From an uncultured Spirochaetota bacterium (GTDB lineage Bacteria; Spirochaetota; Spirochaetia; SZUA-6; Fen-1364), in NCBI GenBank assembly GCA_963734545.1, contig CAVTHO010000007.1, positions 576,001 to 640,000 of the forward strand: a stretch of DNA of 64,000 nucleotides, given 5' to 3'. How positions within the stretch are numbered: the first letter of the stretch is position 1; each line of letters opens with the position of its first letter. The notes beneath the pieces are model-generated. The model was given only the letters and a program-made list of their open reading frames with translations, did not search any database and was not told the DNA's origin. The position numbers and the translations under genes are program-made. Of the stretch, positions 1 to 64,000 are shown piece after piece.

Positions 1-3000
1 ATACCGCCCAGGTTTTCAACCGTCGCGGCGGTGCTGATTGCAGCCGTCCTTGTCGCGCTCACGGCGCTCGCCGCGCGCGAAATCGATCGGGCGCTCACCG
101 ACCGGATGGCGGAGCTGAAGAGCCAGACCATCGCGTCACTGGAAGCGGCCGCGGGGAGAAAAATAACCTACTCCTCGATTGCGCCCTCGATTTTCCAGTA
201 TCTCGAGGTACGTGATCTCGTTTTCCATGAATCGGAAAACTCGGAAAAAGCCCTGCTCGCTTTGCACGATATCCGCGTCTACTACAGTCTCGTGCATCTC
301 CTTCTCCGACGAGATCCCGTGGGTGCGCTGCGCGAGGTACAGATCAGGAATACACGGCTGTCTCTGGACCTGGACAGGGATCGGGACGTGATTGAAATCC
401 TGCGCCGCCTGACAGGGACGGGGGGAGGCGAGGGGAGGCTTCGCGCGCGGATCACCGGCGCGAACGTGAGCATCTCCCTTGCTTCCGCCGGCTCGACGGT
501 CTCCCTGGACAATTCATTTTTCCAGATCGAGAGTCGCAGGGAAGCGATCTCGGTTTCCCTTCGGGGCGGTCTCAACGGGACCCTGCAGAAAGGCTTCACA
601 TTTGCCTCTTCCATCAAGGTGCAGGGTCTGCTGGACAAGAGCCTCGACTCCTCGGACATGACGGTCCAGCTGCTTTCGTTCGAGAGCTCCCTCTTCACGA
701 CCCGCAGCCAGACCCTGCAGGTGCTCTGGAAGGGGAGCAGCATCGACGTCCGCAAGATCCAGGACCGATCGCCGATCGATCTTTCCCTCAAGGCTGATCT
801 GGAGAAGCAGCAGTTCACCGTGAGCTTCCAGACGGAGGATCTTCGGCCGGACAGGCTGTTCACTCTCTCGGGCAGCCTGGCGCGGTACGAAAACTGGATG
901 AAGATGCCCTTGACCGCTTCCGGGCACTTCACGTACCGGGTCCCCGACAGAAGCCTCGACTACCAGGCGGACATCTCCGCCTTTCTCGAGGACCAGCTCC
1001 CCATACGCGAGGCAACTCTCGTGTCGAGCTTCCGCGGGTCGGAAAAGGAAGCCTATTTCGAGCCGCTGCGGCTTTCCTCCGCCGGAGGCGTCCTGGATTT
1101 CGAGGGCAGTGTGCTCTTCTCGAATCTTTTCCCGGAGGGGATTCTGACCCTGTCAAACGTTGATCCCGGCACGGGTGAAAGGGTCGATGCGAATCTGTGG
1201 ATCGAGAGGCAGAAGGACACCGTCACCATGCAGGGCTCCCATCTCGTTTTCGGCGAGCTGGGTTTTGACACGCTCTCCGTTTCGCTTTCCCCCCTGAAGA
1301 ACGGGTTCAAATTCTCTCTAGGAACATCGTTTGCGGGCGCCCGGCCCGGGGACATGGTCCAGGCATCCGGCGAGCTTCGTTTCGGACAGCCCATTGCCAG
1401 GGCCGTCGTGGAGGGCTCGCCTCGCTCCATCGCTGCGCCTTCAGTTTCCCTTTCCGGCGCGCTGCACAACATCCCCCCGGCCAAGCTCTATCAGCTGGTG
1501 GAAGGGGGCGGTGCGCTCTCGGGAGAGCAGAAAGACCTGTACGAGATTCTTTCCCGGTTCTCGGTGAGCGCTGATGTCGCCGTTTCTACCGATTTCACCA
1601 GGTTCTCGGTCGCGAGCCGCGAGGTGACGGTCACGCAGCCGGACGAGCCCGGCACGCTGATTCGTTTCGGGCTGAATGCGGACTCGGAGCATGTCTCCCT
1701 TTCCGAGTTTTCCGGCACCTGGCAGAAGCTCAGCCTGCGCGGGGCGTTCGATTGCAGGTTCACACAGGACGGCCAGATCACCTTCGCCAGCGACCTCAGG
1801 TTCCAGGACACCCCCTACTCGATTGCGGGAAGATACTCGCGGAGCCTCGGTCTGCACGCGAGCGGGTCCTACGGCCTGCTGCTCGCCGCGGTCCCCATGC
1901 GCGCAGGTATTCTTGCGCTGCGCCTGAAGGGTGAACGCTTCCCCCTCCCGCTGCCGGGCCGCGCCATGGCCATCAGCTTCGACATGAACGGAATCGCCAC
2001 GCCGGAAGGGGACTGGTCGGCGGATTTTCCGCTGATCACGCTTTTCGACGTGCCGTTCCTCGAGTCCGCAAAGAACACGATACAGATCGCGGGAAAAGCC
2101 AACCCGAGAGAGCTCACCCTTACGCGACTCTCGTTCGTGGATGCCTACTCGAGTCTCGAAGGCAGCGGGAGCGCGGAAATCGCGCAATCGGCGAGCATAC
2201 TTGACCCGCATGTCCTGGAATTGATGGCCGTGCAGGGTCACGTCGCGCTCAGGAGCCCGGACGGCGTCGAAAGCTACACTGCCACAGGCAGCCTGAAGGA
2301 CGGAAAGCTCGCGCTGACGGGCAATTTCACCGGATCCCCGCTGGCCCGGATCAGCAAGTCGGCTGTCAGGGGCGTTCTGGAGGGCTCCAGCCTGGTCACC
2401 GGCCCGGTGCACCAGCCCACCGCGGTCATTATGGCAAGTCTCAAGGACGGGCGACTGGGAACGGACAACCTTTCCCTGGGAGGCCAGGTGACGCTCCTTC
2501 CTGATACGATCCAGGTGAGTCACCTCGGCTTCGGCTACCTTTCCCATACGCTTTCCGAAGGGACCGGAGCCGTGAATACGAAGACCGGAGCTTTTTCCTT
2601 CACGGGGCTCTACAAGGGAGACTACTTCGCCGACGAAGTGAAGCTCACCCTCGGCCTGGACGGCCAGTTTGCCGCCGAAAGCCTCGACTCCCTGCTGGAA
2701 GGAATTCTTGACCACGGTCTGAAAGGCAGGCTCGCCTTGAGCGGCATCACCGTGGCGGCTGCGCCGGTCCCCTCCTGGAGTGTCGATTTCAAGAGCGAGG
2801 CAGGCCGGCTCTCATTCGATGGAGGGCCGGGAGGTTCCCTCCATGGCTGGATCGACTCGCGGCGCTCGTTCTCTGTTGGCCTGGCGAATCCGCTCCCCTT
2901 CCGCGGCAGTGCTGTCGGAAGGATCGCCGGTGATCACATCACCGCGACCTTGAACGTGGACACCCTGCAGATGGTGGTGCTCAACACGGTCCTGAAAAGC

Positions 3001-4442
3001 CCCCCGATTCCGACTTCAGCGGGCCCCTTTCCCGTCCTGCGCGTCACCTCGGGGGTCGCCTCGGGCAGGCTCAACATTGACGGTCCTGTGAATGATCCTG
3101 ATTTCTCGGGGCAGCTCGATCTGGCCGGTGGCGGTGTCATGTGCGCATATTCTCCCGACGAGGCGGGCCCGATAAGGGACACACTCACATTCAGCGGCAA
3201 GACATTCCGCGCGCCGAGGACATTCGCAGCCGCGGGCGCCGCTCTCTTGAGCGCGGAAGCGAGCTTCACCATCGACCATTGGTCACCCGTGGCGTTCGAT
3301 CTTTCCATCAACAGCGTAGGAGACGTGCCATTGCGCATGCGGGGACGATTCGGAAAGCTGATAGCGGACGGCTCAGCATCAGGTCAGATCCGGATCGTCG
3401 GTGACGAGCGAAGGACGGATGTCACCGGCAGTCTCCAGGTAGGGGACTGCAAAATCGCGCTCGGTGACTTCGCTCCGGGGAAATTCGTGCCGGAGGAAAC
3501 TCCCACTTTTGTCACGCTGACGGCGGAAACAGGCAAGAGGGTCGAGTTCTACTGGCCGACGGAGAATCTGCCCGTCCTGCGCACCACGGCGAGCCCCGGG
3601 CGGCACGATCGTCGTTACGTACCGGGGCGATACGGGTGCCTACACGGTCAAGGGCACGGCAGGTGTCCAGGGCGGGGAGATCTACTACTTCGATCGCAGT
3701 TTCATACTCAAGAAGGGCTCCATCACATTCAACGAGGACCAGAGCACCTTCGATCCGAGAATCACGGCCAATGCGGAAGTCAGGGAATGGGACCCTTTCA
3801 CGGGAGAGGAGGTGAAGATCTACCTGGACGCGGACAGCGCCTTGAGCAAGTTCTCCCCCCGATTCAGCTCCGTCCCCGCACGCACGCGAAACCGCCCTCC
3901 TCGCGATGATCGGCGCCCCGATACTTACCCGCACGGAAACGCAGGGACCGGTAATGGCGGCCGCCCTGGTCTACTCCGACATCCTGAGCCAGACCTGGCT
4001 TCTGCGCCCGTTCGAGCAGAAGGTGCGCCAGGTCCTGAACCTGGACATGTTTTCCATCCGCACGCAGCTCCTTCAGAATCTCGTCGCGCAGAAACTGTTC
4101 GGGACGGCGCTCAATCCCCTTGACAACACCAGCGTGTCTCTTGGAAAGTATGTCGGGAACGATCTTTTCTGGGAAATGCTCGTCAGACTGCAGTCGCCGC
4201 CCCTTCCGACGGGTGCACCGCTTCCGCCGGGGAGCCTGCAGTATGGGCAGTTCCAGAGCGGCGTGAGTCTGCCCTCCGGCGGCCTGCCTCTTGTAGGGGC
4301 GGGCCTGAGGCCGGAGCTGGAGCTGAGCCTCGAGTGGGCGACCCCATTATTCCTGCTCACCTGGAGCTGGGTTCCCCAGCATCCGGAGAGCCTGTTCCTC
4401 GTGGACAACAGCCTCGCATTCAGCTGGAGGTTCTCCTACTGA
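1..4442 (+). CDS. tamB: TamB-like translocation/assembly module protein (5' end possibly outside the window; frameshifts near 3600 and 3890)
   Basis: Very long beta-rich ORF 31..3909 with an N-terminal hydrophobic anchor. It continues in other frames (IYYFDRSFILKKG, LDNTSVSLGKY, SWRFSY*) and sits directly upstream of bamA. Confidence 0.75.
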
Positions 4443-4473
4443 GGAGAAAACGCGTGCGACCGAAGGAGCTCGA

Positions 4474-7030
4474 ATGATGACCCGTGCCGCCAAGACTCTC
4501 CTGGCAAGCCTCCTCCTCCTGCTGCGCGTTTTCGATCGGGCTTTCGGCGCAGGCGACGGACCAGGAATGGTACGTGAACAAGCCGATCAAGGATTTCACG
4601 TTCCAGGGACTGGTGACGGTCAAGGCGGATGATCTCATGGCCGTGGTGAAGCCGTACATCGGGCAGACCTTCAGCGTTGACCCGCTCCTGTGGGAAATCG
4701 AGGCCAAGCTGTACGCGCTGGACTATTTCGAGACCATCGTGCCGAATGCGCTGCCCGCGGACGACTCAAAGACCGCCGTGATCATCGAGTTCGACGTCAA
4801 GGAGCGCCCCTCCATCCAGGTCGTGGAAGTGACGGGCAACACGAGCGTGCGCACGAACGAAATCACGGACAAGATCCTCCTGAAAAAAGGGGACCTTGCC
4901 AACCAGACCAGGCTGCAGGCGGACGTGGAGGCGGTCAAAGCCCTGTATCTCGACAAGGGCTACACGGACGTGACGGTGAGCGCCAGCTTCGTGCCCGGGG
5001 ACAAGGAAACGACTGTCAAAGCGGTTTTCACCGTTGCCGAAGGGGTGCCGACCACCATCAAGGAAGTACGGTTTTCAGGAAACAAATTCGCCTCGGAGAG
5101 CACGCTCCGGGGCTTGATGAAGACGAAGCCGCAGGCCCTCTTCGACAGCGGTGTGTTCCAGGAATCGAAGCTGGAAGAGGACAAGACGGCCATCGTGGCC
5201 TATTACACGGACCACGGATTCGTGGACGCGAAGATCGACAAGGTGACACGAGATGTGCAGACCCTGCAGGGGCGCAACTACCTTCTGCTCACTGTCTACG
5301 TGACGGAGGGAGAACAGTGGCTGTACAACGGTCTTTCATTCATCGGCAACCAGATATTCTCCACCCAACGCCTGACGGAGCTCGTTTTTCAGAAGCCCGG
5401 CAAAGTGCTGAGCCTGCAGAAGCTGGAGCAGGATACCGCCCGTATTCAGAACCTGTATTGGGAGAACGGCTACATTTTCAACGTGTTTACACGCGGCGAA
5501 AGCCGTGACGAGACGGCGAAGACGATCAGCTATACCCTTACGATCCAGGAAGCAGACAAGGCGCACATCGAGAATATCATTTTCAAGGGAAGTACCCGCA
5601 CAGCGGAGTACGTCCTGCGCCGCGGGCTGCCTTTCGAGGAAGGGGACATCTTCAACAGGGAAAGATCATCCAGGGATACCAGTACCTGGCCAACCTGCAG
5701 TACTTCAAGTCCGTCACGCCGGATACGCAGCAGGGCTCCGCGTTCGGGCTGATGAACGTCATCTTCAATGTGGAGGAGGCAAGCACCGCGGATATCAACT
5801 TCGGCGTCATATTCTCGGGAGGCAGCTTCCCGATTTCAGGCACCATCAAGTGGAACGAGCGCAATTTCATGGGTCGGGGTCAGACGATCGGCGTCGACCT
5901 CGAGGCATCGCCGATCAAGCAGACGATCGGTGTCAACTTCTTCGAGCCGTGGATGCTCGGACAGCCCTGGTCGCTGGGTGTCTCCCTGTCGTTCGATCAT
6001 GAGAACGTGCAGAACGTGCTCCAGGACTTTATCGGGCCGAATTTCACCGACAGCCAGGCCTCCATCGCCGCACCGGATCCCTATGACAGCCGGGATGCCT
6101 ACCTCGCCGACATCGCGGCCGGGCAACACGATCGGCAGCCAGTATCTGATGACGTACCTGATGTACAACTTCCTCCTGGGGATCAACACCGGCTACACGT
6201 TCCTGCTCCCCTTCGGCAGGCTCGGACTGCAGGCCGCGTACAATCCCCAGCTGCGGTATATCGAATACGACGATTCCCAGCACCGCGCCTTCGAAAGGAG
6301 CGTGCGGGAGAACAATCACACGTGGAATTTCATCGATCAGATCTCACTGGGCGTGTACCTGGACGGACGCGACATTTTCTTGAACCCCACGAAGGGCTAT
6401 TACATGGGGCAGAGCGTGACGTTCACCGGCGGGTTCCTGTTCGGCAACCGGCACTTCATCCGGACCGATACGAGACTCGAGGGGTTCCTCACGATTCTGA
6501 ACCTCCCCGTGACCGACACCTGGAACCTGTTCTTCGTGCTCGCCGCTCATACCGGTCTTTCCCTGATCCTGCCGCAGTACGCCTATTCCGACATCGACCG
6601 GAAGTGGGAGTGGCAGACGGTCACGGACAACACTCAGCAGCTCTATATCGACGGCATGACGGTGGCCCGGGGCTGGGGCCAGATGTACACGTATGGCAAG
6701 GCGCTCTGGGACAACAAGCTGGAGCTTCGGACACCCATCATCAAGGAAGCCCTGTGGCTGGTCGGCTTTTTCGACGCGGCAGCCCTGTGGGACGAGCCAT
6801 TCGATTCTTCCGGCGGGGCCTCGACCCTGCCCAACATGAGGCTGGACCAGTTCTTCTTCTCCTTCGGACTCGGGATCCGGTTCACCATCCCCCAGTTCCC
6901 GATCCGTCTCTATCTCTCCAAGGGATTCCAGATCAAGGATGGACAGGTGCAGTGGAAGCCCACGGGAGAGCTGAAATTCGGGAACTTTGCCCTCGGCTTC
7001 GTCATTTCCCTCGGCGGGGACGTATTCTGA
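4474..7030 (+). CDS. bamA: Outer membrane protein assembly factor BamA (frameshifts near 4520, 5660 and 6125)
   Basis: AAGGAG then ATG at 4474, signal peptide, POTRA repeats, NERNFMGRGQ, VARGW motif, C-terminal Phe. Confidence 0.92.
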
Positions 7031-7045
7031 GTGAGGAGGCCCCCG

Positions 7046-7606
7046 ATGAAACGAATACTCCTGGTGCTCGGCGTATGCGTGTCTTTCGCGCTTCCGCTGG
7101 CAGCCCAGACACAGCAGGTGACAAAGGTGGGCATCTGCGACTTTACGAAGGTGCTCAGCACGGCCTACAAGGACACCAAGGCGCTGAGGGATTTTGACCA
7201 GGCCAAGAGCGACGTCTACAAGGAGATCGCCGCCCGCAGCAAGGAGATCGCGGACCTCCAGAACCAGAAGATCGACGCGGACAAGGCGAACAACAAGGCC
7301 CAATCGCTCGCCCTCGAAAAGACCATCGCGGACAAGCAGAACGACCTTGATTCCTATCGAAGGGTCAAGAATGCATGGCTCGTTCAGCAGTCGAATGCGC
7401 TTCTCACCGGCCCCGTGCTCAAGGAAATCTACGACCAGATGACTCTCGTCGCGGAAAGCGGCGGCTACGCGCTCGTCCTCAGAAGCGACGGCGCATACCG
7501 GGACATCATCCTGTATCGGATCCAGGAAATCGACATCACGGATGACGTGATTGCGGCGATTTTCGCGAAACAGGGCAAGACCTATAATCCCGCCACGGGA
7601 CAGTAA
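7046..7606 (+). CDS. ompH: OmpH/Skp periplasmic chaperone
   Basis: Signal peptide, KVGICDF, coiled coil and DITDDVI terminus. Follows bamA and has a GAGGAGG RBS. Confidence 0.88.
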   Translation: MKRILLVLGVCVSFALPLAAQTQQVTKVGICDFTKVLSTAYKDTKALRDFDQAKSDVYKEIAARSKEIADLQNQKIDADKANNKAQSLALEKTIADKQNDLDSYRRVKNAWLVQQSNALLTGPVLKEIYDQMTLVAESGGYALVLRSDGAYRDIILYRIQEIDITDDVIAAIFAKQGKTYNPATGQ

Positions 7607-8027
7607 GTGAGCAGGGTTCTCGGCGTCGACCTGGGCACACGACGCGTCGGGCTCGCACTTTCTGATCCGGCGCGGATCATCAGCTCTCCGCTTTCGACCC
7701 TCGCCATGGAGTCCGAAAGCGCGCTGGTCGAGCGCGCTCATCCGCCTGTGCAAGGAAAAGGAAGTGGAGACGGTCGTCATCGGGCTGCCGGTGAGCGCGG
7801 ACGGGAGCGAAGGCCCCGGCTGCGCCCGCGCGCGCCGGCTCTCAGGGAGGCTGATCGAGGCGGGGATACGCTCCGAGCTCGTGGATGAGAGCTGGTCCAG
7901 CCGGGACGCAGAGCAGGTTCTGCGGGAGATGGGCAAGAGCCGTCGCACGGCGCGAGAGAAAGTGGACGCCATCGCGGCGTCCCTCATTCTCCGGGATTAC
8001 CTCCAGGGGGCTTCTCACTCCCCTTGA
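7607..8027 (+). CDS. ruvX: Pre-16S rRNA nuclease / Holliday junction resolvase-like YqgF (frameshift near 7740)
   Basis: VLGVDLGTRRVGLALSD, VVIGLP, DESWSS and VDAIAASLIL motifs split over two frames. Confidence 0.9.
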
Positions 8028-8520
8028 GCTTCCTCTCCAGGGTTTCCTTCAGAAGTGCGAATTTCCTGCGGGCTTCTTCAGAGGTCTCCATGAGAGCCTC
8101 GTGCGTCTTGAGAATGAAATCGGCGCCGGGCCTTTCGGTGTTGGGCGCGAGCACCGCCATGTCCGCCGGCGCCTGCACGTCCCGCTCTTCAATGAGAAGG
8201 TAGTTCTTCAACCCCATCTGCGCGAGGATGTCCCGGCATTCGCGGGTCGGCCTCAGCAGGTGGAGCCTTCCGCCGGATCCCTTCTGGAGCTTCTTGTCGA
8301 TTGCCACCAGCAGGCCGATAAAAGTGGAATCCATGTACCGGCATTCGGAGAGGTCGACATAGACTGCGGGCACGTCCGCGGTCACATCAAGCCGAGCAAG
8401 GAGCGCTTCGCGCAGGGGGTAGCAGAGACTTGCGCGGATGCTTCCCCGCGCCATGAGGAAATACCCGCGAGAGTCGCGGCCGATCAGGATCGAGTCGATG
8501 TTCGGGTTGCCCACGTTCAT
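7984..8520 (-). CDS. STAS-domain anti-sigma-factor antagonist with C-terminal extension
   Basis: YVDLSECRYMDSTFIGLL is the STAS phosphorylatable-Ser motif. Confidence 0.82.
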   Translation of the reverse strand: MNVGNPNIDSILIGRDSRGYFLMARGSIRASLCYPLREALLARLDVTADVPAVYVDLSECRYMDSTFIGLLVAIDKKLQKGSGGRLHLLRPTRECRDILAQMGLKNYLLIEERDVQAPADMAVLAPNTERPGADFILKTHEALMETSEEARRKFALLKETLERKLKGSEKPPGGNPGE

Positions 8521-8545
8521 CCCTGCATACTATAATTCCACACTC
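8521..8545. promoter_or_regulatory. Overlapping divergent -10 elements for mutS (+) and the STAS gene (-)
   Basis: TATAAT at 8531-8536 on the + strand. TATAGT/TAGTAT on the - strand 6-8 nt before the ATG at 8520. Confidence 0.55.
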
Positions 8546-11161
8546 ATGGTCGAAACAACCCCCGTGATGGCGCAGTACAGGCGGGCCAAGGAGAAATTCG
8601 CCGACTCCATCCTCTTCTTTCGCCTCGGGGATTTCTACGAAATGTTCGAAAAGGACGCGCGCGAAGCGTCGTCCCTGCTCGACCTGACATTGACGCAGAG
8701 GGCAGGGGTGCCGATGTGCGGCATTCCCTATCACGCCGCTCCGTCCTACATTTCACGGCTTCTCGCCGCGGGGAAAAAAGTCGCCATCTGCGAGCAGACG
8801 AGCCAGCCGGTCAAGGGGCTGATGAACCGTGACGTCGTGGAGGTGATCACTCCCGGCACGGTGATGGACGACAGCTACCTGTCCAGGAACGCGAACAACT
8901 ATCTCCTGGCAATCGGGAGACGGGCGGAAGCCATGTCGCTCGCGTATGCGGACCTGTCCACCGGCGAATTCGCGGCCACCTCGTTTCCCTTTGCCGAACG
9001 GGAGCAGACGCTGAAAAAGGAATTGCACCGCCTGGATCCCCGGGAGGTGATCACGCAGGAGTCCCTGCTGGTGGAAGATCGCGTGACCCGGGACCTGCTG
9101 GGAGAGCGGGAGGGGCTCCTCGTGAACCGTTTGCCCGATTGGAGCTTCGACCTGGACGCGTGCCGGTCGCGTCTCCAGCACCAGCTCGGGGTTGCGAATC
9201 TCAAGGGGTTCGGTCTCGCAGACGACTCCCCTGAGATCCTTGCGGCAGGGGTCCTGCTCGAGTACCTCGGACAGACCGCCAAAAAGGCCCTCGCGCACGT
9301 TTCGTCGCTCTCCGTGTACGCGGACAGGAGCTTCGCGGAGCTGGACGAGGCGACGCAGCGCAATCTCGAGCTGCTGGGCAACCTGCAGGACGGCAGCCGG
9401 AAGTACACGCTTCTCGAGGTGCTCGACCAGACACGGACCTCCCCGGGGGCGCGCAAGCTCAGGCGGTGGATTCTCACTCCGCTGAAAGAACGCGGCCCGA
9501 TAGAAAAGCGGCACGGCGCGGTCGAGTCTCTCTACCGGGACCAGGCAGGTCTGGCGCGGCTGCGGGAGTCGCTCGGCGGAGTGCTCGACCTGGAGCGGCT
9601 GACCGCGCGAGTGGCCATGGACAGGGCCCACGCGAAAGATCTCCTCGCCATCAAGTCGACTCTGCAGGCAGTCCTCATCGCTGGGCGGGCTGCTTGCCGG
9701 AGAACGGGCGGCGGGCATGTCCGAGGGCCTGAGAGACCTGGCGCAGCCCCTCACCACCCGCGCAGGGCTCATGAGAGAATTGACCGCATTGCTCGAAAAC
9801 GCGATCAATGAAGAGCCGGCGGTCGTCCTCACGGAAGGCAATCTCATCAAGCGCGGGTTCAACGCCGAGCTGGACAGGCTTCATGGTTTGAAGGACAACG
9901 CGCGGGAGATCCTCGAGACCTACCTTGCGGAGGAGCGCACGCGCACCGGCATCTGCTCCCTGAAGCTCCGCTACAACAAGATCATCGGGTACTACTTCGA
10001 GGTCACGAAATCCAACCTGGCCCTGGTACCTCCGCATTTCGTGCGCCGCCAGTCCCTTGTCGGCGGGGAGCGCTACACGACCGACCGTCTCGCCGACCTC
10101 GAATCGGAGATCAACGATGCCACGGAACGAATCGTCGAGATCGAAAAGAACCTGTTCCTGGAGATACGGACGACGACGAAAGAGGCAGTACCCTGGCTCC
10201 TGATCGTCTGCGACGCCGTGTCTTCCCTGGACGTGTTCCAGTCCCTGGCATTTGCGGCAACCGTGCACGGGTACGTGCGGCCGGTCATGACTGACGGCGT
10301 CGAGCTCACCATCCAGGACGGAAGGCACCCGGTGGTGGAGGCCCATCTCCCGGGCGGGGCATTCGTTCCCAACAGCCTGCGAGTGCTCCGGCGACGGACC
10401 GATTCTTCGTGATCCTGACCGGACCGAATATGGCGGGCAAATCGACCTTTCTCCGCCAGGTGGCGCTCATCATCGTCATGGCGCAGATCGGCTCGTTCGT
10501 GCCCGCGGCAAGCGCCAGGATCGGGATCGCGGACCGTGTCTTCTGCCGCGTGGGGGCAACGGACAATCTCGCCCGCGGAGAGTCGACTTTTCTCGTGGAG
10601 ATGAATGAGACGGCGCATATCCTGCGGAGCGCCACGGCCAGAAGCCTCGTCATCATGGACGAAATAGGGCGCGGCACGAGCACGCGTGACGGTCTGGCAA
10701 TCGCCTGGGCGGTGAGCGTGTACATTCTGTCGAAAATCGGGGCGCGGACACTTTTCGCCACTCATTTCCACGAGCTCACGGGGCTCGCGCACGAGAGAGT
10801 TGCCAACCTCTCAATGGAGGTCCTCGACAGGGAAGGGGAGATCGTCTTCCTCAAGAGAGTACGGGAGGGCCCTTCGAGCAACTCATACGGGATCCACGTT
10901 GCAAGGCTCGCGGGGCTGCCCGCGGAGACGCTCGCCTATGCGCAAAAGATGCTCGCTGAGCTGAATGCGGGCGCCGGGATCGCTGCCGCCCCGCCGCCCC
11001 CGGTCGACAAGCCTGCCGTTGTGCAGGCGCAGCTTTTCTCCTCGGAGGAGCTTGTGCTGCAGGAGATCCTGGCCATGCAACCGGAAAAGACTACTCCGCT
11101 GGATGCCCTGACCGCCATCGCCAGATGGAAGAAGGAGCTCTCCCGCGACGAGGACGGCTGA
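8546..11161 (+). CDS. mutS: DNA mismatch repair protein MutS (frameshifts near 9690 and 10390)
   Basis: TPVMAQY, GDFYEMF, TGPNMAGKST, STFLVEM, DEIGRGTS, FATHFHEL. Confidence 0.96.
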
Positions 11162-11162
11162 G

Positions 11163-11921
11163 GTGGCGTGGTGCGGCGCAGGCAGGGCGGGACGTCAGAT
11201 ACTCGAGGCGATTTTCCCCGGCAGGTGCCTGCTCTGCGGCAAATGGCTCTCCGTAAGCAAAGAAGGCCGCAACGGCGCCACAAGCGCGTGGGGGCAGCCG
11301 AACGTCCTTTCCGTACCCCTGTGCGACCCGTGCCGTACGAGCCTTGTTCCGATCGGCGAGGACCGCTGCGCGAAGTGCGGCATGCGGCTCGTTTCGGAAA
11401 GCGTCACCTGCACACGATGCCGTGAAGCCGACTTCGTCTTCGAATCGAATATTGCTCTTTTTTCTTATTCGCGCGAGGCAAAGGAGCTCATCAGGGCACT
11501 CAAATTCGATGGCAGGCTGCGGCTCGCAGGCTTGTTCGCGGGCCTGGCCTCCTCCGCGTTTTGTCCCGAGTGGGAGACGTATCCGGTCGTGCCCGTGCCG
11601 CCGCGCCCCGGCCGCAAAACCCCGGATCCGGTTGGCCGCGTGGCAGCGTGCCTTGAAAGACAGCATGGAAAAACGGTCAGGCGATTGCTCGTGAGAACAG
11701 GGGGCTTGCAGCAGAAGTCACTCGACCTCCCCAGGCGGAGGGAAAACCTCCGCGGCGTGATTCGGCTGGCTCGAGAACGAGGCCATTTCGGGCTGCCGAC
11801 CCGGGTGATCCTTCTGGACGACATATTCACCACGGGTGCCACGATCGATGCGTGCGCCCGGGTTTTGCGTGATGCAGGCTGCGAGCAGGTCTACGCCGTC
11901 ACCCTGGCAATCGAAGAGTAG
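11163..11921 (+). CDS. comF: ComF family double zinc-ribbon / phosphoribosyltransferase protein
   Basis: Four CxxC pairs followed by LLDDIFTTGAT. Confidence 0.88.
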   Translation: MAWCGAGRAGRQILEAIFPGRCLLCGKWLSVSKEGRNGATSAWGQPNVLSVPLCDPCRTSLVPIGEDRCAKCGMRLVSESVTCTRCREADFVFESNIALFSYSREAKELIRALKFDGRLRLAGLFAGLASSAFCPEWETYPVVPVPPRPGRKTPDPVGRVAACLERQHGKTVRRLLVRTGGLQQKSLDLPRRRENLRGVIRLARERGHFGLPTRVILLDDIFTTGATIDACARVLRDAGCEQVYAVTLAIEE

Positions 11922-11927
11922 GTCAGG

Positions 11928-13148
11928 TCAGTCAGGGTTGCGTTTCAACAACAGGGCGCGGCAGCCGTATTGCTTTCTGCTCGCGACAAGGCGCCATCCG
12001 CGCAGGCCGGCGAGAAACCGATGCGCCTCCGTGCTCGTGCTCACGATGAAAAGCATGCCCCCGGGCTTGACGACGACAGTGGCGGCTTCCGCCATCTCCG
12101 ACTGCCAGGGAACACGCGGGATGGGGTGAGGCGCAGCGCAGAAGAAATCAATGCTTGCGCGGGGCAGGATGTCGAGGAGCCCGATTTCGGAGGGAATCGC
12201 GGCGGCTGTGCGCGGCTCCCTTCCGAACGCCCCCAGGTTGCGCCGAGTGATTTCCAGCTCAAGGGAATCCCGGCTCGCAAGACTGATGCCCGAGACGGCC
12301 CGCGAATGGCGGCGCAGGAGGTACGCCACGAGATGTCCCTGGCCGGGGTTCCAGGCAAGGAGCTCGCCTTTGACGGGCTGGGCGCGAAGCAGGTCGAGGG
12401 AAACAGAGAGGGAGTAGCCGAGGGTGTCAAAATCCGGGAGTGACCACGCTGTTTCGATCTCGTACGAAACATCGGGGCCGGAGAATTCCTGCCTGCCTCT
12501 GATGTAAGGCGCCAGGTCGGGCAGGGGTGTGGTGCCGATTGCATGTGCCTGTCCAGGCCGAAAATGCAGCGTCGTGTGCCTCTTTGTCGTCTCGGAATGG
12601 ACGATTTCGCAGCCGAGCGCCTTCAAGGTGGAAAGCGTAAAAGGGACCAGCGGCGCGACCACCACCACCGCGGCGCGCCCCTGCGGAGTCAGGAAAGCGG
12701 CGACATGACGGAAAAAAGCCTCGAGAACGGGCTGACCGGCCTTGGCGGGCAGGTTCGAGGTCACCAGGTCGAACGACCGGCCATCGAGGTGGTGGAAGGC
12801 GAGCCCGCACTGCACCTCGATAGCCTCTCCCCCGTTCTTCCGGCTGTTCTCCTCCGCAAAAGCGACAGCCATGGCGTCGCGGTCCTGGAGAACGACTGTG
12901 GCGGCCGGCGATCTGCTATGGATGCAGATGCCGATCACACCGACGCCGCAGCCGATGTCAAGGCAGGACCGGACCTCATCCAGGTCAATGTGCTGCGCAA
13001 TCCCTTTCAGCAGGAGTCGGGTGCCTTCGTCGATATCGAAACTGCTGAACAGGGCATGCGAAAGGCTGAATGTCAGATCCTTGCCGCAGAATCTGAATTT
13101 TATTATCTTATTGACGTAGGACGAAAAGTGCTTCATCGAAAAAGGCAC
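11928..13148 (-). CDS. Class I SAM-dependent methyltransferase (MTS/RsmC-like, two domains)
   Basis: LFSSFDIDEGT, LDIGCGVG and FDLVTSNLP, plus a degenerate second domain (WNPGQG, VKPGG). Confidence 0.8.
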   Translation of the reverse strand: MPFSMKHFSSYVNKIIKFRFCGKDLTFSLSHALFSSFDIDEGTRLLLKGIAQHIDLDEVRSCLDIGCGVGVIGICIHSRSPAATVVLQDRDAMAVAFAEENSRKNGGEAIEVQCGLAFHHLDGRSFDLVTSNLPAKAGQPVLEAFFRHVAAFLTPQGRAAVVVVAPLVPFTLSTLKALGCEIVHSETTKRHTTLHFRPGQAHAIGTTPLPDLAPYIRGRQEFSGPDVSYEIETAWSLPDFDTLGYSLSVSLDLLRAQPVKGELLAWNPGQGHLVAYLLRRHSRAVSGISLASRDSLELEITRRNLGAFGREPRTAAAIPSEIGLLDILPRASIDFFCAAPHPIPRVPWQSEMAEAATVVVKPGGMLFIVSTSTEAHRFLAGLRGWRLVASRKQYGCRALLLKRNPD

Positions 13149-13177
13149 GGAGGATTATAGCCCCCGCCGCGCCTCGG

Positions 13178-13206
13178 TTGACAAGAGGTTCCGTATAGTG
13201 TATTTT
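13178..13206 (+). promoter_or_regulatory. Sigma70-type promoter of the rimP-nusA-infB operon
   Basis: TTGACA (13178-13183), 17-nt spacer, TATTTT (13201-13206). Confidence 0.65.
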
Positions 13207-13214
13207 TTCAGGAG

Positions 13215-13243
13215 AAAGAGTCGGCCGCGAGACTCTTTTTTTT
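13215..13243 (+). terminator. rimP-leader type attenuator hairpin
   Basis: AAAGAGTC-ggccgcga-GACTCTTT followed by a T-run, located between the promoter and rimP. Confidence 0.75.
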
Positions 13244-13289
13244 GTACCCACGCGCGACATGCAGGCCGGCAATGCGCGCGAGGTCGAAG

Positions 13290-13799
13290 GTGGATGGAGT
13301 GTACTCGGAGCTTTTCGAAAAAGAAGTCCGGGATGCGGTCGAGCCGCTGCTGGCGGGGATGGGGATCTTCCTGGTGGAGCTTTCCATCGGGCGCCTCAAG
13401 GGCGTTGCCCGCGTGAGCGTGGTGATCCACCGCAAAGACCGAGTGCCGCAAGTTCGCGGCGAAGGCGTGGGCATAGACGATTGCGCGGAGGTCTCACGCC
13501 TGCTCCTGCCGCGGCTGCAGACCATCGAGGGGCTTGTGGATGTAAGCCTCGAGGTCAGCTCGCCGGGCATTGAACGGACCATCCGGAGCCCTGCCGAGTA
13601 CGAGATCTTTGTCGGCAGGGGCGTGCGGATACTCGCCGGGACCGACACGGAGTGGTTCGGCGGCATCATCGACCGGGTGGAGGCAGGCACCCTCTGGCTG
13701 AAGAAGGGCAGGGAGAAGCGCGGGTTCGCGCTCGCTGAGATTCGCAAAGCGCGATTGGACTATTCGGTGGAGGTTGAGGAAGCCAAAAATGCAGTCTGA
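13290..13799 (+). CDS. rimP: Ribosome maturation factor RimP (start codon uncertain)
   Basis: GVGIDDCAEVSR and LEVSSPGIER; upstream of nusA. Confidence 0.92.
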   Translation: MDGVYSELFEKEVRDAVEPLLAGMGIFLVELSIGRLKGVARVSVVIHRKDRVPQVRGEGVGIDDCAEVSRLLLPRLQTIEGLVDVSLEVSSPGIERTIRSPAEYEIFVGRGVRILAGTDTEWFGGIIDRVEAGTLWLKKGREKRGFALAEIRKARLDYSVEVEEAKNAV

Positions 13800-15414
13800 A
13801 CTGTCGCAGGCAATCAAGCAGCTCGTGCAGGAGCGGGGGATCCCCGAGGACCTGGTCATGAGCACGATCGAGAACTTCCTCCTCGCCGCGTACAAGAAGA
13901 AGTACGGGGTGGTGGACAACGCCGTGGTGCGCTTCAGCGATGACAGCACCGAGGTGACTCTGTTCGCCAAGAAGAAGATCGTTCTCGACGACGACCTGGA
14001 CGACCCGGTCTACGAGATGCCGCTCTCGGAGGCCCTCGAGCTGAACGAGGAGTGCGAGGTCGGGGACGAGCTCCTCATCGAGATCAACCCGAAGGAGTTC
14101 GACCGCGTTTCCGTGCAGAGCGCCAAGCAGAAGGCGCGCCAGAGCCTGCGGGAGATCCAGAAGGACACGCTGTACTCGGAGTACAAGGACAAGGTCGGTG
14201 AGATGATCATCGGCTACTACCAGCGCGAGCGCAACGGCAACATCTACGTCGACCTCGGCAAGACCGAGGGTATCCTCCCCAAGAAGTACCAGTCCCCGCG
14301 CGAGATCTACCATCCCAACGACCGGATCAAGGCGCTGATCTACGAGGTGGTGAAGACGCCCACGGGGCTGCAGATCGTGCTTTCGCGCAACCACGCGGAG
14401 TTCGTGAAGAAGATCTTCGAGCTCGAGGTGCCGGAGATCTACGACAAGACCATCGAGATCATGAAGATCGTGCGGGAGCCCGGCTACCGCACCAAGATCG
14501 CGGTGCGCTCCACGCGCGAGGACGTGGACCCGGTCGGCGCCTGCGTCGGCCTGAAGGGCGTGCGCATCCAGGCCGTTGTGCGCGAGCTGGAGGGCGAGAA
14601 GATCGACATCCTGCGCTACTCGCTGGACTCGCGCAGCTTCATCAAGAACGCCCTGTCACCCGCCGAGGTGAACCAGGTGGTCATCCTCGACGAGCCGAAG
14701 AAGCTCGCCCTGGCCATCGTGCCGGACGCCTCCTTCTCCCTGGCCATCGGCAAGCAGGGACTGAACGTGCGCCTGGCCAACCGGCTCACGGACTGGAACA
14801 TCGACGTCAAGACGGAGAGCCAGTTCTCCGAGATGGACATCTCCGCGGAGGCCAAGCGCGCCGTTTCGGCCCTCTTCGGCGAGCCGGAGGAGGAGATCCA
14901 GAAGATCTCCGAGCTGCCCGGGCATCCCGCAGCGGCTGGTCGAAATACTGGAGAAGGACAAGATCGACGACATCGAGAGCCTCGTCGCCCTCGCCCCGGA
15001 GCAGCTCGCGGCCCTGGAGGGCATCACCGCCGGAAGACATCCAGACCCTGCACAAGATCATCGAGGAGAACGTCGAGATCGTGGAGGAAGAGCCCGTCGG
15101 AGGAGGCGGCCGGCGCGGAAGAGCGACGGCGGAAGCTGGCCGGCGCGGAGACCGCCGCAGCCTGCAGGCGGAGCGCGGCGGAGCCGCGGCCGGAGCAGGC
15201 CGCGGAGGCCGGTCGGCCCCCGTTGAGCGTTCCTCTGCCGAAGGCAGCCGCAGGCAGCCCGGATGGAAGTCGTCGCGGAAGAGACACGTACGAGTGCCCT
15301 GAGTGCGGACCGTCCATCACGCCGGACATGGCTACTTGTCCAAATTGCGGCGTCGGTTTAACCTTCGAGGAGAGCGCAGAAGACACACCGCCAGGGGCGG
15401 ACAAGGAAGAGTAA
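13789..15414 (+). CDS. nusA: Transcription termination factor NusA with C-terminal Zn-ribbon (frameshifts near 14920-15040)
   Basis: [31 protein letters not shown]; terminal CPEC-x10-CPNC. Confidence 0.96.
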
Positions 15415-15424
15415 GAGAGCAGGT

Positions 15425-17995
15425 ATGCCCGAGGAACTGGACAGCAAGAAAAAACCCAAGACCACGCTCATCAAGCACAAGAAGGCGGAGGAGGAGATCC
15501 CGGTCGGTCGTCGAAGAAGCCGCCTCCTCCCGGAAAAGAAAAAGGTGGTCGTGGTCAAGAAAAAGGTCGTCGTGGTCGCCAAGAAGACCGACGCACAAGG
15601 TGGTGGCGGCAGCACCCGAGGCCGCGAAGCCCGAGGCTGCTGCCGCTCCGCGCGCCGCCGCCGCAAAGCCTGCCGCGCGCCGCCCATCCCCCTGCACATG
15701 CGCAGCCCGAAGCTGCTCCACGCGGCAGGCGCGCGCCCTGCCCAGGCGCAGGCCCACGCGCACGCGCCAGCGCGCGCTCACCCGCGGCCCGTCCGCCGGC
15801 GCATCGCTCCGCTCGAGCGGGGAACGGCCCCGCGTTCATTCACCGCCGGAAAAGAGGCCCGAGCCCGCGGCCTTCCGTGCGCGAATCCGTGCGGGAAAAG
15901 ATGCGGCTGACCCCGCTTCCCCCGCGGCCTGCCGGCCCGCCGCCGCCGACAGGGAGGTCAGGGCGGCCCGCAGGGGTATGGCCCCCCGCGCTCGGGCCAG
16001 CGGCCCCGCCGCCCGGACAGCGGCGGCTCTTCATCAGTCGACGGGCACCGACGACAAGAAGCCGCCGGCCAAGAAGTTCTTCTCCAAGGCCAAGAGGAAG
16101 ATCGAGTATCCGAAGCGCAAGCACGATCAGCCGGAGGAGAAGTACCTGCAGGTCAAGAAGAAGACCGTCATCATGGCCAACCCGGTGCCCAAGGAGATCT
16201 CCATCACGGAGGGCATCACGGTTTCCGACCTGGCCAAGAAGATGAACCTCAAGAGCTCGGACCTCATCCACAAGCTCATGGGCATGGGGATGATGGTCAC
16301 GATCAACCAGCAGATCGACTCGGACACGGCATCCCTTCTGGCCGCGGAGTACGACTGCAAGGTGAACGTGGTCTCCCTGTACGACGAGACGGTGATCGAG
16401 GAAGACAAGGAGCTGGCAGGAGGACCTCAGGCCCCGGCCGCCCATCGTCACGATCATGGGACACGTCGACCACGGCAAGACCAAGCTCCTGGACGCCATC
16501 CGCAGCGCCAACGTCGCGGAGGGCGAGTACGGCGGCATCACGCAGCACATCGGCGCCTACTGCGTCGACCTCCCGGCCACGGCGGAGGCATCAGGGCGGA
16601 TCGTGTTCCTGGACACCCCGGGCCACGAGGCGTTCACCATGATGCGGGCCCGCGGCGCCCAGGTGACGGACATCGTCGTGCTGGTCGTCTCCGCGGTGGA
16701 CGGGGTCATGCCGCAGACCATCGAGGCCATCAACCACGCCAAGCAGGCGGAGGTCCCGATCATCGTCGCGGTCAACAAGGTGGACCTCGCCGAGGCGAAC
16801 GTGGAGCTGGTGAAGCGGCAGCTCTCCGAGCACGGCCTGACCCCCGAGGAGTGGGGCGGCACCACGCATCTACAACGAGGTCTCGGCCCTCAAGAAGACG
16901 GGCATCAAGGAGCTGCTGGAAAGCATCCTGCTGCAGGCCGAGGTGCTCGAGCTGAAGGCGAGCTACGAGAGCACGGGCGCTCGGGCATCGTGCTGGAGTC
17001 CCGCGTGGACATGGGACGCGGCATCGTGGCCACGGTGATACTGCAGAAGGGTACCCTGCGCGCGGGAGATTCCTTCGTGGCCGGCATCTATTCGGGCAAG
17101 GTGCGCGCCCTCTTCAACGACAAGGGAGAGAAGGTCACCGAGGCCACTCCGTCCCTTCCCGTGGAGGTCATCGGCTTCACCAGCATCCCCAACGCGGGCG
17201 ACCCGTTCCAGGTCACCGACACCGAGCAGACGGCACGGACCATCGGCAGCAAGCGCCAGGAGCTGAAGAAGCAGGAGGAGTCGAAGAACGTCAAGAAGGT
17301 CACGCTGGACAACCTGTACGAGCAGATCAAGGAAGGCCAGATCCAGGAGCTGAAGGTCATCATCAAGGCGGACGTGGCCGGCTCCGTGGAGGCCCTGAAG
17401 TCCTCCCTGCAGAAGCTGTCGACCTCCGAGGTGAAGCTGGAGGTGATCCACGCCGCGGCGGGGGCCATCAACGAGGGCGACGTCATGCTCGCCTCCACCT
17501 CCAACGCCCTGATCGTCGGGTTCCACGTGCGGCCGAGCGCCGCGGCGCAGAGCCTCGCGGACCGCGAGAAGGTGGAGATCCGCAAGTACAACATCATCTA
17601 CGACGCGCTGGAGGACATCCGCTCCGCCATGGAAGGCCTGCTGAAGCCCGAGCTTCGGGAGGAGCAGATCGGCACCGTCGAGGTGCGCAACACCTTCAAG
17701 ATCCCGAAGATCGGCACCATCGCCGGCTGCCAGGTCATGAGCGGGCAAGGTGAGGCGCAACGCCGACGTCCGGCTCATCCGGGACGGCGTGGAGATCTTC
17801 AAGGGCAAGATCTCCTCGCTGAAGCGGTTCAAGGACGACGCGCGCGAGGTCGAGGAAGGCTTCGAGTGCGGCATCGGCCTGGAAGGCTTCCACGACATCA
17901 AGGTCGGGGACACCATCGAGGTCTACGAGACCCGGGAGCTCGCCAAGAAGCTGGAGGGGAGCCGCGATGGCGGAAGTAAGGCTCCGGCGAATTGA
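15425..17995 (+). CDS. infB: Translation initiation factor IF-2 (several frameshifts)
   Basis: [44 protein letters not shown]. Confidence 0.96.
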
Positions 17996-18315
17996 GAGCC
18001 TCCTGCGGCAGGAGATCTGCTCCATGATCTTCACGGGGGAGATCAAGGACCCGCGAATCGAGCAGCTCACGACGGTGACCGAGGTCAAGGTCTCCCGCGA
18101 CCTCGGCCACGCCAAGGTCTGGGTGTCCCGCTTCGGGACCGGGCCGCGGTGGCCGGCAGCGTGGACGGCCCTCAACCATGCCGCGGGCTACATCCAGGGC
18201 GTTCTCTCCAAGCGCATCTCCCTGCGGATCTTCCCCCGGCTCACATTCCTGCGTCGACGACTCCATGGAGAACGGGTTCCGCATCGCGCAGAAGCTGCGG
18301 GACATCATGCATTGA
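17967..18315 (+). CDS. rbfA: Ribosome-binding factor A (frameshifted)
   Basis: [24 protein letters not shown] and PRLTF; a TGA at 18313-18315 overlaps the truB TTG. Confidence 0.9.
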
Positions 18316-19212
18316 CAGAAGGCATCATCCTCCTCGACAAGCCCGCCGGGTCAGACCTCCTTCCAGTCACTGGGCGAGCTGAAACGACGCCTGGGCACCG
18401 GACGGGTGGGGCACGCGGGCACGCTGGACAAGTTCGCGGAAGGCCTCCTGGTCGTGCTTGCCGGCCGCATGACGCGGCTGTGCGCTTTCGCCACCTCCCT
18501 GGACAAGGAATACGTCGCCAAGGTCTTTTTCGGACGCACCACGGACACGCTGGACCCGGAAGGGCAGGTGACGGAAACCGGATCGGTCCCTTCCCGAGCG
18601 GAGATCGAGGGCGCACTGTCGGGTTTCAAAGGCACGATTCTCCAGACGCCGCCGGCATATTCCGCAGTCCACGTCGGCGGCACACGCGCGTACAAGGCGG
18701 CACGGGCGGGGGAGCCCCTGGTCATACCTCCCCGCGAAGTGACCATCGACAGGATCGACCTCATCGATTTCAAGTCCCCCGAAGCGACACTCCGCGTCTC
18801 CTGTTCAAAGGGCACGTACATCCGCTCCCTCGCGCGGGATATCGCTGAGAGTCTGGGCACCTGCGCGTTCGTTTCAGAGCTTCGCCGGGTCCGCATCGGC
18901 GGATTCCTCCTGGAACAGGCGGTACCGCCCGACCTGTTCGATCCACGGACCGATCTCCTGCCTCCGGATAGGTTTTTCGACGCCGCGCCGGGCCTCGGCA
19001 GGCTCGTGGTGAGGGAATCCTGGGCTTCCCGGGTCGGGAACGGATATCCGCTGGACACTGAGAGCTTCGAGGCCGTGCCGGATGGGGACGGGCTCTTCGG
19101 CGCGTTTTCCCGCTCCGGAAGACTCCTGGCAGTGACGGAAAAGCGGGCGGGCGGATGGAGATACGCTGCCGCATTCCCGGAGGAGCCGCGGCCGGACGAG
19201 GACCCGGTATGA
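18312..19212 (+). CDS. truB: tRNA pseudouridine(55) synthase TruB (frameshift near 18350)
   Basis: LLDKPAG, GHAGTLDKFAEG, PPAYSA, CSKGTYIRSL. Confidence 0.93.
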
Positions 19213-19997
19213 CCGTGCTCACCTGGGACAGCCTGCTGGGCCGGAGGGCGCCTCTTGACAGGCCTGTGCGCATGACAATCGGGACTTTCGACGGCCTTCA
19301 TATCGGGCACCGAAGGCTCATGAAAAGCGTCGTGGAGGGAGAAGGGGCCGGCCTCCCGCTGGTCGTAACTTTTCGGCAAAGCCCTGCTGCGGTGCTGTCG
19401 CCCGGGTCGTTCCCTGGATTGATCATGACCTGGCGGCAAAAACTCGCTCGATTGGAGAGTCTGGGCATCCAGGCGGTCGTGGTAATTGACTTTTCCGAGG
19501 AAATGAGTAATCTTTCTGGCGAGGCATTCATAGGCCTGTTGAAAGAAAATCTTACCATCGAGAAGATAGTCGTCGGGCATAACTTTCGCTTTGGTAAGGG
19601 CAGGAACGCGGGGACCGACGATTTGAAGGAGATGCTATCGGGCACGGGGATCGAGGTGCAGGTGACCGAGCCGGTGCTCTGGGGCGAAAGGATAGTGTCG
19701 AGCTCCCGCATACGCACAACAATCCAGGATGGCGATTTCTCCGAGGCCAAAGCCATGCTGGTGACCGCCTACAGCCTGGACCTGCGCGGCGTTCCCGCGC
19801 GCCCAGCAGGCGGCGGGAGGCTGCATTTTTCGAAAAGTGATCTGAAGCAGGTGCTGCCCCGGCAGGGTGTGTACGCGGTAGACTGCGGTGAGGCGGCGGC
19901 ACGGCCGGGGCAGCTCACCGTCGGTGAAGACGCCCTGACGCTCCTCGTCCCGGATGGAAAAGAGATAGAGACCGTTTATTTCGAGCAAGCATATTGA
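19209..19997 (+). CDS. ribF: FAD synthetase (RibF N-terminal domain; kinase domain degenerate)
   Basis: IGTFDGLHIGH, VGHNFRFG and VSSSRIR; the kinase PTAN motif is absent. Confidence 0.85.
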   Translation: MTVLTWDSLLGRRAPLDRPVRMTIGTFDGLHIGHRRLMKSVVEGEGAGLPLVVTFRQSPAAVLSPGSFPGLIMTWRQKLARLESLGIQAVVVIDFSEEMSNLSGEAFIGLLKENLTIEKIVVGHNFRFGKGRNAGTDDLKEMLSGTGIEVQVTEPVLWGERIVSSSRIRTTIQDGDFSEAKAMLVTAYSLDLRGVPARPAGGGRLHFSKSDLKQVLPRQGVYAVDCGEAAARPGQLTVGEDALTLLVPDGKEIETVYFEQAY

Positions 19998-20022
19998 GTA
20001 AGCAAATGAAAGGAGTCGTGGA

Positions 20023-20293
20023 ATGCCACTGACGAAGCAGCTCAAGGAAGAGATTGTGAAGACATTTGGAGCCAATGAAAAGGATACCGGAAAGACGGAG
20101 GTGCAGGTCGCACTCCTCACCAAGCGCGTGGAGGAGCTGACTGAGCACTTCAAGCGTCATCCCAAGGACAACAACTCCCGACGCGGCCTGCTGATGCTCG
20201 TCGGACAGCGGCGCCGGCTGCTCGCGTACTTGCGCAAGAGAGACCTCGACAAGTACCGCGAAGATCATAGAGCGGCTCAACCTGCGCAAGTAA
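20023..20293 (+). CDS. rpsO: 30S ribosomal protein S15 (frameshift near 20265)
   Basis: [13 protein letters not shown] and [22 protein letters not shown]; LNLRK* in the shifted frame. Confidence 0.96.
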
Positions 20294-20313
20294 GCGCGAA
20301 AGCAAGGATACAG

Positions 20314-22581
20314 ATGGAACATCGTGTAACATTCAAAATCGGGGAGGAGGAGCTCATCCTCGAAACGGGCAAGATGGCCAAACAGGCCAACGGCGCGGTT
20401 TTTGCCCGGCTGGGGGGCTCTACGGTCCTGGCCACCGCCTGTTGCGCGGACAACGAGAAGGAAGACCTCGACTTCATCCCGCTCTCCGTGGACTACATCG
20501 AGAAGTACTACGCCGCGGGCAAGATCCCCGGCGGATTCATCAAGCGGGAGGGCAGGCCCAAGGACAAGGAAGTCCTGGTCTCACGGCTCATAGACCGTCC
20601 CATCCGCCCCCTTTTCTCCCGGCTTTTCCGCAGCGAGATCCAGGTCATCCCCATCGTCATCTCCACGGATCTGGTCAACCCTCCGGACATTCTGGCTATG
20701 AACGCGGCCTCCGCCGCAATCACGATTTCCGATATCCCCTTCGAGGGCCCCATCGGCGCCGTGCGCATGGGCTACGTCGACGGCGCGCTGGTGGTCAACC
20801 CGACCTTCGACCAGATCCTGGTCAGCCAGATAGACCTGATTGTCGCGGGCACTGAGAAGGGCATCACCATGGTGGAAGGCGGAGCGCACCAGGTGTCCGG
20901 AGTCCCTCATTATCGAGGCAATTGAAAAGGCGCACCTCACGATCCGCGAGCTGTGCAGGATCCAGAACGAGCTGGCGCGGCTGGCGGGAAAGCAGAAGCT
21001 CCCCCTCGTCGAAAAGCCGACGACGTTCACCCTCGGCGAGGAAGTGCGGGAATGGGCGATTTGCCAAGTTCGAAGCAGGCCTGCTTCGTCAAGGGCAAGG
21101 AGGTCCGCGCCGCGGCCATCAAGGCGGTGCGGGAAGAAGCGAAAGCTCATTTCGCCGACCGGCTTGCCGAGACCGACGTGAAGCCGGTGAAGGCGCTGTT
21201 CGAGGACATGGAGCAGGAGATCATGCGCGCCTCCATCGTGGGAAAGGGCGTCCGCACGGACGGCCGTTCGCCCGTCGCAGATCCGCCCCATCACCTGCGA
21301 GATCGACGTGCTCCCGCGCACCCATGGCGTCGGCGCTGTTCACCCGCGGGGAGACGCAGGCCCTGGTCGTGACCACGCTCGGCACCGCGCTGGACGAGCA
21401 GATCATGGACAACATCGACGGGGACAGCAGGAAGAACTTCATGCTGCACTACAATTTCCCTCCGTTCTCCGTGGGAGAAGTGGGACGCCTCGGTTCGCCC
21501 GGCCGACGCGAGATCGGGCACGGCCACCTGGCCGAGCGCGCCATCAGCATGGTCCTGCCGAGGAAGGAAAACTTCCCGTACACGATCCGCATCGTCTCGG
21601 AGATCCTCGAGTCCAACGGCTCCTCCTCCATGGCCACCGTGTGCGGAAGCACCCTGAGCCTCCTCAACGCGGGCGTGCGCATCGAGAAGCCGGTCGCGGG
21701 AATCGCGATGGGCCTCGTGAAGGAAGGCGACAAGTTCGTCGTCCTGAGCGACATCCTCGGGCGAGGAAGATCACCTCGGCGACATGGACTTCAAGGTCGC
21801 CGGCACCGAGGACGGGATCACGGCCCTCCAGATGGACATCAAGATCGAAGGGGTGAGCGCGGAGATCCTGCCAGAAGGCGCTGGGACAGGCGAAGGAAGG
21901 CCGCCTGCACATCCTGGGAATCATGAACAAGACCATTTCCGCAGCCGCGCAGCGACATCTCCGATTTCGCGCCCAAGGTCATCTCGCTCAAGGTGCCGAC
22001 GGAGAAAGATCGGGCTGATCATCGGCCCGGGCGGCAAGAACATCAAGGGAATGAGCGAGAAGACCGGCTCCACGATCAACATCGACGACGACGGCACGGT
22101 CACGATCTACAACCACCTCAAGGAGGGCGCGGAGAAGGCTCAGACGCATGGTCGAAGGCCTGATCGAGGAGGCGGTGGTCGGCAAGACGTACACCGGGCC
22201 GGTGAAGCGGATCATGGATTTCGGCGCGTTCGTCGAGATCCTTCCCGGCAAGGAAGGCCTCGTCCACATCTCCAAGCTGGCCGCCGGCCGGGTGGAGAAC
22301 GTCAGCGACGTGGTGCACGAAGGACAGGAGCTCACCGTCACGGTCACCGAGATCGACCACATGGGCCGCATCAACCTTGCCACGAAGGAAGCGCTGGATG
22401 CCAACCCCGCGCTCCTCACCGAGCACGCGGAGCGAAGGCCCCCCGCGCCGGGACGGCGACAGGCCCCGCAGCGGCGGCTACCGCGACGGCCCCCGCAGGC
22501 CAGGGCGGCTTCTCGGACAGGCCGCCCCGCCGCGATGAGGGACCGCGCAGCGGGCCCCGTCCCCCGCGGAGAGATGGGTGA
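20314..22581 (+). CDS. pnp: Polyribonucleotide nucleotidyltransferase (several frameshifts)
   Basis: [38 protein letters not shown] and S1 domains. Confidence 0.96.
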
Positions 22582-23851
22582 TCCTCACGGAAAGACTGGC
22601 GAACGGAGCACTCCTGCTCCTGGAGCCGGTCGACCGCACGGATACCCTCTGCATCGGGTTCTGGTTTCTCCACGGCTCGCGGGACGAAGGGCCGAAGGAG
22701 CGCGGGTTTTCGCACTTCCTCGAGCACATGCTCTTCAAGGGGACGGCCCGGAGGAGCGCGCTCTCGATCGCGCAGGAGATCGACCGTGTCGGCGGCATCA
22801 TCAACGCCTTCACGGAGAAGGAAACCACCTGCGTCTACGCCATCATTCCGCGCGAGCACCTGCGGCTCGCCTTCGACGTTCTCACGGACATGACGATCGG
22901 CTCCCTCCTCGACGAGGCGGAGTTGGAGAAGGAGAAGGAGGTCATCGTCAACGAGATCCGTTCGGTGGACGATTCCCCGGAGGAGAAGGGACACGACCGC
23001 TACCTGCGCGAGATGTGGGGCGACCACCCCCTCGCCCGGAAGATCACCGGCGAGGTGGATGAGGTGCGCGGCGTCGTGCCGGATGACCTCGCGCCGCTTC
23101 TATCGGGAACGGTTCGTGCCCTCCAACACGATCATCGCAGTGGCCGGCAATTTCCCCCTCGACGAAGTCCGGGACCTTGCGCAGGCCATCTACGCGGGTG
23201 CCACGCCGGCGGCGCGGCACCCGCAGCCGCCACGGACAGCGCCTTCCTGGCAGAGGAAGGTCGCTGTGGTGCCGGACCGGTTCAACCAGGTCCAGATCTA
23301 TGCCGGCACCTGCTATCCCCTGGATCACGACAGTCGACCACTACTACACGTCCCTCGTCTTCAGCACCGCCTTCGGCGAGTCCATGAGCTGCCGCCTTTT
23401 CCAGAAGCTCCGCGAGGAGCAGGCGCTCTGCTACACGGTCTACTCGTTCCGCTCGTTCTTCTCGGACACGGGCATGTGGACGATATACGCCAACGCCACC
23501 CCGGCCCTTGCGCGGAAGTTCCTCGCCGCGCTCGACCAGGAGCTCACGCGGCTTCTGAAGGAGCCGCTCTCCGACACGGAGATCGGTGACGCGCAAAGCC
23601 ACCTCGTCGGGAGCATGATCCTCTCCCGCGAGGACATGGAAACGCGCATGAAACGTCTCGTGCGCCAGCACATGATGATGGACCGCATTCTCGAGTTCGA
23701 CGAGTCGGTTGCCGCTCTGCGCAGGGTGAGCGCCGGGGCGGTGGAGAGCTACGCCCGCCAATGCCTCAAAAGGAAGGCGTTCAGCCTCCTTGCCTACGGC
23801 AGCCGGGGCATGGCCGCCGTGCGGGGCTTCAACTTCACCTTCCCGGATTGA
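22578..23851 (+). CDS. M16 (pitrilysin/insulinase) family zinc peptidase (frameshifts near 23090 and 23330)
   Basis: [11 protein letters not shown] (HxxEH), [16 protein letters not shown]. Confidence 0.92.
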
Positions 23852-23854
23852 GCC

Positions 23855-24292
23855 ATGGACGAGCCCATAGTCAATTGCGCAGGGGGCCTTGGTGCGCTCC
23901 CCGAGTACCAGTCAGAGGGGGCATCGGGCGCGGACGTGCGCGCCCTGCTTCCGCACGACATCGTGCTGAAGCCGGGCCAGCGCGCGCTGGTCCCCACCGG
24001 GCTGCATCTGGAGATCCCGCGCGGCCTCGAGGGACAGGTGCGGCCGCGCTCGGGCCTGGCGGCGAAGAACGGGGTCACGGTGCTGAACGCGCCGGGAACC
24101 ATCGACAGCGACTACCGGGGCGAGCTGAAGGTCGTCCTGGTGAACCTGGGCGAAGCAGATTTCCGGATCAGCACGGGAGACCGGATCGCGCAGATCGTTT
24201 TCTCCCCTGTCGGCCGGGTCTCCTTCCGCCGTACAGGGACGACCGCGGAAACGGGGAGGGGGAGCGGAGGCTTTGGCTCGACCGGGGTGTGA
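23855..24292 (+). CDS. dut: dUTP diphosphatase
   Basis: [27 protein letters not shown]. Confidence 0.96.
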
Positions 24293-25745
24293 GACGAGAC
24301 TTATTCCCGGGCTGGCACTCTTCATCATCGTTGCCCTGCCCTGCGCTGCCCAGCAAAGCTCGATCGAGGCTGCGAAGAATGCATTTTCCCGGGGAGAAAC
24401 GCAGGCCGCGCTGGAGGCGCTTCAGCGGGTCCGGTCCGGTGCTCCCGATCAACCGGTTCTGATCGAATCCCTTGCGTTGAGCGTGCGTTACTCCCTGGCG
24501 GCCGGAGACGCATACAAGGCCTCGTACTTTCTCCAGCTCCTCCAGGAGGCAGCCCCCGGCTCGGCGGCGTCATTCGAAGCCGGCATCGCCGTGGCAGTCT
24601 CCTACTACGACAAGCGATCATGGCGCGCCGCCCTCGAGTATTTCGGGCGCGCGACCGACGGCTTCCGGGAGGGCGTGAGCGGTCAAAGGAGCGTTTTCGA
24701 CCTCGCGCTTCTGCGCTGCGCCGAGCTTTCTCTGTACTTCGCGGAGGATTCCGTCTCCGCGCGCGCCTATTTCCGCAGAATTGTTCCGTCCCACCTGAAC
24801 GATTCAGAGTCGCGCTTGTACAGGGAAATGCGCGTGCGCCTCCTCTGGAGCGTGATATCCGCCGCCCGCCTGGGGCTGGATGATGCAAACGTGTCGAGCC
24901 TCACAGTGGATGGGGACGACCTGTGGGTCGGGACCTGGAACGGGGGGGTGTCGCGGTATTCGGTGTCCTCATCGCACGCCGACCCCTTCCCATTGCCCGC
25001 ATTTTCGCGTTCCATCGAGATTGCGGACCGAAGGGTGTGGATAGGCACGGCGGAAGGTCTTGCATGGTATGGCAAGAGCTCCGGCCGCTGGAGCGCGGAG
25101 GGAGATTTCCAGTCCCCCACGCCCAGGAAGGTACAGGCTGTCCGGCAGGCGGCAGGCACGCTCTACGTGGGAACGCTCGGAGACGGTATGTACCGTCGGG
25201 GAGACACCGGCTGGGAGCAGGTAAGCGATGGCGACCTGCCGGGAAAGTTCATCACCTGCATCGCGACGGACCCGGGAAGCCGGCGGCTATTCATCGGGAC
25301 CATGAACCTGGGCCTCGTGATCTACGATCCGCAGACAGGCGCCATGAGCACACTATCAGAGCTCGTCCCTGCATTCACAACGGAAAACATCGCAACCGTG
25401 ACCGCGGATTCCGAGGGACGTGTATGGATCGGGACATACGGTGAAGGCCTTTCCGTGTGGTCGCCGCGCGCGGGCACGCTCCGCCATTTCACCAGGGCGA
25501 CGAGGGAGATCGCTGACGATTGGATCCTTTCAAGCTGTGAAACGGATCGCGCTTTGTATTTTGGCAGCTTTGGAGGCGGGGTAAGCGTCTTCGTGAAGCA
25601 GACGGAGAGCTGGAAAAGAATGGGGATCCGGGACGGCCTGGCGTCCCTCGACGTTGCCGCCATCGCCTGGCGCCGGCCCTACCTGTTCTTCGGTACCCTT
25701 GGAGCGGGGGTAAGCGTGTACGACGAGGATTCAGATGGCGAATAG
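24289..25745 (+). CDS. Secreted TPR plus beta-propeller (two-component-regulator propeller-like) protein
   Basis: Signal peptide, helical repeats, then repeated LWVGTW/VWIGT/LFIGT/LYFGS blades. Start is uncertain (GTG overlapping the dut stop, with a probable frameshift). Confidence 0.7.
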
Positions 25746-27061
25746 GGCATTGACTTTCGGCCACGGGAAGTGGATGCCTTTCCGGCACAGAAAAACATGG
25801 CTCTACATCGGGCAGGAATACTTCCTTTCCTTCGGGGTCGCCTTCCTCTTCTTCTTTTTCCTGTTCTTCCTGAATCAGGTTCTCGTCATGGCGGAGGAGA
25901 TATTCTCAAAGAAGGTGGCATTCTGGGATGTTCTGAGGCTGGTCATCTATTCCATGCCCGTCGTGATCGCTTTCTCCTTTCCCTTCGGCTCGCTCGTGGG
26001 CGCTCTCATGGCGGTGGGAAGGCTTTCCTCGGACAATGAGCTCCTTGCCTTCGGATCTCTCGGTGTGCCTCCTCGCCAGCTTCTGGCCCCGCTTCTGGTT
26101 CTCGGGCTGGCGTTCTCGCTGGTCTCTTTCGTGATGAACGACTATTTCATGCCGCTGGGCAACCTCCGATTTGCTGAAATCTACCGGCGTATTCTCTACT
26201 CCAACCCGGCGCTGGAGCTGGAGCCGTACTCGGTGAAGCGCTATGAAAACACGACCCTTATCACCGGTTCGGTGGAAGGCCGTCGGATCAACGACATTCT
26301 GATCGTCGACCGCTCCCCGGAAGGCAACCGGAGGATCATTACGGCCCGCGACGCGCGGCTCGAGCAGAGCGCCGATCAGCCCGGTGTCGTCTCCCTTGCC
26401 CTCGACAAAGTCTTTACGCAGCTCAGCTATCCGAAGGAAGGGGACAGGTACGACTACACCCTCTCGGATTCGATGGTGTACACCATACTGTTGAAGAACA
26501 TCACGAGCGCCACAATCGGAGGCCTTACGCCGTCCTCCATGAGCTCCGCAGACGTCTGGAAGCAGATCAACCTCAAGTCCGTGGACCAGCGCAAGGCGCG
26601 AAAGTTGAAAGACGAGCAGGTGGCAAGGCTCACGTTCGGGCTCGCCTCGGGGCTTCGCGCCTCTGAAGCCGTCCTCTCACGGACCCCGGGCAATGGCGGA
26701 GCTGCAGCGCAAGGCTCTCGAACCCCTCTGGAGGGAGCTTGTCGCGGAGAGAAGCCGCACCGTCACGGACCAGAGCCTCCAATCATACCTGGTGGAGTTC
26801 CACAGGAAGTTCTCCATGCCCGCCGCGTGCGTCGTGTTCGCCTTCTTCGCCTTCCCCGTGGGATTGCGGGCGCGGCGCAGCGGCCGTACCGTCGGATTTG
26901 GCGTGGGACTCTTCGTGGCCATCGTGTACTGGGGGCTGCTGATCGCCGGTCAGACATTCGGCGTGCGCATGTCCCTCGCGCCGGCCTTTTCCATGTGGCT
27001 GCCCGACGCAGCGGTGCTCCTGGCAGGTGTGATCTTTTTCGTGCGGAGGGCGTCCCGATGA
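25735..27061 (+). CDS. lptF: LptF/YjgP family permease (frameshift near 26690)
   Basis: GRLSSDNELLA, then EFHRKFSMPAAC and MWLPD in the second frame. Confidence 0.85.
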
Positions 27062-28137
27062 GGCTCCTGTACGGCATGCTGCTGAAACAGTTCCTCCCCA
27101 TCCTTCTCGTGGCGCTCCTGTTCTTCGTGCTCCTTCTCCAGCTCATCGACGTGTTCGGCAGCATCTGGCGGTATTTCGCGCACAATGTGGGAGTGCGCCA
27201 GGTGGCGTGGATCGCGCTGCTGTACCTGCCCAAGTGCATCTCTTTTGCGCTCCCCGTTTCGTTTCTCTTCGCGATTTCCTACACGCTGGGAATCTTCTAC
27301 GGAAACAACGAGCTCTTCGCGATCTTCGGCTCAGGGGTGAGCCTGCACAGGCTGGTCGTCCCCTTCCTGGTCCTCGGCATGCTCTTGAGCGTGGGAGCGT
27401 TCTTCTTCGATGATACGATCGTCATCCCCACGTTCCAGATGAAGAACGAGGCCTATGCGCAGGCCGTGAAGCAGATCACGTCTCTCAGCCAGTCGAATGT
27501 GACCGTGACGAGCCCCGACCAGCGCGTCATCTACATCTCCGACTACTACAACGACGCGCAGAAGAGGCTGACCGGCGTCACCGTGGTCGTGCGGGACGCG
27601 CAGATGAACCTGGTCAGCCGCGCGGACGCGCAGTGGGCGGAATGGGTCAACAACCGATGGGTGCTTCACGTGTGCAGGACATTCACGTGGGATCCGGCCG
27701 CCCGGCTTCTTTCCGCAGAAACCAGGGACACCTACGATTCGCCGGAGCTCGTGGAGCCTCCGGACACTTTCCGCAAGCTCGCCCGCAGCATCGCGGAAAT
27801 GAACCGGGCGGAATCCCAGCGGTACGTCGCGCTCATCCGCAAGGCGGGGCTTCCCTACCGCGAGGTGCTGACCGATTATTATCGGAAGTATTCCTTCGCC
27901 TTTACGCCGCTCATCGTCGCCTTCATTGCGAGCAGCCTCGGCAGCACGTTCAAGAAGAACATCCTCCTCATGAGTCTGCTCTCCGCGCTCGTGATCTCGG
28001 TCGCATTCTACGTGTCGCAGATGGTGGCGGCGATACTCTCGAAAAACGGCTTTATTCCCCCTCTTGCGGGAGCCTGGTCCCCCTTTACCGTGTTCATGGC
28101 CCTGGGATTCCTGCTGTTCAGGACAGCGCGCTCCTGA
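27058..28137 (+). CDS. lptG: LptG/YjgQ family permease
   Basis: NNELFAIFGSGVS and PPLAGAWSP; six-TM pattern; paired with lptF. Confidence 0.85.
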   Translation: MRLLYGMLLKQFLPILLVALLFFVLLLQLIDVFGSIWRYFAHNVGVRQVAWIALLYLPKCISFALPVSFLFAISYTLGIFYGNNELFAIFGSGVSLHRLVVPFLVLGMLLSVGAFFFDDTIVIPTFQMKNEAYAQAVKQITSLSQSNVTVTSPDQRVIYISDYYNDAQKRLTGVTVVVRDAQMNLVSRADAQWAEWVNNRWVLHVCRTFTWDPAARLLSAETRDTYDSPELVEPPDTFRKLARSIAEMNRAESQRYVALIRKAGLPYREVLTDYYRKYSFAFTPLIVAFIASSLGSTFKKNILLMSLLSALVISVAFYVSQMVAAILSKNGFIPPLAGAWSPFTVFMALGFLLFRTARS

Positions 28138-29270
28138 TGCGTGCTCTGACCTTTTCCCTGCGGCACCGCGATCCCGGCTGCCGTGCGCGCACGGGGGCAA
28201 TTGCGCTGAATCATGGGACGGTCTCCACGCCGTGCTTCATGCCGGTCGGGACGAATGCCACCGTGAAGGCAATGCGCAACGGTGACCTCGAGGATCTCGG
28301 GGTGAACATGATCCTGGGAAATACCTACCACCTTTACCTGCGGCCGGGACGGGAAGTCATCGGCCGGGCAGGCGGCCTCCATGCGTTCATGGGATGGCGG
28401 CACAATCTTTTGACCGATTCCGGAGGGTACCAGGTGTTTTCCCTTTCCTCATTCCGAAAAGTGGAAGAGGAGGGGGTCTCGTTCCGGTCGCACATCGACG
28501 GTTCGTCCCACACCCTTACGCCGGAGGACGTGATCGATATCCAGACGACATTTGGCAGCGATGTGATGATGCCCCTGGACGAATGCACCTCGCCCGGCAT
28601 CCCGCGAGAGGATGCCGCGCAGGCCATGCGGCGCACCACGGACTGGCTGCGCAGGAGCAGGGACAGATGGCGCGAGCGGGATGCGCCATTCTCGGGACAG
28701 CTTTTCGGCATCATGCAGGGCAATTTCCACCAGGATCTGCGCAGGGCGAGCGCGGAGCAGATCTCCGCCCTGGATCTGCCCGGGTACGCCATCGGAGGCC
28801 TTTCCGTAGGAGAAGAGTTTCCCGTATTCAGGGACTTTCTGCATTTTTCAGCGGAGCTGCTTCCTGACGCAAAGCCGAAATACCTCATGGGGATCGGAAC
28901 GCCGGAGTATATTCTCGAGGCTGTTGAAGCGGGAATCGATCTTTTTGACTGCGTATTCCCCACCCGCACCGCGCGCAATGCCCAGGTCTTCACGTTTTCA
29001 GGACCCCTTTCGCTGCGCAATGAGAAGTATCGGACGGATTTCCAGCCCATCGACGAGGAATGCCGGTGCGAGACCTGCCGAAACCACACCCGCGCGTACT
29101 TGAGACACCTGTTCAAAGCGCGGGAGATCGAGGCCGCCGTGCTTGCCACATTCCACAACCTCGCGTTCATCCAGGGCCTGGTCCGCTCCATCCGGGAAGC
29201 GATCAGGCAGGGAGAGTTCCCGCGCTTCAAGCAGAAGTTCCTGGCTCGATACGCGGGAGGAAACGAGTAG
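28137..29270 (+). CDS. tgt: tRNA-guanine transglycosylase
   Basis: TPCFMPVGT, NTYHLYLRPG, TDSGGYQ, FDCVFPTR, CxCxxC zinc site. Confidence 0.96.
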   Translation: MRALTFSLRHRDPGCRARTGAIALNHGTVSTPCFMPVGTNATVKAMRNGDLEDLGVNMILGNTYHLYLRPGREVIGRAGGLHAFMGWRHNLLTDSGGYQVFSLSSFRKVEEEGVSFRSHIDGSSHTLTPEDVIDIQTTFGSDVMMPLDECTSPGIPREDAAQAMRRTTDWLRRSRDRWRERDAPFSGQLFGIMQGNFHQDLRRASAEQISALDLPGYAIGGLSVGEEFPVFRDFLHFSAELLPDAKPKYLMGIGTPEYILEAVEAGIDLFDCVFPTRTARNAQVFTFSGPLSLRNEKYRTDFQPIDEECRCETCRNHTRAYLRHLFKAREIEAAVLATFHNLAFIQGLVRSIREAIRQGEFPRFKQKFLARYAGGNE

Positions 29271-29275
29271 GGCTC

Positions 29276-30148
29276 ATGCCGAAAAACGAGAAGGGACCTG
29301 GATCAATGAGCGTGTGCCGCGGGATCTGTCTTTCATGCTGGCTCCTGCTCCCTTCGCCGTTTCTCTTCGCGCAGGCGGCAGGCCCTGCCACGCTCGCGGT
29401 ACACCCGGCTCTCCACGCGAGCTCCTCGCTGCCGGTGGAGACGCCCGGACCCTTTCCCTCACCTCCCGGCAGCATCATCCGTGCCGCTCTTGCCTACAGG
29501 GGCGTGCCGTATGTGAGCGGGGGGGAATCACGACAGGGCCTCGATTGCTCAGGGCTCATTTACCGGGTATTCCATGACGAGGCCGGGCTCGATCTGCCGC
29601 GAGGCGTGCAGGCTCTTTTCAGGGCAGGTCCCCCCGCAGCGAGCCCACTCCACCTCGGCGACCTCGTGTTCTTCGACACCACGGCGGATGCATCACCTGC
29701 CTCTCCCACGCACGTGGGGGTGTACGCCGGGGCGGGTGCGTTCGTGCACGCTGCCTCGGAGGGATCGCGTACCGGTGTGATCGTCTCCACGTTGAGCAAT
29801 CCGTACTATCGGGACAGGTTCCTTGGCGCGCGCCGGTTCGTGCAGTGGCGCGCTCCCGTCCTCTCCCTCACCTTGACCGACAACCACAGGTCCCTGGTCC
29901 AGACCAGCCCGTTCCCGTCACGAGAGGAAATGAAGATCCGCGTCTCCAACGGAATGACGGGCGGGGGGCCGCTGGACCTTACGTTGCTGAAGGACGGTGT
30001 GCGCATGCTCGACGCGCGGATTTCCCCCTCCGCGCAGAGGCCTTCTGAAATCAGCCTTTTTCCGGACGCAGGTCAGTGGACGGTGCGCGTGTCGCGCATC
30101 TTCAAAGGCCGCGAGCTGCAGAACGTGACATTCTCGGTGGAAGAGTAG
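29276..30148 (+). CDS. NlpC/P60 (C40) cell-wall peptidase with C-terminal beta domain
   Basis: GLDCSG, GDLVFF, HVGVY, FVHA. Confidence 0.88.
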   Translation: MPKNEKGPGSMSVCRGICLSCWLLLPSPFLFAQAAGPATLAVHPALHASSSLPVETPGPFPSPPGSIIRAALAYRGVPYVSGGESRQGLDCSGLIYRVFHDEAGLDLPRGVQALFRAGPPAASPLHLGDLVFFDTTADASPASPTHVGVYAGAGAFVHAASEGSRTGVIVSTLSNPYYRDRFLGARRFVQWRAPVLSLTLTDNHRSLVQTSPFPSREEMKIRVSNGMTGGGPLDLTLLKDGVRMLDARISPSAQRPSEISLFPDAGQWTVRVSRIFKGRELQNVTFSVEE

Positions 30149-30151
30149 AGC

Positions 30152-31723
30152 ATGGGAGGGGAGCAGCACGCCGTCGACGCCCGATCCAGAACGCTTACAA
30201 CGATCCTGGTCATGGTGTGCACGGCGGCTTCCCGCCTGTTCGGGTACGTCCGGCAGGCGCTCATCGGCATCTACTTCGGTGATGCGGGCGCCGCGGACGC
30301 AATGAACGCCGTCTTTACCATCCCCAACAATCTCCGAAAGCTGTTCGCGGAAGGGGCCTTTTCCTCCGCTTTCATTCCGGTGCTCTCCTCGACGATCGAG
30401 GAAGACCCATCCGGGAAAAGGTCCCGGGACCTTGTCCGCACCCTTATCGCATTCCAGCTCCTCGTGCTCGTTCCCCTCGTCGGCCTGAGTCTGGTCTTTC
30501 CGAGAGCGTTCGTGGACCTGCTGACCAGGTTCAAGGATCCGACAAAGGTCGAAATGGGCGTGCAGCTCATGCGGTGGATGTTCAACTACATCCTTCTCGT
30601 CTCGTTGAGCGCCCTGGTCATGGCCGTGCTGAACTCGCACGGCAAGTTCGCGATCTCCGCCCTGAGCCCGCTGATGTTCACCCTGGCGACCGTGCTCTCC
30701 CTGTTTTTCTTCCACGACAGGCTTGGCATTGTCGCGCAGGGAGTCGGTGTGCTCGCGGGAGGCATTCTCCAGCTTCTCTGCCAGCTCCCCTCCCTCCGGC
30801 GGCAGGGATACCGGTTCTGGCCCAGCTTCAGGTTCAACAATCCGGACCTTGTGAGGACCGCAAAGCTGTGGGTGCCCTACCTTGCTTCCGCTTCCATCGT
30901 CGCAATCAATCAGTACGTCGCGACTCTGTTCGCAAGCGGTCTGGAGGATGGAAGCGTGACGGCGATCGCCAACTCGGTCATGTTTCTCCAGATCCCCCTG
31001 GGGATCTTCATGACATCCGTTGCCACCGTCCAGTTTCCGAAGATGAGCCGGCAGGCCGCCGCGCAGGATACGGAAGGGCTGCGGGGGTCCGTGTCGTACG
31101 GCATACGGTTCATCATTATTCTGCTCGTTCCCTCCGCGGTGCTCCTCTGCCTGTTCGGCAGGGAGATCATTTCGGCAACCATCCAGAGGGGGCAATTCAG
31201 GCCGCAGGGCACCCTGCTGGCTTCCCGGGCGCTTACGGCCTACGCGCTGGGGCTCGTCAGCATGGGTCTCTATACTTTCCTGCAGAGGCTGTTCAATTCC
31301 TTCAAGAGCTTCGCCGTACCGATCGCCAGCGCGGGTGTCATTGCGGTCATCGACATCGTGCTCTCGCTCATCCTGAAGGAGACGCCGCTGCGCGTCAGCG
31401 GGCTCGCCTACGCGAACACGATTGCGTTCACGGCGGGAATGATCTTGCTCATGGTGCTGGCCAGGCGTAGACTGGGCGGACTGGGGATGGCCTCGATCCT
31501 CAGCACGCTGGGCAAATCGATCCTCGGATCCCTGCCCATGGCGGCACTGCTCCTGGCATTCCTGCGCTGGAAACCGGACGCCTGGGTCCACGGGGGGTCA
31601 TTGGGCACAACAGCGTTATTTGCGGCCGTGGTGGCCGTTGCGGTATGTATCACCCTTCTGATGTATGTCCTTCTGCGGGTTCCCTTCCTCGCAGACCTTT
31701 TCAGGAAACGGCAGAAGACATGA
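30152..31723 (+). CDS. murJ: Lipid II flippase MurJ (MviN)
   Basis: SRLFGYVR and PNNLRKLFAEGAFSSAFIP; multi-TM protein. Confidence 0.94.
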   Translation: MGGEQHAVDARSRTLTTILVMVCTAASRLFGYVRQALIGIYFGDAGAADAMNAVFTIPNNLRKLFAEGAFSSAFIPVLSSTIEEDPSGKRSRDLVRTLIAFQLLVLVPLVGLSLVFPRAFVDLLTRFKDPTKVEMGVQLMRWMFNYILLVSLSALVMAVLNSHGKFAISALSPLMFTLATVLSLFFFHDRLGIVAQGVGVLAGGILQLLCQLPSLRRQGYRFWPSFRFNNPDLVRTAKLWVPYLASASIVAINQYVATLFASGLEDGSVTAIANSVMFLQIPLGIFMTSVATVQFPKMSRQAAAQDTEGLRGSVSYGIRFIIILLVPSAVLLCLFGREIISATIQRGQFRPQGTLLASRALTAYALGLVSMGLYTFLQRLFNSFKSFAVPIASAGVIAVIDIVLSLILKETPLRVSGLAYANTIAFTAGMILLMVLARRRLGGLGMASILSTLGKSILGSLPMAALLLAFLRWKPDAWVHGGSLGTTALFAAVVAVAVCITLLMYVLLRVPFLADLFRKRQKT

Positions 31724-33057
31724 AAAGATTCGCCTCGGCACTCGCCCTGCTCGCCGCCTGCGCGCACCTCCTGAGCGCCGCGGACAACGCGGCGCTCGCC
31801 GAAAAGACGCGCCAGACCCTCCTGTACGGAATCGACAGCCAGGTGCTGGAGGTCATCCAGTCCCTCAAAACCGGCCGCGACTCCGGATTCACCAGGGAGT
31901 TGAGCGAAATCCTTGCCGGTCAGCGGTCCACGGCGCTTCGAAAGGCGGTACTCGAGCTTTTCCTGGAGCAGAAAGTCAGGGAAGGGGAGGGGCCTGCAAG
32001 AGAGATCCTGACGGAGTGGCAGGATGCTCCTTCGGACCTGCTCGTGGCAGCCATACGGTATCTTGCCTCGACGGGAGGAACCTCCGGGCTTGCCGACGCG
32101 CTTTCTCCGCTGGTAGATGCAAGCGACGCAGCGGTGGCATCAGCCGCAATCGAAGCGCTGGGCAAGACGGGCAACGCAGCCAGCGTGACGCTCCTCGTCG
32201 CCCGGCTCTCGAGCACGGACTTCCCTGATGCGCGCAAGTCGGCCGTCATCCTGGCGCTCGGCGAGTTGAAGGACAACCATGCGGTGGACCGGTTGATGGC
32301 AATCGCCCAAAGCCAGGACGAGGACAAGGTGCGCAGGATGTACGCGGCGGACGCCCTGGGCAAGATCGGCGATCCCCGCGCCCTTCCCGTGCTGAAGGCC
32401 ATGTTCGACGAGCCCGACGCGCTCATCCGGCTCTATGCCGCCTCGGCTCTCGCCCGGTTCGGCCTCGATTCGGTCTTCCCGATCCTGATCCAGGCCCTGA
32501 GAGACGAGAACTGGAAAGTCCGCGAGCAGAGCGCAAGGTCTCTGGCGCGGCCGCTGTCCTCCAGCCAGGCAGCCGCGGCAGTGCCCATACTCACGTTCAA
32601 GGCGGAGAGCGATCCGATCAGCCAGGTGCGCGTCGCGTCCATCCAGGCATTGGGAGAGATCGGCGGTGATGCGCCGATGAAGGCCCTCGTGGCCATTTAC
32701 GCGGGCTCGGATCACCCGCTGGAAAGCAGGGAAGCGGCGCTCGGTATCGTTGCGAAAAAATCTCTCTCGTCGGGCCTTGACGCGGTGCGCCGCGTGATCA
32801 GCGACGAATGGAAATCCTATGATCAGCGGGCCATCGAATTCACGGCAAAAGTGCTCTCCACCGTGAACGCGGCGGAGCTCAGGGACATATTCGTCCGTTT
32901 CCTGGACAGTCCGGACGCCGTGGTACGCTCCTACGGGTGCCGGGGAATCGCGGAGAACCATTTCTCCGACCTGAGAGAAAGGCTCCGGCTGATGTCGGAG
33001 AAGGACCCCAACCCCGGCACGCGGAAGGAAGCCGAGCTCAGCCTGGCAAAGCTCTAG
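31720..33057 (+). CDS. Secreted HEAT-repeat (PBS-lyase-like) protein
   Basis: Signal peptide and repeated AxxALGxxG units. Confidence 0.82.
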   Translation: MKRFASALALLAACAHLLSAADNAALAEKTRQTLLYGIDSQVLEVIQSLKTGRDSGFTRELSEILAGQRSTALRKAVLELFLEQKVREGEGPAREILTEWQDAPSDLLVAAIRYLASTGGTSGLADALSPLVDASDAAVASAAIEALGKTGNAASVTLLVARLSSTDFPDARKSAVILALGELKDNHAVDRLMAIAQSQDEDKVRRMYAADALGKIGDPRALPVLKAMFDEPDALIRLYAASALARFGLDSVFPILIQALRDENWKVREQSARSLARPLSSSQAAAAVPILTFKAESDPISQVRVASIQALGEIGGDAPMKALVAIYAGSDHPLESREAALGIVAKKSLSSGLDAVRRVISDEWKSYDQRAIEFTAKVLSTVNAAELRDIFVRFLDSPDAVVRSYGCRGIAENHFSDLRERLRLMSEKDPNPGTRKEAELSLAKL

Positions 33058-33067
33058 ACCATCTCCC

Positions 33068-34820
33068 CTACATGCCCGCGCTTTTCGCCTGCCTCAACAA
33101 ATTGTTGATCTCATCCAGCGGCGACACCCACTGACGGAAGTACAGGGACAATTCCATGCCGCGCGGGCTCACGAACGGGATCTCCTTTCCAAGGCAGTCC
33201 TCCACGGGCCCGGAAAGCGTGGGAAAGAGCTCGGCTTTCAAGGCGGTGAACACGTACCGGCCGTCGACATTGCGGATCTCCGCGATCGAGGAGGGAACCG
33301 GCACGAGGAACACGAGGTAGGACGAGAACCTGCCCCCGACGCTGCGCGCCGCGCCCGGTGAGATGCGATGGACGTTGCGGAAGCCGACGCGGTGATTCTG
33401 CAGCCCCACGCGCATCTCGATGAGCGCGGGAAGAGTGGCCTGCTGCATGTGCTGCCGCGGCAGGGCTCTCTTGAGGCTCGTGACGGTCGGCCGAACGCGT
33501 CTGCCGGGAATTGCGGGGGGGCAGCCGGGCCGGTCCGGGCGCCGAGAAGGGGCACAAGCTTGCGGCCGCCCGCATGCGCAGCGGGCGCTCCGGGCGACCG
33601 GCAGCGTCTCCGCCTTACGCCGCCGCGCCCCGGCGGCAGTCCTGCCCGCAGGCACGGCTCTGGCAGACTGCGGGACCGGCGCCTCCACGAGTTTCTTCCG
33701 CAAGAGAAGAAACAGCCTCACCAGCAGGTAGATCAGGGCGATTCCGAGCACGATGTAGAGCACGTAGAGGAAGGTAAGCCGAGGGATGGGGATCCCGCCT
33801 TTGCCCGTGTAGGTGAACGAGAGAGTTCCCGCTGTCGGGGAGATGCGAAGGTCGTCCTGGAACACGAGCTGGACGTGTATCGTCTGGTCTCCGCGGGGGA
33901 AGGAAAGGGGCAGGCGGAGGGGAGCGTCCAGAGATGCCTCACCCATCGCAGGGACCGTGAGCGCGACCTTCTTTTCCAGAAGGTCCAGACCGTCGCTCTG
34001 GATTCCCGACAACCGGACGATGATGGGCTCGTTCCTCCAGTTCTTCACTTTGAAGGGGGCATTGAACCTGTTGCCGACCTTCCCGAGATTGGGCGGAAAA
34101 GTCAGATTGGGAAACCCGGTCGTGCGCCCGGTGACATTCTCTCTGTCGCTCACCGTGTAGGGAACGATTGACACCCCCAGTGTCTGGGCGATGTCGGAAA
34201 GATAGCTCTTCGCGCCTTCCTCGCCCGGCGCAGGCTGGGGCGGGACTTTCAGGATGTCCAGGGTCCAGCCTTCTTTTTTCATGGCCTGGGTCGCGTCCAG
34301 TATTGCGGCGCGAATGCTTTCAGGGCTTCCCCGGTTGGGGCTTCCCGGGAGGAGGATCGTGCACTCCGTCCGTGATGAGCAGGATCTGCTTCGGGTTGGT
34401 CTCGGGCAGCTCCTTGGTGTACTTGTTCAGGAACTGCAGCGCGGAAACCAGGTCCGTGTAGCGCCCGAGCGCGTGCAGGAGCAGGATGCGGCCGAACGCC
34501 CTCTGCGCGGCCTCCTCGCTGTTCACCTCCAGGGAGATCTCGACCTCCGGAGCGCTGGAGAAGCTCAGGAGGTGGAAGGTGTCCCCGCGGTGCAGCTTCT
34601 CGGTGAGCAGGTCCTGGACGAGGTAGTTCATCAGGTCGTCGAAGTAGGGGAACATGCTCTCCGACGTGTCCACCATGACGACCAGGTCGATATTCGCGGC
34701 GGGCAGCGGCGCAGCGGCGCCCGCCAGGAGCGCGAAGACCGCCAAGACAAGCAGGGTACGTGCACGGTGCCCCGCGTCCCTGAAAGACTGCCGCCCGGGG
34801 CGGCCTTTGGAGCTTTTCAT
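33068..34820 (-). CDS. Membrane-anchored vWA-domain protein (frameshifts near 34320 and 33570)
   Basis: Signal peptide, MIDAS motif DTSESM, LITDG, a TM helix and a cytoplasmic C-terminal domain. Confidence 0.75.
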
Positions 34821-37523
34821 AGGTTTTTCAGATCCGCCTTCTCGATGTGATTCCACGCTGTAGTGGAACTCGTTCTGGTTGATCGTGAACTTCAACTCTT
34901 CGCCCGGGCGGTGGTCCCACAGGGCCATGCCCAGCGGCGAGAGGTATGAGATGACGTTGCGGCTGGGATTCGACTCCCAGGGCCCCAGGATGACGTACTC
35001 CTCGGGCTGACCGCTCTTACGGTTGTTCAGGCGCACCCGGGTGCCGAAGGCGATGCGGTCCGTCTTCACCTCGTTCTCGTTGAAGATCTGGGCCTGCTGC
35101 ACCTCCTCCTTGAGCCGCGAGGCGGTGACCTTCAGCATCTCCTGCTTCTCCAGGGCGGCCTTGTACTCCGCGTTCTCCCGCAGATCGCCCTTGGCCATGC
35201 GCGACGCCGATCTCCTTCGAGTTCTCGGGGATCTCCACGTCGATGACGCGCTTGAGGTCCTGCTGCTTCTTCTCGAAGCTCGCGCGTGTCACCAGGAGCC
35301 CCAGGCTGACCTTTTCCGCGCCCGGCTCGCCGAGGAAGTGGAAGTCGGGATGCTTCTCCTTGATCCGGTGCTTGAGCTGGATCTTGATGGACGGGATCGA
35401 GCTCCTTCACGTCGTCCACCAGCGTGTACAGGCGCGTGATGGAATCCTGGTCCGCGGCCATGAGGAACTCCAGGAGCTTGCCCTTCGTCGAAGAGGAACT
35501 CCTGGATCTGGCGGTTCGTCTTCCGGTTGGCGCTGGCGTTCTGCTTGTTGGCGATGTCGCGGTAGGTGATGTCCAGGAGGTGGATGAGGCCGATGTAGAT
35601 CTTCTCCCGGGAGATGTTCATCCTCTCCAGCCAGCGCTCGCCGAGGAGGTTCTTCGCGATCCAGACGAACGCGTCCCGCTGCTCGCGGTAGCGGGAGACC
35701 ACGCCGGTGAGCATGCCGCCCAGGGCGTCCCAGAGGCGAGTCGCCACCAGCTCGTCCACGATGAACCGGTTGGGGAACAGGGCGAACAGCCGCGTGAATA
35801 TCGACGGCCAGTCCGTCGATGTTCTTCTTCACGGCCACGAGGAAGTCCCGCCGCAGCTCGGGGTCCTCGATCGCGGGAGAAGGTCTCCTCGAGCTTCTCG
35901 ATCTTTCCGAACAGCTCCTCGAAGCTCGTCTGCACGCCGATCGAGAGGAAGGGGTACAGGGTGACGATCTTCTGCAGCAGCAGCCAGCTGCGCGATCACC
36001 GTCTCCGAGACGGCCGTGTAGCCCTTGAGGAAGCCGGTGAAGTAGGCGAACATCTCGGTGAACCAGTCCGAGTCCGGCTCGGCGTGGCCGGCCTGCGACG
36101 TAGTCTTCGATCGTCTTCACGCGCTCGAAGAAGCCCTTCTCCGCCTTGAACTTGTTGTACGTCTTTTCCTCGAAGGAGATGGGCTTGTCCCGCACCATGA
36201 ACTGGTCGATCTTGTCCGGGAGATTGCCGAACGCGGAATCCTTTTTCAGGATGGAGCGGGCCTCCGTGTTCCACCGCGACCATTCCCCGCGGTGAGCACG
36301 TCCGGCACGAGCTCGGCCTTGATCTTCTTCATGTCCGCGAGGTTCCCGAAGCTCTTGATGATCGTCTTCAGGGCCCAGGCCGGCGTCTTCCTTGACCTTG
36401 CGCGGCGAGCTCTTCCTTCGGCAGGGTCCGCTTGAGCACCCAGATGTGCTCGGGGGAGAGCACCTCCAGGGCGCTGACCGCCATCTTCAGCGACATCTTG
36501 TGCGACGTCTTGTTGGCGAAGTCGATCGTGAACGTGTCGTCCTTGCTCGCGGAGATGCGGCCGATGCCCCAGGTCCGATGGAACACGTAGTTGCCCGTGT
36601 CGAAGCCGATGTGCTTCTCGAAGTCGGCGATGGCCTCGTGGACGTTCCGCCAGTTCTGCGTGAGGTTGGAGATCTTGATGTATTCCTCCAGCTGGCTGTG
36701 CGCGGCGTACTTCTCGCGGTAGCACTCGATGATGTCCTTGCGCGCCGCGTTGTTCTTGGAGTCGTAGGCGAGGATCTTCTTCAGTATCTCGATGGAGGTG
36801 TTCCAGTCCTCCTTCTCCTTGTAGTGCGGGATGAGCGTGACCAGCAGGGAGGCGGCGCGCTCGCCGTTGATGGCGCGCGCGATCCGCCCCTCGATGTGGA
36901 AGAAGAAGTCGATGTCCTCGGGGCTGAGCTTGATGAGCTTGTCCCACAGCTCCTTGACGCTCGCGAACTGCTTCTTGTTGATGAAGCGGTGGATGGCCTT
37001 CTTGTAGTAGTCCACCGCGGCGGGCATGTCCCGTCCTGCTCGCGCTTTTCCCCGAGGATCTTGACGATGTCCGCTTCCTCGTAGTCCACGCGGATCAGGC
37101 GGTCCCAGATCTCGAGCTTCTTCGCGCTCCTCGTCCCGGTTCTCGTAGCACTCCCCGAGGGTGCGCAGGGCGTACTTGTTCTCCCCGTATTCCAGGATCC
37201 GCTCCGCGAGGTACTCCACGACGTTCCACTTGTGGTTGTCCATGAAGATGCTGATGAGCATGATCAGGTTGGTGTCGTCCACCAGCTCGCGGGAAAGGGC
37301 CAGCACCCCGGAGAGGTACAGGGCGATGATCGAGTTGCTCGTGTGCTTGAGGTGCTCCCCGGCGAGCTCGCGGACTTCCTCCGCGATCCCTTCCGCGCGC
37401 GCCCTGCTCGATGAGCGCGTCGAGGTCCTTGAAGTTGGTGATCGAGTAGCTGTTGAGGGTCGCCCGCGTCCACTTCTCCTCGTTGAGCAGATCGGTGATC
37501 GTCTTCAGCAGTTCCGTTGCCAT
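34817..37523 (-). CDS. greA: Large spirochaete-type transcription elongation factor GreA (about 900 aa; many frameshifts)
   Basis: N-terminal LLNEEKWTRA and TPR-like region; C-terminal GDLRENAEY and ISYLSPLG. Confidence 0.9.
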
Positions 37524-37554
37524 TCTGTACTCCCTCCGTGCGTTCGACGTCGTC

Positions 37555-38518
37555 TCAGGCGGTATATTCCTGGTGCACCCGGGGATCGAGCTCCCGGATC
37601 TTCGCGAGGACCTCCTCGATCCGCTCCCGCGGCTCTCCCGTGGTCAGGTAGTGGTCGATCAGCCAGAAGTAGCGGTTGATCAGCCGCGGCACCAGGCAGA
37701 TCGCGCGCCGCACCCGCCGCGCTGCAGTCCTTCTCCAGCTGGTAGATGGCCTGCTTGAGCTTGCCGAACTCCAGCGGCTTCATCTCCCGCTTCACGTTGA
37801 ACACTCCCCAGATCGCGCCGTACACCGGCATCCACTCCGCGAGCGCCGGCCCCGCGTAGCCCCTGGTCCGCAGCCGCGCCGCCAGGCGCTGCACCAGGGG
37901 GGACTCCAGCCCCGCCAGGTCGACGGCCTGCGGGATCGAGGAAGAAGGCCTCGCGAAAGAACACCTTCGCCGCCCGCGACTCGTTCACGAGCGAATAGCA
38001 GTCGGCCAGCTCCGCGAGGATGCGCGCGATCCTCGCGTCCGCTCCCTGTTGGCGCGCTCCAGGCACTCGATGGCGCGCTCGTAGTTCCCCAGCCCCTTGC
38101 AGCAGCGGCCGATCTGCAGCAGCACGTCCGGGTCCCCCCCCGTCTGGCCGGCTTCCGCCTCCGCCGAGAGGTAGCAGGCCAGGGCGGAAGAGAAGACGAA
38201 CTGCTTGATGGCGAACAGGCACCTTTCCGGCATGTCGGGGAGCCGTTCCGCGAAAGCCTGGAAAAGCCTCCACAGGGCCATGAGCTGTTCCCCCCGCTCG
38301 AAACCATCGCGCGCCGCGTGCTCGCGCTCGAGGCGCTCCTTCCAGAATTCCGCGCACTTCAGAGCGGTGGAGGCACCCGGGTAATCGATGGCAGCCTCGA
38401 GGACCTTCTCGAGAGCGTCGATTGCCTCCGCGAACAGCCCTTCTCTCAGCGCCTGGGCAACCCCGGTATAGAACTGCAGTACCGCCTCGTCCCGGAACAA
38501 GGGCTGTCCCACCGTCAC
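37555..38518 (-). CDS. TPR-containing protein upstream of greA (frameshifted)
   Basis: TPR-like helices across three frames (IGRCCKGLGNYERA, AKVFFREAFF, LINRYFWLIDHY). Confidence 0.65.
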
Positions 38519-38713
38519 CTTCCGGTCCTCCGGCCCGAGACCCGCGCCTTTGCCTGCAAGCTCGTGAGATGAGGAAGGGCGCGAACCCTGTGCGGCATGG
38601 AAATCGCGTAAACACGGGCGGAAAAAGCAATTACCGTCTATCGCACCCCGTTCAAAATATCGCACGTCGCAGCGTCTTTCGTCAATGGCAGGATTCTGTT
38701 AGGATGGCCGCGC

Positions 38714-39382
38714 ATGAAGGAAAAGGCCAGAAGAATCCTCATCGCCCCCTCCGTCCTTTCCGCGAATTTCGGGGCTCTTGCGGATGGGGTCCGCCAGGCG
38801 GAATCCATGGGGGGAGATCTCGTGCATCTGGACGTCATGGACGGGAGCTTCGTTCCCCCCATCACCTTCGGAGAAAAAGCGGTGCATGACCTCAGACCCC
38901 TCACGAGACTGCCATTCGACGTGCACCTGATGATCCGCAGGCCGGAACACCACGTGGACGAGTTCTGCGCCGCCGGCGCCGACTACCTCACGGTTCATTT
39001 CGAGGCCACGACTCATCTGCATGCAGTACTTTCATCGATCAGGGAACGGGGCAGGCGCCCCGGGATCGCGCTCGTGCCGTCCACGCCCGCGGAGGCCCTC
39101 AGCGAAGTGCTGCCGCTCGTCGACATTGTGCTTGTCATGACGGTGAGCCCTGGATTCGGAGGCCAGGAGCTGATAACCCGCTGCCTCCAGAAAGTGAAGT
39201 CTTTGCGACGAATGAGGGATGAATCCGGCCTCGATTACCTCATCGAGGTGGACGGGGGTATCAACCGCTCGACCATCGGTGCGGCCCTGGAGGCCGGTGC
39301 GGATGTGATTGTCGCCGGATCCGCTCTCTTCGGCGCCGGGGATCCTGCCGCTGAAGTCGCATTCCTCCGCAGCCCATGGTAA
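38714..39382 (+). CDS. rpe: Ribulose-phosphate 3-epimerase
   Basis: IAPSVLSA, HLDVMDGSFVP, DVHLM, PGFGGQ, EVDGG. Confidence 0.96.
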   Translation: MKEKARRILIAPSVLSANFGALADGVRQAESMGGDLVHLDVMDGSFVPPITFGEKAVHDLRPLTRLPFDVHLMIRRPEHHVDEFCAAGADYLTVHFEATTHLHAVLSSIRERGRRPGIALVPSTPAEALSEVLPLVDIVLVMTVSPGFGGQELITRCLQKVKSLRRMRDESGLDYLIEVDGGINRSTIGAALEAGADVIVAGSALFGAGDPAAEVAFLRSPW

Positions 39383-39441
39383 ATTCGGGTTCAGTTTGCC
39401 CCTGTGAGGGTCGAAAGTCTAAGGAGGAGAGAAAAAGGCGC

Positions 39442-40401
39442 ATGATACTTCCCCGGATGGCGCTCGTCCCGCTTCTGACGGTTTTTCTCTGCCTCACGCC
39501 CCCGCTTCTGCAGGCCCAGTCGTCGGGTCCCTCCAGTGACATCAAGGAGGGGATCGACCTGTTCAGGGACGGTCGATACGACAAGGCGATCCAGTTCCTG
39601 CGCACATTTCTCCAAAACACCCCGTACGACACGCAGAAGGCCGCCGCATACCTGCTTCTGGCAAAATCCTATATCGCCATCGGATCTCTGGACGAAGCAG
39701 AGAAGAATCTCGAGTACTACATTGCCCACTACCCGCGCGCGGCCGATATCCAGGAAGCGCTCTACCAGAAGGGCCGGCTTCTCTTCATGCAGGAGGATTT
39801 CGAAAACTCCGTGCAGGCATTGCAGAGCTTCCTGGCCACCTACCCGAGGTCTACGTTCGTGCCCAGCGCCTGGTTCTGGATCGGGGAGAGCCTTTATGGC
39901 CTCGGCCGTCTCGACGAGGCGCAGTCCGCCTACCGAAAGATCCTCACCGACTATCCTTCCAGCGTGAAAGTCGAGGCCGCACAATATAAAGTGTCTCTCA
40001 TCCAGCTCACGCAGAAAGAAGTGGAGCTCGCCCGGCTGCTCAAGTGGAGCCACGAGGAGTTTCTCAAGAGCACGGAGGAGTTTCAGGCAAGGGAGAGAAC
40101 GTACCAGCAGGCGATAGAGGCCTACCAGAAGCGCCTCGCGGGCAGCGGTGCGACTGAAGACCAGAAAACGATAGCAGAGCTGCGGCAGGCATTGGCGAGC
40201 AAAACAGAGGAAGCCAATACTCTTGCCGCGCAGCTTGCGAAATCCGGACCTCCCGGCGGAACCGCTCCCGCGGCGCCGGGCACGCCGGACGCTGACCAGC
40301 TGGCGAAGATGCAGCGATTGCTGGCCGCCGAGCAGAAGGCACTTGCCCTCAAGGAGATCTATCTCTCCTGGCTGGAAGCGCACGTGGGAGCAGGGAAATG
40401 A
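39442..40401 (+). CDS. Secreted TPR protein (BamD/CpoB-like)
   Basis: Signal peptide, TPRs with YP-S turns, coiled-coil tail. Confidence 0.75.
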   Translation: MILPRMALVPLLTVFLCLTPPLLQAQSSGPSSDIKEGIDLFRDGRYDKAIQFLRTFLQNTPYDTQKAAAYLLLAKSYIAIGSLDEAEKNLEYYIAHYPRAADIQEALYQKGRLLFMQEDFENSVQALQSFLATYPRSTFVPSAWFWIGESLYGLGRLDEAQSAYRKILTDYPSSVKVEAAQYKVSLIQLTQKEVELARLLKWSHEEFLKSTEEFQARERTYQQAIEAYQKRLAGSGATEDQKTIAELRQALASKTEEANTLAAQLAKSGPPGGTAPAAPGTPDADQLAKMQRLLAAEQKALALKEIYLSWLEAHVGAGK

Positions 40402-41528
40402 CACCCTTATTGCACGGTCTCGCTCGGATTCCCCGATCCTTTCTGCTGGCCGCCCTGCTCCTGGCAGTGTGTGCGCCGGGATGGTCACTCGATCTCGCCG
40501 ACGGTCCGCTTCGGCTCACGCTGCATGAGCGGTTAGGAAGATTTTCCCTTTCTTTCGTGCCCACGGCTGGCAAGAGCGTTCCCGTCTCCCTGCTTTCGGC
40601 GCAGGATCCACGGACCTCGATGCTCAGCGTGGTGGTCGGCAACAAGATCTACCGAATGGGCGAATCCTCATCGTTCTCCGAAACAGCGGTGAAAATGCCT
40701 CGGGGCGCGCGCTTTGTCTGGAAATCGTCCTTTCTGCAAGTCACGGAAACATTCACCTTCATCTCGTCTCCGGATTCTCCGGTGACCAACGGCGTTCAAG
40801 TCGATGTCGGCCTGAAAAACATATCCGAGAAGAGCTATAATGCGGGCATCCGGTACCTGTTCGACACCTGGCTCGGTGAGGCGAGCTCCGTGCACTTCCG
40901 CACCGACACGCTCTCGCAGATGAGCCGCGAGCTGACGATTCTTCCCCGCGACAACACTCTTTACTGGGCCTCTCCGCTCGTCGGAGATCCCGAGGGCATC
41001 GGCCTCCAGGTAATGACCTCGGGCGCCGGCGTGACCGTTCCCGACCGTGTCGTGTTCGCGAACTGGAAACGCTTGAGCGATGCGGCCTGGAGCTATCAAA
41101 CTTCGGCGGACCGGAATTTCAGCCAGCTTCCGTATTCGGTGAACGACTCCGCCGTGAGCCAGTACTATGATCCGCGTGCCATCCCCCCGGGCGCGGAAGT
41201 GTCGATCACCCTGCTCCTGGGCAAGTTCAGCAGGGAGGGCTTTCGCGCGGCAGGACCGGCGGCGCCCGCGGCGGGAGCCGCTGCCGGACCCGCATCCACG
41301 CAGGCGGCAGCCGCGAGCACCGGGCAGTCACCGGCCGCGGCAAAGACAACGCCGGGTGAAAGCGAAGCGATCCGCGCGGATCTGTCGACCGTGAACCTCA
41401 TTCTCGCTGAAATCGATGCGCTGGCCGCGGCAGGGTCGCTGTCCGAGGAAAAGCTGAGGCAGCTGGAATCAGCCCTGACGGACCTGGGAGGCCGCTCGTC
41501 CCGGTTTGCCGCTCCCGATGGCAAGTAG
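40398..41528 (+). CDS. Secreted hypothetical protein (beta-rich domain, Ala-rich linker, C-terminal helix pair)
   Basis: 376-aa ORF with a signal peptide, translationally coupled to the upstream gene. Confidence 0.7.
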   Translation: MTPLLHGLARIPRSFLLAALLLAVCAPGWSLDLADGPLRLTLHERLGRFSLSFVPTAGKSVPVSLLSAQDPRTSMLSVVVGNKIYRMGESSSFSETAVKMPRGARFVWKSSFLQVTETFTFISSPDSPVTNGVQVDVGLKNISEKSYNAGIRYLFDTWLGEASSVHFRTDTLSQMSRELTILPRDNTLYWASPLVGDPEGIGLQVMTSGAGVTVPDRVVFANWKRLSDAAWSYQTSADRNFSQLPYSVNDSAVSQYYDPRAIPPGAEVSITLLLGKFSREGFRAAGPAAPAAGAAAGPASTQAAAASTGQSPAAAKTTPGESEAIRADLSTVNLILAEIDALAAAGSLSEEKLRQLESALTDLGGRSSRFAAPDGK

Positions 41529-41540
41529 GAAAAGTCCCGC

Positions 41541-42614
41541 ATGAAGGGAAAGGGCCTGGGAGACGCGAGGAAACTCTTTCGCGCCCGGAAATTCCCAGAA
41601 GTCATCCGGCTCCTCGAACCGGAGGTATTTCGCCATCGCGAGAGCTTCGAGTACTTCCAGCTGCTGGGGTTTTCCTGCCTGCACGCCGGTGACCTCGGCG
41701 GCGCATTCTCTTACATAAGCCGCGCTCACCAGCTCAAAACGGACGACGTCAGCGCTCTCCTCGGCCTGGCCGCGATCCACTTCAGGCGCTCGGAAAACGA
41801 CACGGCGATCAAGCGCTGGCTCGAGGTGCTGGAAGAGCAGCCATCCAACCGCATTGCGCGCCGCGGGCTCGACCTCCTGCGCCGCGGGCTCGGCAGGGAT
41901 GGTCTGCAGGATTTCATCGATTCCGGCAGGCTGAAGCTCCTCTATCCGCCTCTGCCGCCGCGCATTCGTGGAGTTTCGATCCTCGTCGTCATTCTTACGC
42001 TGCTGATCGCGGCAGGGCTCGGGTACCTTGTGTACAGGGTGCGGGGGACGCCTGCAGAATCGAGACCCGGTGTGGCGGCAATCGAGATACCCCCCGGACT
42101 TTCACGGCTGACCGAGTCGGGAACCGACTTCACCTTCGTGTTCACCGAGAAGGAAGTCAGGCAGGTCTTCCAGAAGGCGAGGGGGCTGCTCCTCGAATAC
42201 CGTGACAACCTCGCCGCCGTGGAAATCAACAGGATTCTCCTCTCGAACGCGGCGCTGGCCATCCAGGAACGGGCGCGGCTGCTCAAGGGTTTCGTCACGC
42301 AGCCCACCTTCGACACGCTGCGCGATTCGTTTCCCTATGCGAAAGTCGCCCTGCAGCCCGCGCTCTATGACGGCTGCGCGGTGAGGTGGAAGGGCAAAAT
42401 CGCGAATCTCCGCGCGGGTAAGGATGCCATGAGCTTCGACTTTCTCGTCGGATACGACCAGGAAAAAGAGCTCGAGGGTATCGTCCCCGTCAGTCTGCCC
42501 TTCGCCGCGCAGCTGGAGAACGGAATAGCGCTCGAAGTGCTCGGCCAGGTAGTGTACCGCGCAGGCAAGCTCGGTCTCCAGGGTATTTCCGTGCACAGGC
42601 TCACCGGTCAGTAA
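41541..42614 (+). CDS. TPR-containing membrane protein
   Basis: N-terminal TPRs, one TM helix, C-terminal OB-like domain. Confidence 0.7.
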   Translation: MKGKGLGDARKLFRARKFPEVIRLLEPEVFRHRESFEYFQLLGFSCLHAGDLGGAFSYISRAHQLKTDDVSALLGLAAIHFRRSENDTAIKRWLEVLEEQPSNRIARRGLDLLRRGLGRDGLQDFIDSGRLKLLYPPLPPRIRGVSILVVILTLLIAAGLGYLVYRVRGTPAESRPGVAAIEIPPGLSRLTESGTDFTFVFTEKEVRQVFQKARGLLLEYRDNLAAVEINRILLSNAALAIQERARLLKGFVTQPTFDTLRDSFPYAKVALQPALYDGCAVRWKGKIANLRAGKDAMSFDFLVGYDQEKELEGIVPVSLPFAAQLENGIALEVLGQVVYRAGKLGLQGISVHRLTGQ

Positions 42615-42627
42615 CTCGGCGGCCGGC

Positions 42628-43077
42628 GTGCGTGCTGTCGTACAACGTGTCCGCGACTGCTCCGTCAGCGTGGACGGGCAGGTGAAGGGCAGGATCGAAT
42701 CCGGCCTCCTCGTGTACCTCGGCGTGGGCAGAAACGATTCGCAAAAGGACGCGGTCTCGCTCTGCGACAAGATCGTCAATCTGAGGATATTCTCTGACGT
42801 TCAGGGCAAGATGAACCTCTCCGTGCGGGACACGGGCGGAAGCATTCTCGTCGTATCGCAGTTTACCTTGTATGGGGATGCGCGCGAGGGAAGGCGGCCT
42901 TCCTACACCGAGGCAGCGGATCCCGAAAAGGCGCGAATCCTCTACGACCATGCGCGTGCCCTTCTTGCCGCACGCGGCGTGCCGGTGGCTGCCGGTGAGT
43001 TCCAGGCCATGATGGAAGTCACCTACACGAACATGGGACCGGTCACCATCCTCCTCGATTCGGAGAAAAACTTCTGA
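42628..43077 (+). CDS. dtd: D-aminoacyl-tRNA deacylase
   Basis: RAVVQRV, SQFTL, GRRPS, NMGPVT. Confidence 0.95.
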   Translation: MRAVVQRVRDCSVSVDGQVKGRIESGLLVYLGVGRNDSQKDAVSLCDKIVNLRIFSDVQGKMNLSVRDTGGSILVVSQFTLYGDAREGRRPSYTEAADPEKARILYDHARALLAARGVPVAAGEFQAMMEVTYTNMGPVTILLDSEKNF

Positions 43078-43883
43078 GGCCCTCACTCGGGGCATTCCGC
43101 CGGCTCATCTGGTCACACTACCGCGAGAACAAGAGATCCATGCCGTGGAGAGAGACACGGGTTCCCTACCGGATACTCGTTTCCGAATTCATGCTGCAGC
43201 AGACCGGCATCGAGAGGGTCAGGACGAAGTACGCAGCTTTCCTGCATGCTTTCCCCGGGTTTCGCGCCCTGGCGGCGGCGAGCGTGGAAGAAGTGCTGGC
43301 TGCCTGGAAGGGCCTGGGCTACAACCGCAGGGCCCTTGCCCTGCGGGAGGCAGCGCGGCGCATCGTGGAAACGCATCACGGCAGAATGCCCCGCACGGTC
43401 GAAACCCTGATGGAGCTGCCCGGCATCGGCCATGCCACAGCCTCCGCCGTGCTCGTGTACAGTTTCAATTCCCCGCTCCCTTTCATCGAGACCAATATCC
43501 GAAGGGTTTTCATTCACTTCTTTTTTCCCCGCGGCCGCCGGGTCACAGACGCAAAGCTCATGCCGCTCGTGGAAAAGACGCTGGACAAGGACGATCCCCG
43601 CGAATGGTATTACGCTTTGATGGACTATGGCGCCATGCTGGGCAAAACCTCCATGAACGCCAACACGCGGAGCGCCCGCTACCGCATGCAGGCGGCGTTC
43701 GAAGGCTCGCTGCGCCAGTTGCGGGGCAAAATCCTCGCGGCGATGCTGGAACGCGGGCCTGCCACGGAGGCCCAGATCGCACGCGCCATTGGCAGCGCTG
43801 ACGAGCGGCTCGGCCGCGCGCTCGCCCAGCTTGTTGATGAAGGATTCCTCCTCCGTCGGGGCCGCCGCTACTCTTTCAGGTAG
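43074..43883 (+). CDS. mutY: HhH-GPD A/G-specific adenine glycosylase, MutY-like, lacking the 4Fe-4S motif (start CTG 43074 or ATG 43140)
   Basis: PWR, VSEFMLQQT, WKGLGYNRRA, LPGIG, ALMDYG. Confidence 0.82.
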   Translation: MRPSLGAFRRLIWSHYRENKRSMPWRETRVPYRILVSEFMLQQTGIERVRTKYAAFLHAFPGFRALAAASVEEVLAAWKGLGYNRRALALREAARRIVETHHGRMPRTVETLMELPGIGHATASAVLVYSFNSPLPFIETNIRRVFIHFFFPRGRRVTDAKLMPLVEKTLDKDDPREWYYALMDYGAMLGKTSMNANTRSARYRMQAAFEGSLRQLRGKILAAMLERGPATEAQIARAIGSADERLGRALAQLVDEGFLLRRGRRYSFR

Positions 43884-44958
43884 TCGTCCGCATTGAACTG
43901 GGCAAGCAGGGACGACAGGGGCAGCTCGCTGTTCAGCCGATAGACGATCTCCGAGGCAAGATGGGTGGAGGAAACCACGCGAAGGCAGGGCAGCCTCCGG
44001 CGGATCTCCGGCGTGCACGGGATGGTGTCCGTCACCAGGATCGTGCCGATCAGCCTCTCGTCGCAGAGCTCTCCGATCCGCTCCAGCGCGGGCGGAGAGA
44101 AAACGGGATGCACGATGGCGATGTTGAGCGCCGCCGGCGAGCGGCTGGCCAGCTCGCGCACCAGCTTGCTCATCGAGTCGCCCGTGTCGATCATGTCGTC
44201 GATGATCCAGAGCGTCTTGCCCTCGATGGGTTCCGCGGTGAGGATGTTGATGGATTCCACCGTGTTGGCCGCGGTGTAGTCCCTCTGCTTGTGGGAGATG
44301 ACGATTCGCGTTCCGAATGACGCGGCGAACCTCTTGGCCAGCCCCTCACCTCCCGCGTCCACGGAGCAGAAGAGCCAGTGATTCCTGACTTCGTCGTGCA
44401 GCCTTTCTCTCGGTCATCACGAAATTGTCGCAAAGTACGTCTTGAGCAGGGCGCGGGCGGGAATATCATCCACCACGCAGAGCGCCGGATCGATGAATGT
44501 CTTGGACTTCTCCGAGTGAAGCTGGAACGTGATGTAGTGATCGATGCCCGAGGCTGATGAGGATCTTGAAGTGCAGCCACAGCCCGACTGAGTTCCTGCG
44601 CGTCAGGCGATCGGACCTCCCGGGGCCGCAGTACGGCTCGAACACCGTGATCCGCTGCGCCTGCGCCCGGCGCAGCGCGTCCACCGCGTGGTAGGTCTCG
44701 ACCTTGTTCTCTTCCGCCGAGAGACCCGCCTCGTTCCGGCCTCCTCCCGCGAACAGGAACACGTCACAGCCGCGCACGGAGGTGCCGATTTCGGCCTCCA
44801 TCTCACCGTCGGCGAACTTCGAAATCGAGATCTCCCCGTGGATGTCTGTCTCTCCTGTGCCCTCCTGGAACCGCGGATACGTGATGCAGGTTCTCGCTCA
44901 CCTGGCGGCTGTAGCCTGCCAGGGCACGAGTTGAGAAGATCTTGAGTCGACCGCGCAT
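43868..44958 (-). CDS. prs: Ribose-phosphate pyrophosphokinase (several frameshifts)
   Basis: KFADGE, SVRGCDVF, SVDAG, IIDDMIDTG, VTDTIP. Confidence 0.88.
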
Positions 44959-45004
44959 TGGCGCAATCTACCAGAAATGAGGGCAGGAGTCCACGCAGCA
45001 GCGG

Positions 45005-45723
45005 CTATTGCGCCGCGGTATTCCGCGGATTTGGCGCCGCGGTATTCCGCGGATTTGGCGCCGCGATCTCTCGGGCCACTGCCCGCGCCCGATCGACGAT
45101 GAGCTTTTCCCGGGACAGCCGTGCAATATCGGTGCATTGCGCGAGGAAATCGGAACGATGCGTCCTTTCAACCGCGGACAGAAAGTCGAGGACGAGCGCG
45201 AGCTCCTGGGGCTGGATTGCGCCGCTGCCTCTTTCCAGCGCTCTCACGACCCGTGATCCGGCCTGGGCGAGAGCGGGGAGGGCTCTGGGCGTATTCAATA
45301 AGGGAAGGATACGCACGAGGGCTCCCACGAGCTGGGGGTCCCTCCACTCCGCCATTTCTCCTGGCCATCGAATCGAGCTCATTCCGATTGGCCTCTATCC
45401 TTTGGCGAAATCCAGCTCTCCCCGCGTGATGGTTCGAACAGGCCCTGCAGCAGGGTGCGAAGAAGGAGCTCGACCGTGTCGCGCGTCTTCCTGGAGTTGC
45501 CCGCCATCAGCGCGGCGATTATGTTCCCCGCAAAAGGGTCTGCCCGGTTTCCGACTCCCGCGCATACGGAGAGTTTTGTGTCGAAATCCTCACCCTGCAG
45601 GGCCGACAGGAGCACGGGATCCAGAGTCCTGTCGCTGTCCGCCGCGAGCGTTCCCCAGTCTGCGGCTGATGCGCAGAGTGAAACCAGAATCAGCATGAGG
45701 GAAACGGCCGCTCTACTGGACAT
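45005..45723 (-). CDS. Secreted hypothetical protein, helical-repeat-like (frameshift near 45400)
   Basis: Signal peptide MSSRAAVSLMLILVSLCASA; continues in ORF 45005..45382. Confidence 0.55.
45010..45065. repeat. 24-bp tandem repeat, 2.3 copies
   Basis: GCGCCGCGGTATTCCGCGGATTTG at 45010 and 45034, with a partial copy at 45058. Confidence 0.95.
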
Positions 45724-45823
45724 CCGAGTGCTTCCGGCTATACTTATCGGATTCACGGCCCAATCGGCGAGAAATTCGGGCCGTGTGTGTGTACAGATGA
45801 AAAGGAAGCGAGGCTGAGAAAGA

Positions 45824-47016
45824 ATGGCGAAGAAAGAGGCTCCCTGCCACCGAAAAGAAGTCCGCCGTCCAGGAGGAAAAGACCCGCGCCCTGGAGGCCG
45901 CCCGGCTCCAGATCGAGAAGCAGTTCGGCAAAGGGCTCCCTCATGAAGCTGGGGGAGAACACGGGGCGGCGTGGACGTGGACGTCATCCCCTCCGGCTCC
46001 ATCCTCCTGGACGCGGCCCTCGGCATCGGCGGCTATCCGCGGGGAAGGGTCATTGAGATCTACGGACCCGAGTCCTCGGGGAAAACCACCCTTGCTCTGC
46101 ACGCCATCGCGGAGTCGCAGAAGCAGGGCGGCATCGCCGCTTTCGTGGACGCGGAGCATGCCCTTGATCCCGTGTACGCCAAGAACCTCGGCGTGAACGT
46201 GGACGAGCTCTGGGTGTCCCAGCCGGACACGGGAGAACAGGCGCTGGAGATCGTGGAATCCCTGGTCCGCTCGGGCGCCATGGACATCATCGTGGTGGAC
46301 TCCGTCGCGGCTCTCACCCCGCGCGCGGAGATCGAGGGAGAAATGGGGGACTCCCACATGGGGCTCCAGGCGCGCCTCATGAGCCAGGCGCTGCGCAAGC
46401 TCACCGCCACCATCTCCAAGACAAGGACCTGCCTCATCTTCATCAACCAGATCCGCATGAAGATCGGGGTCATGTTCGGCAATCCCGAGACGACCACCGG
46501 GCGGATTCGCCCTGAAGTTCTACTCCTCCCTGCGCCTGGAGGTGCGAAAGGTGGAGAGCATTGCGCGCGGGAACGAGGAGGTCGTCGGAAACAAGGTCCG
46601 GGTCAAGGTGGTGAAGAACAAGATTGCGCCCCCGTTCCGCAAGGCGGAGATGGACATCATGTTCGGCAAGGGCATTTCGGCCGTCGGCAGCATGCTGGAG
46701 GCCGCCATTCAGACCAACCTCATCGAGAAGGCGGGGAGCTGGTATTCCTACGGGAAGGAGAGGATCGGGCAGGGCGTGGAGAATGCCCGACTCTTCCTCG
46801 AGTCAAACCCCGCGGTCTACGCGGATATAGAGAAGAAGGTCCGGGCAATCCTCTTCCCCAAGCGCGGGAGCCGCCGCTCCGACTGAGCCGGCAGCGGACG
46901 CCCGCGACTCCGCCCGCCGCCTCCGCCCCGGCCTGCCAAGGCCGAGCCAGCCACGGTGCAGGACGGACGCGGAGACCGCGGATGAGGAGCCGGACGGGAA
47001 GAAGGAGCTTTTCTAG
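45824..47016 (+). CDS. recA: Recombinase RecA (several frameshifts)
   Basis: [45 protein letters not shown]. Confidence 0.96.
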
Positions 47017-47039
47017 CCTGTCCGCTCCCCCTCCTGCAC

Positions 47040-47588
47040 ATGAGCGTTCCGGTTCGGCGCGCCGAGCACCGCAATTTGCCGTATTTCATCGCCCTCGGCT
47101 CCAACCTCGGGGACCGGGAGGCAACGCTGCGCCAGGCATGGGCCATGCTGGCGGCCCTGGGCTGCATCGGCGAAGCTCTCCCGCCTGTACGAGACCCGGC
47201 CCATGTACGTCGTGGACCAGCCCCTGTACCTGAATGCGGTCGGCCAGGCTGTCATGCGAATCTCGGGCCAATAGACATGCTGGACCGCCTGCATCACATC
47301 GAAAAGGACCTGGGACGGGATCGCACAAAGGAAATCCGAATGGGACCGCGGACGCTGGACCTGGACATTCTTTTGTGCGGTGACCTCGTCATGGACAGTC
47401 CCGCACTGACCATACCGCATCCGCGCATCACGGAGCGGATGTTCGTCCTGGTTCCTCTGCTTGCGCTCTCACCATGGCTGCGTGATCCGCGCACGGGCAC
47501 GCCCGTATGCAGAATCGCTCGCCCATCTGCAGGCCGGCAGCGAGCGCCTGATGCGGGGGTGTTTACCTTTATCCGTCGGCCGGTATAG
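47040..47588 (+). CDS. folK: 2-amino-4-hydroxy-6-hydroxymethyldihydropteridine diphosphokinase (frameshifted)
   Basis: [33 protein letters not shown]. Confidence 0.92.
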
Positions 47589-47680
47589 TATAACTGGCCG
47601 CGCAGAATCGCGGAATACGCGGTCACGAAGCGCCGAGTACGGCGGCGCGGATGCCGTGACATTCATGCGGCGCGGTTTTT
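47562..47680 (+). promoter_or_regulatory. Putative promoter plus structured leader ending in a T-tract upstream of scpA
   Basis: TTTACC...TATAGT/TAGTAT, then nested inverted repeats at 47597-47675 and TTTTT. Confidence 0.45.
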
Positions 47681-47716
47681 CCAAGCCTGAATCGAAGGGA
47701 GTCATGTCTCGTAACC

Positions 47717-48547
47717 GTGTCTGATGTGAGCAAGAACGTGAGCGAGAAGCAGCATTTCCACCTGGGTGATTTCGACGGTCCCCTGGATCTGCTTCTCTTT
47801 CTCATCAGGAAATCCGAGGTCAACATCTACGACATCCCCATCGCCTCGATCACCGAGCAGTACCTCTCGTTCCTGAGCTTCGCCACGCAAGGTGGACCTG
47901 GACACGATGACCGAGTTCTACCTCATGGCGGCCACGCTGCTGTACATCAAGAGCAAGATGCTCCTGCCCGTGGAGCTCAACATGGACGACGAGCTGGAGG
48001 ATCCGCGCAGGGAGCTGGTGGAGAAGCTCATCGAGTACCAGAAATTCCGCAAGCTCTCCGACCTCATGGCGGACAAGGAAGGGGAGGTGGAGTGGATCAT
48101 CGAGCGCACGCGCAGCCAGCGGATCCTTCCGTTCTCGGACGACGGCATCTGGGAGCAGGTGAGCGTCTGGGACCTGCTGCAGACCTTCTCCTCCCTTCTG
48201 TCGAACCTCTCCTCGGAGAGGATCATCGACCTCTACGAAGAGGTCAGCGTCAACGAGAAAATCACCCTGATCGCCGAGATGCTGGAGGAGCAGGACGAGT
48301 TCATGTTCACGGACCTCGTGAAAAAGAGGACCATCCTGGAGATCGTCTGCTCCTTCTGGGCGGTGCTGGAGCTGGTCAAGGAGCGGAGAATCCAGGTGCT
48401 GCAGAACCGGCTCTTCGGCGACATCAGGATTCGCGCGCGACGGGCGGAGCAATCGGAGCAGGACCGGGCACGGAATCCGCCGGGTACGTCGATTCGGGCA
48501 CGGCGCCCTCTGCGGCGGAGGGATCGGACGAGCATGGAACTGAGTAA
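47717..48547 (+). CDS. scpA: Segregation and condensation protein A (frameshifted)
   Basis: [31 protein letters not shown]. Confidence 0.93.
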
Positions 48548-49070
48548 GGACGCGGCCCTCGTCGAGGCGGTGCTGCTGCTGGAAAGCGACCCGGTGGAGC
48601 TGCGGAAGCTCTCCACCATCACCGGCCTCCCGCACGAGGCCGTGCAGGAGGCGATCTCCCAGCTTCGCGCCGCCCTGGAGGGCGACGGGCACGGCCTGGA
48701 GATCGTGGAGATCGGCGGAGGTTTCGCCTTTGCGCCTCGCAAGGATCTCTGGGAACAGCTGCGGGAACGCTACGGCAAGAGCGCGGAGAACCGGCTCTCC
48801 AAGGCGGCCCTGGAGACCCTCGCCATCATCGCGTACTCGCAGCCCATCACGCGCGCGGAGATCGAGAGCATCCGCGGTGTGGCGGCGGACGGCATGATCA
48901 AGCTCCTGCTGAGCCGGAACTTCATCCGGGAGGTCGGCAAGAAGGATGTCCCGGGAAAGCCGGTGCAGTACGGCACCACGCGGGAGTTTCTCAAGGCTTT
49001 CCGGCTGACCACCATCTCGGATCTTCCCAAGCTGGACGGCCTGGAGAGGGAGCGCTTTGAGCAGGAATAG
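48534..49070 (+). CDS. scpB: Segregation and condensation protein B
   Basis: [20 protein letters not shown] and YGTTREFL. Confidence 0.95.
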
Positions 49071-49783
49071 CGCCGATACCGGCATCCGTCTCCAGGTCTA
49101 CCTTGCCCGCTGCGGCCTGGGCTCGCGGCGCAGCTGCGAAACCCTGATCCAGCACGGCAGGGTCACCCTGAACGGAGTGCCCGTGATCAGGATGGGAGAG
49201 AAGGTCCTGCTCAAGGACGTGGTCACGCTGGACGGCAGAAAGGTGACCCCCTCGTCGAAAAGGATCTATCTTGCGCTCCACAAGCCGCGCGGCTACCTTT
49301 GCGCCAACTCCGATCCCGAAGGGCAGGCCGCTCGTAAGCCAGCTTTTCTCCTCGGCCATCCGGGAGCGGCTTTTCCACGTCGGCAGGCTGGATTTCCTTT
49401 CCACCGGGCTGATTCTCTACACCAACGACGGCGAGTTCACGAAGATCGTCTCTCATCCACGCGCTCAGGTGGAGAAGGAGTACCTCGTGGAGACGGGAAG
49501 GGCGGTGGACGAGGACTTCCTCCGCCAGTACTCGAAAGGAATGCAGGGTCGGAGACACGATCTACAGATGCAAGAGCTACGTCCTTCGGGGCCCCCACTC
49601 GGCGATCATCACCCTCACGGAGGGGAAGAACCGGGAGCTTCGCAACGTCTTCACCAGCCGCAACATCCGTCTCAAGAGGGTCCACCGGCTTCGCATCGGC
49701 CCCGTCACGCTGCGCGGCATCCCGCCCGGCCATTTTCGAAGGCTGACGGAAAGAGAGGTCCGATGGTTTTTCGACCATGGTAG
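49057..49783 (+). CDS. rluB: rRNA pseudouridine synthase, RluB/RsuA family (frameshifted)
   Basis: S4 domain [22 protein letters not shown]. Confidence 0.85.
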
Positions 49784-50420
49784 TAGCGATTGACGGCCCT
49801 GCGGGGGTCGGCAAGAGCACGGTCGCGCGCAGGTGCGCCAAGGCGGTCGGATTCCTCTACATCAACTCCGGCAGCTTCTACCGGGCCATCACCCTGGCCG
49901 TCCTGGACGCGGCGATCCCCCCTGACGACCCGGCGGCGGTCATCGAGATCGCACGCGCCTGCCGGCTGGAGTTGCGCGACGGCCGCCTCGACCTGGACGG
50001 GCGGGACGTGGAAGACCGGCTCCGCTCGCGACGCGGTGGACGCATGGGTCGCGCCGCATCTCCGCGATTCCGCAGGTGCGGGAGATCGTGAACAGGCGGC
50101 TGCGCGAGATAGCCGCGCAGGGTGACGTGGTGGTGGAGGGCCGGGACATCGGGACAGTCGTATTTCCCGAGGCGGAGGTCAAGGTCTTCCTGGACGCGGA
50201 CGTGACCACCCGGGCGGCGCGACGGCACGAGCAGGGCATCAGCGGCCTGCCCCTGTCGGAAATCGAGAGGGCCATCACCGAGCGGGACCTGATGGACCGG
50301 AACAAGCCCTCGGGCAGGCTCGCGGCCGCCCTGGATGCACTGCACATTGACACCTCGCTCTTGACCATAGATCAAGTTTGTGAGAGAGTGAGTGACAGCA
50401 ATTCTCGTGAGCAGAAATAA
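49777..50420 (+). CDS. cmk: Cytidylate kinase (frameshift near 50030)
   Basis: [12 protein letters not shown] and [11 protein letters not shown]. Confidence 0.94.
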
Positions 50421-50441
50421 TCCGGGAGATACACGCCGACT

Positions 50442-52143
50442 ATGAGCACAGAAGACAAGAAGAAACTCGCTCCGGAAGCTGAGAACCAGCTCCAGGAGCA
50501 GTACGTACAGTCCCTCCAGCCGATCGAAGAAGGCCAGATGATCCCTGGCCGGGTCATCGAAGTCGACGGCGACTACGTCTACGTCGACGTCGGCTACAAG
50601 TCAGAGGGCAAGATTTCCAGCAACGAGTTCGACACGCCGCCGCAGGTCGGCGAGACCGTCTACGTCATCCTGGTCCGCAAGGAAGGCCGGGAAGGCCAGG
50701 TCATCGTTTCCAAGCGCAAGGCGGATGAGAAGATCTTCTGGAAGGACCTGCGAATCGCCTTCGACGAGCACAAGCCGGTGCAGGGCACCATCGTGCACAA
50801 GATCAAGGGCGGCTACGAGGTCGACCTCGGCAACGATATCCGCGCGTTCCTTCCCCTGTCCAAGGTGGACGTGAAGCGGCCCAGCGAGAACTCCGACTAT
50901 GTCGGGGTGAAGTCGTCCTTCTACATCGACCGCCTGTACGCCAAGGGCAAGACGAACATCGTCGTCTCCCGCCGCGACTGGATGGAAGAGGACATCAAGC
51001 AAGCGCCGGGACGAGTTCTTCGGCCAGGTCAAGATCGGCGACACCGTGGAAGGGATCGTGAAGAGCTTCACCTCCTTCGGCGCCTTCGTGGACCTCGGCG
51101 GTTTCGACGGCCTGCTCCATATCAACGACATGAGCTGGGGCCACGTGACCCGGCCCAAGGACTTCGTGAAGCTCGGGGAGTCGATCCAGCTCAAGGTGAT
51201 CCGCCTGGAGCCCCAGGAAGGCAGGATCAACCTCAGCCTCAAGCACTTCACGGAAGATCCGTGGAACCACTTCGAGGAGAAGTACCACATCGGGGACGTG
51301 GTCAAGGGCAAGGTCACGAAGCTGGCGGATTTCGGCGCCTTCATCGAGATCGAGGAAGGCATCGAGGGCCTCGCCCATATTTCCGAGCTTTCCTGGGTGC
51401 GCAAGGTCAAGCACCCCCGCGAAGTGCTGAAGGTCGGCGACGTGGTGGAGACCAAGATCCTCAACTACGACATCCAGCAGGGGAAGCTCTCCCTGGGCCT
51501 CAAGCAGGTGCTTCCCAATCCCTGGGACGACATCGACCAGAGATACCCGGTGGGCATGCGTCTGACGCGCAAGGTCGTCCGCGCCAGCCCGTACGCGCTC
51601 TTCTTCGAGATCGAAGAGGGCATCGACGGCGTGATGCACGTGGACGACATGTCGTGGACAAAGAAGATCCGGAACGCCTCGTCTTTCGCCAAGCTCGAGG
51701 AAGAGATCGAGGTCATGGTCATCGGCATCGACAAGGAGCGCGCCAAGGTCCAGCTCGGCGTGAAGCAGCTTTCGGAGGATCCCTGGGAGTCCATTGCCCG
51801 CGCGTACCCGCGCGGCAGCGTCATCACGGGGGAAATCACGAACATCACCGATTTCGGCTTCTTCGTGAAAGTGCAGGGCGGCATCGAGGGCCTGGTGCAC
51901 AAGATGAACATCGTGGATGACCGCGTGGAGCCCCTGGACGCCGCCATGGCCAAGTACAAGGTAGGGGACTCGGTGCAGGCGGTGGTCACGGAGTGCAGCC
52001 CGGCGAAGCAGAAGCTCTCCCTCTCCCTGAGAGACTACGTCAAGCGGGTCCAGCGCGAAGAGATGGACAAGTACATCCACGACGAGTCGAAGCAGGACAC
52101 CGTGTCGCTCGGCGACATGCTCAAGGACAAGATCAAGGGATAA
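50442..52143 (+). CDS. rpsA: 30S ribosomal protein S1 (frameshift near 51000)
   Basis: Tandem S1 domains: VDVGYKSEG, FGAFVDLGG, EGLAHISELSW. Confidence 0.96.
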
Positions 52144-52174
52144 GCCCCGGTCGGGGCATGGGGCGACCAGCAGA

Positions 52175-53698
52175 ATGTTGAGATTCGCCGCGGACCGTGA
52201 GAAGCTGGAAGTCCTTTTCGACATTTACGCGACGGATCAACTCCGCCTACGCGGACATCCGGGGCCTTCTCACGCAGATCATCGAATCGGCAACCGAGCT
52301 CACCGAAGGGGAAGCCTCGTCTCTCATGCTGGTCAACCCGGAGAACAACAAGCTGTACTTCGAGATCGCCCTCGGGCCCAAGGGAGCGAGCCTCAAGCAG
52401 TATTCGGTGAACATGGGCGAAGGAATCGCCGGGTGGGTGGCAGAGAAGAACACCTCCCTCATCGTGAACGACGCCCAGAACGACGCCCGCTATCTACCCC
52501 GACATCGCCCAGAAGATCGGGTTCCCCACGAGCTCCATCCTCGCCGTCCCCATGAGGGTGAAGGACAAGCTCGTCGGAGTCATCGAGATCATCAACAAGA
52601 GGGGCGGAAAGAAGCTTCACGGAAGAGGATCTCCAATGGCTCGAGATCTTCTCCACCCAGGCCGCCATCGCGGTGCAGAACGCCCGCTCCTTCCAGAAGG
52701 TCAGGAACGAGCTCAGCGTGCTGCAGGACAAGGTCCAGGCGGAGCAGGGGTGGCACACGTTCATCGGGGAAAGCAAGGTCATAAAGGAGAAGCTCGACAT
52801 TGCCCGCAAGGCCGCCGAGACCGATTCCTCGGTGCTCCTGCTGGGGGAAAGCGGCGCGGGCAAGGAGCTCTTCGCCGAGCAGATCCACCTGGCCAGTCCC
52901 CGCAGCAGCAAGCCGTTCATACGGGTGAACTGCGCGGCAATCCCCGAGGCGCTCCTGGAAAGCGAGCTTTTCGGTCATGTCAAAGGCGCATTTACCGACG
53001 CTATCGCGGACCGCAGAGGCCGGTTCGAGCTGGCGGATGGCGGCACCCTCTTCCTGGATGAGATCGCCGACATGCCTCTTTCCCTCCAGGCCAAGCTCCT
53101 TCGGGTCATCCAGAGCAGGACATTCGAGAGGGTAGGCTCCAGCGATTCCCTGCAGGTAAACGTGCGCATCATCGCCGCGACCAACCACGAGCTGGAAAGA
53201 GAGGTCGCCGTGGGAAGATTCAGGGCCGACCTCTTCTACCGCCTCAATGTGCTGCCCATCCACATACCGCCGCTCCGGGAACGGAAGGAAGATATTCCGA
53301 GGCTGGCGGAGTTCTTTCTTCACAAGCACTCGCGCGAGACAAAGAAGCAGCTTACCGGATTCAGCGACGAAGCAATGGAGCAGCTTCTTTCCTACTCCTG
53401 GCCGGGAAACGTGCGGGAGCTGGAAAACGCGATTGAAAGGGCGGTTGTTTTCTCCCGGGACGACCGGATACGCGCCGAGTCACTCGCCCTCAACGCGGGA
53501 GGCGCTCCCGGCAGCGAGGCCTACTCGGAGAGGTCCCTCCGTGAGGCATTGAACATATTCAAAAAACACTTTATCACAAAGGCTCTGGAATCCAACGGGT
53601 GGCACCAGACCAGGACGGCCAAAGCTCTGGCAATCCAGCGGAGCTACCTGTCCAAGCTCGTGAAAGAATTGAGCATCATGAAGGAAAGAGGGGTATAG
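52175..53698 (+). CDS. GAF-domain sigma-54-dependent transcriptional activator (frameshifts in the GAF region)
   Basis: GEGIAGWV (GAF), GESGAGKE, ESELFGHVKGAFTDA, FLDEI, WPGNVREL, C-terminal HTH. Confidence 0.9.
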
Positions 53699-53703
53699 AG
53701 CAC

Positions 53704-54429
53704 ATGCAGCCAGTGCAGCAGCACGCAGGACAGGGTCAGCAGGCGGGGCAGGAGCCGCTCCGGCGCAGAATCAGCAATTTCCTGGCGCACACCATCGACC
53801 GGTTCCGCATCGCATTGTGGGTGATTCTCATTGCGGGCGCCGTGTTCCTGGTCGGATATCTGATCTACACGGAAATCAACAAGAAGCTCATTTACGACTC
53901 CAGCACGATCGCAGAAGGCGCGCAGGACCTGTTCGATAAATGGACGGCGGAGCCGGATGCAGCCAAGAAGGCCGCGCTGGAGAAGGACCTCACCGCGCAG
54001 CTGGACAGGCTCGTGGACAGGTACCCCCGGCAGTACGGCGGACAGCGGGGCCTGTTCCTCCGCGCAGACATGAACTACTCAAGGAAGGCCTGGGACGCGG
54101 CTCTCAAGGACTTTGAGACGCTGGCCGGTCGCTTCCCGAAGAGCTATCTTGCTCCTATCAGCCTTTTCAACGCGGGCGTCTGCGCCGAGGAAAAAGGCGA
54201 CACCGACGGGGCGCAAAAGCTCTACACGCGCGCCTACGTCACCTACAAGGACTCGACGGTCGCCCCGCGATCCATGTTCAACGCGGGCCGCATTGACGAG
54301 CTGAAGGGGGCCTGGGCGGAAGCTCAGAAGAAATATGAGCAGTTGGACGGCCTCTACAGCCAGAGCGTGTGGACGAAGCTGGCGAAAAACCGGCTCATCG
54401 AGCTCAAGGTGCAGGGAAAGATAAAGTAA
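53704..54429 (+). CDS. Membrane-anchored TPR protein (YfgM-like)
   Basis: One TM helix followed by TPRs. Confidence 0.75.
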   Translation: MQPVQQHAGQGQQAGQEPLRRRISNFLAHTIDRFRIALWVILIAGAVFLVGYLIYTEINKKLIYDSSTIAEGAQDLFDKWTAEPDAAKKAALEKDLTAQLDRLVDRYPRQYGGQRGLFLRADMNYSRKAWDAALKDFETLAGRFPKSYLAPISLFNAGVCAEEKGDTDGAQKLYTRAYVTYKDSTVAPRSMFNAGRIDELKGAWAEAQKKYEQLDGLYSQSVWTKLAKNRLIELKVQGKIK

Positions 54430-54516
54430 AAGACTCGCTCGCGCATACCCCCGCCGGAAGCTGCCGCGGATGAGCGCGCGGGGGCGCAGCGGGGCCCAAG
54501 CTGAGGAGGGGCGCGC

Positions 54517-56961
54517 ATGGCAGGGAAGAAGACCGCATCGAAGTTCCTGGAAACAAGGTATTTCGGGCTCGTGATCGGGTTCCTGGTCTTCGCCATCCTG
54601 TTTGGCCTCAGCTCCGGCACCGTGCTCATCCGGTTCGCCGAGCAGAAGATGCTCGATCTGAACTTTCGGTTGAAGAACTCGATCACCCGCACCCGTGTCC
54701 AGGAGGGCGTTTCGGTCCTGCAGGCCAATCCGCGCATCTCTCCCGACATTCTCATCGTGGGTATCGACGACAAGTCCCTTGCGCGTTTCGGAAGATGGCC
54801 TTTTCCACGGTACCGGCACGCCGACCTGATGGACTCCTTCTCGCGCATCAGGAACCAGGCCGAACGGGAGAGGGCGCTTTTCATCGACGTCTTCTTCATC
54901 GAGCCTTCGGAAACTCCCGAGGATGACGCACTCCTGGTCTCCAGCATCAAGAGCAACGGCCGCGTTTTCCTCGAAACTGTTCTCACGGAAGAGGAAAACC
55001 CTGCCGGAACCGAAGAGGAGTTTTTCGGCAGGCAGGAAATCCTCGACACGCGCATCGGGACCCTGACGAACGTGAAGGGAGACTGGCTGCGCATCAGCCC
55101 CTTCCTCGGCCTTCAATCTCCCCTCAAGCCCTATTCCCGGGCGACGTTCGCGTTCGGTCATGCGAACTTTCTTCCGGATGCGGACCAGGTATACCGCCGG
55201 CAGCCCCTGGTGACGCGGCTCCTGCGGCTGCAAAAAGAGATCCCGCTGGATCAGCTCACCGTGGACGAGCCCCTGGACAGGGCCGGCTTCGAGCACCTGG
55301 CCTGGATCGACAAGAACAATGTGACCCATGATGTTGCCTATCCCCTGACACCCGCTGTGCTCAGGGACCTGAAAAGCCAGATGGAGAAATCCGCGCCCCT
55401 CAAGATGGAGGAAGCCACAGATACTCAACCTGAAAAGAGCTACTTTGTGGTGAGAAAATACCGTGACGTTTTTCTCCCGTCCATCACCCTTTCGCTGGCG
55501 CTCGACTACATGCACAAGAAGATGTCCGACACCGAGATCGTGCTCGGCCACTACATCCGGATTCCCTCGCCGGAGAAATACAACGTGGACACCCAGCAGT
55601 GGGAACCGTACACGCTGACCATCACCGCTCCCCAGTACGACCAGGATGGGAATGTCACGAAAGAGGGGAAATACAGGAAAGTCCCCGAGGTCCGGATCCC
55701 CATTGATGACAAGGGGTTCATGCTCATCAATTTCATGGGCGAGCCCTCCAGCGCAAATCCCGACGAGCACCAGACTTTCCCCGTGCGCTCCTACTCCGGT
55801 TATGCGGCCTCTCCCCCGGCGCCCGACCCGGCGCGCTGGCCGCCCACGAAGAAGGTGGGCAACACGATCCTCATGGTCGGGCCCTTTTCCCAGGGCATCG
55901 CGGCGGATCAGAAGCCGACTCCCTTCGGGCTGATGTACGGGGTTGAGATGCACGCAAATGCGCTCAATACCATCCTCATGGGGAATTTCCTGAACTATGC
56001 GGAACCGTGGGTCAACACGCTCATCCTTTTTGCGCTGATCATGCTGGTCTCTCTCATGGTTTCGCGCCTCTCCACGATCTGGTCGCTTGTGGTCACGCTC
56101 GCCGCCATTGTGGTGTGCTTTTTCTCCTTCATGCTTCTGTTCGAGTTCAACAACTATGTCCTCACATTCTCCGCGCCCGCGATCGGCGCGTTTCTCAGCT
56201 TCCTCGCCGTTGTCGCCTACCGGACGGTATTCGAGGAACGCGACAAGCGGCGGATTCGAGACATGTTCGGCAAGTACGTGAGCCCCGCGGTCGTCGACGA
56301 GATACTCCAGAACCCCCCCGAGCTGGGCGGCGTGGACAAGGAGCTCACGGTCTTCTTCTCCGATATCCGCGGCTTTACGACCCTGTCGGAGAGCCTGTCC
56401 CCCCAGGAGCTGGTCAATCACCTGAACCAGTACCTGACGGCAATGACCGATCTGATCCTCGAGTACGCGGGAACCCTGGACAAGTACGTCGGCGACGAGA
56501 TCATGGGTTTCTGGGGCGCCCCGCTGCCGCAGCCCGACCACGCGCTCCTCGCGTGCAAGTGCGCCATCAGGCAGATCGAGGTGCTCAACAAGATGAATGC
56601 CGGGTGGCCCGTGGAGAAAAGGCTCGCCATCGGCATCGGGCTGAACACGGGCATCATGACCGTCGGCAACATGGGGTCCATCGGAAGGATGAATTACACG
56701 CTGATGGGAGACATGGTCAACCTCGGCGCGCGCCTCGAGGGCACCAACAAACAGTATGCCACCACCATCATCATGAGCGAATTCACCTATGCCCAGGTGA
56801 AGGACAAGGTGATTGCGCGGGAGCTGGACAATATCCGGGTGAAGGGCAAGAACAAGCCGGTCCTGATCTACGAGCTCATCGACGTGATCGAAGGGCTCGA
56901 GCCGCCCTTGAAAAGCGACGGCAGGGTCAATGTACCCGCCGGGGCAGGGGCAAAGGCCTAG
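54517..56961 (+). CDS. CHASE2-domain class III adenylate cyclase
   Basis: IDDKSL..GRWPFPR, GVEMHAN, three TMs, FSDIRGFT, DKYVGD, NYTLMGDMVNLGARLEG. Confidence 0.92.
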   Translation: MAGKKTASKFLETRYFGLVIGFLVFAILFGLSSGTVLIRFAEQKMLDLNFRLKNSITRTRVQEGVSVLQANPRISPDILIVGIDDKSLARFGRWPFPRYRHADLMDSFSRIRNQAERERALFIDVFFIEPSETPEDDALLVSSIKSNGRVFLETVLTEEENPAGTEEEFFGRQEILDTRIGTLTNVKGDWLRISPFLGLQSPLKPYSRATFAFGHANFLPDADQVYRRQPLVTRLLRLQKEIPLDQLTVDEPLDRAGFEHLAWIDKNNVTHDVAYPLTPAVLRDLKSQMEKSAPLKMEEATDTQPEKSYFVVRKYRDVFLPSITLSLALDYMHKKMSDTEIVLGHYIRIPSPEKYNVDTQQWEPYTLTITAPQYDQDGNVTKEGKYRKVPEVRIPIDDKGFMLINFMGEPSSANPDEHQTFPVRSYSGYAASPPAPDPARWPPTKKVGNTILMVGPFSQGIAADQKPTPFGLMYGVEMHANALNTILMGNFLNYAEPWVNTLILFALIMLVSLMVSRLSTIWSLVVTLAAIVVCFFSFMLLFEFNNYVLTFSAPAIGAFLSFLAVVAYRTVFEERDKRRIRDMFGKYVSPAVVDEILQNPPELGGVDKELTVFFSDIRGFTTLSESLSPQELVNHLNQYLTAMTDLILEYAGTLDKYVGDEIMGFWGAPLPQPDHALLACKCAIRQIEVLNKMNAGWPVEKRLAIGIGLNTGIMTVGNMGSIGRMNYTLMGDMVNLGARLEGTNKQYATTIIMSEFTYAQVKDKVIARELDNIRVKGKNKPVLIYELIDVIEGLEPPLKSDGRVNVPAGAGAKA

Positions 56962-56967
56962 GGCGGG

Positions 56968-57814
56968 ATGCGCCTTTTCAGACTGCTTGCGATGCTCGGT
57001 ATCATGACAGCGGGAACCGGGTGCGGGTTGCCGGATTCGTACTTTCTCCAGCCCCCTGCGGTGAACGTCCCGGCCACACCCCTGGATCCCACGTTTCGAA
57101 TCGTCGGCACGGACAGGGGGTCCGACACCGGTGCGGATTTCCAGGGCTATGAGCTTTATTACAAGTTCTACGGCGGCACCGGCGACGCTACGTTCAATAG
57201 CGATGCAACCAGTTTTGGCACAGGTTCGACAAACACGGACCTCCAGCAGGCGGGATTTCACCGCCTCTGTCTTGGACCAAACAACCTTGGACCAGGCGAC
57301 TCCGAGCTCCCTGTCGACACGAGCGCTGGATTTGCGAGCGCCCCGCTCATCAATATCAAGCAAATCGATGAGCCAAATATCGGGCTCAAATATTCGGTCA
57401 GAATCAGGTTGAATGATCCTGGCACACCGGAGAGTCCTGCACCCAATACCGCGTCGCTGTCCTACTACGTGTATGCAAAGCCGGGAGTCAGCGCAGCGAT
57501 AAAATACGCGGAGGTGCGAAGGTTCGTGACGCAGACTGGAAACGTCTGCAAGACGTTCGCGTCCAATGACTCTGTTAGCGCCGCTGATCAACTGGGATCC
57601 TCCGACGTATGCTGACGCGGACCTTACGGGCGCCACAGGCCAGGCCATTTGGGGTCAGGTGACTGGCGGTCCGACCCCTGGCTATATCTATGTGATGTTG
57701 TATGCATTCAGCTACGGGATATCAACTGCGGCCGTCGGCGGCGTTGCTGTCAACACTCCGGTTTATTCCTCACCGGTTTATCTTGGGTACGTCACTGCCC
57801 TGGTTAATCCATAG
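56968..57814 (+). CDS. Putative lipoprotein (frameshift near 57570)
   Basis: Lipobox-like GTGC followed by GLPD..FLQPP; continues in ORF 57566..57814. Confidence 0.65.
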
Positions 57815-57839
57815 CTGACTTTGAAGAAGGGACTTTAAC

Positions 57840-58118
57840 ATGTGGTTTTATTATTTCAGAGTGGGTCTCACCTATGTCACCATCGGGGTAGCTGCGGCGG
57901 TCTTCTTTTTCTTCGTGGTGAAGAAACCGGTGCTGGGAAAGCTGTGGGGAGCGATAGTTGTCGGACTGGTCGGCTCATTCCTCGGAGGGCTGATCGACCA
58001 GCTCTTTTCCAGGGTCATTCAGTACCTCTCCGACGTGAACTCGGTGAATGTCTTTTCCGCGCTGGCAACTTCGCTGCTCATGATCTGGCTGCTTTCTAAG
58101 GCAAGCTACCCGAGGTGA
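57840..58118 (+). CDS. Small membrane protein, GlsB/YeaQ/YmgE-like
   Basis: Three hydrophobic helices with GLVGSFLGG. Confidence 0.6.
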   Translation: MWFYYFRVGLTYVTIGVAAAVFFFFVVKKPVLGKLWGAIVVGLVGSFLGGLIDQLFSRVIQYLSDVNSVNVFSALATSLLMIWLLSKASYPR

Positions 58119-58127
58119 GAGAGGAGG

Positions 58128-58331
58128 GTGAAACACGTGGACGGAACTGTGCGCGCAAGGATTGCCCCCGGCATGAGGGTTTCGATAGTCCAGAAGGCCG
58201 ACCAGCGCAGCGGCAACCGCACCGAGGGAGTGGTTCGTGACATCCTGACAAGCTCTCCCAACCATCCCCACGGCATCAAGGTCCGGCTCGAGACTGGCGA
58301 AGTCGGCAGGGTGCAGGAAATCCTCGGATAG
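58128..58331 (+). CDS. YwbE (DUF2196) family protein
   Basis: KADQRSG..TEGVVRDILT and HPHGIKVRLETGEVGRV. Confidence 0.88.
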   Translation: MKHVDGTVRARIAPGMRVSIVQKADQRSGNRTEGVVRDILTSSPNHPHGIKVRLETGEVGRVQEILG

Positions 58332-58361
58332 GGCGGGGGACAGCAAAGCAGCTTTCATACG

Positions 58362-59114
58362 ATGCAAACGCGCAGCACCCGGGTTGGCCGTTTCTGGATC
58401 ATTCTCCTGCTGTCCGCGGCTTTTCTCTTCCAGGAGCTCAAAACACCCGCCCAGAGTTTCCAGATCGATCTCGCGCGGGACGGCATGATCCTTGGCAGCG
58501 GGATTGTTTTTGCAGGGTTAGGGGAGCTGCTGGTCAGGTTTTCGCGTCCAGTGGAGGCACAGGAACACCCCGATATCACGCAGGTGCCCTTGCTCGACCG
58601 GGCAGCCATGTTTCCTTACTCAAAGGAAGGAGACACCGTGAGCACAATCCTTGAGTTTGCCTCACTTTCCGTTCCCGTGGTTCTCTGCGTCTCTACCCAG
58701 CCCGACTCCACGCTCTCTGCGGCGATTCTCTACGCGGAATCGCTTGCCCTGGCGTACGGGACCAAGAATCTGCTCAAATTCCTCTTTCCCCGACCGCGGC
58801 CCTACATATACAGCGGGGGAGCCCCCGGGGTTGACCGGTCAGAGGACGATCTGTCTTTTCCCTCCGGACATGCGACCATGTCGTTCACAGCCGCCGCCTT
58901 TTCGATGTTCCTTTTTTCAAGAGGCTTGCCCGGAGCCGCCAACTATCTTCCCCTTGTCGCAGCAAACTTCAGCCTTGCGGGATTGACCTCTTCGTACCGG
59001 GTCTTGTCCGGAATGCACTTTATTACCGATGTCGCAGCGGGTGCAGTGATCGGCGTTGTCTGCGGCTTTGTAGTTCCGTCTCTTGTCAGGCAGACGCGGG
59101 GGAGGGCCCTATGA
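58362..59114 (+). CDS. PAP2 family phosphatase
   Basis: K..FPRPRP, SFPSGHA, RVLSGMHFITDV. Confidence 0.9.
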   Translation: MQTRSTRVGRFWIILLLSAAFLFQELKTPAQSFQIDLARDGMILGSGIVFAGLGELLVRFSRPVEAQEHPDITQVPLLDRAAMFPYSKEGDTVSTILEFASLSVPVVLCVSTQPDSTLSAAILYAESLALAYGTKNLLKFLFPRPRPYIYSGGAPGVDRSEDDLSFPSGHATMSFTAAAFSMFLFSRGLPGAANYLPLVAANFSLAGLTSSYRVLSGMHFITDVAAGAVIGVVCGFVVPSLVRQTRGRAL

Positions 59115-59473
59115 AATGGATGAAGGCTCCTGAAGAACTTAAGGATTTACTTGAAACTGCCATGAAAAACATCGATTGCGAAAAGAAGCCCATGTTCGGC
59201 TACCCAGCTTATTTCATCAACAGGAACCTTTTCATCGGAATCTTCCAGGACAAGATCTTTGCCCGTCTATCTGATCATCAGCTGGTTTCGCTCCGCGTAA
59301 AGTATCATTCGATTTCTAATCTTGAGCCTATGCCAGGCAGACCCATGAAAAGCTATTACGTGCTTCCCAAGGATCTGTACTTGAATTCGAAAGCCTTCAA
59401 CAGCTTGATCAAGAGCTCAGCCGACTACACCCGTTCGCTGGCGCCCAAACCGAAGAAGAAGCCAAAAGCCTGA
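59111..59473 (+). CDS. TfoX/Sxy N-terminal domain protein
   Basis: KPMFGYPAYFIN, PMPGRPMKSYY, LAPKPKK. Confidence 0.82.
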   Translation: MKWMKAPEELKDLLETAMKNIDCEKKPMFGYPAYFINRNLFIGIFQDKIFARLSDHQLVSLRVKYHSISNLEPMPGRPMKSYYVLPKDLYLNSKAFNSLIKSSADYTRSLAPKPKKKPKA

Positions 59474-59657
59474 GTGGGGCATTCACTCTGGGAATGCTAC
59501 AGGCTGGGAACACCGCAGGCCTGAAACCATTATTCCTCAACTTCCGATAATAGATATTCTGTCTACTTTCAGAGCAGGCAAATATGCTGGAAAAGATGCC
59601 ATACGCAAGCCATTAACCGCAGCTGCAGCAACGCTATCCCCCCCAAGGGGCCCCCGG

Positions 59658-60570
59658 CTACTGCCCCTGAGACTTGCCTGCAGAGCCCAGTAAAGGCTCA
59701 ATACGAGGAGATCTGACCTGTTGTCGTGAAAGTTCCCGGTATGCCCCCGAGCTCGCAAATCTCGATATCAAGCTCCAGAGCTCCAGTGCGTGCTGCGGAT
59801 AGCCGGCGGCAAATGTTGAGCCGGCAAGGTAGTAAAGATCCTTATATAGCTCAACCTCGCCGGCGAATGCCTGAAGCTCGCCGCTCTTTTCTACCGCGGC
59901 GAGGACGTCCTGCAATGAAGCAAACTCGTAGTTGATGTCTCTCTCGCGGATGTAAGAGTTGATCTCGCTGACCTCATAAATGACGGAGTACAGGAGATGG
60001 GATATCGACTGTGAGAATCGCCCGGTTCGATAGTAGAACCATCCGAGCCTGGAGTGGGCCTTCAACGCAAATGAAGAATCGAATCTGTAGAGCAGCAGCA
60101 CATGGTCCAATCCTTTCTCAAGGTAGTTCTTCTCAATCTGGGTGCGCATGCGCGAGGTGGCCGTCTCAATAAAATGCCTGTCATCTGCCACGACCGCAGT
60201 AAGCTCATCCTCCATGAGCTTGTACAGCTCCTGGCTCTCATACAGGCGAGCCATTCTGTAAAGAACATCGTACTGAGAATCGGAAATGTAAAAGCCCTTT
60301 CTCTGGTTGTATGCTTTCTGATACTGACTGGCAGCCAGGTCAAACTCCCCTTCTTCGAAGTAAACGTCGCCAATCGCCATCTCTGCCTCTGGAAAGATCC
60401 CAGCAGAAGAAATAGCGTCTTTGTAGTATTGAAGAGCTCTGCCAAATTCCTTTGCAGCCATCGAGGCGTTTCCCTGCTCGAAGAGGATCCAATTCTGTGA
60501 CTGCCTGTCCTGACCTGACAGAGGCAGGGCGAGAAATGAGACAAGAAAGACTACCGGGATCCTGCGCAAG
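59658..60570 (-). CDS. Secreted TPR protein (start uncertain)
   Basis: Signal-peptide-like RRIPVVFLVSFLALPLSG followed by TPR helices. Confidence 0.7.
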
Positions 60571-60720
60571 ATACTGCCTCGCGATCTAAAGCATCCATAG
60601 GCCAATATGGGGTGTCTAAAAAACATGACTTGCTTAAGTAAATTGTTCGCTTACGTATTGATGTTTCGAGCAAGTGTAAAAGCACCTCCTCGCTTCACGT
60701 CTTCGAATCGTCTTTCTGCC

Positions 60721-61332
60721 TTACCACCCTGCGCTGAGGACAAGATCGCCTTGGGTCCTGACAAGGTTCCTTATGCTCGTGGTATAGGTCAAAATCCGCT
60801 TGTCATCTGACAGCGATCCAAGCGTGAACTCCTGGATCGGCGTGGGAGCCTCGAGGACGAACGTGAGGTCGTAGCCATCGAAGAATGCATCGATCATTTG
60901 CAGCGAGTCTTCAGTCACCGGCTGTTTGGGCGCGTGCGCGATCAGTTGGGAGAATGTGCGCCGTGAGCCATCCACGCTCAACTTGAGATTCGCGTCACGG
61001 AAGGCGTCCACCTGCGCCAGCGCGTCGAGAGAGTCGAAAGCGAGCTCGACGCGGATCGAGATATCTTTCTCGTTCTCCGTCCGCTCGAACTTCGTCAGCC
61101 GCACCCTGCCCTGAGAGGCCTGCAGCGACCGTTCGAAATCGGCCCTGGCGAGGGGAAGGGGAACGACACCCTTCTCCGAGCTCGTTGTGCCGAGATCCGC
61201 CACCAGCTGGGACACGCGGTAGTTGAGAGCAAGGGTCCCGGAGCCGTCTTCCCTGATCGTCATCCTGCTGTCGATGCCGACGCAGGACATGATAAAAACC
61301 GAGGCTATACAAAGGATGACGATTTTTCGCAT
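60721..61332 (-). CDS. Putative lipoprotein
   Basis: MRKIVILCIASVFIMSC lipobox followed by DGSGTL; TATAGT -10 at 61354-61349. Confidence 0.75.
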   Translation of the reverse strand: MRKIVILCIASVFIMSCVGIDSRMTIREDGSGTLALNYRVSQLVADLGTTSSEKGVVPLPLARADFERSLQASQGRVRLTKFERTENEKDISIRVELAFDSLDALAQVDAFRDANLKLSVDGSRRTFSQLIAHAPKQPVTEDSLQMIDAFFDGYDLTFVLEAPTPIQEFTLGSLSDDKRILTYTTSIRNLVRTQGDLVLSAGW

Positions 61333-61410
61333 GGTCTTTCCTGATGTCACTATAGCGGATTCCCGGTCGAATTGCCAGTGGAGCACCCTGGAGTGTCAGT
61401 GCCCTGCCGG

Positions 61411-61726
61411 CCAACCGCGCCAACTCCGCCAGGAACAGAAGGGAGCGCAAGGGCTGCGGTCTCGCTTCCGCAGGCTCTCGGCGTCTGCTGCGCAGCCGCC
61501 TGCCGCCATACGCGTCCCTATCGTCGCTCGACCTCAGCATCCAACTGCGCCAACTCTGCCAGGAGCAGAAGGGAGCGCAAGGCCTACGGTCTCGCTTCTG
61601 TACCTCCCGTACTCGCTCGACCTCGGCATCCAACTGCGCCAACTCTGCCAGGAGCAGAAGGGAGCGCAAGGCCTACGGTCTCGCTTCTGTACCTCCCTGT
61701 ACTCGCTCGACCTCGGCATCCCTGCC
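61411..61726 (-). repeat. Array of about 89-90 bp structured repeats (two full copies, one diverged core, one partial)
   Basis: Full units begin at 61524 and 61613, a partial at 61703, and a diverged core spans 61411-61470. Confidence 0.93.
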
Positions 61727-62124
61727 TACGACGTTGCGGCGCGGTGGTTATACCAGTTCTTCGCTTTGCGCTTGGTAAGCTGTTCTTCGCGGTGGGCCCA
61801 ATAGTACTGAAGGGTTCTCGAGTTTTCGCAGGAATGGCAGATCGCCTTTCCCTCTCGAAACTCCCTCTGCGGCTGCCATTTGCCGCAACGCTCGCACTTT
61901 CGCTCATTGGCGTGGGGATCTTTGGAGTCTTGCAGAAAATAGTAGCTTGAACGTATTTTCATCAGGTTGCGGTGCGATACCTGGCCCGTCTTCAGCCAAT
62001 GATGAATCGTTGATTGGGTGCGCTGGAACATACGGGCGAGATCCGACTTGGACATCCTCCACGTTCTCATCATCCATTCGAGCATCTCGCGGACGGGAGG
62101 ATCTTCTGGCAATTCTCCTGGCAT
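61726..62124 (-). CDS. Cro/XRE-like HTH protein with a C-terminal CxxC-x15-CxxC zinc finger
   Basis: MSKSDLARMFQRTQSTIHHWLKTG, CERC...CHSC, basic tail; GAGGT RBS. Confidence 0.72.
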   Translation of the reverse strand: MPGELPEDPPVREMLEWMMRTWRMSKSDLARMFQRTQSTIHHWLKTGQVSHRNLMKIRSSYYFLQDSKDPHANERKCERCGKWQPQREFREGKAICHSCENSRTLQYYWAHREEQLTKRKAKNWYNHRAATS

Positions 62125-62135
62125 TGCAGGTACCT

Positions 62136-62158
62136 CGTTACCGGATATATCGGTAACG
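62136..62158. promoter_or_regulatory. Perfect inverted repeat (candidate operator) upstream of the HTH gene
   Basis: CGTTACCG-gatatat-CGGTAACG. Confidence 0.55.
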
Positions 62159-62201
62159 TACGGCCATTTTCTTAAGCGGATCAGGCATTATGCCGTTTTT
62201 T

Positions 62202-63755
62202 TTATTCCCACTCGATGGTAGCCGGCGGTTTGCTGGAAACATCGTACACGACACGGCCAATTTCCGGAATGTTGTTGGTAAGAGTCGATGAGATCTCCAG
62301 AAGATCGTTCATTTCCATGGGAAAAACGTCCGCGGTTATTGCGTCGAGCGACGTCACCGCGCGCAGCGCGAGAACGTGGCCATACCGCCGCATGTCGCCT
62401 GAGACGCCGACGGAGCGTATCGGCAGAAGGACGCAAAAGGCCTGCCAGATCTTCTCATAGAGGCCCCGTCCCCGCAGTTCCGCGAGAAAGAGGGCGTCCG
62501 CTTTGCGGAGAAGGGCGCTGTTCTCCCTGTTCACCTCGCCGAGGATCCTCACCGCAAGACCGGGCCCCGGGAATGGATGACGGTTGACAACGGCACGGGG
62601 AAGGCCGAGAGTGAGCCCCAGTTCCCTGACCTCGTCCTTGTACAACGAGGAGAGGGGCTCGATGATCTTTCCCTCCGCCCTCATTGCCTCGACAAGCGGC
62701 GAGCGCACGTTGTGATGCGTCTTGATGAGGTGTGCTTTGTCACCGACGCCTCGGCCTGACTCGATGAGGTCCGTGTACAAGGTTCCCTGCGCAAGGAAGG
62801 CATCGCGGATGCCCAGGGCGCGGATCTCCTCCGCCTGCACCTGCATGAACAGGTCCCCGATGATGCGCCTCTTCTGCTCGGGATCCGTCACTCCGGCGAG
62901 TCCGGCAAAGAAGCGTGCGGATGCGTCGATCGAATGCACGTGCACGGCGCCCAGTTCAGCAAGACTTGCCCGCACCTCGTCAGACTCACCCTGACGCATC
63001 AGGCCGGTATCGATGTACATCAAATGGATCCGGCGTGGGTCGAGACTCTTCAGCAGCAGGGCAGCCACGACGCATGAATCGACCCCTCCGGATATGAGGA
63101 GAACGACCTGCCGATCCCCTACCCGCTTCACAAGCTCTTCCCGCTCCCGTGACAGGAATGCCTTCATGTTCCAGTCCTGGCGGGCAGCGCAGATGTCGAT
63201 TGCGAAGGCGCCGAGTATTTCCATGCCGTATTGGCAGTGACTTGCCTCGGGGTGAAATTGCACGCCCCAGATGCGTCTGTTTTCATCGACAAAGGCCGCC
63301 GGAATCCCGCTTTCCGAGCTTCCGATAACGCGAAATCCCCGTGGAGTTGCCGTTACCGAGTCGCCATGGCTCATCCAGGACACGAAGGAATCCTCGGGAA
63401 GGCGGGAAAAGAGTCTCGTCCGGTCCTGAAGGGTGATCCGTGCGCGGCCGTACTCTTTTCGTCCCAGCGCCCTGACGGTACCCCCGTGGTCCGCGCTGAG
63501 GCGCTGGAAGCCGTAGCAAATCCCCAGGATGGGGAGACCCGAGTCGTAAATGCGCGCATCCACCGTGGGAGCATCGGCTTCATAGACCGAGTACGGAGAG
63601 CCGGACAGGATGATCCCTTTCGCCGCCGTGAGATCCATCTCATCGATTCTGGCGTCGCCTCGTACGATTTCACAGTAGACACCCAGCTGCCGGATCCGAC
63701 GCCCGATGAGCTGTGTGCTCTGGCCGCCAAAATCGAGAACCAGGATCTTGTCCAT
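62202..63755 (-). CDS. guaA: GMP synthase (glutamine-hydrolysing)
   Basis: LGICYG, QFHPE, SGGVDS, IKTHHNV, HPFPGPGL, SKPPATIEWE. Confidence 0.97.
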   Translation of the reverse strand: MDKILVLDFGGQSTQLIGRRIRQLGVYCEIVRGDARIDEMDLTAAKGIILSGSPYSVYEADAPTVDARIYDSGLPILGICYGFQRLSADHGGTVRALGRKEYGRARITLQDRTRLFSRLPEDSFVSWMSHGDSVTATPRGFRVIGSSESGIPAAFVDENRRIWGVQFHPEASHCQYGMEILGAFAIDICAARQDWNMKAFLSREREELVKRVGDRQVVLLISGGVDSCVVAALLLKSLDPRRIHLMYIDTGLMRQGESDEVRASLAELGAVHVHSIDASARFFAGLAGVTDPEQKRRIIGDLFMQVQAEEIRALGIRDAFLAQGTLYTDLIESGRGVGDKAHLIKTHHNVRSPLVEAMRAEGKIIEPLSSLYKDEVRELGLTLGLPRAVVNRHPFPGPGLAVRILGEVNRENSALLRKADALFLAELRGRGLYEKIWQAFCVLLPIRSVGVSGDMRRYGHVLALRAVTSLDAITADVFPMEMNDLLEISSTLTNNIPEIGRVVYDVSSKPPATIEWE

Positions 63756-64000
63756 CAGCGCGTCAGCTCCGTGCGCAGGCGCTCCATGGCGTGCGCATGG
63801 GAGTCCGCAATGGAGCGGGCGCGTTCGGCGGAGAGTCCCCTGTAATTCGCCGGATCGGAAAAGAAGGCCGCTGCATCAAGACCCCGCGAAGCGGCGAGCT
63901 GCCGCGTGAGGATGTCCCAGAGCGCGGCGTCCTGCCTGAGGATATCCGTGAGCTTCGCGCCGGTTTTCTCGGCCCGCAGCGTCGCGGTGCGCACGCGCTC
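63755..64000 (-). CDS. purB: C-terminal part of a probable adenylosuccinate lyase (truncated by the window edge)
   Basis: DPANYRGLS resembles the fumarase/ASL-family C-terminus; coupled to guaA. Confidence 0.5.
   Translation of the reverse strand, partial: ERVRTATLRAEKTGAKLTDILRQDAALWDILTRQLAASRGLDAAAFFSDPANYRGLSAERARSIADSHAHAMERLRTELTR

Follow-up and report, generated by a model that had tools for sequence, protein, structure and literature searches.

Genes around the repeat array

The DNA analyzed here (the window) is a stretch of 64 kb from an uncultured Spirochaetota bacterium. In one part of it, four neighboring genes all lie on the minus strand. The most upstream is guaA, which encodes GMP synthase (62202-63755; Pfam GATase and GMP_synt_C, tblastn). 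It is followed by a gene for a 132-aa HTH-zinc-ribbon protein (61726-62124; ORF, homologues, AlphaFold model, and structural alignment) with its TAG stop codon at 61726-61728, by a lipoprotein-like gene whose product has a signal peptide with Cys and no family match (60721-61332; ORF and family searches), and by a TPR gene (59658-60626; ORF and family search). The window otherwise holds housekeeping genes such as mutS, nusA, infB, pnp, recA, and lptF/G. Family searches of its 62 non-overlapping ORFs (57 at E <= 1e-5 and the other 5 at E <= 0.1) gave no cas, transposase, integrase, or CsrA family, in agreement with a preliminary description of this locus, which had stated that cas genes are lacking.

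A scan of one genome per species yielded 37 further loci with the HTH gene, all in spirochaete MAGs. By tblastn, guaA lies directly upstream of the HTH gene in 36 of the 37, the remaining locus starting at the HTH gene itself, and a lipoprotein homologue lies downstream in 20/37. Because this guaA-HTH-lipoprotein synteny is conserved, the HTH gene can be regarded as a conserved chromosomal gene and not as part of a mobile unit. Both genes that flank the spacer have their own conserved promoter-like sites. That of the lipoprotein gene (61349-61378, minus strand; CTGGCA, 18 nt, TATAGT) was found by promoter scan and by recurrence. It runs from 61378 to 61349, outside the repeat array, which is where the preliminary description had put the -10 element of this gene. 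The orthologous spacers inspected (L001 to L036) share its motif (CTGGCA/CTGGAT ... TCCGCTATAGT) and are otherwise unalignable, and blastn matched the promoter part in L010, L014, and L016. The stretch upstream of the HTH gene (62137-62176, minus strand) is promoter/operator-like and is conserved in 21/21 relatives inspected; in the window it contains a 7-nt inverted repeat, GTTACCG / CGGTAAC, around the -10 region.

Organization of the array

The spacer between the HTH gene and the lipoprotein gene contains a tandem array at 61524-61721 (TRF: period 89, 2.2 head-to-tail copies, 98% matches, score 382). This score is the highest among 42 rows in the window, the runner-up having 112. Repeat search gave two full copies, at 61524-61608 (the reference) and 61613-61697 (99%), which adjoin head to tail without a spacer, and an older diverged copy at 61394-61478, which is 72% identical to the reference over 85 nt and well kept only in a 58-nt core (61411-61468, 91.4% by blastn). 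A partial third copy at 61703-61721 is identical in 19/19 positions (blastn), and a 45-nt unique segment (61479-61523) sits between the full copies and the old copy. Searching the window with the 36-nt core of the unit gave 3 matches at <=3 mismatches, with 0 expected (100 shuffles) and none elsewhere in the 64 kb. The preliminary description had placed unit copies at 61524 and 61613, a partial copy at 61703, and a diverged core at 61411, had seen no unique spacers between the full copies, and had let the array start at the stop codon of the HTH gene. Taken together, TRF, repeat search, and blastn confirm these positions, and 5 nt separate the end of the array from the TAG.

On the transcribed strand, the blocks that are shared between genomes are a linker (GATGYCGAGGTCGAGCGAGTAC...), M, K (CUNCGG, 8 nt, CCGNAG), and H. 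Read from the stop codon on the minus strand, the window starts with a partial third unit (61703-61725), a linker part that abuts the stop codon and was delimited by blastn, repeat search, and the sequence. Then come tandem unit copy 1 (61613-61702, 90 nt), consisting of linker, degenerate K arm, and hairpin H1 (TRF, repeat search, blastn 100%), and tandem unit copy 2 (61524-61612, 89 nt; TRF, repeat search, blastn 98.8% over 85 nt). Hairpin H1 (61636-61671) has a 5-bp outer and a 7-bp inner stem with the loop in the CUCCUGG region (fold -14.1 kcal/mol, z -1.76; covariance model R1, 76.7 bits; pair counts), and hairpin H2 (61547-61582; core search, covariance model R1) has a core identical to that of H1. 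Beyond copy 2 lie the unique middle segment M (61479-61523), which carries a small 4-bp hairpin at 61485-61495 (alignment, the 130 versus 89 spacing, pair counts), and hairpin K (61454-61473), with a 6-bp stem and an 8-nt loop, whose intact form is found in the old module, both young units having a degenerate version (pair counts, sequence reading). The last element is hairpin H3 (61417-61452), the diverged copy, which forms its G.U pairs only on the minus strand (core search, fold, pair counts, covariance model 68.9 bits).

The block order after the stop is TAG-linker-K'-H1-linker-K'-H2-linker-M-K-H3 in the window, TAG-H-linker-M-K in the orthologous spacer L001, and TAG-linker-M-K-H(truncated)-linker-H-K-H in L017; in L011 it is TAG-H-linker-M-K, followed by unrelated low-GC DNA and the contig end. 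Alignment showed that segment M is present once in the window and once each in L001, L017, and L011. The 89-nt unit corresponds to an older module of ~130 nt minus a 41-nt part of M, which explains both the 130 and the 89 spacings. The two young copies are nearly identical, so that the tandem duplication would be very recent. They differ by 1 substitution and 1 one-base indel, and such single-base differences may be errors, since frame breaks (mutS and pnp in the window, guaA and the HTH gene in L017) make the assemblies look error-prone. Within the window, mutS is broken into three consecutive ORFs (8438-11161, plus strand; domains I-III, III-IV, and V) and rpsO/pnp is split or fused over three ORFs (20023-23062, plus strand), which suggests either pseudogenes or frame breaks of an error-prone assembly. 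Compared with the young units, the old copy (91% identity over 58 nt) and the L001 copy (89.6%) are about equally distant (blastn). As far as its sequence tells, the spacer is fast evolving and would have been shaped by duplications and deletions.

Distribution among relatives

The search set consisted of the 37 loci and the window, 628,980 nt in total, of which ~102 kb come from the four genomes that carry the element (64 kb from the source genome plus about 38 kb from the other three). Blastn with the unit and with the 396-nt spacer found the element only within the orthologous spacers of L001, L017, and L011, in addition to the window. A covariance model of the core hairpin (R1), built from 8 copies, recovered exactly these 8 copies with E <= 1.3e-5, and the next best match in the 628,980 nt had an E value of 0.58. 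The element is therefore carried at 4/38 HTH loci, window included, which does not bear out the co-occurrence with HTH-ZnF homologues considered in the preliminary description. That description had also weighed many dispersed copies, unlinked to the gene, as the sign of a generic repeat; neither blastn nor the covariance model found any among the 37 spirochaete MAG loci and the 64-kb window. In L002 (~18271-18289, minus strand) and L003 (~17321-17339, minus strand), a coding stretch for a sigma-54 activator resembles the H loop and inner stem (E values of 0.78 and 1.6 with the covariance model), which we judged to be chance similarity at the codon level. The window has a sigma-54 activator gene of its own at 52673-53698 (plus strand).

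The carriers are different species-level genomes, not strains. Their HTH proteins are 95-96% (L001 and L017) and 85.6% (L011) identical to that of the window. For L011, guaA is 77.6% identical, and about 100 nt of the element region are conserved. Hairpin H occurs three times in the window, once in L001, three times in L017 (one copy truncated), and once in L011. Between the HTH stop and the lipoprotein start lie 393 nt in the window, 226 nt in L001, and 324 nt in L017, as compared with a spacer of 50-120 nt in the 17 measured relatives that lack the element. L010 was left out of these lengths, as its ORF reads on: at 10397-10549 the HTH ORF lacks the usual stop and runs ~50 codons into the lipoprotein start region, which may reflect an error in the sequence or a genuine extension. 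In a guaA tree of 32 rows (L004, L016, L017, L019, and L036, with split guaA hits, and L023, with no guaA sequence, were left out), the window and L001 are sisters (100/100) and L011 is in a polytomy. This position of L011 is compatible with a single origin of the element, which may thus have arisen once on the tree.

In both L001 and L011, H comes directly after the HTH stop codon. In several relatives this position after the stop is taken by other GC-rich hairpins, and a T run of at least 4 occurs in 4/19 spacers. The sequence past the shared hairpin module in L011 (10520-10630) is low-GC and unrelated, and may represent an insertion or rearrangement; the contig ends 230 nt past the HTH stop, with no lipoprotein gene.

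Folding and pairing of the hairpins

On energy alone, the evidence that the array is structured is weak. The whole 396-nt spacer folds on the minus strand at -170.1 kcal/mol, compared to -169.2 +/- 6.1 for shuffles (z -0.14), and has a z of +1.21 on the plus strand; single 89-nt units have z values of +0.2 to +1.2. The 36-nt core does form the nested stems that had been described before, at -14.1 kcal/mol on the minus and -13.8 kcal/mol on the plus strand, with z about -1.75 on both strands and equally good shuffles in 10/200 (minus) and 7/200 (plus) cases. The three stem changes of the diverged copy are, as had also been noticed, G.U pairs on the minus strand and C.A mismatches on the plus strand. 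Its core has a minimum free energy of -10.9 on the minus strand versus -8.0 on the plus strand, where the fold is without the inner stem. Since a transition that hits a Watson-Crick pair always leaves a wobble on one of the two strands and never on both, the chance that all three fall on a named strand is 1 in 8 by our own arithmetic, so that these changes are suggestive, not decisive, as strand evidence.

The comparison between copies was more informative on pairing. We aligned 8 copies of H (7 distinct sequences from 4 genomes, some of them paralogous). The inner 7-bp helix is paired in 98% of cells, and in 3/7 pairs both bases have changed: U-A to G-C, C-G to U-A or G-C, and U-A to C-G via a U.G intermediate in H3. 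The covariation score of H is 0.210 versus 0.082 for shuffled alignments and was reached by 0/500 shuffles, and pairing falls to 31-59% in controls with slid partners. With 82.6% pairing and no covariation, the outer helix is the weaker of the two. Hairpin K is paired in 95.8% of cells across the 4 genomes, with changes on both sides in 2/6 pairs, and K together with the M hairpin has 97.5% pairing and 3 double changes in these genomes (19/500 shuffles). As the H sequences are few and partly paralogous, the shuffle test overstates significance, and for this small sample the pairing statistics of H, K, and M are supportive rather than conclusive. RNAalifold also gave a long-range fold of linker-M-K for the four genomes, with an unfavorable covariation term (+0.44), and we did not trust this fold.

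The loop CUCCUGG is invariant in all 8 copies, and the loop region GCUCCUGGC is invariant except for one C-to-U change in H3. In L017a the inner stem is lost and the same loop is closed by another stem. Two invariant U.G pairs lengthen the helix on the transcribed strand only. H is more stable on the transcribed (minus) strand in 7/8 copies, by 0.2 to 4.6 kcal/mol; the exception is L017c, in which an A-A mismatch is present and the plus strand gives the more stable fold. These comparisons support a pairing constraint on the core hairpin H, which fits the transcribed strand slightly better. Of the structured array put forward in the preliminary description, the constraint on H is thus retained, with double changes in 3/7 pairs, and the structure of the units and the spacer is not, their energies being at shuffle level. 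The strand-specific pairing claimed there stands in the 7/8 copies and the two U.G pairs; it has to be toned down in that the advantage is slight and L017c shows the opposite.

The HTH-zinc-ribbon protein

The protein encoded upstream of the array has an N-terminal XRE/Cro-like HTH, a CxxC...CxxC zinc ribbon, and basic C-terminal helices. No Pfam or NCBIfam family was found above cut-off, the HTH hits being sub-threshold only. There are 38 homologues with 52-89% identity, none of them with a Pfam domain; the source name of one gives the organism as Spirochaetia. The four Cys and a stretch around the recognition helix are invariant among the homologues. In the AlphaFold (AF2) model, which has a mean pLDDT of 89, four helices at the N-terminus are followed by a small zinc ribbon and by two long, basic helices at the C-terminus. 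Structural alignment of residues 6-72 gave matches to XRE/Cro-type HTH domains of regulators that bind dsDNA, with middling Z scores of 5.4-7.5; the matches include RsaL (Z 7.5), HigA, controller proteins, and MqsA (3gn5, Z 5.8). Foldseek against the PDB gave nothing at E <= 0.001 and HTH matches only at E > 0.1, and a profile search of PDB sequences gave a single weak zinc-finger hit (E 0.005). The protein resembles MqsA in that it combines an XRE/Cro-type HTH fold with a CxxC...CxxC zinc ribbon. In MqsA the order of these domains is reversed, and unlike MqsA the gene found here has no toxin partner gene. In several homologues on long MAG contigs (proteins P0021, P0031, and P0036, and those at loci L017, L025, and L036), the C-terminal half is frame-shifted, and out-of-frame sequence takes the place of the zinc-ribbon half.

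Comparison with known element classes

Rfam searches gave no match for the array at E <= 10 and none for the L001, L011, and L017 spacers at E <= 1, no tRNA or tmRNA was found in the L001, L011, and L017 loci, and blastn of the element against plasmids and phages gave no match at E <= 1e-3. A CRISPR array was ruled out by the head-to-tail full copies with a period of 89 and the lack of cas among the 62 ORFs. Likewise, we rejected a MITE, as 0/10 inverted-repeat pairs in 61000-62300 bracket the array; no alignable empty site that could reveal a target-site duplication was found among the orthologous spacers. An attC site follows a cassette ORF and consists of an imperfect palindrome between inverted core sites (RYYYAAC ... 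GTTRRRY), with intI nearby. Here, the transcribed strand of 61394-61728 has 2 GTTRRRY and 0 RYYYAAC, synteny is conserved, and there is no integrase in the window, so this class was rejected as well. A sigma-54 promoter inside H was dismissed on reading the sequence, since the GG and GC elements are 10 nt apart; the consensus spacing is 12. A coding repeat does not fit an 89-nt period and between-genome indels that are not multiples of 3. An ORF of 61 aa in the array has no words in common with any of 5.8 billion proteins of 33-107 aa, a null result that depends on gene calling and is therefore weak evidence against dispersal.

The array does have features of several repeat classes. It is an 89-bp head-to-tail unit in 2.2 copies between two co-oriented genes, as in minisatellites, and its copy number differs between related genomes (at the species level), as in VNTR loci. 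The presence of the unit at several loci, which characterizes a MIRU proper, was not observed; there is one locus in 628,980 nt. The GC-rich imperfect extragenic palindrome 3' of a gene that is typical of REP/BIME elements is present, with H and K directly 3' of the HTH stop, and the many dispersed copies of such elements are not, as none lies off the orthologous spacer in 628,980 nt. Less probably, it may be a low-copy dispersed family with other copies beyond these 628,980 nt. A terminator scan of 60600-62300 found no intrinsic terminator on the minus strand: the H stem is present but then followed by GUUGG, and there is no U-tract after any H copy.

Discussion

The array looks like an intergenic, hairpin-bearing minisatellite that arose as a young, lineage-specific tandem duplication. 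With moderate confidence, we consider it to be a lineage-specific hairpin module in the 3' flank of the HTH gene, terminator-like or protecting the 3' end, that was locally amplified into this minisatellite. The spacer between the HTH and lipoprotein genes holds a lineage-specific cluster of small GC-rich hairpins (H, K, and the one within M) on the strand on which the HTH gene is transcribed. In the lineage of the window, the older module of ~130 nt (linker-M-K-H) would have lost the 41-nt part of M, and a very recent head-to-tail duplication of the resulting 89-nt unit, for which slippage or unequal recombination is the most likely mechanism, would then have produced a local minisatellite that begins at the HTH stop codon. 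H is plausibly part of the HTH transcript, because it lies directly 3' of the stop codon, and the hairpins most likely act in cis on the 3' end of this transcript. They may stop or pause transcription without a U-tract, or they may block 3'-to-5' exonucleases, as REP and terminator-like hairpins do; their action could also insulate the lipoprotein gene's own promoter. The extra unit copies are probably near-neutral. We infer the 3'-end function, as well as transcription through the array and the mechanism of duplication; the cis role is suggested by the position after the stop, by the hairpins found there in relatives, and by the independent conserved promoters of the flanking genes. Several results count against a function at the 3' end: there is no U-tract after the H copies and no terminator was found, the energies of the unit and the whole spacer are at shuffle level, L017c has an A-A mismatch, and K is degenerate in the two youngest units. 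The invariant loop counts against it as well, as it hints at a sequence-specific recognition that a plain 3'-end hairpin does not need.

Because of this loop, we keep a small probability for a recognition-based role, in which a partner would read a lineage-specific cis- or trans-acting RNA module via CUCCUGG and the copy number (1 to 3) would tune the dose. On the transcribed strand this loop is similar to an anti-Shine-Dalgarno sequence, and on the other strand to a GGA loop; possible partners would be ribosome-binding sites, a CsrA-like protein, or the neighboring zinc-ribbon protein. One form of this idea, the preliminary proposal that the array and the HTH-zinc-ribbon protein form a protein-plus-RNA-array system with repeated RNA (or ssDNA) modules as functional partners of the protein, now seems very improbable. 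The element does adjoin the gene on the same strand, its H loop is invariant, and a zinc ribbon and a basic tail could touch nucleic acid. However, the gene is in conserved synteny at 37 further loci and only 3 of those have the element, leaving 34 without it, and the H stems differ at 3/5 central pairs although the recognition helix does not vary. Moreover, the HTH fold matches dsDNA-binding regulators, and an autoregulator would be expected to bind upstream of the gene, where the conserved promoter/operator-like stretch (62137-62176) offers a candidate operator for autoregulation. The protein is linked to the repeat by adjacency alone. Still further from the data, and extremely improbable in our view, is a transcript of the plus strand that acts as a sponge RNA of the CsrA/RsmA type through GGA-containing loops (CAGGA). 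Repeated GGA-loop hairpins are the hallmark of CsrB and RsmZ, and every plus-strand H loop reads CCAGGAG, followed by AAGGGAG. These GGA loops occur on the plus strand only, but no promoter-like site was found on that strand near the array, H3 loses two pairs there, and 7/8 copies are less stable on it. The element is also absent from most relatives, it has no Rfam match, and no CsrA was found in the window.

It is unlikely, though of all rivals the one we take most seriously, that the array is neutral junk, i.e., a recent functionless duplication in the spacer with hairpins that are ordinary palindromes of GC-rich intergenic DNA. Presence and copy number that vary among close relatives, absence from 34/38 loci, energies at shuffle level, and a spacer with many indels would all fit such an origin. 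Pair-preserving double changes in H, K, and the M hairpin, a loop that is invariant in 8/8 H copies, and about 100 nt kept in L011 despite a guaA that is only 77.6% identical would not. A low-copy mobile repeat similar to REP/BIME, BOX, or MITE elements, with its other copies beyond the DNA searched, appears rather improbable. A mosaic of GC-rich hairpins with a variable number of modules does recall BIME and BOX as passages of one review present them (PMC3184786), and L011, which is in a polytomy on the guaA tree, carries the element followed by low-GC DNA and a contig end. A single origin on that tree is possible, though, and neither the covariance model nor blastn found a copy beyond the orthologous spacer in the 628,980 nt, ~102 kb of which are carrier DNA. 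Together with the lack of terminal inverted repeats around the array, of plasmid or phage matches, and of a transposase in the window, this also speaks against the REP/MITE cluster that the preliminary description had named as the main alternative.

In their likely mode of action, the REP/BIME clusters of enterobacteria and pseudomonads would be the closest match to the array. Passages of PMC3184786 present them as GC-rich imperfect stem-loops in extragenic DNA 3' of genes that affect the stability of the upstream mRNA. The array shares with them the GC-rich imperfect stem-loops just 3' of a gene and the organization as a mosaic cluster. Whereas REPs have hundreds of dispersed copies, no second locus of the array was found in 628,980 nt; its units are head-to-tail direct repeats, in contrast to the alternating orientations of REP/BIME, and it has no sequence similarity to any Rfam family. 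The MIRU minisatellites of Mycobacterium tuberculosis are, in the parts of PMC3635867 and PMC3184786 that deal with them, tandem units of tens of bases between co-oriented genes, which are thought to be transcribed with the flanking genes and vary in copy number between relatives. The array is similar in having tandem units in a spacer between co-oriented genes, with a copy number that varies between relatives. MIRUs, however, are a family at many loci, whereas the 89-bp unit has one locus and consists of covarying hairpins. Of the pneumococcal repeats treated in passages of PMC3184786, BOX is modular with a variable number of tandem internal modules, and SPRITE is a terminator-like hairpin repeat biased to the 3' ends of genes. 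Both are dispersed multi-copy families of Firmicutes, unlike the array, for which no dispersal was seen in 628,980 nt and which has no U-tract.

The array also resembles intrinsic terminators, as its stable GC-rich stem comes between a stop codon, which it follows directly, and the promoter of the next gene, and some orthologous spacers carry a hairpin plus a T run as these terminators do. Unlike them, it has no T run after H, and its stems are short (7 bp including two G.U pairs). Forms of intrinsic terminator without a U-tract have been reported from GC-rich bacteria.

If the 3'-flank hairpin module is the correct reading, the array is a case of ordinary spacer evolution, in which a terminator-like hairpin module was born, trimmed, and amplified in one small spirochaete lineage, and the repeat might be of use as a local strain marker. 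It would gain importance only if the invariant loop turned out to be a recognition site. Independent of the repeat, the conserved regulator that belongs to no family and always comes after guaA in these peat and soil spirochaetes is arguably the more interesting puzzle. A second tandem repeat lies far from this locus, at 45010-45065 of the window: it has a 24-bp unit in 2.3 perfect copies (100% match, TRF score 112) and contains the palindrome CCGCGG twice per unit.
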